Shown here one piece after another: positions 1 to 64,000 of a stretch of 64,000 nt of DNA. The stretch comes from Podarcis erhardii (lineage: Eukaryota): NCBI GenBank assembly GCA_964252035.1, contig OZ176211.1; one strand, written 5' to 3'. Under the pieces are notes generated by a model. The model was not told where the DNA came from. It worked only from the letters and a program-made list of their open reading frames with translations, and ran no database searches. The translations under genes were made by a program, and so were the position numbers. How positions within the stretch are numbered: the stretch's first letter is position 1; each line of letters opens with the position of its first letter.

Positions 1-513
1 GAACACTCCCCAATGCAGAGAGTACTGGCTGAAATCCAGAGCAGGCAGTTGAAAAATTGCTTTGCTGTAAATGCTCTTGAAACAGTCCATTAAGACACCA
101 TCGAACCGTTTTTCTTTGCTGCTGGGAGTTGCCACCTGGCCTTCGTTTTGTTTTCTGTTTGCTCGTTTGGTATGGATGTGTTTTGAAATTCCCAGGACCA
201 ATGTGTTTTCAATGGCACATTCCCAAGAGCTTTTTTTTAATTAAAAAAAAATGAAAATCATTTGCCCCATCACTGCATCTGCATACATGTTTCAATACAA
301 TTCGCCTCCATTAAACATATATTCATTTTGCAAATTCTAAATTGGACAATATCAATTTAAAATCTCCTAGGTAATAAGATGAAAGCCTTTGTTAACTGCA
401 GCTTATATAGCATTATATTTAATCTAGACCTGCTCCTTTAGTGGTTATCTTCCCTATTCACCAGGTACAGTTTCTTGAGATGGCAGAATGTGCATGCAGT
501 ACCATTAGCTCAC

Positions 514-685
514 CAGCTCCTTTTCCTTTTCCAATTTGTCCCATGGAATCTGACTCATTTTCCCCAAACTGATGTGATTCCCTGTCACCGAGATGAGGAA
601 TTTGGCAGGGTGAGAAGCGGAAGCCTCTGTTTGTGCTTGAACAGCTCCTTTTTCTTCCAAGTGTGTGAGAGAAAAATCCAGCTGC
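514..685 (-). CDS. Candidate internal coding exon of an unidentified minus-strand gene
   Basis: On the minus strand, acceptor ...gtcacaaactag|G at 685 and donor GAGCTG|gtgagc at 514; 172 nt. Two frames are open (QLDFSLTHLEEKG...MSQIPWDKLEKEKEL or AAGFFSHTLGRKRS...MGQIGKGKGA). No repeat similarity noticed; protein not recognised. Confidence 0.3.
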
Positions 686-1053
686 CTAGTTTGTGACACC
701 AGAATGACAATCAGTAATAAAGTCATCCAGGTCTCAGTAGAGATGGTTTAAAAAGATGCAACTGCAATCTGCAAACTAGTCAAGACAACATATTGGCTCT
801 TAAAACCAAATGCACCAACTTCATTTCATCCCCATTAGGACCTTAGCATTTTAATTTATTGGACCTAGCTAACTATTGCAGACCACAGCCTCATCCACAA
901 ACAGGGAAGCCTGAAAAATAGGCATTCCTCTATTTGAAGAGCAAAGTTTTGTGTAAAGATAAAGAACCATCAGAAAGGAGAGCAGTGCAGGGGTCTGGAA
1001 TTTGGTTGTCTACAGTTAGCATTTGGATAGTACACTAAACAGGTGCCCAACAG

Positions 1054-1494
1054 TAGGGATGGGGAGAACTTCAATTAAGTTTACATTTGAAAGCCAACTT
1101 GCTCAATCCACATTTCATGAGACCACAAGCAAATCGAAACATAGCTGTCTTTTGAAATTTGTACTTCCATTTTTTTCAATGCAGTTTTCCAGCCAAGCAT
1201 TGTGTACAAAAGTGCATTTAGTAGGGTAAAAATGTCAATTAAAATGTGCACATCAGTGAACATAAAATGCCTAGTAGTAGGGTTCATTTCTTGAAAAAAA
1301 TGTGCTGATTAGGAAAACCTGCATAGCCATTGTGCATCTAACGATAAATTCACGCAAAAATGCTGATGAATTTTCAAGAAGACTTTTTAAAAATAAATAA
1401 ATAACAGACTGATGTGGAAATTTGTGGAGAACTAAATTTAAGATTGGGGTGAGGAACGGAGATAAACCGATACTGACAGATTTGCACACCCCTA
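1054..1494 (+). mobile_element. Non-autonomous DNA-transposon-like repeat with TAGGG...CCCTA ends (family unassigned)
   Basis: Starts tagggatggggagaa and ends gcacaccccta. The internal AT-rich body is shared with copies at ~10260-10646 and 13476-14155. No clear TSD. Confidence 0.55.
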
Positions 1495-1973
1495 CACTGT
1501 GGTGCGATAATTTATTTATATTTATTTGGCATATTTAATTCCTGCTGTGTTGTCCAAAGAAGCTCTCAAAGTGAGTTACAAAAGATGCTCACAGCCATGT
1601 CTGGTACATATGAGATATATTCAGGAATTTTTCATGACAGTACTCACCAGCTACAGGGTACCAGCTCCTGTTATTTTGCTGCCCATGGCAGCCATTTTGT
1701 GCTGGTACCCACACCATTTTATCAATATATGAGCACTGGTATCTCTCTCTCTTTTTTTTTAACCCCCAAATCACTAGATGTAATTTATATACAAATATAT
1801 TCTATGATTAGTCTAGTCTAGTCTGTCCTGTTCTATTCATTATTATCATTCGTTTATTTGTAAATGTGACTATATGTGCAGGATATATTATGATTTTACT
1901 GTAATTTTACTGGTGTTAGCTGCCCTGAGCAGAGAGGGCGGGGAATAAACAATTTTTTAATTTTTTTATATTA

Positions 1974-2323
1974 CAGTGGTGCCCCGCAAGACGAACGCCT
2001 TGCAAGACGGAAAACCCGCTAGACGAAAGGGTTTTCCGTTTTGGAGGCGCTTCGCAAAACAAATTTCCCTATGGGCTTGCTTCGCAAGACAAAATGTCTT
2101 GCGAGTTCCTGCGGGATTCCCCCCCCCCTTTTCCCCCCTTTTCCTAAGCCGCTTATCAGCTGATCTGCTGATAAGCCGCTTATCAGCTGATCCGCTAAAA
2201 GCCGCTAAACCGCTAATAGCGCTAATCCGCTAAGCTGTCAATGGGCTTGCTTCGCAAGGCGAAAAAACCGCTATACGAAGAGCCTCACGGAACGGATTAA
2301 TTTCGTCTTGCGAGGCACCACTG
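1974..2323. mobile_element. Tc1/mariner-pogo-type MITE
   Basis: TIRs cagtggtgccccgcaagacga / cagtggtgcctcgcaagacga (20/21), TA on both sides, CpG-rich. Confidence 0.9.
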
Positions 2324-3039
2324 TATTATTATTTGTGAATTTTATGCTAATCTGTGTCACGAGTCTTCAACAACTGAAACCTGCTGAGAATCACAACACT
2401 GCAGGAGGACCACTGCTGACCACTGCTTCCTCTTAGCCCAGATGCTCACCCTCCTTGCTGCTCACCTCCCTCAGAAGTGGCTCGCAGAGAGGGATGGAGA
2501 TACTATGCCAGCTTTCCAGATGGGTCATTGTTGCCTACTGTGAGGTCAGTGTGGTGGTGCCAACACCCTGGCAGCAATGCTGCATTGGTTCTGCCAGTGT
2601 AATTGCCAGCTTCCCTACCGCTACTCTCCTCTCCTCCCCTTCCTCCATCCCACCTGCCAGGAAGCTGGCACCAGCTGTGTTCTGCTCAATGAGTCATTCC
2701 TGCCTTGCCCTGTCCTAGCATACAAGCAGTGTAATGAGACTGAGAAGATGGCACAGCACCCTTTCCCTTTCTTTGCACTCTCTGAATTGGTTCCAGAAGG
2801 ATGGGGCAAATGAATACATAGTAGTGAGAAGGTGGGCCCACTAAAAAGGGGGGAGGACAGACTGAGGGCTTTACTTGTTCAACAGCCTCTGCTCCTCCCC
2901 CCCAAAAAAACAACCCTGGCGCCAACACTTCCAGCAATCTATGCATTTTACACAATCTATATCCTTGGAATGTGGTCCTCGTGTCAGAATCAGCAGAATC
3001 AGCAGAGGCAGAACTACAGTTGTTCCAAAACTGTGGTGG

Positions 3040-3235
3040 TAGTACTAAAATCATCTAAATCTTGGACCAGTGCCTAGATGCAGTGGTGGGATGGATGCGG
3101 GCCGATAAATTGAAAGTGAATTATGATAAGACAGAGGCAATGTGGGTGGGCAGCTCCCAGGTCCAGGAACTGGGAAATCAGACTGTTCTAGCTGAGACTG
3201 TGCACCCTCTGAAACCGAATCTTGTGGTCGGTGCA
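3040..3235 (+). mobile_element. L2-clade LINE reverse transcriptase fragment
   Basis: Translation CLDAVVGWMRADKLKVNYDKTEAMWVG matches the L2/CR1-group motif CLxxVxxWMxxNKLKLNxxKTE. Confidence 0.7.
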
Positions 3236-3414
3236 GACCCCTAGCATGAGCACATTTTCCATATAGTTTAGTTATTAGTTATAATTGCTGATACTTAATA
3301 TACAGCCACAGGTATTGTTTAAAATAAGGCTTATTGACTTCAATTTAAATGTTATTTTCAGTGTTATTGAAATGCCAGGTTTAAACAGACTACAATTTAT
3401 TTCATAGCTACAAT

Positions 3415-3415
<1 letters not shown>

Positions 3416-3461
<46 letters not shown>
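3416..3461. repeat. (ATT)n microsatellite
   Basis: Direct reading. Confidence 0.95.
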
Positions 3462-3885
3462 TCTCATTTCATTACATGGAATTTGAGACCCTTCCAGACT
3501 GTTAGTTTTTTACAAGTGTATTCTTCAACATGTCACTGATATAATAATGATACATAGTACTGGATTTATACTGGACAGTCCATACATCAGTCCATACATC
3601 ATCCTGCTATCTTGCACCACATACAGTGCAACAAAAGTGGAACAAAAAAGAAACATTTGTGGCATGGAATTTTACAGCGTTTCAGCAGGAAGTTGCAGGA
3701 CATGCACCAATTGGAAATGAAGCTGAATGTCTGCTCCAAAATTTTTGCAGTTGCCCAAATCTTCATGAATGTCACAATTGAAAGGCCCATGTGTTAAAGT
3801 CAGATTTACTAAGTGCTCTCTACCTTGGACGAGGTATCCATTTAGACACAACTATTATTTTAATAATTATTTTAATAATTTTAAT

Positions 3886-4210
3886 GATCAGAAGGTCAGT
3901 GGTTTGAATCCCCGCAATGGGGTGAGCTCCCATTGCTCGGTCCCAACTCTTGCCAACCTAGCAGTTTGAAAGCACACCCAAAAGGGCAAGTAGATAAATA
4001 GGTACCGCTCCAGAGGGAAGGTAGACCGCGTTTCCATGCGCTGCTCTGGTTTTGGTGTTCTGTTGCACCAGGCTTAGTCATGCTGGCCACATGACCCAGA
4101 AAAACTGTCTGCGGACAAAGACTGGCTCCCTCGGCCTATAAAGCGAGATGAGCACTGCAACCCCAGAGTCCTCTGTGATTGGACTTAACTGTCAGGGGTC
4201 CTTTACCTTT
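3886..4210 (+). mobile_element. Sauria SINE (Squam1), 5'-truncated
   Basis: gatcagaaggtc...gaatccccgc head, gtagataaataggtacc core, BovB-like 3' part and ctttaccttt tail; homologous to the copy at 24541. Confidence 0.9.
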
Positions 4211-4589
4211 TATTATTTTTAAATGGCCTGCTCCTTGTCATACAAATAATGGAAATACAGATACATTAAAACAGGTTTTCTCAACATGGTGCCCTTCTGC
4301 AGTTTGGGACCTCTGGAACCAATCCACACCATTGCCCAGTGGTGGCAGGGCTAACATAGGGCTAACATAGAGGAGGAGAGTCAGGGGTTCTGGGGTTGGT
4401 AGTGGGGGCCCTGCTGGAAGTGGTCCCTCAATATATTCCCAGTCATGCAGTCCCTGATCACATGACACACTTGCACAGGAATGAAGTTGCATGCACACGC
4501 GCGCGCGCACACACACACACACACACACGTAATTGTTTCTGTAGGACTAGATGAGCATAAGAGTATTTGGGGCAGGTGAAGAGTCCATA

Positions 4590-5025
4590 AAATGCGGCAA
4601 CAATTTTACTTGCCCAAAAATAGAAAGAAGAAGGAGTCCCAGCAAAAGAAGAATGGTTACCAAAACATATGGAATATGCAGAAATGGCAAAACTTACCAA
4701 AAAAATAAGAAATCAAGATAACAAACTTTTTTTTATAAAAGAATGGAAATGGTTTATTTAATATTTACAAACAAACTGTAAACAGATAAGGACGTTGGCA
4801 GGATTATTGTAATAACCTGCAGTTTTAGAAGAGTATATATTTTAAGTAGATGAATAAATGAACAAATTAAGTTAATTAGGATATGCAGAAAATATTAAAA
4901 ATAATTTTAAGGAACAGCAGAAAGAGGGAGAAGGAAGTCAAGTTTTGAAATGTTAAAATGACTTTTAAATTATTGAAATGAATAAAACTGAAAATCATAA
5001 ATTAAATTAAATTAATAAATAAATA
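4590..5025 (+). mobile_element. L1/Tx1-type LINE 3' end (degenerate ORF2 C-terminus plus 3'UTR)
   Basis: Translation AATILLAQK*KEEGVPAKEEWLPKHMEYAEMAKLT...KEWKWFI*YL resembles L1 ORF2 C-termini; A-rich tail follows. Confidence 0.65.
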
Positions 5026-6429
5026 GTCCATAAGATACTGCCAGCAACCCAGCACCCTGGCAGGTCCAATTTTTGGACCTAGTGTTGATGTCTATCCTGT
5101 CTCTTGTTTAAATATACCTGTCATTTTAATGTAGCATTACTCCAGGAAATTAAAGTGGCAGTTAGACCATGTCTCTAGGGTCATTGCCCTCTACTACCAT
5201 GTAGCCCACTGCTGATGGAGGAGGGGATCCACTGAGAGTCAACCTTGGTTCAGGCTTAAGGCTTAAGCTCACATCTGCGGCTGAGTCACATGTAGAACAT
5301 TATACCAAATGAGCTTAATGGGGTTGTGGGGGGAGCATGTTCTCTTAGTCCAAAGCCCTCTGCTCATGATTCAGTGGCGCTGCAGATGGACCCAACACAT
5401 GGTGGCTGTGATTGGAGGACAATAAATACAGCCTGAAAAATAAATTGTATAGCAACTCCTCCTCAGCAGTCAAGCAGAAAATAGTAGGCTGCTGGTACAG
5501 AATAGAAATAGTAAGTGGTAGGCATCTGTGGGTTTGGAAGCAGCGAGATCCCCTGATAGGACTGGGCAAGGCAATCCACTCCAAACCCAAGCTCCAGCTA
5601 TATAATTATGTTTAGATTTGGCTTTTTACGGCCTGTAGTATTTTGCTTGGCTTCAGGACTGTTTGGGAGCTAGGACTTTCTTGAGCTGCCTATTTGCTGA
5701 TGATGTTCAGAGCTGCCAAAGTCATTACACGGACCATGCTGAGCTACGGAGCCCTTGTGATTCCGAAGGTCTTTGAAAACCCATTAGAGAGTGATGTGAT
5801 CTTAGTTGATGCAATGAAATGTTGTTCGTCGCAATAAAGGAAAATAAACATGTTAAGACAATTGGAGGGGAAAACAGTAATCAGCTGACTGGCTTCGGGC
5901 CGAACATCTCATTGTATTCTGCAGGGTGTGAAGCAAGCAATATAACAGGATGCATTTCAAGCTATGGGCAAGAAATAGAGGGGATCATTCCTGCAAAATG
6001 GTTTCTGGCTCTCTGAGAAGGTCAGGGAAAATACATATAAAGAGGGCTAAGTGGATGTCTTTACTCTTGCATTCAACCAGGATCTCTGAAAAGTGAAGCT
6101 CTGTATTTGTTTTCAGACTGTGAGGTGCATCCAGCTAAATCATACCCAAATTAGCACCACTGAAGTCAATGGAATTAAATGAGCCCTTACTAATTTAAGG
6201 CCATTGATGTCAATGGATCTATTCCGAATAAAGCTTAGCTGGATACCACCCTATGTTTCTGACTGCCACTACAAAACCCTACTCTCATTCTGAGAGTATG
6301 ACGCTGAACTCCCACGATGCCTTTGGCTTGCTCCATGTTGGAATGCTGGCCATTTTTATAAGGTGAACTTCATGTCCCAAGTTGCAAGAAGCAGAGGTAA
6401 ACAGCTCCTGCTTCCTCACCCTATGCTAT

Positions 6430-6950
6430 GGTGGTTTAGTGGTTAGAGTGTCGGACTAGGAGCTGGGAGGTAAAGATAAAGGGTAAAGGGACTCCTGACC
6501 ATTAGGTCCAGTCATGGCCGACTTTAGGGTTGCGGCACTCATCTCACTTTATTGGCCGAGGGAGCCGGCGTACAGCTTCCAGGTCATGTGGCCAGCATGA
6601 GTAAACCACTTCTGGCGAACCAGAGCAGTGTACGGAAACACCGTTTAACTTCCCGCTGGAGTGGTACCTATTTATCTACCTGCACTTTGACGTGCTTTCA
6701 AACTGCTAGGTTGGCAGGAGCTGGGACCAAGCAACAGGAGCTCACCCCGTTGCAGGGATTCGAACTGCCGGCCTTCTGATCGGCAAGTCCTAGGCTCTGT
6801 GGTTTAACCCACAGCACCACCTGTGTCCCAGGAGCTGGGAGACCAGAGTTCAAATCCCCACTCGGCTCTGAAGCTCAGTGTGTGACCTTGGGCCAGTCAC
6901 CCAACTCTGAGCCTAAGCTACTTCTCAGTGTGGTTTTGAAGATAATATGG
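6430..6950 (+). mobile_element. Older tRNA-derived SINE interrupted by a Sauria SINE
   Basis: A-box-like gtggtttagtggttagag, B-box-like gttcaaatcc, then gtgaccttgggccagtcac; split at 6470-6829. Confidence 0.7.
6470..6829 (-). mobile_element. Sauria SINE (Squam1), full length
   Basis: Reverse complement of the 24541 copy; 12-bp TSD aggagctgggag (6458-6469 / 6830-6841). Confidence 0.93.
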
Positions 6951-8991
6951 AGAGGCAAGGAAGCTTGTGCTCCTTGGATGGAGGGGTTTTCAACAAAAGG
7001 ATGAGCACCCTAGTCCAGCTATTTGCACAACAGCTTTGGGTCAATGGGGGGGGTGGAGCCAGCCCAAATTACAGAAACAGTCCAGAAAGGACCACATTGT
7101 ATATGTTTTATTTAATTCTTAACAAAATATATATTTCATGTTTAATGCACACCCGTTTCCGAATATTTCCTACTCTATACAAACAGTTGCGCTTTGACAG
7201 TATGACAGCACAGCCTCATCTGATTATGTACAGTCACATTTATATGCTTCCATAAGTGAACACTGTGCAAATGCAACAAAGTTGTGTGATAAACGTGTAT
7301 GAGTAGTTCAGCAATGACTGTGTGGGTGCCTATATTGTTGTTATTAGTCACTAGGATCTTAATATTCTCAACAGGTATAAATATTATCATATTTATTATT
7401 AACATAAAATTGAGTATCCCATTTAAAGATTTTTAGGTGGCTGTCCTTGCTGGGGAGACTGAAAAAGAGTTAACTGAAACCCAGACCTGCTCTCAGCATC
7501 CATGACCATCATCCTGGGGCAGAACTTGCACTACACATCCCCCTGTTGTCAGCAGTGACTGCCTGAATAAAGCTTTTGTGTGTGCCTAATTCCAGCTTCC
7601 TAGCTGATATGGAAGTGCTTTGCATCCACCACCAAGCATCTTTGTTCAGATGGATTCAAAATAAAGTTATGTGTTTTTTCATCTTTTGTGGTTTTGTGCT
7701 CTAAGATCTGCTTTGTGAAATGGTGGGAAAGTCTTTTGGTTGGGTGGGGTAGATTACCTTTAGGTGCCCTTCAGCTTTACAACTCTACAGTCACCAGAAT
7801 GTTCAGCGTGCAAATATTATCAGAATCTGCATCACATCACCTTACACTTTGACAGACGTGTCACTATCCTGATGCATAAGCAAAGCCTGAGGTGGATTCT
7901 GAGGAGGCCCATGGCTATGGTGCCAAAATTATAATGGTTATTAAAATACGGTGGGACCCTTTCCAATATATTACACAACTCTCCCTTCATAATAATGCTA
8001 TAAAACTTTCTAAGACCAGTGTGGCAAAAGACCTCTGACTTCCACGCTGTGGAGCACTGTGTAATAGTCTACAAAGTCCTCCAAAATTGGCTCACGCGAA
8101 AACCAGATGCCGAGTAATACTGACGCTGAGCATCCCTCATCCCTCATTAATGTAATTAAAAAGTTGTGTCAGAGTTTCCATCAGGAAGCCCCATTTTGCA
8201 GAACGCTCTGCAGAGGTCCTAGATATTTTTCTGGAACAGAACCTAAATGCTGTTGAGCCAAGAACAATATTGATTTCCCCTCACCCACCCCAGAAATGAA
8301 ATGAAATGAAGTGAAATTGATTTGTGAATTATATTTAAAAACAATATTTATTTGCTCATTCACTTATTCACACATTTTTGATGGCAGGTGGGACCTAGAT
8401 AGAGCATTTGTTGGTGTGTGTGTTTAAAACAATTGTTGCCTTCCAAACTTATGTATCAAGAGTTGTGACCTCCAAAAGGGTAGAACTTGAATTGCAGGTG
8501 GAATTAAAAAATATTTCCAGGCCCTGAAAGAAAAGCGATTATCAAAAGACCTTAATAAATGTTTTGTAGAAAGCTTTTTTCCATTTACCATTAAGAGTAT
8601 TTTCCTTGTGGTTCCCTTAACATCAAACCTGACAGCTGAAAATTAATACTCAAAAGAAACATGTCTCCAAATGTGTGAGTTTCACCACTGACATTTGTAC
8701 AGGAAATGCATTCTTCATTTTGCAAGTTGTCAATACACGACTTCTACTGATTGTCAATGCAAGGAAGGGGGAGAGAAACTGTCTCCCCTTCATTCAAAGC
8801 AATGTAGACAATGATTAAAGTGAGTTATTAAAAGTAGAGCAAATTCTGAGAAGTAATGTGGATGCCATATGGTGTGTGCTAACAAGCTCCCGAAATCCTA
8901 GCATAAACCAGGATGCTTCTCCTCAACACATCTGCATCTGTAATGTTAAGCAGCTATGGGAAATTCAGTAACAAGTATCCAAAATTCATTT

Positions 8992-8996
<5 letters not shown>

Positions 8997-9037
<41 letters not shown>
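8997..9037. repeat. (AG)n microsatellite
   Basis: Direct reading. Confidence 0.95.
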
Positions 9038-9040
<3 letters not shown>

Positions 9041-9124
9041 ATCAGAACTTAAATGTCCACAGTGGATGCTGGAAATTTCACCTCGTCTTCTTTTGGAAAG
9101 CTGCGTTTAAAACACACACTAGCC

Positions 9125-9262
9125 CAGGCTTCCTCAACTTCGGCTCTCCAGATGTTTTGAGACTACAGTTCCCATCATCTCTGACCACTGGGGTCCTGCT
9201 AGCTAGGGATCATGGGAGTTGTAGGCCAAAAACATCTGGAGGGACGAGGTTGAGGAAGCCTG
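9125..9262. mobile_element. Palindromic hAT-type MITE
   Basis: TIR caggcttcctcaac / gttgaggaagcctg; perfect 8-bp TSD cactagcc (9117-9124 / 9263-9270). Confidence 0.9.
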
Positions 9263-10259
9263 CACTAGCCTATTCCAATCTCTGCCAATGTCATGCCCTG
9301 GTAAATCCAGGGCCATCCCTACCATTAGACAGAGTGATATGGCCACCTCAGATGACACATGCAGTTTTGCTGGGCTGAGCTTTGTGTGCTACATTGCCAG
9401 CCCTGCACCAGAAAGTGCAAATTAGGTAGGTTCACCTTTAAATGGGAACCAAACTGAATTTCTCTCCCCATCACAAGCTAAAGTCTCCCCTTCCTCCCAA
9501 GGGTGCTTTCATTATAGACACAGGAGGAGTGTTGTGGGCCTTTTGCTCCATCTCCTCCTCTCCTTCTGAAAGAACAGTCACCCCATACAATAAGAGAGGT
9601 GGTGTCCCTCATTCTCTTTCTCCCTCTAGCAATGAACGACGCTTGCATTTCTTTTTCTTTAAAAAGAGAAAAGAGCCAACCTTTCCAATATTTGATTAAT
9701 GCATTTCTCTCTATTTTTTCCCCTTTCTCCTCAACTAAAAAGGAAGCTGTACTTTCTAAGGCAAACCTCTTCCATTTTATTTTATTTTTGGTAAGAATTC
9801 CCTGGTGTTTCCAGCCTATTCAAAGCCAGTAGTATCACTTTACACAATTTTTCATTGTACTCAGGGGAAGTCTATGGAAATTTTACAGCAATAAGTTACA
9901 AATGGGAAGCTGGAAAGGTGCCAGTCTGGATACTTCTCATGCCCTCATAGCATTTTTCCCCCTGCAGCACTTAGCACATTCCATAACATATAAAATATTT
10001 ATCCGACGAGCCTATTATATTTGTTTTGGAGAAACAAAATGTATTAAAAGGGAGCCACTGAAATGTCGTCTGGAGGATTGAATTGGTATGTTCCCTTTAC
10101 ATTTCAGGGGGGAATGACTGGAATAGGTTTTTAAATGCTGTTCCAAATTTTATTTCTTTCAGTGCCCCATTTGCTCTTTCATCTCAGCTTTTCTACATTT
10201 TACTCCCTTGGCCATTAGAGAAAATTGCTTTGCTAGAGTAAACTGGTGTTACTGGTAAG

Positions 10260-10646
10260 GAGAGGGCATTTAATCAGTTCAGGTTTAATGGCGAACCTAA
10301 TTCACACATTCTGGAACAATATGCAGACCAAAGCACAGCACTTTGTTAAAATTTGCACTTCTCTGAATTTTGCAGCGTAGAAAAATTACAGAGTGTAATG
10401 TGTAGAAAAATGCATACCCTTCTGTGTGTGTGTGTGCGTGTGTGTGTAAAAATAACACAAAAATGTGTTACAGTAGGGGAAATGCTTTACAAAAATGTGT
10501 ACATTATGAAAAATTTACACAGCAAAGCTGCTTAAATTTCATTTAGATTTTTTTTTAAAAAAATGGCAAACTAATTTTAAAAGCTGGAGAACTGAAGACT
10601 GGAAAAAATGAGAAAGTGAGAGAAAGTGAAATTGACGAAATCCCTA
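10260..10646 (+). mobile_element. Degenerate copy of the TAGGG...CCCTA repeat family
   Basis: Similar body to 1054-1494; ends gaaattgacgaaatcccta. Start position approximate. Confidence 0.5.
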
Positions 10647-11085
10647 GTTTGTGCTATACACTTTCATTGGGAGCCAGTTGCAATCCAACAGAGGGAGAGA
10701 TTGGTAGAAATGAGCCTCACTTAGTGGTGAAAAATATTTTATATATTTGCCTGTGTATGTGTTTGCTACAGAGGGAAATGAGTGGCCTCGTGACTCCCAA
10801 TGGAGGTGAGGAAATGATGCTTTGAGAGAAGATGCCTATTACAGTCTTGGACTACAATCCTAACCCCACTTAATGAGACTCATCCTCTTTGGAATCAAAA
10901 GAACTTATTTTTGAGTAGGCGTGTTTAGAATTGTACTCTTATTCTCAAACAAATGACGTCTGGGTTTGTCATTCCTGCATAGAAAAACCTGCATTCTGAA
11001 CTCTGGAGCACAATAAGTAGTTATGGAGTTCCCCTTTATGGAACACCCTCCCAGGGGATGTTGAGTTTGGCCCTGCGGCTGTCAT

Positions 11086-11341
11086 AGAAGAAGAAGAAGA
11101 AGAAGAGTTTGGATTTGATATCCCACCTTTCACTCCCCTTCAGGAGTCTCAAAGCGGCTAACATTCTCCTTTCCCTTCCTCCCCCACAACAAACACTCTG
11201 TGAGGTGAGTGGGGCTGAGAGACTTCAAAGAAGTGTGACTGGCCCAAGGTCACCCAGCAGCTGCATGTGGAGGAGCGGAGACGTGAACCTGGGTCCCCAG
11301 ATTACAAGACTACCGCTCTTAACCACTACACCACACTGGCT
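11086..11341 (-). mobile_element. Squam3-type tRNA-derived SINE
   Basis: Minus strand reads agccagtgtggtgtagtggttaagagcggtag...gtgaccttgggccagtcac...gggatatcaaatccaaactc(ttc)n. Confidence 0.85.
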
Positions 11342-11396
11342 AAAACCCAGCTGAAAACATTCTGGCTTATCCAGGTATTTGATCCATGGTTTGTTT

Positions 11397-11470
11397 TCAT
11401 AGAATCGTAGAATCATAGAGTTGTAAGGGACCCTGAAGATCTTCTGGTCCAACCCCTTGCAATGCAGGAA
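11397..11470 (-). mobile_element. CR1 LINE 3' end
   Basis: catagaatcgtagaatcatagagttg...ggtccaaccccttgcaatgcagg is the reverse complement of the CR1 terminus seen at 42260-42325. Confidence 0.8.
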
Positions 11471-11872
11471 AATGCAGCTATGCCATACAGGGATCAAATC
11501 TGCATCCTCAGTGTTATCAGCACCATACTCTACCCAACTGAGTTATCCAGCTTTATATCCAGCGCGAGGCCCTCTTTACTCTTGGTTCTCTTCTGTATAC
11601 TTAGTGTGGTGTCGTGATTTTATACTTGCATTGCTGTTTTAATGATATACCATGTGAATCTGCTCTGTGCTGGATCAGAAGAAAGGGCAGCTTATAAAAT
11701 AAATAAATCCAATAAATAAATATACCCTGCCCTTTAACAAAGTCCTCAGGACAGTATAGAAACGTGGGTGGGTGGATGAATCTATCTGTACCAGGAGTGG
11801 GGAATCTCAAGCTCAGTGAACAAATGTACCCTCCTCAAACCTCTGTCTTTTGCCTTCAGGACTTTACTCAGG

Positions 11873-12213
11873 CAGCGGTGGAGCAAGCCAATCGGATGCC
11901 TGGGGTGGCGTGTGTGCCCTGCACCCAGTGGCAGGGCCAGGTGCCCATGGGGCGAGACACTCCGCAGGGCCTCCAAAGAGTTTGCCTGCCTCCTCCCACT
12001 CAGCCACCCTACAGCTGAGGGGGAGGCGGCGGGCGGACCGTTTGGGGCAGCATGGAACCTGCGGGCACCCAAGCCACCGCGTCACTCCCAGGAGTGATGC
12101 ATGGCTCGGGTGCACTGCAGGCCCCGTGGTGAGTGCCGCCCGCCATTTTGTCACCCACCTCAGTGGTGACGCCCAGGGTGGACCACCCCATGGCCCCCCT
12201 TCCTCCACCCTTG
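11873..12213. mobile_element. GC-rich hAT-type non-autonomous element
   Basis: Imperfect TIRs cagcggtggagcaag / caagggtggaggaag (12/15); 8-bp TSD tactcagg / tacccagg (11865-11872 / 12214-12221). Confidence 0.8.
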
Positions 12214-12346
12214 TACCCAGGACTTTACCCTTTCTCCTCAAGCCACACCCCTCACCATTCCTGCTCTGCACCCTCCTACTCCCAACACTCACATTCTCAC
12301 ACTGAGATGTTTCAGGGATGGGCTCAGTAATTTCCAGTATACTTAC

Positions 12347-12468
12347 CAGGATCCCGTAGATAGAAGGTTTGAGTTTGAGGGGCCTACTCTAGGTGTGCTG
12401 AACTCCAGCACCACCGGCCCTGAGGTTTGCTGCAGCTCTGGATGAGAATCTGCCATGTCTGCCCATCC
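12347..12468 (-). CDS. Candidate first coding or internal exon of an unidentified minus-strand gene
   Basis: Acceptor gcattttctgctcttgcaacag|G at 12468 and consensus donor CTG|gtaagt at 12347. Only one frame is open (GWADMADSHPELQQTSGPVVLEFSTPRVGPSNSNLLSTGS); ATG at 12456 in context GACATGG. Local CpG enrichment outside repeats. Confidence 0.4.
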
Positions 12469-25276: not shown

Positions 25277-25645
25277 CAGTGGTACCTTGGGTTACATTAG
25301 AAACACATTGCAGAACGTCAGTGATAACAACATAATGTTCTTCTTATTTGTATTGTGGCTGTTTGTATTTTCCTATTAATGGTGTAATGTATTTATGTTT
25401 ATACAGTGGTACCTCGGGTTACATACGCTTCAGGTTACAAACGCTTCAGGTTACAGACTCCGCTAACCCAGAAATAGTACCTCGGGTTAAGAACTTTGCT
25501 TCAGGATGAGAACAGAAATCAGGCTGCGGCAGTGCGGCGGCAGCAGGAGGCCCCATTAGCTAAAGTGGTGCTTCAACTTAAGAACAGTTTCAGGTTAAGA
25601 ATGGACCTCCGGAACGAATTAAGTACTTAACCCGAGGTACCACTG
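25277..25645 (+). mobile_element. Composite Tc1/pogo-type MITE: left TIR remnant + 110-nt captured flank + MITE body (25404-25645)
   Basis: Outer ends cagtggtacc / ggtaccactg with TA on both sides; 25294-25521 is nearly identical to 43556-43783. Confidence 0.9.
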
Positions 25646-27507
25646 TACATGTGACATTCCATGCATGACTTTGCTGTGGATTCTGGGAAAGCTACAGTTT
25701 TGGGGAGACATACTTGCAGGTTTGCTTTAATGATAGCTGTGCAGTGCCGGCAAGTTCTCTGAAACCCCATCCACACAAAATAGGATATATAGTTATGCCT
25801 TAATCTTATGAGCTCCTGGGCCGAGACAGCAGCTGTTAGGATTCAATGCTGGAGGGCAGCATGTTGTCGAAAGGACACAACTGGTGCCCTCTTGCCGACA
25901 CTGAAATCCACGCCATCACCGGTACAGAGCAAATGTTTGCATTCCAAATGTAAGTTACAGTGAGGGCAGGAATGGGGGTGGGGGGAGCGGAGCAGCTTAT
26001 ATATCTACCCAGCTTTCCTGGAGCAGGATCTGAATTTAGCTGCAGAGGTGCATGACTTGTTTGTATCGCTGTAGCAGAAGTCGAGGTATAGAATATGGTT
26101 GTCTGTGGTAGAAACAAATGGAAAAATCAGTGGCTCTCGATAGGCAGTTAGTTTGTCTTCCCTCCAAATTGCATTGTATCTCGCACAAGGAAGAAAGAGT
26201 TTACACCTCTTTTCAATAAGCATGCATGCATGCATAAATTAGTTTGTGGGTGATAAAGAGAGGGACTGTTTTCCCCTTGGGGGGGGGGAAAGTCCAGATA
26301 TATAGGCTTTTAAAGAGCTGCTGCCTTCCATACTGTGTGAATTTAGCCTCAACTTGTGCACATCTGGTTATCAGTGGATCCAAGTCCACTCAGCATTTGA
26401 GAAAAGGGTGGAGGTTGACTAGGTTGCCATTTGAAATGTTAAACCGGAATCTAGCAGAGCTTTCCTTCACAACAACAACAAACCAACCCTACCTTGATGC
26501 ATCTGTTTTTATTGCTTAATATTCTAATGTGTGTACAAGCAATGTTCGATGGGAAGCTTTTCTGAGTTTAATTTTCCCTGGAGTAGTAAATTCAATGTGG
26601 AATGAAATCGCCCATATAGAGTTCATAACCATGACTCTAATAAACGGAGTGTTCTTTAGATATGAAAAATGAGAACTTCAAAAAAAATAACAAATAACTC
26701 AAAGTACATTTGAGAATTTAACACGAATCAGTCTGATGGAAAAAGGGAGGGCAGGGGAGGGGGAGTCTCTTGACTCCAGCTGTTACCAACAGTCTTGGCA
26801 CGGGGGGGGGGGGAGTCTCTAATCCAACTGTTGCAGAGTGGAAAAGTCTGAGTTAGAGGCTTGAAGCCATCCCACAACAGATGAAATTCCCAACTTCCCC
26901 TTATTATGTCAACTGTCTCAAAGGTACCCATCCTTCTATAACCCAATGGTGACTTGTTTTCCTCTCTTGCCTTTTTGCCCTCCTCTGGCAATCCTTTTGG
27001 ATTTTATCCACACAAATGCTTAGAGCTGCTTTGCACATTGCAGATCTCAGTGGTATACCCAATGCTAAAAACAAATATGATTCATTCATTCATCAATATA
27101 CAACATAATGCCAAAGTAGGATCCTAAGTGGTTTAGAAAGTATAAAAACCAGTTATGCAAAAAAAAGGCTGTGCTCCAGGCAAGAAAACATCAAATGTTT
27201 CTACACACAAATGCACACACCTCTCTCCATCAAGAAGCACGTTGCTCAGGTAGGCATCAGCACTTAGTGATGCTGCAAAGTAGGACTCATGGGGGCTGTA
27301 GACTGGAGATGGTGAGGCCTAGGGAGAGTATCAAACGCCAGTTAGACAGCCCTGGAGGGCCACACTGAGCCTACAGAACATATGTGGTATGTGATTGGGA
27401 GAAAAAAATGTTTTAAACATATATATTCCACAGGTGGTCTCAACAGGAAGGACAGATCATCTTCAGCTCCTTGACAAGTGTAGATTGACAGCAAATTGAT
27501 CTCCCTG

Positions 27508-27508
<1 letters not shown>

Positions 27509-27549
<41 letters not shown>
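27509..27549. repeat. (TTAC)n microsatellite
   Basis: Direct reading. Confidence 0.95.
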
Positions 27550-28060
27550 CAATGCAACTGAAATGATCTGAAGGTGGGGACAGCTTACCAATCTAAAGAG
27601 GATTAGTGACAACTTTTTTATTTTTTTAGAAATATTGAGCCTTATATAATTTATTGGAATGAAAGAAATGAACGGCACAGTAAATTCTTATATGCTCTGG
27701 AGTGTAATATGATGTTATTATAATAGAAATATTGTATAACAACAGTAAGATATATATGCAAACAATTATGTAGGAACAAATAATGAACATGCAGATATAA
27801 AAATGTGTATGGAGGTTTAAATATAGCATGCATTCACATATAACATAAATAGCTTTGCGAGAAATATATATATGTATGTATATGATAATGTGTTTGTATA
27901 TATGAAAATATTTCTAAAAGCTCATGTTTGTTTTACTTGAATGTGAGGTGAAATAGGGGACGTTGACGATTTGATAAACAGGTTATATAACTGATTTAGA
28001 GACTGAATATTCAGAAATTTTCTGTTCATGTTTAACCATTTTGTTTATACATTCTTAGCT

Positions 28061-28063
<3 letters not shown>

Positions 28064-28102
<39 letters not shown>
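28064..28102. repeat. (TG)n microsatellite
   Basis: Direct reading. Confidence 0.95.
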
Positions 28103-28105
<3 letters not shown>

Positions 28106-29413
28106 TCTGTCTGTCTGTGTATATACAAACACACAATGGAACATATACATATATTCCATCAAATCCCAACAATCCCTGTACCACTTTCCCAGCCAGTTAT
28201 TCTGCTCCTGTTCATTGCTCCTTTGGCTTTGGCACTTTTTTAAAAAAGAGTTCTTCTTGCTGGCCTTGTGATCCAGCCAATCATGGATCGTGTAGCTACT
28301 GGGGAGGGTGGAGTAAAGCAAGTGCACCAGCAGGAGCATTGGATTGGCTCCACTGGTGTGTTTATACCATGCCTGTTTCCTTACGACTTCTCCCTTCCCC
28401 TTTCCAGGAAGCTGCAGTGACTCATCTGCCCAGGAGTCAGGTTAGCACCTTCATCCATCACACTATCAACTGCTGAACATAAGCCCTCAAATGCAAGAGA
28501 GTCACTTCCCACATAGAGCTGCCAGTCCTCAAGGTTCCCCTCCTCATTCATTATACTTGAGTGCAGAAATAGCAGGAGCAAAACAGGCCTCTGTTCTTGA
28601 CTTAATCTGCAGCCAATTACATAAATGGAGCAGCGGCGTCAGCAGGCCACATTGTAACTGTTGGATACATTATATTCCAAAATAAAACCGAAGCCTGTGT
28701 TTGCTTTCTGTGCAATATATGTGTGTGTGTGTGTTCAGGGTATGAGCGGAAATTCTTTCCAAGCCCTCCTCAATATAGATGTCTTTCTGTGACTGATAAT
28801 ATTTATGGAGGGAAAACAGAGGAAGGGAGGCAAGGAGGAATTCCTCTAGGGAAGCCAGATTCACATACCTTAGTCTTTGCTCTTTGGGTTAACAGTACTT
28901 TGTGCACTGAACTCATTTCCACAGATTAGCCTCTTAGCCGTATCAATTGTTTTCAGCAGGTCTACTCTGAGTAGGACTAACATTGGCTGCAACCCAAGCG
29001 TGTGTAAGTGTGAGAGACAGCAACAGACTGGCAAACCTGCAACTGGAGCCTGGGAGACATTCACAGAGGCCCATTTTCTTCTCTGTGGTGACCCAACTAC
29101 TATGGCCTTGGTGGCTCCCTTAGAAATCTAATGGGGGAGTAGACTCTCTAAGAGGATTGATGCTATGAGCCTTCCAGCATATGCTTAAACTATATATGTC
29201 ACATTGTATCACAGAAACCTTGTATCATAGACACATCACCAGTCTCCAGAAGATTTTATTCCAACAAAACCAAACACACACTATGTGCTAGAACCCCTGG
29301 AACCTTTCACCACAGAGATTGGTGTGTGTGTGGAGCATTATGCTCTGAATCCAGATTGGGATCTGCACCAGTTTCAAAAAAACAAGACAAAAAACACAAC
29401 CCCAACCCCACTA

Positions 29414-29761
29414 GGTAAAGGTAAGGTAAATGACCCCTGGACGGTTAAGTCCAGTCAAGGGCGACTATGGCGTTGCAGCGCTCATCTCGCTTTCAGGCTG
29501 AGGGAGCCAGTGTTTGTCCACAGACAGCTTTCTGGGTCATGTGGCCAGCATGACTAAACCGCTTCTGGTGCAATGGAACACCATGACGGAAATCAGAGTG
29601 CATGGAAACGTCGTTTACCTTCCCGCCGCAGCAGTACCTATTTATCTACTTGCACCGTTGTGCTTTCAAACTGCTAGGATGGCAGAAGCTGGGACTGAGC
29701 AACGGGAGCTCACCCCATCACAGGGATTTGAACTGCCAACCTTCCAATCAGCAAGCCCAAG
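29414..29761 (-). mobile_element. Sauria SINE (Squam1)
   Basis: ggtaaaggtaagg tail, cagtacctatttatctac core, gagctcacccc; reverse complement of the 24541 family. Confidence 0.9.
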
Positions 29762-30118
29762 CTTTCTGCTGTTTCCAGTAGACAAATAGCATCCAGAAAA
29801 GGCATTTCTAGCAGGAAGCTGGTGCCTCTTAAGATGAATAATGATTCTGAAGATCAAGAAGCAGGAAACTGGCAAAATTGAAAAGCAAGCACTATATTAT
29901 ATATCCAAACAGGCTTGTTTAAATGGAAGAAGTTTAAGCAGGCATCTAAAATAGTATGAAAGATTGCCTGCCTAACATCAGTAGGCAAGGAGCTCCAAAG
30001 CATGGGTGCTGCCACACTGAAAGATCAATGGACTCTTCCTTTCCTTCTCCATCTGTGACCCTGATTGCTTCCCTGGCTGGAATTAGTGATAGCATATAAA
30101 CAACTGGCCTCCTGAATA

Positions 30119-30345
30119 CAAACATAAGAAGAGCCTGCTGGACCAGGCCCTTGGCCCATCTAATCCAGCATCATTTTCTCACAGTGGCCGACCAGATGCC
30201 TGTGGGAAACTCACAAGCAGGACCTGAGCACATGAGCCCTTTCTCCTTCTGTGGTTTCCAGCAACCAGCATTCAAAAGCACTGGTTCTGTGAAGGCAGAG
30301 CATAGTCATGATGGTTAATAGCCATTGGCTATTGGCCATTAGCTA
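30119..30345 (-). mobile_element. CR1-family 3' end
   Basis: aacataagaagagcctgctggaccaggcc...ggcccatctaatccagcatc...cacagtggccgaccagatgcc. Confidence 0.75.
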
Positions 30346-30464
30346 TTAGTCTAAGCTCTATAGGTGCAACCTTTTTCTGTTGATGTCAATGGGGGGAAAC
30401 CCATTACAATGGAATTGGATTGCACCCTTAATGTTTTACTTTGTTTTACTCAATGGTTTAAATG

Positions 30465-30695
30465 CAGGGGTCAGCAAACTTTTTCAGCAGAGGGCCGGTC
30501 TACTGTCCCTCAGACCTTGTGGTGGGCCAGACTATTTTTTTGGGGGGGAGAACAAATTCCTATGCCCCACAAATAACCCAGAGATGCATTTTAAATAAAA
30601 GGACACATTCTACTCATGTAAAAACATGCTGATTCCCGGATTTAGAAGGTGATTGGGCTGGATCTGGCCCCTGGTCCTTAGTTTGCCTGTCCATG
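30465..30695. mobile_element. hAT-type non-autonomous element
   Basis: Ends caggggtcagcaaac / gtttgcctgtccatg; approximate TSD gtttaaat / gtttaaag. Confidence 0.7.
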
Positions 30696-31279
30696 GTTTA
30701 AAGCCTTCATTCCACAAACCACAGAGAAGATTGAATCTCTGAGTCAAGAGGTTGTTGTTTTGAAAAATCATGTCTTATTGAATAAGTGGTTTTCTTCACA
30801 AATTAGTTTGAATTGGCAGGAGGGAAATTATATACCTACCAAGTGATAAAAAGTTTGCTGTCCATTTTGACTTTGGCTATCCTTTTGCTTCATCACCCTG
30901 ATTGTAAATCTGTAAAATTGTGTAATAGCAATTAAGAAAAGCGGAAAAAAGCAAATTGAGATACCAGACCCCAGAAAAGAATGCTTTTGGCAGAGACCCC
31001 AGATATTGTGTGTGTGCGTCAGTCAGTCTCTGGTGATTTAATTGTAACCATTCCAGGAAGTTTAAGGAAAGGTTTTTCATTGACATCACGCAACAGCAGT
31101 GGAAAAGCTGCACTATGGGGAAGCTCTAGAGCCTTTGGTGAATATTCACTGTGTTAATGAATTCTCCAGAGTGCTTATTCCACTTCATTCAATGCTGGTT
31201 TCTCAAGGCGAATGGTTCTTAGTGTCTCTGTACTTCTAAATGCCTGCTCTCTCACTACCCCTAAGATTATAGATTCAGA

Positions 31280-31445
31280 TAGGTAGCCATGTTGGACTGA
31301 TGCAGTCAGACCAACACCTTATAGACTAACTAAGTTTGTTCTGGTATAAGCTGTGTATCTGAAGAAGTGTGCATGCACATGATAGATTATACCAGAACAA
31401 ACTTACTTGGTCTATAAGGTGCTACTAGACAATTTTTTATTTTAC
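31280..31445. mobile_element. Penelope-like element remnant with inverted terminal repeats
   Basis: gtagccatgttgg...accttatagactaactaagtttgttctggtataag; 34-bp inverted repeat 31316-31349 / 31387-31420 (32/34). Family assignment is from recalled similarity to squamate Penelope ends. Confidence 0.7.
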
Positions 31446-32318
31446 CCCCAACATTGTTTTATTATTATTAACTACAATATTATCCCACTCTTCCTCTCAG
31501 AGGTGCCCAGGGTAGCAAACGCAAAAGTGATCAAACAATTAAAACATCTAAAAACAATTTTGATATAGATGTAGGCTAGGAAAGAGCTTGACTTAAGAGG
31601 CTTGTTGGAAAAAGAAGTTCTTCAGCAGCTGCTGGAAACACAACTGCACCTCTTCTTTAGCTTTTAAAGTTATTTGCTTATATGTTCCCCCATTCAGTTT
31701 GTAGGGTACAGTGTGGGGCCTATTTATGGATTGCTATTAGATTTCTTGCCCACCCTTTACTGTAAGGTCCCATGTCAGGTTACAGCAATAAAATATATAA
31801 TTGTAAAACAAATAAACAGCTGCAATCCTAAAACAAGAAAAGTGTAAAACCATTTTTTAAAAAATCATATATGAAAGCAGTTTAAAACAACGTCATTGCA
31901 AATGCAGCCTGGGATAAAGATATCCACTTAAAAGTGTTGTCGAAAGAAGGTCTTTAGTAGGTGCCAAACAGAGAGCAGAGGTGGTGGCTGTCTAATATGT
32001 AATGGGCGGCTTGAATGGGGAAGCTGTGGACCATTTGGCCCTTGGTATCATGCAACTGCAGCCTCACTCTTGCTCTATGGTCTACTAGTCTGGGAGTCAC
32101 TTCCACTTCCTGTCTGCATGTGTGACAGAGAGATGGAGAGGAGAGAAAGAGCTTTGTCATCTTGCAGTGCTGTAAACCCCGCCCACTTTTGACTCCACCC
32201 ACCTGATTTGCCTTTCCTATTGGTCAGCAGTTCTTCATGGCAAAAAAGCTTTCCCATGCCTGGTTTAGGGTAAGGAACAATGGTACCATTCACACCATAG
32301 ATGATGATGATTATTATC

Positions 32319-32319
<1 letters not shown>

Positions 32320-32353
<34 letters not shown>

Positions 32354-32692
32354 CCTGCCCATCTGACTGGGTTTCCCCAGCCACTCTGGATGGCTTCCAA
32401 CAGAATATTAAAATACAATATTATTAAATATTAAAGCTTCCCTAAACAGGGCTGCCTTCAGATGTCTTCTAAAAGTCTGGTAGTTGTTTTTCTCTTTGAC
32501 ATCTGGTGGGAGGGCATTCCACAGGTCGGGTGCCACTACCGAGAAGGCCCTCTGCCTGGTTCCCTGTAACTTGCCTTCTCGTAGCGAGGGAACCACAAGA
32601 ATGCCCTCAGCACTGGATCTCAGTGTCCAGGCAGAACGATGGGGGTGGAGATGTTCCTTCAGGTATACTGGACCAAGGCTGTTTAGATTGAA
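32320..32692 (-). mobile_element. L2-clade LINE 3' end with (TAA)n tail
   Basis: Minus-strand translation LGPVYLKEHLHPHRSAWTLRSS...RQRAFSVVAPDLWNALP...FRRHLKAALF. Confidence 0.88.
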
Positions 32693-35600
32693 AGCACATG
32701 GCTCCCCCTCCCCCACCCCCACCCCCAAAGAATCCTGGAAACTGTAGCTCAGCCCTCACAGAGTTACAATTGCCAGCACCCTTCCCCCCCTTCTTTTGGG
32801 AGAGTCACGTGCTTTAAATATCCGGTGTGGGTGTGAGTAATGTTTCAATGACAACATGTTCTAAAACCTTTATCTCTGGCTGTGGGCTATTAAAAACAAA
32901 AAACAGCCAGCTAATTTTCTTAATTCACTGTTTCTTGTTTTTGCAATTGAACATTTCATTTGTTTTACAGATTTCCATCCCACCTTATACAATATTTCAA
33001 GGAAGCTGACATTAAAGATGTACAAGCCATTGATAGAAGACAATGAAATATAACATGACCGCGATGAATACAGAAAAGCAGCAATTAAGGCGGCATTAAA
33101 ATGACATTGAAAAGTTGAAAGCAGCAGGCAGCTACATTGTGGTAAAAGCAGTAGGCAGACGAAGCAAGACACAAATCCTGAACAAAAGGCCAGGAGAACT
33201 TAAAAAAAACACACCCACGTTTTCGCCTGGTACCTAAAACACAGAAGTGTAGGTGATTGGTGCAAAATCATGGGCTGGGGATTCAACATGGAACCTGACC
33301 AGGTGACCTCAGAAGGACAGTAGGTCCAGCATGGCAAAGATGGTCCATGATATTATGCCTTGCTGTGACTCATATCTCAAATGAATTCCCTCATAAATTG
33401 AAACAGGAGTGGCGACCCTCAGACTTGGTGGGGTCAGATGAGGCCCTCCAGTACTTTCTATCTGGCCCTCAGAACATTATTCTGATGCCTGGTTCCCATA
33501 CCGTGATCAGACATCTCCCATAAGAGATAGTGGCAGCATGAAAACTCTTCAGGGAAGGAGCCAGAATGATGGGGTGTCTGGTGCAACACATTATGACTGC
33601 AACAGAGATAGATAATTGCTCACAGCTGTCTCTGCATAATGTCCTTAACCTGTGCTACAGGTCCTACTTGTCCACCCGTGGAATGAAGTGCCGTCTTCCA
33701 CTTTGTACACTGCAGTGAAAGCACAAAACAGGATTTGGGCTGAACATCTGGAAACACTTCCTGATGGCAAGAAGCGTTGGGCATTGAAACCAGTTACATA
33801 GGGTAGTGGAAGGTTCTGCTACCACTCCTACCTCCTAGGCAGCCATCCGTTGGGATGCTTTAGGTCTGAATTACCTTCATCAAGCAAGTATTTTTATTAT
33901 CTACAAGGCCCTCTCCAACTGCATGGTTCCGTAGGAAGCACAAATCACTTCACTTCCTCTTCCTCTTTCACAGCTTCCTGCATTATATATATACACACAC
34001 ACACACGACTGCTCATTAATTGTTTCACCCTTCTTCAGAATTTATCAGCTGGCCTGATTTGTTTTTACAGGGGCGAATGTACCTCATAGCTCCAATGCAG
34101 AAGAAGGCAGAGTGTTTTATAGCTCTCACCTCTGGCAAATTCAAACCATAATGCCTCGCTCTCCCCAAACACATATTTTACAATCAGAGGTTAACAACTT
34201 TGCCAGATATACAATGGCTGGACTGTGGGTGCGTTGCTGGCTTTCATAAAGCTGTCAGCTGGGGAAACTGTAAGCATGAGTGTACATATTCATCAAGCCA
34301 TTCCCTACCAAAGCTTTTTCTAAAGATGTGTTCTTAAAGCTAAACCATACAGCACAAAATCCAAAAACAACAAGGAAACATTTGTAGAAGGAAAGGCACT
34401 TAAGTTGCATCAGCCGGAGGGGAAACATAATTTACATAACTGAAACAATTTTTCAAGCAAAGAAAAGCAGAAACTACCTTTTCAGGATTTAAAAAAAATA
34501 ATAATCAGAAAGGAGTTTGCCCAGTCAATGCTGCAAAACACTTGCAGCACAGTTCTATGGATGTCTAGTCCAAATGAAGCTCTACTACTTGGTCTGTACA
34601 GGATTGTAGTCTTAGACTTGCTTCTTTCTGATTCCCCACCCACCCAAAAAAGGAAGTGGTTTGTGTTACAAATTAGAATGATAGAGTGCATTTAAAAAAA
34701 CTTTTCAAATTTAGTTTTTAGCTTGTTGACCAAACATGTCATGATTTTCACTGGTGTCTCCACTTTTATATTTTTTATTTCCCTTTCTTTTGTGCTATAT
34801 TAATATTTTACTTTAGCCTTGAGGCCATTGTTAGACACAAAGGCACTCAAAGTAGCTTACAATGAAATCAAAATAAAATATCACTACATGTCACAGGTGA
34901 GGTGAATGTGTCATGCTTTGGAATTTTTCAATAAACTTTGTTAAAAACAAGTTTAAAAATGCACTAAAATGCTCCTTAATTTTCATGAGGACTTGGGGGG
35001 GGGCGTTGCAAACTGATCTGGAATTGTGGTGAACTGAGCTGAAGAGTGGAAAAATAGGAAGTGGAGGAAAACCAAAACTGAGAAAAACAGATTTGCCTTG
35101 GGGGTGGGTGCTTTCACACACACAACTATGCATGGATTCATACACACTGAGACACAAACTTTGCAGACCTTAAAGATAGTAATATTACTATCTGCTCATT
35201 ACAGTTGTTCTAATAGACTGAAAAAGCGAAAGGAACCACAAAAACACTTTGAAAAACTGTTCTGCTTATGTGTGCAATCAGCACATTACACTGTCACTTC
35301 CAACAGGAAATGTTGTCAGATTACAATTCCCAGGCTTTCAGCTTTCTCAGGGGCAAAAAAGAAAAAAAAAGAAAACACCAGAGGATAAATGGTGTGGCAA
35401 GGAAATTTTGGCCCATGTGCAGAGCACAATGGTCCTCCTGTCTCTCTCTGGTAGATTGATTTATTGGAAATTAGAGCGGGAAGAAAAAGACTAAATAAGT
35501 CAAGCCTGTCATTATTATGTCATATGTACTTGCGTTGTGCCGTATAGCCACAATCTGCTGTTTTGTAAACTGAGCTATCAAACACTTGTTATTTTAAAGC

Positions 35601-36595
35601 TGGAATTTGTCAGGCTCCCCTGACAAGCCAGCAGCTCCAGCTCCCAGTCTGATTCATGACTGGCTCTGAGACAGAGGAAGTTCGTGTCTGCTGTAATCTA
35701 AACACAGTGTAAATGGAACATAGAGGCAGCGCTGAAAGAAGCAAAGAGGCTAAACCCAATAAACTCAGAGTGCTGTGGGAGGGGGTTAAAACTGTATCAA
35801 GCTTCTGGGGCTGCCCAAAAGAACTTATACTTCAGAAATGCAAAATGCAAATATTTTAACAGTCCATTTCAAAAGTTCTGACCCAGTTTAAAACAAAGAG
35901 AAAGGCCATTTGCTCCAGAGCTGTCCCACTGGATTTGCAATTTTAGGATTGCGGCCTCAAGTTTGCAGAAGCAACTTCCCACATGTGCAGTTATGCTACA
36001 TCTGTATTTTCCATTCAAAGCATAAATGACCACAGTGCATCTTGGGAGGTTGGGCTTGGTTCCCCTCCGCACCAAAAAGGTGTGTGTAGGTCACACAGTT
36101 GAACATAAATGGAACGCACATTCATTCTAATTAGGAGGGAATCTGGACTCATTCTCTCAATGAATTAATGGGTTTTATTCATGCCCACAAAATGAGGAAG
36201 GAACAGAGCTCATGCATGCTTTTTGTATGCAAAAGCCAGCTGTCTCCGCATTAAAGATCTCAAGCAACAGCAGTGTTTTGAGCCTTAAAGAATTGCCACC
36301 AGTCTGCGTAGACAACTTCCTACACACAGCTTGGGTGCACACAGGGATGATTCAAGGTGCATAAACATCCATTCATACATATGCGAAGTGACAGCAACAC
36401 TTGCCACCCAGAAGCAGGTTGTGCAATGCTGCCTCACCTTCACTGTCCCACCAGCCTCTACTGCCTTTCTGTGCTCTCCAGATGTTTTGGACTGCAACTC
36501 CCATTTGTCCCCACCCCACAATCATTAGCTATGCTGGCAAGTTCTGATGGACACTGAAGTCCTAAACAACTGAAGAACACCAGTACGTTTCTGAG

Positions 36596-36980
36596 CACAA
36601 TTCAAAGTGTTGGTGCTGACCTTTAAAGCTCTAAACAGGTTCAGCCCAGTGTACCTGAAGGAGCGTGTCCACCCCCATCATTCTGCTTGGACACTGAGGT
36701 CCAGCTCCGAGGGCCTTCTGGCGGTTCCCTCACTGCGAGAAGTGAGGTTACAGGGAACCAGGCAGAGGGCCTTCTTGGTAGTGGTGCCCACCCTGTGGAA
36801 TGCTGTCCCATCAGATGTGAAGGAAATAAACAACTATCTGACTTTTAGAAGGCATCTGAAGGCAGCCCTGTTTAGGGAAGATTTAATAGTTGATCTTTTA
36901 CCATCTTTTAAATGTTCTGTTGGGAGCCGCCCAGAGTGGCTGGGGAAGCCCAGCCAGATGGGTGGGATATAAATAATAAA
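36596..36980 (+). mobile_element. L2-clade LINE 3' end
   Basis: VLTFKALNRFSPVYLKERVHPHHSAWTLRSS...RQRAFLVVVPTLWNAVP...FRRHLKAALF. Confidence 0.88.
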
Positions 36981-37477
36981 TTATGTTGTTGTTGTTGTTG
37001 TTGTTATACCAGTTTGGGAAAGACCATAGGAGCCATCTCTGAGGGGTGTTTGGCCACCCCAATAATGTATTTGAGGGGGCTGGGCATTGTTTTGCATTAT
37101 ATATATATAGAGAGAGAGAGAGAGAGCATATTTTGCATATATATTTTGCAAATATTGCATATTTGAGGGGGCTGGGCATTAATGGACATTGCTATTCAAA
37201 TATTGTGTGTGCACCATGTCATGTGATTGATTATGCAGGGTGGAGCTTACCTGGCCCCACCCTACCCCAGTATTTTATTCAAGTTGGCACCTATGGAGAA
37301 CTTGGAGAAGACTGTTAAAATGGCCATTGGTCATTGAGGTTCTTAGAATTACAGTACAAGAATTTGTTGTTTAATCCTGTTTTATGCAAGAAATTCAGAG
37401 GTAGAGATGACTTCCAAGACTTTCCTTGAAAATCTCCAGAAATGCAGAGCCCTCTAAGTAATTACTCCCAAGGTCAA

Positions 37478-37560
37478 ACTGTTCTTACCATCAACAAGTT
37501 TCTCTTGGCATTCAGCTGAAATCTGCCCTCCTGTAATTTAAACCTAGTGCCGGCCCACCT
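37478..37560 (-). mobile_element. CR1 ORF2 C-terminal fragment
   Basis: Minus-strand translation RFKLQEGRFQLNAKRNLLMVRTV resembles the CR1 motif FKLQEGRFRLNIRKNFLTVRAV. Confidence 0.65.
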
Positions 37561-39105
37561 ATTAGAAAAGTGCAAGATCTTGCATGATTTCAGCCAAGAT
37601 CTCACCCGAAATTGCCAAGATTCCACCTGAAATCTGCACCGGTGCTGCTCCTCCACCAGTGGCGGAGGCAGCAGGGCAGATGGTGCAGGTGGCAGGGGAC
37701 AGATGACAGTGCAGGTGGCGGCAACAGTAGTGGTAGCAGCAGCAGGGCAGCACCTTCCATTTCACCTCAAACAGTAAAACGTAACATGCCACTCTTGATT
37801 ACACCTATTAGATTTAGTCCTGCCTTCTGGGGCAGCAGAGAACAAGCCTTTGTCCTCCGTGCATTTGCCCTTCAGGTACTTGAAGGGTACCATCAACTTC
37901 CTAGGCACTGTACCCTGGATGGAGTCTCATCAGCAGCGTAGCATGGAGGGGCAGAGCAGTGATTGGCCCCAGGTGCAAAATTGTTAGGGGCACAAAATTT
38001 CAGCACCCGGTGTTTCCTTAATACAGCTGTCTGCTTCCATTGCTGGGCTCTGTTGCAAACCAGGAAGTGACCTCTCCAAAAGATGGAACAACTCTTCCTT
38101 TCTTATCTCTGTGGCTGCGATCTCCTGGGTGATACAGATGCCATTGGGCAGTTAAACGGGCATGCATAGTCTGCCTGTTTCCCACCCACCCCTCTGTGGA
38201 GCCCTGGGAGCTCACAACCCATGCAACACCACAGGGTTGCTTACATTCCTTTTAATGCAAGTAGTTTAGAGTTTGCTAGCTTCACATGCATAAAGCTTTA
38301 GGCCTTGCTATAATTGTCTTATTTCATTATTTTAAAACCATTTTGAGAGCTGAAATGCAACTGTGATCATCCGTCCAGCAAGCCTACCAACTGCATGTAT
38401 TTATATTTGGGAAGCGTAGTTAAGAGGATAGATGCTGCTTTTTGTCCAGCTTTGTGTCTAGACAATGTGAGAGGAAGGGAAAGGTCTCTTAATTATATTG
38501 TGAGACCCCCAAGGCATTAGATCATTCTTTCAAGGAACTCAGATCTTGAAATTTTAGAATTAGAATTTAAACTCAACCGCAGAGTCCCAGACAAATATAA
38601 TCAAGGAGATTAAGGTGAAATTAACACACAGCCTTTGGGAGAGTCTGTGGACTAGTTGTAAGAATAGCAATTAAACCTGCTAGTCGGGAGACTCGGGAGA
38701 CTTCCAGGAAGATCATCATGGCAAGAGTCTGACCAATTTGGCCCCATCCATTGACCAGTGAAGGAACAGTTGCTCCAAAGCTTTCTTTCTCCCCTATTCC
38801 TTTTCCCTTTTGCACCGGTACACTCTTTCACACAAACGCTTCTTCCTGCGTTGACGTAGCTTAAACCTGTTTTCAGTGTAACATGTGAATCGGACCAATA
38901 TGTCAGTGCCAGTTGCACTTCTGAAGGGTGGGCATTCCACAGTTGGGTGCAGCTGCAGAGAACGTTCTCTCCTGTGTCACCACATAGTGGATTTCCCTGG
39001 ATGATGGAACCAGAAGAAGAGTGCCCTTTGATTATCTAAAGGCACACAGAGGTTGAAATAGGAAGAGTTGGGTTTTGGGGGTATTTAGGTCCCAAGCCAT
39101 GTGTG

Positions 39106-39583
39106 CAGGGCCGTCTTTAGCATATGCGGCACTGGGGTGCAAAAAAACTGCCCAGTGCCCCCAATTGGGGGAGGCAGGCCAAAGTTGTTGAGCTTTTTTT
39201 AGGGGGCAGCTCGGAGTTGTTAAGCTTTTTGGGGGGGCACACAACTCTCTCCCATACCACTGTGGGTGGAAGGAGGAGAACAATCCCAGCAGAGGCTTGG
39301 GAGGGAAGCTGTGCACCCTGTAAGAGAAGCAGCACATCTCATATGAGCAGAGTACATGTGCTGAGCGGGCCTCTCAACAGCCTGTCAATCCCAGGCGTGC
39401 AGGAGAAAAGCCTGCGGTGCTCCGGTGGGCTCTGCTCCACTCGGCAGTGGCTGTCGCCTGACCTGACCTGGCTCTTCAATCCCCAGACTTCAAATCTCAG
39501 CCCCAGACTCTTGGCCTGGTGTCCCTGAGAGCCCAGAGCCCGGGTGCCCCACACCCCTAGCACCTATGGGTAAGCTGGCCCTG
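39106..39583. mobile_element. hAT-type non-autonomous element
   Basis: Ends cagggccgtctt / aagctggccctg; perfect 8-bp TSD catgtgtg (39098-39105 / 39584-39591). Confidence 0.88.
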
Positions 39584-39784
39584 CATGTGTGCTTTAAAGG
39601 AAACACCAGCACCTTGAATTGGGTTTGTAAGCAGAGTCAAATCCTCCTCCTTGCTATAAGCAACTGAAAATAAGTAGTCAGCATGATGCCCTTCATGTGT
39701 TTTAGATGATAACTCTGTTCACCAAACACCAGAAATGATGAGAAATGTAGTCACCAACATCTGCAGGGGGATCACGTCACTTAC

Positions 39785-40383
39785 CCCTGCTTTTAAAGGT
39801 CCTGCTGCATGATTTAGATACCGATTCTTGCCTACATCACTCCCCTTTCACTGTGCTGGTTGAAGCAGGTTGCTTTACTTTGCTGCCGTGATTCTCACTT
39901 TGCATGGAGGAATCAATGAGGTTGTGGGGGGTAGCATAAGAGAATTCTCCGTTGGCACGTTCCCACCTCTTCAAGGTTAAGAGGGCCAATGGAGGTGCCT
40001 TGACCGGAAAGCCACAAAATCTCTGAGGCAGTGCTGAGGAAATCATTATGACCAGGAAAATTCTCGGCAGGTCAAATTTAGCTGAACTCAAAAGACCTAT
40101 CCGAAAGGCTTGCGGACCAATTATTCCGTTTCCTTTGGCATATGATGGAATTGTGAAAATTGTTGGTTAGACTGGTCAATTTGGCTAGTGGCAACAGAGT
40201 GTTTTCGGGGGGGGGGTGTGGAACTTGCTGAAAAAGCTATAGTCATCAGATCAACACTTTCTCTCTTCTTAAATGCACACATTCCTTTTTTTCTTCTTTT
40301 TTTGAAAACTGAATGGTAGCTATTGAATATAGCTGGCATACTCTCTCTATACCTTCCGCTTAACTTTCTCGTGACTAAGAATA
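39785..40383 (-). other. Candidate (possibly 5'UTR or non-coding) exon of an unidentified minus-strand transcript
   Basis: Consensus donor GCAGGG|gtaagt at 39785; possible acceptor ctgacaactctgcag|T at 40383; upstream donor GGGC|gtaagt at 40606; repeat-free. No recognisable protein. Confidence 0.25.
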
Positions 40384-41584
40384 CTGCAGAGTTGTCAGAT
40401 TCATGTGGTTCGATAGGCATTTTCTGCTAGAATTAAGAGTTGTTTTCAATCTGCATAATTGCAGATAATTAGTGCCCTTTGGGACATGTACACCACACTG
40501 AATCACTGTTTGCTTTTCTACCATCTTGCACATTTGGTCACAGGATGTGTGCGACTGCAAGTCCAGGAACAATGGCCAAAATTATAATTTGCATTTGCTA
40601 CTTACGCCCGTTACCCGTTTCCTTTGTAAGACCTCTAAATGCATATTTTGAAATAACTCTAATGAATAAAGCAGAATTACAGAATGGGGCGGCAAATTAC
40701 AACTAAATCTCAACAAGAGAGGATAAACCCCATCTTTTTTGTGTAGTCACTCCAGTGGCTGGAGTAATTGGATGATAGCCTGGGGGCATCCATTTGGTCT
40801 ATAATTAGGTCATTTCTTCCTCATCCCCTGTGTGTATGTATAATTACAAATTAATTTGAAATCCCACTGTGAGGGGGGAGGTCAATATAGTATCAGGGAG
40901 TGGGGTGGGGGGTGGGGAACAAGAGCCAGGGGATATTATTAGTTTATGGAAAAAATGGTTCTTCTGTCAAAAAACTCACTTGAGCCAAAAGTCATATCCA
41001 CATTGGCAGAAACTTAAATATATTTTTGTTTCTTGGTAACTCTTTTGTATGAGGATATTTTCTTTTTGTTCCTCTTTGCCCATGGCACCAATGTGGTGCA
41101 GTGGTGAATGTCTGGCCCTTGGCTGTGGGAGGCTGTAGCTCAGGTCCACCGCCAGGGCGAGAGTGGCATTGACTTCAGCCAATCAGGCAATGTAGTTGGG
41201 GTTGAAGGGTTAATCAGAGCAATGAGGGGGTGGGCTGAAAGGCCTGGACTGCCTGCTAGCTTCTCTGGCACTCTCATAGGGCCCCTTGCCTCAAAGCTGG
41301 TGCCTGGTTGGTTGAGCTTCCTATCACTCTTGCCCTGGGTTTATAATTTTTCCAGATCAAGATGGCAGGTAGTCAGAGGCCTGAAGGAGTTGAGTGGAGC
41401 TGTGGTTTTCTTGGCAGCCCATGCTGGCAAACAGCCTTGCGTTCACTTGCCAGCTTCCCACCTCCAAATCACCTAGCCATTCAGCCAAGGAGGAAGGGAT
41501 GGCAGCACAGCAGAGGCCATGCTACTACCACCACAACTAACAAAATCGAAAGGGTTTTTAAGAAGACAGGGAGGGCAGCATCAA

Positions 41585-41670
41585 AGCATAGGAATAGTCC
41601 TGCTGGATCAGGCCAAGGGCCCATCTAGCCCAGCATCCTGTTCTCACAGTGGCCAACCAGATACTTGTGG
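41585..41670 (-). mobile_element. CR1-family 3' end
   Basis: cctgctggatcaggccaagggcccatctagcccagcatcctgttctcacagtggccaaccagat. Confidence 0.75.
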
Positions 41671-41799
41671 AATTGACCAGGTCTCCAAGTGACTTACAAC
41701 ACATTAACAAATATAAATGTACAGATACCATTAACAGACAGATACAAACAACTGTAATACACCAACAATGACAATGAGAACATTATGTTGTTAATAGTA

Positions 41800-42325
41800 G
41801 TACCACTCTTTTGTGCCTTGGTCCGACCACACCTGGAATATTGTGTGCAGTTCTGGGCGCCACAATTTAAGAAGAATACTGACAAGCTGGAATGTGTGCT
41901 GAGGAGGGCGACTGAGATGATCAAGGGTCTGGAAACCACGCCTTATGAAGAATGGTCGAAGGAGCTGAGTATATTTAGCCTGGAAAAGAGGAGACTGAGA
42001 GGAGATATGATAGCCATCTTCAAACATCTCAAGAGTTGTCACATGGAGGATGGAGCAAAATTGTTTTCTCCTGCTCCGGAGAACCCGAACCAATGACTTC
42101 AAGTTCCAAGAAAGGAAACACCAAGAAGAACTTTCTGACAGTAAGAGCCGTTTGGTAGTGAAATGAACTACCACAGGAGGTGGTAGACTCTCGTGCTTTG
42201 GAGGTTTTTAGGCAAAGGTTGGATGACCATCTGACATGTATGATCTAGTTGTGATTCCTGCATTGCAGGGAGTTGGACTAGATGACCCTTGGGAACCCTT
42301 CCAACTTTACAATTCTGTGATTCTA
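41800..42325 (+). mobile_element. CR1 LINE 3' fragment (ORF2 C-terminus plus 3'UTR)
   Basis: [20 protein letters not shown]...[21 protein letters not shown]-type translation; terminal attctgtgattct. Confidence 0.95.
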
Positions 42326-43093
42326 TAATCTTTGAATGTCCAGCTTCATTGGGTGTTTCCACATTCTAATACTATGAGATCTCCCTATCTGCTTTCTCCA
42401 CAGCAACAGGTAGAGTGAACAGTGAAGTGGGCCTCCAGAAGGATGTGTCTTTACAGGCTGCTTCCCCCATCATTCAGCTTCTTGCCAAAGTGCAAACCAC
42501 CTATTTGATCCTCCCTATGCAAATCTAGTCCAAAACTTGCATCTGCCCTCCCACCTGTCCAGTATAGACAGGATAAATTAACACTAAACCATCCTTGACA
42601 GATGTTTATCCAACCTCAGGGTTTTTCTTTCTTTCTTTCAGAAGAATCCTACTCCATCCTTTAAATTAAATGCAACAATCTGCTGACCTTAGCATAACAT
42701 AAACACAAATTGTAACTAACTACTGGTTCAGAGCACAGCCATTTTAAATGCACCCTGAAAGTCAAACTGTAACAACCCATTTGGTTTTAAATGAGATGTT
42801 TACTTAAAAGGCTGTTCTGCTACGATTAATTAAAATATGGGTCAGTGTTTGGAATGAAATGTTGTGTTTAGAGACTTTAAAAAGGAAACGATGGTTAGAG
42901 GTGTCTTAACAAATACAGATGTGCTTAATCTTGATCTCTGCCTCATGAAATAAGGGAACGTTTTCTAGAATCATTTCCATTAGCAAACGCTTCATGATAT
43001 CATAAGAGAGCATCCCTAGAGTGAGTGCTGAGAAAAGCATTATTACAGGGTCTGGGGCTATGGTATGAAAGCATGTAAGACCACCAGGTTATT

Positions 43094-43140
43094 GAAGCTA
43101 AGCCATCTGGTCAGTGTCTGGATGGGAGATCTCTTGGGAA
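43094..43140 (+). other. 5S-rRNA-derived fragment (SINE3-like remnant)
   Basis: gaagctaagc...ctggtcagtgtctggatgggagatctcttgggaa resembles 5S box A to box C with an internal deletion. Confidence 0.5.
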
Positions 43141-43287
43141 CTATAAGTACATTGATCTTTTCAGTTGTGGCTTCATCTGTGAAATGCTCTCCCCAGTGAA
43201 GTCTGCTTGGTGCCTTCACTAAAATTTTAGCACTGGGTAAAGACTGACTTTCCCCACAAGCTTTTGAAGGACCAAGACTGTGTACAT

Positions 43288-43430
43288 ACCATACATTTAA
43301 AGCACACAACTTGCCTCAGAGAATCCTAGGAACTGTGGTTTGTGAACAGTGCTGGGAATTGTAGCTCTGTGAGGGGTAAACTACAATTCCTGGGATTCTT
43401 TGAAGAAGTCATGTGCTTTAAATGTATGGT
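43288..43430. mobile_element. Palindromic MITE-like repeat
   Basis: Perfect 19-bp inverted ends accatacatttaaagcaca / tgtgctttaaatgtatggt; relatives at ~32690-32825 and ~63850-63975. Confidence 0.75.
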
Positions 43431-43665
43431 GCAGTCGCCACCTGAGATTATGTCGTTTTGCTGCCCAAACTTCCTGTTGCTGTTATGGGAGTTGTTGTGA
43501 TTGTTGTTTCAATTTATATACCACCCTTTATCAAAAGATCTCAGGGTGGTACACAACATTAGAAACACATTACAGAACGTCAGTGATAACAACATAATGT
43601 TCTTCTTATTTGTATTGTGGCTGTTTGTATTTTCCTATTAATGGTGTAATGTATTTATGTTTATA

Positions 43666-43907
43666 CAGTGGTACCTCGGGTTACATACGCTTCAGGTTAC
43701 AAACGCTTCAGGTTACAGACTCTGCTAACCCAGAAATAGTACCTCGGGTTAAGAACTTTGCTTCAGGATGAGAACAGAAATCATGCAGCGGCAGCGCAAT
43801 GGCAGCAGGAGGCCTCATTAGCTAAAGTGGTGCTTCAGGTTAAGGACAGTTTCAGGTTAAGAACGAACCTCTGGAATGAATTAAATACTTAACCAGAGGT
43901 ACCACTG
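43666..43907 (+). mobile_element. Tc1/pogo-type MITE (cagtggtacctc family)
   Basis: TIRs cagtggtacctc / gaggtaccactg; TA TSD. Confidence 0.93.
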
Positions 43908-43984
43908 TAGTTCTCAATGTATTGTAAGTTGCTTGGAGACCTGAGCACCAACAAGTCTCAGAAATAATACGAACATAGAAATAT

Positions 43985-44445
43985 AAGTGCCGGTATGCAC
44001 CATGCCTCCACCATCCCCCTGATGCCCCCTCTTGCCCACCTGCCCACCCACTCACTCCCCAGCACCTTTGCCCCTTCCATGAAAAGGAGGCACCAGAGCA
44101 GAGGTTCCTCACCGTGACCTTTCCCCAATTTTCAGGCACCTTCCTGGATGGCATGTTGGCAATTGTAAGAGTCATGCCAAAGCACCTCTGGGAGGCCATG
44201 CCTGCAGCCTCGGGGTGTGGTGATGGCAGAGGAAGTGGCCAAGTTGGGAAGGTGAGTGGGCAAGTGAGATGGTGGTAGGGGAAAAACAGGTGGCAGTATA
44301 GCATACCAGCACATTGGGCTCCCCCCCCCCAGCCAGAACTAAGTTCTGGCACCTCTCAGGTGAGCACCATTGCCATTCTGAGAGAACAAGGGAGGTGCTC
44401 TCAGTGAGTTTCAGCACCTCTTTTTTTTAGAAAACTAGCACTGCT
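43985..44445. mobile_element. Degenerate hAT-type element fragment
   Basis: Right end cagcacctcttttttttagaaaactagcactg is typical of cagtgct-ended non-autonomous elements; left end unclear. Confidence 0.45.
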
Positions 44446-45211
44446 GGCACGTACCTTCTTGAAAAAGCCCTGCTAACAATAACAACACATCGCTTTGGAA
44501 TCCATGATGGGGAAAGTTGAGATATAAATGTAATGAAATGTATTTAAAATATTGGAATATTATAAACCACCCATTCAGGCTTGGTGTAGAGAAAGAGAAG
44601 CATCTGATAATCACAGCTTCAGAAATTAAAGCCCAGCCATATTTGACACAAGCTAGAACATATCATTTTCTTTTGAGGACTGCAAAAAGTGAATTAAATG
44701 TGTCCATACTGACAGTCTACCATTGCCTTTCTGATGGAGCTACTGCCAACGGAGCACTGACCCAGGAAGATGTATAAAGATTGCCTGGGAAAACAAATAA
44801 GCTTTCTTGAAATAGGTCCAATACAAACTGGAAATGGGGAGAGAAGCCTACGAGAACGTTTCATTGCTGTCTGACCAGGTTCAGTTTACAGAGAGAGGAT
44901 GAGCAGTTGCTGGACCTCTTCCAAATCTTGCACTTGAAAACTGCCATAAGACATGGAAAAGGGATTCTTGGAGTAGAATCTATAAGTATTACAGATTTTG
45001 CCTCTGTCTGAAAGTGGCTGTCTGGAGTTAAATTATGTTTTGAAGCTCCAGCAGCTATGGTCCCCAGGACATTGAAAACAAACAGTCTGGGTTAGGATTG
45101 TCCACATGAGATGTAACTAAGTGGCTGATTCACATCAGCTTTTTCCTTTAGAATTGCCCAAGTTGTCCCCTGAAAGAACAAGATAAAATGGGCCAGCTGG
45201 TCCTTCTTAGG

Positions 45212-45726
45212 CAGGGGTGCCGACTTAAAAAAAATATTGGGGGGGCGGGGGCCCATACCGACTTATAAAAAATATTGGGGGGGCCCAAGACCTCCAAACC
45301 GCTGCTGCTGGGGGAACGAAAGGGGCGAGCCCCGGGCTGCCCCGACCTTAAGTGAACCTGTGAGGGCCCGCCCTTTGCGGCAGCCGATTGGCTGCCGCCG
45401 TGGGCGGTGAATATTAATGAGCTAGGGGGAATCCCCGCTTCTCGCGGGGCTGACGCCAGCCCCGCGAGATTGTTGATGGGTCGAGAGCCCGCAACCCCAC
45501 CCCCTCTCTAGATCGGGAGTGGCTTTGTTTTAACTCATTACTGAATGTATTTTAAAAGGTAACTATCGTCAAACAAGGAAAATAAAAAATACCAACATAA
45601 TTTTGTGATTTTACAAAGCATAATATAACTAATAATTTTCTTAAATTATTGGGGGGGCAGAGCCCCCCCAAACGAATTTTTGAGGGGGCTCGGGCCCCCT
45701 CAGGCCCCATGGAGTCGGCGCCTATG
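45212..45726. mobile_element. Young CpG-rich hAT-type non-autonomous element
   Basis: TIRs caggggtgccgact / cataggcgccgact (11/14); perfect 8-bp TSD ttcttagg (45204-45211 / 45727-45734). Confidence 0.9.
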
Positions 45727-46174
45727 TTCTTAGGTCCTTATCCTATGTTCAGTCAGCTTTTACAAGGAATTCATATGACATTGTCATATGTCAAGTGATT
45801 GCATTCCCATGTTTTCTGCCCTATGCTTTTTCAGACCTGATATGTGATTGTTGTTCTTGGCCATTTAAACAAAACAAAAACAAAAAACCACAGCAACAGC
45901 CTGTTCAGCGTGAAAGGTAAAACACTAGTAGTCCTTTTAAGAAGCGCAGATAAAATTGAAAGTTTCCTGTTTGCAGAGTGAATCAATGCTGGAGGAACAT
46001 TACTCCTGAGTTTTCTCAGACTGCGCCCCCTTCCCTTGTCTGTGTGCATTAAATTTCTTTTCTTTCAAAAACAAACATCTATTTGAAAAGAGATTATTGG
46101 AAAACAGTGCTATTTTGCTATAAACAGCCATGGAAGTTCTTCATATGAGAACAAGCCTTCACTATGGTAGAGTG

Positions 46175-46475
46175 CCCCCACCCCCACCAATTTATAGAAT
46201 ACTTGCCTCAGGGTGGTCTGCCTGGTACCAACCTTATCACCATTTCGACGCTGAGCAAAATCACCTTTCGTTTTTGCAGGCTTTTGGGCAGCACCAATGA
46301 TATGATTGTACTGTTAAGTCTGTTTTTTCATTATGTTTATGTGATTTGCTTATCTTTTATTACTTTCATGTTAATTCACTTTGGGACTTTCTCAGTAATA
46401 AACCTAAACCTAATAAAATCTATGTTTGTTTGATTGTTTTTTTTAAAAAAGAAAACATTAAAAAAATACAAACCC
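46175..46475 (+). mobile_element. Possible L1/Tx1 3' end
   Basis: HQFIEYL resembles the L1 ORF2 terminal motif; T-rich 3'UTR, AATAAA and A-rich tail follow. Confidence 0.35.
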
Positions 46476-47209
46476 TTTACCATTTGTTTATTTTTTACAA
46501 AGATCATTATTACGTATAACCATTTCATGTAAGATCAACTTCAAAGGACTTTTCCTAAAACCGCCCAGTAGGGATATGCTTAAAAATGGACTTTGAAGCC
46601 AGCTATGTCATAGAGCACTCAGTTCATTTTCCATAGCATGATACTGCTCACCCAACATGAAAGATAACACACAGCACCATACAAGCCATTCAAGAAGAAT
46701 CCTGCTAACCTCAGTGGTCTACTTCTCTATAATAAGATATGTGGTCCAAAAACCCCAAAACATTGCTCTTGCTGCCTATATGTACTGACCGCCCTCCTGG
46801 GCTGGGGACTCTAATGCACATCTGGATAGTCTAATTTTAGGGCTTCCAGATGTGATGAGTGTACACTTGAGGTTCATAATCCAATTACCTGAAGCTGCAA
46901 TTAAATGCAAATTTTGTAGGTCCAGTTTTGCTATTTGTTTTTATAATGAATAAGGGACATTAAAACTGACCACAGGTCTACTTACTATGCCCCTAAAAAA
47001 TGTAGGAGGCAAGAAGGGGAAACCCCAGTTATTGGGGTTGTGTGCATGTTGTAAAGCTCACATTTATAAATAGAAATAAAAGAGCATCATGGCTATAATC
47101 TAAGGATGGAAAACCTGTAGCCCTCCAGATGTTGCTAGACTCCAACTCCCAGCAGCCCCAGCCAGCATAGCCAATGTTTAAGGTTGATGGGAGTCATGTT
47201 TGCAGGGCA

Positions 47210-47401
47210 GGGACCATAGCTCAGTAGTAGAGCATCTGCTTTGCATCCAGCAAATCTCAGATTCAACTCCCAGCATCTCCAGTTAGCCTTGAGAAAGAAC
47301 ACTCTCTGCCTGACACTCTGGAGAGCAACTGCCAGCCAGTGTAGACAATATGGAGCTACCTGGACCAATGATCTGTATATAAGCCAGCTTCCTATGTTCC
47401 T
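47210..47401 (+). mobile_element. Squam2-type tRNA-derived SINE
   Basis: gggaccatagctcagtagtagagcatctgctttgc head; ...gtgtagacaat...cagcttcctatgttcct tail. Confidence 0.8.
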
Positions 47402-48259
47402 GTCTACTCCAACAATATCTGGAGAGCCACCGGTTTCCTGTTCCTGCTGTAATCCTAGTACACTTTAAGGCTCCTCTAGATGCCTTGTTTACTGAGCATT
47501 CAGCCTGATTTGCTTACATCAAGTATATGTGGCGGTTAGACTATGTCCAGTCTTTATTAAGCATTCATTGCATTGAAAAATTACTAAAGGGGAGATTTGA
47601 TTTTGTTGTTAAATGAAATTCTCATTTCTGTGAGACAAGAGTTTTGCTGCTCTCACCTTATGGCTGGGTGTCTGAATGTTCTTTCCTTCACTCTACAAAA
47701 GCAATTAGTGTTTGTTTGTTTGATATATATCCTGCCCTCCCAGGGTGGCAATTCATCTCTCCGGTGAGCCACCTTCAGGAAAACCCATGACATCCTTAGC
47801 TCCAGCTGTAAGCCAGGGATGAGGAAACCCATTTTTAGCCTGAAGACTGCATCCTTCAGGGGCGGGGAGAGAATGGGACCACACATACCAGTGGTGAGAG
47901 AGGCAAAAACTGGGTGGAGCAATGGCTTTAAATCTTACCTCTGTACAACAAGAGGAATTACAAGAGTTCAAGAACACATTTCAGCCATGCAATGGAGGGA
48001 AGAAAGAAGAAGGTGCCCTTGGCAAAGAGCTGTATCTGTGCCACTGCCCTCAATTTTAAAAATCACTTTACTGCAATCACCACCTTACAAATCAATACAT
48101 TTTATGTGGCCCAAGTCCTCAAAGTGTCCAGAGTGAGGGTGAGGCGAGGGGCAAGGGCGAGGAAAATTGCACACCTTTGTGCCGTGTTGTGAGAAGGATG
48201 GGAAAGTTCTCCAGCATTTGATCTCACTGCAACAGTGGCAGTGCGTCGCCACACATATA

Positions 48260-48494
48260 CAGTGGTACCTCAGGTTACATACGCTTCAGGTTACAGATGC
48301 TTCAGGTTACAGACTCCGCTAACCCAGAAATAGTGCTTCAGGATGAGAACAGAAATCGTGCTCCGGCGGCTCCGGCGGCGCGGCGGCAGCAGAGGGAGGC
48401 CCAATTAGCTAAAGTGGTGCTTCAGGTTAAGAATAGTTTCAGGTTAAGAACGGACCTCTGGAACAAATTAAGTACTTAACCCGAGGTACCACTG
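48260..48494 (+). mobile_element. Tc1/pogo-type MITE (cagtggtacctc family)
   Basis: TIRs and TA TSD; internal deletion and ctccggcgg duplication. Confidence 0.93.
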
Positions 48495-50407
48495 TATAAG
48501 TCATTCACTCCATGGTATGATAGGTGATCTTTGCACCCTGGTGGAGGCTGGTTTCGCCAACCCCTAGGTACATCTCTGTGAGGGGTGTGGCCTGGAAAGA
48601 GGAGGCGTGGTTAGAGGAGACTCCTTTGACCTATGGCATCCAATCCCTGCTGGGGAGGCTTCCTACAATGCGCCTGTTCATTGCTATTTTTTAAAGTGAA
48701 GTCTTTTAAGGAATTCAGTGTGGAGAAACTCCCTTAAAAACAAAAACAGCAAGGGCTCTAATGTCAGGTGCTTGTTAGCCAGCCTCTCCAGATTCCCATT
48801 TTTCAGTGAAGAACCAAAGGAAAACACTATGATGTAACTCCTCCTATGGAGCTATTTCAGATCAGGAGCCACAGGCAGCTGGGGAAGATGCAAAGTGCTG
48901 GTAAAATGCTTAATGGAAAAAGAAACACCCCTGATGTCAGGCATCTCCCGACAATAAGCTTATTTATAAGGTAGAAACTTCTTTATAATGTTATTGCATG
49001 CAGGGTTGCCAGCATGTTATAAAGAAGTGCTAAAGTGCCCAGTGAACAAAGCTGGAAAAAACCAAAGCTTCTTTCTCAGGAGAAGAAAATGTTCAAGATA
49101 TTGAAGGGCAGGTTTCTTTGGCAACATATTTCTAGAGGCTTGGCAAAGCCTGCCAAAACGTGCAGATCCCCACTTCCCATTCTTAGACCCAGTTCTCTCA
49201 CTCTAGCTCCCAAAACTCACATTTGCAGATAGCAGAAGAACACTTGAATCCCTTTCCCATGTGGGATACTTCTCACGGAAGTATCCAAGCCATTAAGTAA
49301 GTAACACACGCCTTCAGGGACATGTGGTGTGGGCATGGATATTTCCCACATCATTCAGCAAGCGCACACTCTCACAACCACCGTGCTGACTTTGCAGGGT
49401 CACTCACATCACTAAGAACATTCAGTTCAGACAGGAGCCCCACAGAAACTTACGAAGCTGGGAGAGGCTAGTTGGGAAGTGGTAAACCTGCCAGTGGATA
49501 TTCAATTAGATGTGTGAATTTGCCTAACATCAAGGATAGCCAACATGGTGCTTTCAAGGTTCTTGGGGTTATTGGGGGGGGGGGCTACAGCTCCCGTCAT
49601 CGCCAGGATGAGCTTTGCAATCCAATAATATCTGGAGATATTATATTGCCTATCTCTGCTTTAAACGATAGAGAAAAGCTATCATGATGGACTGCTTAAA
49701 AACACAAAAGAAGAAACAGAACGGCTCAGACCTTTTGCAGATTAAGAAGGAAAATGTAAGCTACCCAGGGTACAGGGGAATTTATTTGTTTGTCTGTTTT
49801 AAGAAAACTCCATAAGGTAACGGGCAGCCAAGAAGTACACTCCAAATGCTGTTGACTGCAACTCCCAGCATCCCTGACTAATGGCCATGATGCCTGAGGC
49901 AGCTGGTAGTGGCACCAAATTGGCTACTCCTGCCATAGAGGAAAGCTGTAGTGCCATGCTCAACTTCAGGTAGTTATTTGGTGCAATTTTGCTATGAAAT
50001 GTTTTTCTGTCCAGACAGAATAAGAACCTTGGCAAAGAGAAAAACAGTCATTAATGGCAGGGTATGCTACAAAAATCCACTATATTGGAGAAAGAGAAAT
50101 ATTTTTTGAAAGTATAGGCTTGAATCCAGATTACCATTACAGAATTAGTTTCTGTTCTGTGGATTCTTGCCCAAGAGCTAGTGGAAGTCTTCTTGCAATG
50201 CACTGCAGAAATAAATTGGGGAATCTGTGCTGTGAAGAGGTTTTCTGCTATCTGGAGGGCACCTTTGGGTCCACCCTATAATTCATGGAATCCTATGCAC
50301 AAATTCCTCCCACTGAAGAGCAAGATTCTAGTCCCCATGCTTTTGTAAGTCACCAGTTTATCCTTTGAAAGGATAAAGTAACTGAAATGATCAACAGATT
50401 GCAAGCC

Positions 50408-50441
<34 letters not shown>

Positions 50442-52754
50442 CTGTGCTGTTGTTTCTACCTTACAGAATGAAATATCAAGATTACTCAGCAGGATGTGAA
50501 ATATTCAAACAGCTTGGTATGTGATAAGTGGACAAATGACAGCTAAACAGTTGGCCATAGGAACTCTATGTCAAAAGCAGTGAAACCTTAATATTCAGCC
50601 TCTGCTGTCAGGTGCCACATCAAACCATCAGAACAGGGCCCTATTTATAGATGAGGCTGGAGTGAGAGCTTTAAAAAAAAAAAAAAATTCTAAAGGGACG
50701 TGGGATGGGGAAGACTGAGGGGCCCCTACTCGACGTCAATTTAAAGAGACAGGTGGCTTCAGGATGGTGGGAATATTGTGGCACCATTCCCCAAGGTATA
50801 AATTAAAACACCAAATCTACATTTAATAATGGTGAAGTAATAGACACAGTACTGTAGATACAGCCCTGCCAAGTTCCACTGTAATCAAAATGAACAAGCA
50901 CCTCGAGGGAATGTCTCAGCCTGGCTAATTATCCGTTAAAATTCCAAGCTTTCTCTCTCTCTCTCTTTTTAAATACACGCCTATGCAATGAGTCATTTGC
51001 ACATGAGGGCAGAGAACAAAGTTCATTTTCTATTGTTTTAAGAATAGTTTTAAGGCTGGTGTAGTGGATTGGCAGAAGGGTATCCATATGTTGCACAACA
51101 CTTTGTTTCCAGTTTGTATATGCATGCAAACAAATGGAGACCTCCTCAGAAAATATTCAAAAGGATATTTAACTTACTAGAGGATAAATTGGCATAGTAA
51201 TTGCCTTTTTACAGTTCTGACTCATTAATGAACAAGTCCAATAAGCATATTACCTTACATGACGTATTCATTCTGCTACCCCAGCTTTTGTTTTGCATCA
51301 GGGCCATTTCACACACAAATATTTCTTTTATTTTTTGAGTGTGTACTTCAGGTGTCACTACGTAAAATCCAGTAAACGACAGCGTGCTCTTCTCTGGACA
51401 ATGTGCCTAGTTTGTGCTTGTTAGGCCCTCATTACCTCCCTGCTCCCACAGAGCAAGCTAGCAAGCTGTTCGGCTGGTGAATACTGCTGCTACAGCCTCC
51501 ACACTTCAAGAATGTTTCTGTGATTCCCTAGACAATGATCCCGAACTTTTAAGATGGAAATAGCTTAATGGTTGAGGAGGGCATCCAGTAAAATGAACAG
51601 AAATGTATGGAAGTTGTGCTCTCTGTTTTTCATTTTGAATACATTCATGGTTCTTCAGGGTTACAGCCAGCCAGCCAGCCAGCCAGCCAGGCCCTCTTCT
51701 GGATATTTCGTTCCATCTGTTCCTTTCACCACACCACACCATTTCCATTCTTCTCCCAAATGTCAATCAGCGCCCTATAGCCAAATAGCATGCTCTGTCA
51801 TCACCAGCCTGTTTTGGGTACCTCCTTCCCTTAGTTTCCACCCCCTTAAAACATTTATTGTACTTCTGCAAACCTTGCTGTTTGTCCCAGCCTGCTTAAA
51901 CCCCACTTTTGTGTGTAGAGACTGATGCAGAAATCCACACACAAGAGGGTTTGTTATTGCATTATAAGATTGAACCCCTTCACCTGTACCCTGCAGAAGA
52001 AGCCATGACAACTGAGATTTTGTAAAACTGATGTATAGTAATGTGGGAGAGCAGCAGCATCCTCAGAATTATTTTAAGGATGCAATAAACTAACTAATAA
52101 ACTAATAAACTAAACATATTTTTTACTGTGTTTTGAAAGATGGCAAATGAAAAAGTGTTTGTGTGCTTGTGTGTGTTTTTTTTAAAAAAAAAACATTGTT
52201 TTTAAATCAGTCAAGACCAAGAACATCATTTTTGTATGTCTTTCTTTTTGCTCTCCTCATTGAGGGGAAATGAAATTATCAGGAAACTTTACAGACTTCT
52301 CTATTGACTCTATGAGTTATCTTGATTCTATGGATTATTCTCAAGCAGCTGTGGAGAACTCAAAAGTTTTTCCCTAAAACACTGGCACAGGGCAGGGGAG
52401 AAATACTGATACAAATTTTTGGGGTAGGCTTAAAACAGCGTGGGGGGGAACCCTCATCTCTCAAGTGAGTTTCAAGAGCCAGTCGGTCTGGAAGGTTGGA
52501 TTTGTTTGTAGGAAAAGTAAACACTGCCAAAATCAACAAGTTCCTTCCGTGGGGAGCTGTTCAGCAAATTGGTCTGCAAATTAAGACAGTTCAGTCAAGT
52601 CATACTAGATCTGAGGTGAACCCCTCAGGCTCCCCAGAAATAAATAAATAAATGACGGTAATAAATCTAGAAGAGGAATTAGACTTTGTGGACTTGAGAG
52701 GTGGAGTAAATTAAAATTGATCTCCTCTATAAATATCCGTGCCTAAACAGTGGC

Positions 52755-52822
<68 letters not shown>

Positions 52823-52823
52823 A
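52755..52823. repeat. (AAAG)n microsatellite
   Basis: Direct reading. Confidence 0.95.
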
Positions 52824-52838
52824 GTGTCCTCATGTTTA

Positions 52839-53074
52839 AAGGTAAAGGGACCCCTGACCATTAAGTCCAGTCGTGGCCGACTCTGGGGTTGCGGCGCTCA
52901 TCTCGCTTTATAGGCCAAGGGAGCCGGCCTGCAGCTTCCAGGTCATGTGGCCAGCATGACTAAGCCACTTCTGGCAAACCAGAGCAGCGCATGGAAACGC
53001 CGTTTACCTTCCTGCCAGAGCGGTACCTATTTATCTACTTGCACTTTGATGTGCTTTCGAACTGCTAGGTAAGC
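52839..53074 (-). mobile_element. Sauria SINE (Squam1), 5'-truncated
   Basis: Tail aaggtaaaggg; TSD cctcatgttta / cctcgtgttta. Confidence 0.9.
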
Positions 53075-53408
53075 CCTCGTGTTTACTGATGATTTATTCC
53101 ATTCTTGGTCAGATTATACTGGCTAGACTGGCACTGAAGGATGATTTAATGACAATTAGAGCTGGGCAACATGACATCAGGTATTGCCACCAACCACAAA
53201 CTGTGCACTGGCTAAAGTTAATTTAACACCAGCAGAAGACATTCTTAAAGGTTGGAGACAAAGATACACAAAGCTGTGGAGTATTAGGGTAGTTTAATAA
53301 ATTTGGAGGTAAGTTAAAAAGATGAGGAAAGAAAATGTGGGTAAGGATGAAAATTCCATATATTAGTGATGTTTTCCTACCCAGTGTAAGATTTTTCATT
53401 TTGAGGTA

Positions 53409-53650
53409 CAGTGGAACCTCAGGTTAAGAACTTAATTTGTTCTGGAGGTCCGTTCTTAACCTGACACTGTTCTTAACCTGAGGTACCACTTTAGCTAATG
53501 GGGCCTCCCACTGCCGCTGCGCCGCCACCGCACGATTTCTGTTCTCATCCTGAAGCAAAGTTCTTAACCCGAGGTACTATTTCTGGGTTAGCAGAGTCTG
53601 TAACCTGAAGCATCTGTAACCTGAAGCATCTGTAACCCGAAGTACCACTG
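53409..53650 (-). mobile_element. Tc1/pogo-type MITE (cagtggtacctc family), reverse orientation
   Basis: Ends cagtggaacctc / gaagtaccactg; TA TSD. Confidence 0.92.
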
Positions 53651-54702
53651 TATCCAGTTTTTCAGAAATCTCTACAGCAGCAATTCCTGCCCTAGTGAAA
53701 GTCCCACTGGAATCTTTTGTAAGATTGCGATACTCCTTCCATCATGGAGCAAAACAAGAGCCCATGCAGGAGAAGAGAGGAACATTGTAGCAGAAGCTGC
53801 CTCCAAAAGCGGGAGGGAAAGAGAGATTATTTAAATCAGTGATACAAGTTAACAGTAAAATAGAAACATCATTAAGAAACAATTACGAGGCATCTTAAAA
53901 TGATCAACATTAAAACATTAAACAGATTTACAACAGATGCAATCAAATCACATGTCTCAATAGGCCCACTGAAAAAGAAAAGTTTTCAGCAAGTGTCTTG
54001 AACTGTATAATGAAGGAAATGATTCCATTCTTTGGAAATTCCAAACAATGGGGCTGTTTCTTAGCTGGCAAGACAGGGATAGGGAGCCTGTGGTTGGACT
54101 GCAACCCCCATCATTCCTGGCTGGGCCTGATGAGAGTCAGAGTCAATTTTTAACCTTGTTGTATGATAACCACCCACTGCACAGTAACAAACCTTGGTTT
54201 GCCACTGCATACAGTACACTCAGCCAATCTGCATTTCCTTGTTCCAGTAAGATGTGCAGTTTTCAGACACTTGCTTTTGAATACCAACACAAAGTTTACA
54301 TTGTTGGGAGACAGGTGTACATGTTAAATAATGGAACATTGGAAATTGTAGATTAAAGTACATGAGGATGGCCAATTATTTTAAAGTACTTTGACGGATA
54401 TGGTTTAAGTTATTAAAATCATGGGAACAGATAGCGAGGACTGTAGTCCACAGAAGGGTATGTCATCATACATTTGTTAGGATGCAATCCAAACTCAAGA
54501 TCCACCAGGATGAGCAAGTTAGGATCCAGCAAATCTCTGGTTCAACTGGCTGATTCCTGGCACAGCATAACTCCCTCCTCCCAGCTCAGTTGGAATAAGA
54601 CCTGAAAAACGGGTGTTTGATGTGAATGGCAGGGGGGAAGATTTACACTGGATCCTACCTCTGTTCATCTTGGTCACATGACCCAACAACCTTGAGAGAC
54701 TT

Positions 54703-55200
54703 GTTTAGTTGTTGTTGTTTAGTCGTTTAGTCATGTCCGACTCTTCGTGACCCCATGGACCAGAGCACGCCAGGCGCTCCTGTCTTCCACTGCCTCCTGC
54801 AGTTTGATCAAACTCATGCTGGTAGCTTCGAGAACACTATCCAACCATCTCATCCTCTGTCGTCCCCTTCTCCTTGTGTCCTCAATCTTTCCCAACATCA
54901 GTGTTTTTTCCAGGGAGTCTTCTCTTCTCATGAGGTGGCTAAAATATTGGAGCCTCAGCTTCAGGATCTGTCCTTCCAGTGAGCACTCAGGGCTGATTTC
55001 CTTCAGAATGGATAGGTTTGATCTTCTTGCACTCCATGGGACTCTCAAGAGTCTCCTCCAGCACCATGATTCAAAAGCATCAATTCTTCAGTGATCAGCC
55101 TTCTTTATGGTCCAGCTCTCACTTCCATACACCACTACTGGGAAAACCATAGCTTTAACTATAGCTTTAACCATAGCTTTAACTATACGGACCTTTGCTG
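54703..55200 (-). mobile_element. RTE-BovB LINE 3' fragment
   Basis: RVPWSARRSNLSILKEISPECSLEGQILKLRLQYFSHL...VHGVTKSRT; 14-bp TSD accttgagagactt (54689-54702 / 55201-55214). Confidence 0.96.
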
Positions 55201-57189
55201 ACCTTGAGAGACTTAATCCAACCCAAAGGGCAGCATAAGTCAAATTCTGATTTAAAGGCTTGCTTTCCTTCTGGCAGGCTTAAGTCAGCTCAGCCGGTGG
55301 TAGCCCCAGTCTTGGACAGCCTTTAGAATAGGGGTAATTTATGCTAGTTTGTGGCTTCCTATACTTAGGATTGTTCTTCTTGTCTTTAAGATTCAAGAAG
55401 ATTCTTTGCTGATTTCGCTGCAACAGAAACATGGCTACCCCTCTGGAAATTGTCAATATTTATGGTTTCTAACAAGGTGGATTCTGATAGCATCTAGCAA
55501 ATATTACTAAGGGCTAACACAGATGGCTGCTTTGGAAGTTTATTTTCCATTCGTGATGACCTTCTCTTGTCAGCCCAGATTGATTGCACTGAGGTCACCC
55601 AACTTCTCGGAAAACAGTTTGAATCTTTGGCAGTATTGTGTACCTGGGGCTATGGTACAGCACTACACTAAATAACTGAATATTAACACCAGGGGAGGGA
55701 GAGGTAATCATTGTTGTGTTTGCTGCTGTTTGGGGGTGTTTTTTTAAAAAAGCTACATGAAGGCTTCTTCATTGGAATTGTTGAGAAGGGGAGAACTTAG
55801 CCCTTAAAAGGCATGCCTCATCACTAATAAGTTCCATATTGCAGAACCATATTAAAGCAGTGGGAATAATAATAAAAAATTCCTGCCTGTTTAAGATCAT
55901 TCATTCCTTTTGTTGTATCTTCTTCAGATCTACTATATATGAATATTTGTGTTAATTCAAACACCTCCTCAAACCCCAAGTTTACATTTACCAGAAAATA
56001 TTCATGCTGGGTTATTTTCTTTCATTTAGAACCATTTGTCTATTTCCCCCCACTTTTAATGATCAGGCTCTGTGCTGTTAATACTGTTCCTTCCCATGAA
56101 CCCATATGTAGGCTCCAATATCTTCATAATAGGCTGCAGGCTTAAGTACAATTCCTCATGGAAGGATGTCCCTCTGAGGCCAATTAGGCCTTCTTATGAG
56201 TAAGCACACTTAGGACAGCAGCCAAGAATTTATTTCCAGATCAGGAATTCCAAACCTATGGAATCTGCCAATTTTTCATTGGTCTGTAAATCACCAATTG
56301 TGTTGTAAAAGAGTATCAGTGTTTCTGATGCACTATACACTTATGTGTGCTCAAGTCAGAATGGTTTTTAATGGGGATATAAGTGTACATAATTGTGTTC
56401 AGTAAGAATAACACCAGCTCACATTTTCAGAATCCATGACATGTAATAAAACCAAACATCTTATTGTCAAGAATGTTTGAGCAGCCAAAGAAGTATTACA
56501 ACTTCAGCCCCCATTTACTCCGGATGACAGGATGGAGCTATTTTCCATGGCATTCAGTTTATTGTCTTTCATAATATGGAGCATTACTAGACAAATAAAG
56601 CATGAATATGGAATATTACATGATTGCATATAATGAGGGCAATTTTTCCCTGTAGGAAATATGGTCTTGGCTTTCTTCCCTGCGCTTGGTAATATTTTAC
56701 TTGTTCTACTCCTGCCCAGTTTTTTTGCTGTATATGGTACTGAAAATATATAGATGACTGACAACTTATTAAATCAAGGATGATTTTGGTGGGTACAAGG
56801 GCTTCTACAAAACCTGAAGGGGTAGCATTAGCTTATCTCAAGGGCTTTAACTTTGGCAAGCTACAGTAACTCACCCTAACACAATTTTACAATGCGTCTC
56901 TATTATTTTCATCTGCCCATTTCAAACATTTAGCACAGAGGTAGCTCAAGATGTTCTTGGATCCCAACCAGCATGGCCAATGATTAGGGATGGTGGTAGT
57001 TGAATCCAACAACAACTGGAGGGAACCCCAGTGGCTACTCCTGCTTCAGCACACTTACTTGGAAGTAATTCCTGTTAAATTTACAGCTGAGTAAGCATGC
57101 ATAAGACTGAACACTATTTACTCACCAGTATGCAGCTCCTGACTAGCAGAGCTGCCTGTTAAGGCTTGCTTTAAATATATAGTGTCAAT

Positions 57190-57321
57190 CAGGGATGGGG
57201 AGCGTGTGGCCCTCCAGATGTCGTTGGACTTCAGCTCCCATCAGCACCAGCCAGAACAACCAGTGATCAGGGTCAATGAGAGATGTAGTCCAACAACATC
57301 TGGAAGGTCGCAGGTTCCCTG
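57190..57321. mobile_element. Palindromic hAT-type MITE, degenerate
   Basis: cagggatgggga...ctccagatgtcgttggact...agtccaacaacatctggaagg...caggttccctg; same family as 9125 and 19177. Confidence 0.6.
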
Positions 57322-58277
57322 ATTTAGACAATTCTGACAAGCTGAATGGCAATCTTGCACCTACATTAGTTAATCTAAAAGCAGGGGTCCAAGACACATT
57401 AAATTAACACAGCTGAGATTAAAGAACTGTAGGTACTTTTTGTGCAGAATTTCAAGCTATCTGAGTTTTGATTAACTTCTACCCAGTGTTGAGTTTCTAT
57501 GTTTATTGTTTGTATTGCTTTTTGTTTGTGAAAAGTCAGTTTTACATTGTCTGCTGATGTGTGTATCCATTGATTGATTGATTGATTGATTGATTGACTG
57601 ACTGACTGATTGAATATACCGCCCTATACCCACAGGTCTCAGGGCAGTTCAGAGATTATTTTGGTGTGAGAGGTGAATTAATATTTCAAAGTCTGGGATT
57701 CTCATTGTCACAGCTGTTCTTCTGCAACATCTCGCCACACAAATTAGCCAATTTCCTAAGAAAATAGTCCCAGGTCAATATAAGCGGGAGTTCAGGCAAG
57801 GTACATCACAGCAAGAAGAGCGAACTGGAATCATGAGCAAGGATAGAAAGAGCAGAGATGTATGGAGTGGCTAGTTCATCAGAGGTGAATGTAGGGCAAC
57901 GTGACCAGTTCCCCCTCACTGGGCACCGAGCCAAGGGGCCACACAGGGCTACACAACTATGACATGGTGCCCACAGAGAACATAAGGTAAGAGGCAGGGG
58001 GGTCACTGGATTTTGGGCTCACACAGGGCACCACTGAAATGTAAAAGACCAAAGTCCACCCCTGGGCTCATCCTCCAAGGATGCAAAACCTGGCTCCAGG
58101 TCAGGGCTAAGCATGGCACGTAATCCAGATGCAGAGGGTTTTAACAGGGGCATAGAGGAGGGTATTTCCGCCATCCATCCTGGTGGCATCTGGCCACCCT
58201 AACTCCCACATAATTGGGAAGGAATAGCTGGGCCACTGAGACACAGTGCATTTCTTCTAGACAGGCTTGAAGCCTAG

Positions 58278-58308
<31 letters not shown>

Positions 58309-60351
58309 AAGGCCCTGTCATGAGGTGAATTAGGGGAAATTGTGGGCACCGAACTGCACAGGTTTCAAATTATAAATGGCTTTGAAAGATACTCAGCACC
58401 AAATTTTGAGAAAAATATTTCCTGGTAGATTTCAGCCACAAAGAAGAGTTCCAAAACCATAAGTAAATATCAGCGAGGAAGTCTGACCCAAGAAAGCAAA
58501 GCTGTCTGTGAGGAAGCAGAGGGCAAATAAACAAGTTTCTTCCTGTTGCCCAGAAATACCTGAGGTGGTTTTCAGAAGGGAGGAAATCAGCACTCAGAGG
58601 TCAGTTATTCATCCTTCAGAATCAAGAAGCTCATTGACCTGGTTAAGCAAATACCTACAGATGGATAACCTCCGCTGGAATTTCAAAAAAGCAGGTGATC
58701 ATAATGCAGAGCTTGTCTTCTCCGCTCTGATAAATGCAGCTTTTAATCATTTACCTTATTCTGCTTTTCCAAACTGGAGGAAGGAAAAGGAGGAAGATTG
58801 TCTGCCAGGTAAAATCTTAATGTCCCTCTTGAGAAACAGCTAAATGCTAAACCATTCTGGGGTATAATTGAGTTCTGTCATCTGTCTTCAATATGATCAT
58901 TTTTCTCTCTTAATCTTCTATTTTTTATAATAAAAAAAGAACTTGGGAGTGGAAAGATGGAATTATGCCTTCAGCCAGACTTACTTTCAAGCCTCAGAAT
59001 TTCCCTTGTGGTTATCGTTGAGGCAGACTTTATATCGGTGGCATTGGACACACTGGAAGTGTTGCTGCATATAAATAACAGGCTTTTAGCAACAAGTAGT
59101 GCCATTTAAAGGGGGGGGGAATCACTTCTGTTTAAAACCTTCTTCAGATTAGAAATTGTACTGTAGAATTAATTGTTCACTCTGAAGCCAGAAGGGACAG
59201 GGACACTTATAGAACAGGGATGGGGAATGTCAGCTTTGAGGGTCAAATGTAGCCCCCCCACCCCGTCTTTTTCCATGTGTTCTTTGGCAAAATTATTAAA
59301 ATCTGCACACTCCAGCCAAAAACAAAATTCCCATAGATGGATTTTTACCTACTTTGCAAACATGTCCCCTATACAGTAGCTGTAATTTTATCTGTCGTAA
59401 TAATGTCACTGAAGAAAATAAACCAACCTCTAATTACAAATATTATTTACCTTGCAATTAATCTGGTGCCAGTAGCTCAGTTTTTTAAAAAGATAATTCT
59501 CTTCTCATCTTTCGAAAAGAAAAATTCTCAGGGTAGCACATCCCAACAGGACATAGAAAGGAAGCCACTTATTTTTCAATTGTCAAAATGGCACATGAGC
59601 AACAACAGTAGGCTGTAAATATTCTACCGAGCTAAAACTTCAGGGTCACTGCTAGAAATGAGAGGGCACTTTCTTTCTCAAGCTTATTAACAAGGAATCC
59701 ATTCAGAGAAGCTTGACAAGACCTAAGTGAGGACATGTTGGGAGTATGTGGATAGTACTATTACAGAGTTTAGTCACTAGGTGGCCCTGCACTTAGTTGT
59801 AGCTGGGTGGAGTCCAGCATTTCCTGTTGCTGTTCTGCCTTAAGAGATTTAAGATAGTTCTTGTCTAGCTCCCTGGGTGATATGTATTCTAATATGTGAT
59901 ATGTGATAGGAAGCAGGTGCAACTGCCTTTGTCTCCCATGCTTTATACAAGTTAGCAAGGCTACATTCCTATGCACAGCTACATGGGACTAAGCAGTTTT
60001 AAACACAGTGGGATTTCCTTCTGAATAAACATGCATGGTCTACACTTTAAAAAAACAACAGTGCCCTCTTGCCTAGCTCATGCATATAGCCAGCCAGAAG
60101 GGCCTCCATTGGTTTGCTTTTGAAAAATGGGGTTTGCAATGGAATGGTTGAGATCACAGCAGTTTTGTGTGTTGACCTGCCTTACACAGTGGACACGCTG
60201 CCATGGCTGCAAAGGGTTACATGTACGAATTGTACTTTTATTTCCAGTAATGTACAACATGCCTTTCTTTCCTATTTCTACTGGTTTTTCTTCTCAACAG
60301 CAAACATCAGATTATCTGGACTTTTGATACAAATTAAGGAACAATAATTTT

Positions 60352-60670
60352 ATACCTGAAGGAGCGTCTCCACCCCCATCGTTCTGCCCGGACACTGAGG
60401 TCCAGCGCCGAGGGCCTTCTGGAGGTTCCCTCATTGCGAGAAGCCTAGTTACAGGGAACCAGGCAGAGGGCCTTCTCAGTAGTGGCACCCTCCATGTGGA
60501 ACGCCCTCCCTTCAGATGTCAAGGAAATAAACTATCTGACTTTTAGAAGACATCTGAAGGGAAGTTTTTAATGTTCAATGTTTTATCGTGCTTTTTAGAT
60601 TCTGTTGGGAACTACCCAAAGTGGCTGGGGAAACACAGGCAGATGGGTGGGGTATAAATAATAAATTTAT
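60352..60670 (+). mobile_element. L2-clade LINE 3' end
   Basis: tacctgaaggagcgtctccacccccatcg...ggaaccaggcagagggccttctc; same family as 32320 and 36596. Confidence 0.85.
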
Positions 60671-63600
60671 TATTATTATTAATTAATTAATTAATTAATT
60701 ATTGTACCTTGAGTTTAAGAAGTAATGGAGAGAATCAACCTGAATGCAGGTTTAACATTTGAACCTCTAGTTCAGGTAGACATCATAAGAAACAGGGACC
60801 AAAGGGGAAGAGTTTGGAATGTTTCTGCCTGTGGAGTTGCATCAGTCTTTTTCCTCCCTTTCCAGGCCAAACCACTACTTAATTAAGCCCTTGGGTCCAG
60901 TCTAGGAAACTGTCTCCTCCTACCTCCCACCACCACTCCTCACTCACTCACTCACTCACTCACTCACTGAGAACTGCGGTGAAAGGTCCTGTAAATTACT
61001 TGAGGCAAGTCTGGTTTTTCCATTCTAATGCAAATTCTATGAGACAACTGATTCCTCCGCAAAATTCCATATTCTTAAGGAATTTCATATCATCTGAAAT
61101 CCAGCCCATGTAAACCTCAATCTGCTTTTCTGATGCATCCCATAAATCATCGAGGGCCATCTCAAACAAAAGACAGAGGATGTTACTTTGCAACACAAAA
61201 TTTCTCCCCACGGGTTTGTAAAAATTTCATGCATAATCTTTTTCTCCCTCCCTCTTTCCAAATATAAGGAATGAATTCACTACAACCAAGAGGAGCAGTA
61301 AATTGGGATTTATTGTCACTTTTATCATTCCTGGCAGTCCGTCTAGCAGACAGTCCAGTCCTTGAACTGTGTATGCCTTTCCCGGAGCTCACATATTCCA
61401 ACTTCAAATTCAGGAACAAAAATTTACAGTCTCTTGTCAGGCTGGTGTGAAAGGGAAATGTCACCTCCCTTGGCTCTTGGGACAGTACAGCATACATATG
61501 GAAGTGGAATAACTTCTCTTTCCAGCAGCAAAAATGATTCCTTACCTTGATGTTTTAGATCAGTCCAATTGCCTGAGTATTGCAAACCACAATGCAAAGT
61601 CATTGTCCTTTTAAGTTTATTTATTTTTTTGGCAAGTGTACTTCAGTTCCTTTCATATACACCTGCAGCAATATGGGATTCACTTCCTAGTGGTCCATTC
61701 AAACAGAACTGGGGAAGATGTGTGAACGCCACAGCCACATGGGTGTGTTCAGTCATGCCTGTGTTTCCTGCCCAGCTGGCTCTTCTCAACCAGAAGAGAG
61801 AGCAAAAATCAGGATAGGAAACTGGTCATGCCCATATGAGTGATGTAGTGATAGATACTACATGGTGCAGTCATTCATATCACTGTGAACTAGTTCCCTA
61901 AGTACCAAACTCTTTATAGGTGGATGTGTGGTAACCTTGAGAAGTATGTATTGGGAATCTGAGTTGAAATATCCAGGCAACAGAAGTTGCCCCTAGTTCC
62001 AGTCACCACAGTTTCAGCTTCAGGTCCAAAATCAGTTACTGCTGTAGAAGATTAGGCTTCTCTAATACAGTTCTGGATGTTGATATCTACATACGGCTTG
62101 TAGGCTTTGCAGATACAGCTATAAACAAGCACAATGCATCTCTTGCTCCAGCTTCAAGATGTAACACAGACTCTGACTCACGGACAGACTGAGTGACTAA
62201 TGAGCTGACATGCTTTAATCACTTATATAGACGGCACTGGGCTGCTGCCATAGCAACTGACTTGGCTGACCATGCACCTGTTGGCTTATTTCAACCATGG
62301 GGTGATTTATGCTCATGAAGGAAATTAACCCTTTCCTCCATGTCCAGTTTCTCCAACAGTATGCAGAATCCAAGAAGGAAGCATTTGTTCCAGAAACATT
62401 TTCAGTTGGTAGGGTTCCACGACTGACAGTTAACTTTTTTTTTTAAGAAGAAGCAACTATATCTCATAAACTCAGAGAAGACAACATCATGATGCAAATG
62501 CTTTCAAATTGCAATAGATAGTTCTAAATTCCTTTTGCAGCTGGCTAAACATTGATTTTTTGGTGTCAAGTTTTGCATGGGTCTCGTCATGAGAGACAGA
62601 AAAGTCTCGGTCAGTATGTGCTAAAATAATCCAAGAGCATCCTTGCTGTCCTACCAAATAGATATTTTTGCCAAAGCTTGTCATAATACATCATAAATTA
62701 CTGATATGTTATCATCAGGAAACATTTGCAAAAGGAAGTGAATGCAAAATCTATCCATCATGCTTCCAGTCTAATTAACACCCGCCATTCCCTCCCACTG
62801 TTTGCTGGTAGTTGAACTATGCTCTAAGATAGCATGATTTTCAAGACATTGCAGTGCATACCAGCCACATCTTGGAGTTCAAAAATCTGAGTCACTAAGT
62901 GCCTTCTTCCAAGGCTCATTGAGAAGATGACCTCAGTTCTATATTAAGCACATTATCCAATCTCTCACAATAATGGAAAGGAATGGCACTTATCAGAGCC
63001 AGTTTAAGCACAATCAGTTTGATTTCCAGGCTGCAGTGTTGAGCCATCTATTGCTAAAGCGTTCATTCCAACCCGCGTGATCACCAACGGGATGCACTTA
63101 TGATGACTTTGTCAAGGTGACAATAACTCTGTGCTTCAGGGTATTATTGAGCACGGAGAGACCTGCAGCCATTAATGCAACCTGGATATAATGAATCATT
63201 CATTGTGGTTGGCAGTTAACAAGAAACAAACAGGCAATCGATTGATATGCCACAGCTCAGATTAATGCTGAGATGTTTGCTTGGAATTAAACAGGTGTTA
63301 GCCCTGACTCTGAATCAGAGCATCACTAATTACTGTTCCCACTCTTGCTAGGGTGATTTAGCCTCTTATTGATTTGTTGTTGTTGTTTTAATTCTCCTAT
63401 TTTCATTTCAGCGATACAGGCTATGCAAATCAAGACGGCTCCAAAGTGGGAAGGGAAACTACAGAGTTGTTAAAAATCGGAGACACTTGTATTTATAGTT
63501 CTTTCTGTACTTTTCAAGAGTGAACCCAGATACATTGTTTGGAAGAAGGTTAATGAATTTGGATCTTTTGTTTACTGCAGCAGCTGACAGATGGAGAGGA

Positions 63601-64000
63601 GACTATGCCTGAGGTTGAGAGAGGCCTGTGCAGTTACTTCACAGTGCATGCTGAGAACAGCGTCTTCTTGCCAGGTCAGACGAAGTGCAATTTATGAGAT
63701 CAATAAACACAAGTGTCAGAATAGCAGTATTTTGGAACAAGGGGGACCTGAAGCAAAATGGTGCAGAGTTGAGTGCTCCTGTTCAGGGTGTAGGCAGCCA
63801 GGATATTTTTCTAGGATGCCATTCCCATCCACTTCCAGGATATTTCAGAGCAGACTAACATCAATCCCTCTTCCCGGGGAATTCTGGGAATTGTAGCTCT
63901 GTAAGGGGAATAGGGGTCTCCTAACAACTCTCAGCACACTTAACAAACTACAGTGCCCATGATTCTTTGAGGGAATACGTATTTGGGGGGGGGGGTATGA

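What the first reader, a model, noticed from the sequence alone, without database searches (positions are those of the whole stretch)
25277..25645. Chimeric MITE that copied 110 nt of flank plus half a MITE from a locus 18 kb away
Seen: 25294-25521 and 43556-43783 (228 nt each) differ at only 2 positions. The tract is 110 nt of non-MITE flank (acattagaaacacatt[g/a]cagaacg...gtttata) plus the first 118 nt of the MITE. After gaaatca the two MITE bodies differ at about 16 of 124 nt. At 25277 the copied flank is preceded by a stranded left TIR stub (ta-cagtggtaccttgggtt). The junction uses the 4-nt microhomology ACAT, present in both the MITE (ggttACATacg) and the donor flank (caACATtag). At 43.5 kb the flank runs on naturally from an L2-like tail (ccacccttta...ctcagggtggtacacaac), so that locus looks like the donor. 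Inference: a break inside the 25 kb MITE was repaired by one-ended invasion of the 43.7 kb copy, synthesis ran past its TIR into unique DNA, and the ends rejoined by microhomology (SDSA plus MMEJ). The product is bounded by TIRs and TA/TA, so it could move as a Pack-MITE-like unit carrying host sequence. Higher CpG content in the 3' halves could inflate their divergence, but cannot explain the shared flank.
Basis: partly seen in the sequence, partly recalled or inferred. Interest (0 to 1): 0.72.

Follow-up and report, generated by a model that had tools for sequence, protein, structure and literature searches.

The report
MITE patched from neighbouring sister copy
A small jumping-gene relic at 25.3 kb was broken and then mended by copying from a sister copy 18 kb away, dragging in about 110 letters of that sister's neighbouring DNA; this is a clean, recent, single-locus example of a repair route already described in animals, not a new kind of element.

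Summary
25294-25521 and 43556-43783 (228 nt) differ at two sites, and it is the only repeat pair of at least 95% identity in the window. The remaining 124 nt of the two MITEs differ at 16 sites.

The 43.6 kb locus is the donor. Its flank belongs to an old interspersed repeat that continues on the far side of that MITE, as a 72% paralogue at 41.7 kb shows.

Short-read contigs of the best-matching run cross the flank-stub-insert junction at single-copy depth. The shared insert sits at about 1.8x depth, so there are two copies, no mobile composite family and no assembly artefact. Three related organisms show only the donor arrangement, at single-copy depth, so the event looks recent and lineage-specific.

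Best reading: break repair templated by the sister MITE, overrunning into its flank and closed on a 4-nt ACAT microhomology. This matches the "single-copy Pack-TIR by gap filling" class (Tan et al. 2021).

- The flank is not unique DNA.
- The copied MITE part may be 21 to 118 nt, because the 5' half is conserved family-wide.
- There is no sign of mobilisation.

The scan holds two unchecked notes of similar events elsewhere in this genome.

The parts
25275..25276 (+). Left TA target-site copy of the resident MITE
   Evidence: Read directly. All four full copies in the window are flanked by TA on both sides.
25277..25297 (+). Stub: positions 1-21 of the resident MITE's left end. It has one mismatch, a T at position 12 where a CpG has decayed.
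   Evidence: 21/21 aligned, 95%. record 17 shows it joined to the unique left flank in reads.
25294..25297 (+). ACAT microhomology at the non-homologous junction. It is shared by MITE positions 18-21 and donor positions 43556-43559.
   Evidence: P(4 nt or more by chance) = 0.016.
25298..25403 (+). Captured donor flank: 106 nt, or 110 nt counting ACAT. It is a copy of 43560-43665 and has one difference inside the 110-nt tract, at 25310.
   Evidence: The depth is about that of two copies in run X19 (record 18).
25404..25521 (+). MITE positions 1-118, 117/118 identical to the donor. At least positions 1-21 are donor-derived. The right end of the copied tract lies somewhere in this stretch.
25522..25645 (+). 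MITE positions 119-242: the resident's own 3' half, 16/124 different from the donor, ending in the right TIR.
   Evidence: Several of its states are rare in the family (25576-25577, table 3).
25646..25647 (+). Right TA target-site copy
43556..43665 (+). Donor flank, the source of the captured 110 nt. From about 43586 onward it belongs to old repeat X.
43666..43907 (+). Donor MITE: 242 nt, TA on both sides, inserted into repeat X.
43910..43955 (+). Continuation of repeat X on the far side of the donor MITE. This part is absent at 25 kb.
   Evidence: the reconstructed empty site aligns across the insertion point with the paralogue at 41.7 kb.
41665..41793 (-). Uninterrupted paralogue of repeat X, about 72% identical. 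It shows what the 43.6 kb site looked like before the MITE inserted.

Best explanation
A resident 242-nt Tc1/mariner-type MITE at 25.3 kb suffered a break inside its left part. The right-hand broken end paired with the sister MITE 18.3 kb downstream, which lies in the same orientation on the same chromosome, and primed repair synthesis leftwards along it. Synthesis did not stop at the donor's terminal repeat. It ran on for about 110 nt into the donor's upstream flank, which is part of an old interspersed repeat.

The new strand then came off the template and was joined to the other broken end, which still carried the first 21 nt of the resident MITE, on the 4-nt overlap ACAT. This is synthesis-dependent strand annealing closed by microhomology-mediated end joining. 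The net result is +127 nt: stub, captured flank, then a whole MITE whose first 21-118 nt are donor-derived and whose remainder is the resident's own.

Shown here:
- the structure;
- the direction, 43 kb to 25 kb;
- two copies only;
- the junction present in reads;
- the donor-only state in relatives.

Inferred:
- that a break occurred, and where;
- the polarity of synthesis;
- the enzymes involved.

The product is most likely a neutral structural change in non-coding DNA. It belongs to the class of single-copy Pack-TIRs formed by transposition-independent gap filling.
For: 1. The 228-nt tract has 2 differences and runs across the flank/MITE boundary in register. It is the only repeat of at least 95% identity in the window.

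2. The donor direction is set by repeat X. The 43.6 kb flank belongs to repeat X, which continues on the other side of that MITE, and a paralogue at 41.7 kb aligns across the insertion point. The 25 kb locus has only the left part of X, plus a stub.

3. The 3' half is older than the insert. At non-CpG sites there are 9/108 differences in the 3' half, against 1/108 in the flank (Fisher p = 0.019) and 1/216 in flank plus 5' half (p = 0.0003). In the 3' half the two copies are no closer to each other (87%) than to a third copy (83-85%).

4. In run X19 a 197-nt contig at depth 107 spans 25144-25340 with 1 mismatch: unique flank, stub, junction and insert. The next contig starts at 25311, immediately after the 25310 difference, and has depth 184. 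Unique DNA on the right has depth 100. This is the graph shape and depth expected for exactly two copies.

5. In runs X1, X4 and X15 (other organisms) the insert sequence lies in one contig at single-copy depth: 16.5 against 19-27, 8.27 against 7.1-7.2, and 8.79 against 8.2-8.6. Each of these contigs carries 34-37 letters to its left that do not fit the stub. In X15 the left-flank contig stops at 25297 with 3 unfitting letters.

6. A homology-first route explains why the captured DNA lies next to a sister MITE. The family is very abundant (summed contig depth 10^6-10^7 against about 10-100 for unique DNA), yet the template was 18 kb away. This matches the cis bias, the microhomology and the pattern of outgroups keeping the plain TE that were reported for single-copy Pack-TIRs (PMC8277862).
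Against: - No site inside the MITE positively shows copying from the donor. The 5' half is conserved in all copies (98-99% outside two sub-family clusters). The donor's one private 5' change is absent from the product.
- The test that the 3' half is older than the insert rests on few sites (p = 0.019 when only the flank is used).
- The evidence from relatives is from short-read contigs. The tool warns that holes prove nothing. For X1 and X4 no contig covering the left flank-stub junction was listed, and X1 has an unexplained second contig over 25343.
- X19 may be the very sample the window was assembled from, so it tests the assembly but is not a second individual.
- Sequence alone cannot separate SDSA followed by MMEJ from a replicative template switch.
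Confidence: 0.7

Rival explanations
1. A replicative template switch (FoSTeS/MMBIR type) rather than break repair. A nascent strand stalled 3 nt beyond the 18-nt terminal stem of the MITE hairpin. It jumped by the ACAT microhomology to the 43.6 kb locus, copied the flank and the start of the sister MITE, and returned to its own template through MITE homology.
For: It gives the same product. The single-stranded MITE folds with an 18-bp terminal stem (z = -3.5), and the stub ends 3 nt past that stem. Template switches between nearby sites guided by microhomology are documented (PMC2621351 and PMC8277862, listed).
Against: A first jump guided by only 4 nt could land anywhere. Landing 110 nt upstream of a sister copy of the same MITE would then be a coincidence, unless the two MITEs were already paired. 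A homology-first route explains the choice of donor directly.
Confidence: 0.15
2. The whole donor unit, flank plus the entire 242-nt MITE, was captured next to a MITE stub. The 3' half then diverged faster because it is CpG-rich. On this reading no resident 3' half survives.
For: The 3' half is the fast-evolving part of this family in every pair (83-87% identity against 94-99% for the 5' half). Seven of the 16 differences are at CpG positions.
Against: Non-CpG differences are still 9/108 in the 3' half against 1/108 in the flank (p = 0.019). The right end of the element coincides exactly with a MITE terminus and a TA next to unrelated DNA, which a random capture would not produce. Both 3' halves carry their own private states (table 3).
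Confidence: 0.05
3. A mobile composite or transduction event. Either the flank-plus-MITE unit is a repeat family of its own, or it was moved by transposase using a false end in the flank (end bypass).
For: The product is bounded by inverted termini and by TA on both sides. A multicopy cargo-carrying hAT element has been noted elsewhere in this genome (unchecked).
Against: There are two copies only, by depth and by graph shape. The donor lacks the stub. Transduction would carry the donor's own 3' half, but that half is 13% different. There is no TA and no TIR-like sequence at 43556.
Confidence: 0.03
4. A two-step rearrangement. Unequal crossing-over between the two MITEs first made an 18-kb tandem duplication with a hybrid MITE. 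An 18-kb deletion from MITE position 21 to the ACAT then removed the first copy.
For: It yields the same final sequence.
Against: It needs two rare events with exactly compensating extents. Nothing in the window shows any remnant of a duplication.
Confidence: 0.03
5. An assembly artefact: reads from two MITE loci were mis-joined.
For: Repeats of this abundance often cause local misassembly.
Against: A k-mer contig at full single-copy depth (107 against 100) crosses the junction with 1 mismatch in 197 nt. The contig boundaries fall exactly where two true copies differing at 25310 would place them.
Confidence: 0.02

Closest known systems
Single-copy Pack-TIRs formed by transposition-independent gap filling in animals (Tan et al. 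2021, Nat Commun, PMC8277862)
   Same: A TIR element keeps both ends and its target-site duplication but holds an internal piece copied from a parental site on the same chromosome a few to tens of kb away. There is microhomology at a breakpoint and the product is single-copy. Outgroups appear to keep the element without the insert.
   Different: Here the parental DNA is the immediate flank of a sister copy of the same MITE, and one junction lies inside MITE-to-MITE homology. Homology, not just proximity, therefore explains the choice of template. My term search of that paper found no mention of this. The cargo is an old repeat fragment, not a gene or unique DNA. The distance is 18 kb, slightly beyond that paper's '<15 kb' class.
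Abortive gap repair with filler DNA at DNA-transposon breaks, the route proposed for internal deletion derivatives and for the origin of MITEs (for example PMC3814204, listed; P-element gap repair as summarised)
   Same: A break in or at a cut-and-paste element is repaired by copying from a template, with a premature end of synthesis and a microhomology junction.
   Different: Those cases usually shorten the element. Here the element gains 127 nt, because synthesis overran the ectopic template's end into its flank. The retained 21-nt stub shows that the break was internal and not a normal excision.
Ectopic gene conversion between dispersed repeats
   Same: A short one-way transfer of sequence between two non-allelic copies of a repeat on one chromosome, with the donor left unchanged.
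   Different: Ordinary conversion tracts end in homology on both sides. Here one end lies outside the repeat and is sealed by end joining, so non-homologous flank is co-transferred.
Pack-MULE and multicopy Pack-TIR families, and end-bypass transduction
   Same: Host or foreign DNA enclosed between the termini of a TIR element.
   Different: There is no amplification: two copies only, the donor and the product. The donor's 3' half was not moved. Membership was tested and not met.

Membership tests
Tc1/mariner-type (Stowaway-like) MITE | TA target-site duplication | tested here: met
   TA lies on both sides of all four full copies and before the stub.
Tc1/mariner-type (Stowaway-like) MITE | Terminal inverted repeats, small size and no coding capacity | tested here: met
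   There is an 18-nt perfect TIR beginning CAGTGG. Copies are 235-242 nt. No ORF is present and nearby ORFs have no Pfam match.
Tc1/mariner-type (Stowaway-like) MITE | High copy number | tested here: met
   There are five termini-bearing copies in 64 kb. About 80,000-180,000 contigs per run were laid on the 1.3-kb stretch, which also holds two other abundant repeats. Summed contig depth in the MITE bins is 10^6-10^7 against about 10-100 for unique DNA. This is crude and is not a copy count.
Tc1/mariner-type (Stowaway-like) MITE | Termini shared with an autonomous Tc1/mariner transposon of the same genome | not testable with these tools
   No genome-wide search and no repeat library were available. 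The superfamily assignment rests on the TA duplication and the CAGT-type termini, from general knowledge.
Single-copy Pack-TIR by gap filling (PMC8277862) | TIR element with both ends and target-site duplication enclosing sequence that is not its own | tested here: met
   TA + stub + 106-110 nt of foreign DNA + MITE + TA.
Single-copy Pack-TIR by gap filling (PMC8277862) | Identifiable parental copy, usually in cis and nearby | tested here: met
   The parental site is 43556-43665, 18.3 kb away on the same strand. The direction is shown by the continuity of repeat X.
Single-copy Pack-TIR by gap filling (PMC8277862) | Captured sequence is non-TE | tested here: inconclusive
   Most of the captured piece belongs to an old interspersed repeat, with a 72% paralogue at 41.7 kb. 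It is foreign to the MITE but is probably TE-derived.
Single-copy Pack-TIR by gap filling (PMC8277862) | Microhomology at a breakpoint | tested here: met
   ACAT, 4 nt, chance 0.016. The other breakpoint is hidden inside MITE homology.
Single-copy Pack-TIR by gap filling (PMC8277862) | Single copy | tested here: met
   Depth is 184 against 100-107, and the contig boundaries fit donor plus one product.
Single-copy Pack-TIR by gap filling (PMC8277862) | Outgroups keep the plain element at the orthologous site | tested here: inconclusive
   X1, X4 and X15 show only the donor-type contig, at single-copy depth. The X15 left-flank contig ends 3 letters after the stub. The plain MITE itself was not read through.
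Mobilised Pack-MITE / multicopy Pack-TIR | Several copies of the composite with different target sites | tested here: not met
   There are two copies only, and one of them is the stub-less donor.
End-bypass transduction | The donor element and its flank move as one unit, so the whole element is near-identical to the donor | tested here: not met
   The 3' half is 16/124 different from the donor, against 2/228 for the rest.

The most novel reading that the evidence does not exclude
Sister-MITE-guided flank capture may be a recurrent process in this MITE-rich genome. Breaks in one MITE would be repaired from a neighbouring copy 20-30 kb away, with synthesis overrunning into that copy's flank. MITE homology would then act as a landing pad that shuffles short pieces of flanking DNA between nearby loci. 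This would give a mechanistic reason for the cis bias of single-copy Pack-TIRs. The scan holds two further, unchecked first-reader notes of the same pattern on other pieces of this genome: 93 nt from 18.5 kb away, and 201 bp from 27 kb away in inverted orientation.
Probability: 0.25. Interest if true: 0.6.

Novelty: new member of a known kind. Interest (0 to 1): 0.35.

Why it matters
As a single event it is a neutral scar in non-coding DNA. Its value is as an unusually legible record of repair. The donor, the recipient, the direction, one microhomology junction and the likely ancestral state in relatives can all be read.

It shows that a dispersed MITE can serve as the homologous entry point for ectopic repair that then exports non-homologous flank. 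If this is frequent, it would help explain how TIR elements pick up nearby DNA without transposing, and why parental copies lie close by. It also warns that near-identical "flanks" of MITEs need not mean shared insertion history.

Tried and rejected
- Looked for further copies of the flank in the window at low stringency. Only the two copies and one 72% paralogue were found.
- Tested whether the contrast between the 5' and 3' halves alone proves that half a MITE was copied. It does not. Outside two sub-family clusters (positions 21-23 and 37-39), the third copy (53.4 kb) differs from the 25 kb and 43.6 kb copies at only 3 and 2 sites in the 5' half, against 19 and 21 in the 3' half.
- Tried to verify the 'L2-like tail' upstream of the donor flank. 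Two other places share the short motif, but the alignment scores are not clearly above shuffles (47 against 34 +/- 5) and the similarity stops near the ACAT.
- Scanned ten ORFs of the window against Pfam for coding context or a transposase. No hits.
- One literature search failed on a disallowed character and was not repeated.
- Rejected transduction, a mobile composite family, the two-step duplication-deletion route and assembly error, for the reasons given under the rival explanations.
- Could not lay reads on the 43.6 kb locus or use long reads.

Full report
**What is there**

25294-25521 and 43556-43783 are 228 nt, gap-free, with two differences: 25310 G/A and 25461 C/T, the second at a CpG. 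The tract is made of 110 nt that is not MITE, followed by the first 118 nt of a 242-nt MITE. The remaining 124 nt of the two MITEs differ at 16 sites, 7 of them at CpG positions.

Upstream of the tract the 25 kb locus has TA plus the first 21 nt of the MITE with one mismatch. The 43 kb locus has unrelated sequence there. The only overlap at the junction is ACAT. The chance of 4 or more nt of microhomology at a random junction is 0.016.

A probe from the 110 nt occurs exactly twice in the window. In a self-comparison of the whole window, no other repeat pair reaches 95% identity over 80 nt.

**The element**

The window holds four full copies: 25404-25645, 43666-43907, 48260-48494 and 53409-53650 on the minus strand. 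All are flanked by TA on both sides and have an 18-nt perfect terminal inverted repeat beginning CAGTGG. They have no coding capacity.

Summed contig depth over the MITE bins in four public runs is 10^6-10^7, against about 10-100 for unique DNA. The family is therefore very abundant, although this is not a copy count. TA duplications and CAGT-type termini place it with Tc1/mariner-derived (Stowaway-like) MITEs. That assignment rests on general knowledge, because no autonomous partner could be searched for.

**Which locus is the source**

The '110-nt flank' is not unique DNA. A low-stringency search found a 72% match at 41793-41709 on the minus strand. Reading that place showed that it continues into sequence resembling what lies after the MITE at 43.9 kb.

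I joined 43480-43665 to 43910-44010 in a script, removing the MITE and one TA. The joined sequence aligns with the 41.7 kb copy straight across the insertion point. So the 43.6 kb MITE inserted into an old interspersed repeat (here called X) whose two halves still flank it. The 25 kb locus has only the left part of X, followed on the right by unrelated DNA. The copy therefore went from 43.6 kb to 25.3 kb.

The similarity is weak and ends near the ACAT, so I could not name it.

**Is it real, and how many copies exist**

Twenty-four public runs from eight coded organisms hold the surrounding 3.8 kb. I laid contigs of four of them on 24800-26100.

In X19, the best holder and possibly the source sample:
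- One 197-nt contig at depth 107 covers 25144-25340 with a single mismatch. It runs through unique left flank, stub, junction and insert.
- The next contig starts at 25311, the base after the 25310 difference. It runs to 25421 at depth 184.
- Unique DNA to the right has depth 100.

These boundaries and depths are what a k=31 graph gives for exactly two copies that differ at 25310. This removes both the assembly-artefact reading and the reading of a widespread composite family.

In X1, X4 and X15, which are three other organisms:
- The insert sequence lies in a single contig at single-copy depth: 16.5 against 19-27, 8.27 against 7.1-7.2, and 8.79 against 8.2-8.6.
- Each such contig carries 34-37 further letters on its left that do not fit the stub. 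This is the donor arrangement.
- In X15 the contig from the unique left flank ends at 25297 with three unfitting letters, as expected if a plain MITE follows.

I read this as absence of the chimera in the relatives, and therefore as a recent, lineage-specific event. That fits the 0.9% divergence of the tract. The support is moderate only. These are contigs, the tool warns that holes prove nothing, no left-junction contig was listed for X1 and X4, and X1 has a second, unexplained contig over 25343.

**How much of the MITE was copied**

The 5' half of this family is conserved in general. The copy at 53.4 kb differs from the 25 kb and 43.6 kb copies at 7 and 6 of 118 sites, 4 of them in two sub-family clusters (positions 21-23 and 37-39). 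In the 3' half it differs at 19 and 21 of 124 sites. Family-wide, the read table lists one common variant in the 5' half against six in the 3' half (table 3).

The donor's only private change in the 5' half, T at 43723, is not in the product. So nothing inside the MITE positively marks copying. The donor-derived MITE part is at least positions 1-21, because they are contiguous with the captured flank, and at most positions 1-118.

What does hold is that the 3' half is not part of the recent copy:
- Non-CpG differences are 9/108 there, against 1/108 in the flank (p = 0.019) and 1/216 in flank plus 5' half (p = 0.0003).
- The two 3' halves are no closer to each other (87%) than to the third copy (83-85%).
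- The element ends exactly at a MITE terminus with TA.

**Mechanism**

1. A resident MITE breaks somewhere between positions 21 and 118.
2. The right-hand end invades the sister MITE by homology.
3. Synthesis runs leftwards, out of the donor's terminus and about 110 nt into repeat X.
4. The strand is released and joined to the left end on ACAT.

A replicative template switch that starts from the ACAT gives the same product. It is suggested by the stub ending 3 nt beyond the 18-bp terminal stem of the folded MITE. However, a 4-nt first jump would not explain why it landed next to a sister MITE. I therefore put break repair at about 0.7 and the replicative version at about 0.15.

Four other routes are rejected or made unlikely by the 3' divergence, the copy number, the lack of a TA or TIR-like end at 43556, and parsimony. 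They are transduction by end bypass, a mobile composite family, capture of the whole donor unit, and an 18-kb duplication followed by an 18-kb deletion.

With a family this abundant, use of a template 18 kb away points to a strong proximity effect.

**Comparison with what is known**

Tan et al. 2021 (PMC8277862) described 370 Pack-TIRs in animals. They concluded that single-copy ones arise by transposition-independent gap filling. Their evidence was:
- parental copies in cis, 57% within 15 kb;
- microhomology at breakpoints;
- breaks inside rather than at the ends of the element;
- outgroups that retain the plain element.

The present case meets those features as far as I could test them, so it is a new member of that kind. 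It differs in that the parental DNA is the immediate flank of a sister copy of the same MITE, so one junction is hidden in homology. My term search of that paper found no mention of this arrangement. It also differs in that the cargo is itself an old repeat fragment.

There is no evidence that the composite has moved or can move.

**Context from the scan**

Two other first-reader notes on other pieces of this genome describe MITEs carrying a sister MITE's flank from 18.5 and 27 kb away. They are unchecked and I could not read those places. They are the reason I give the recurrent-process reading a probability of 0.25.

**Verdict**

It is an ordinary mechanism seen in an unusually clear instance, with interest 0.35.

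Noticed in passing
other pieces of the same genome (notes s1-214987, s1-217745): Two further first-reader notes describe MITEs that carry the flank of a sister MITE: 201 bp from 27 kb away in inverted orientation, and 93 nt from 18.5 kb away. If real, the process seen here is recurrent in this genome.
   Followed up: no
window 24640-24896 and 25108-25195; also 41600-41660 (-): Two other very abundant interspersed repeats lie just upstream of the chimeric MITE: a SINE-like element ending at 24896, and a second repeat that also abuts the repeat-X paralogue at 41.6 kb. Summed contig depth there is 10^5-10^7.
   Followed up: partly
window 13513-13767: A different 255-nt, CpG-rich element has nearly the same terminal 18 nt as the MITE but an unrelated interior. 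It may be a second MITE family served by the same transposase.
   Followed up: no
window 48260-48494: This MITE copy lacks 19 nt, namely the internal repeat of the terminal motif, and has 12 extra GC-rich nt in the centre. It is a length variant of the family.
   Followed up: partly
window 25007 and 24932-25107: Contigs of three related organisms carry a 9-nt insertion after 25007 relative to the window. The best-matching run shows almost no contig over 24932-25107, which may be a filtering gap rather than a real absence.
   Followed up: no
window 21312-21420 (-), 43480-43557, 57560-57650: A short shared motif, of the form 'tatataccgccc ... ctcagggcgg', is preceded each time by a microsatellite or simple repeat. 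It looks like the end of an unnamed retroelement family, and the donor flank starts right after one such motif.
   Followed up: partly
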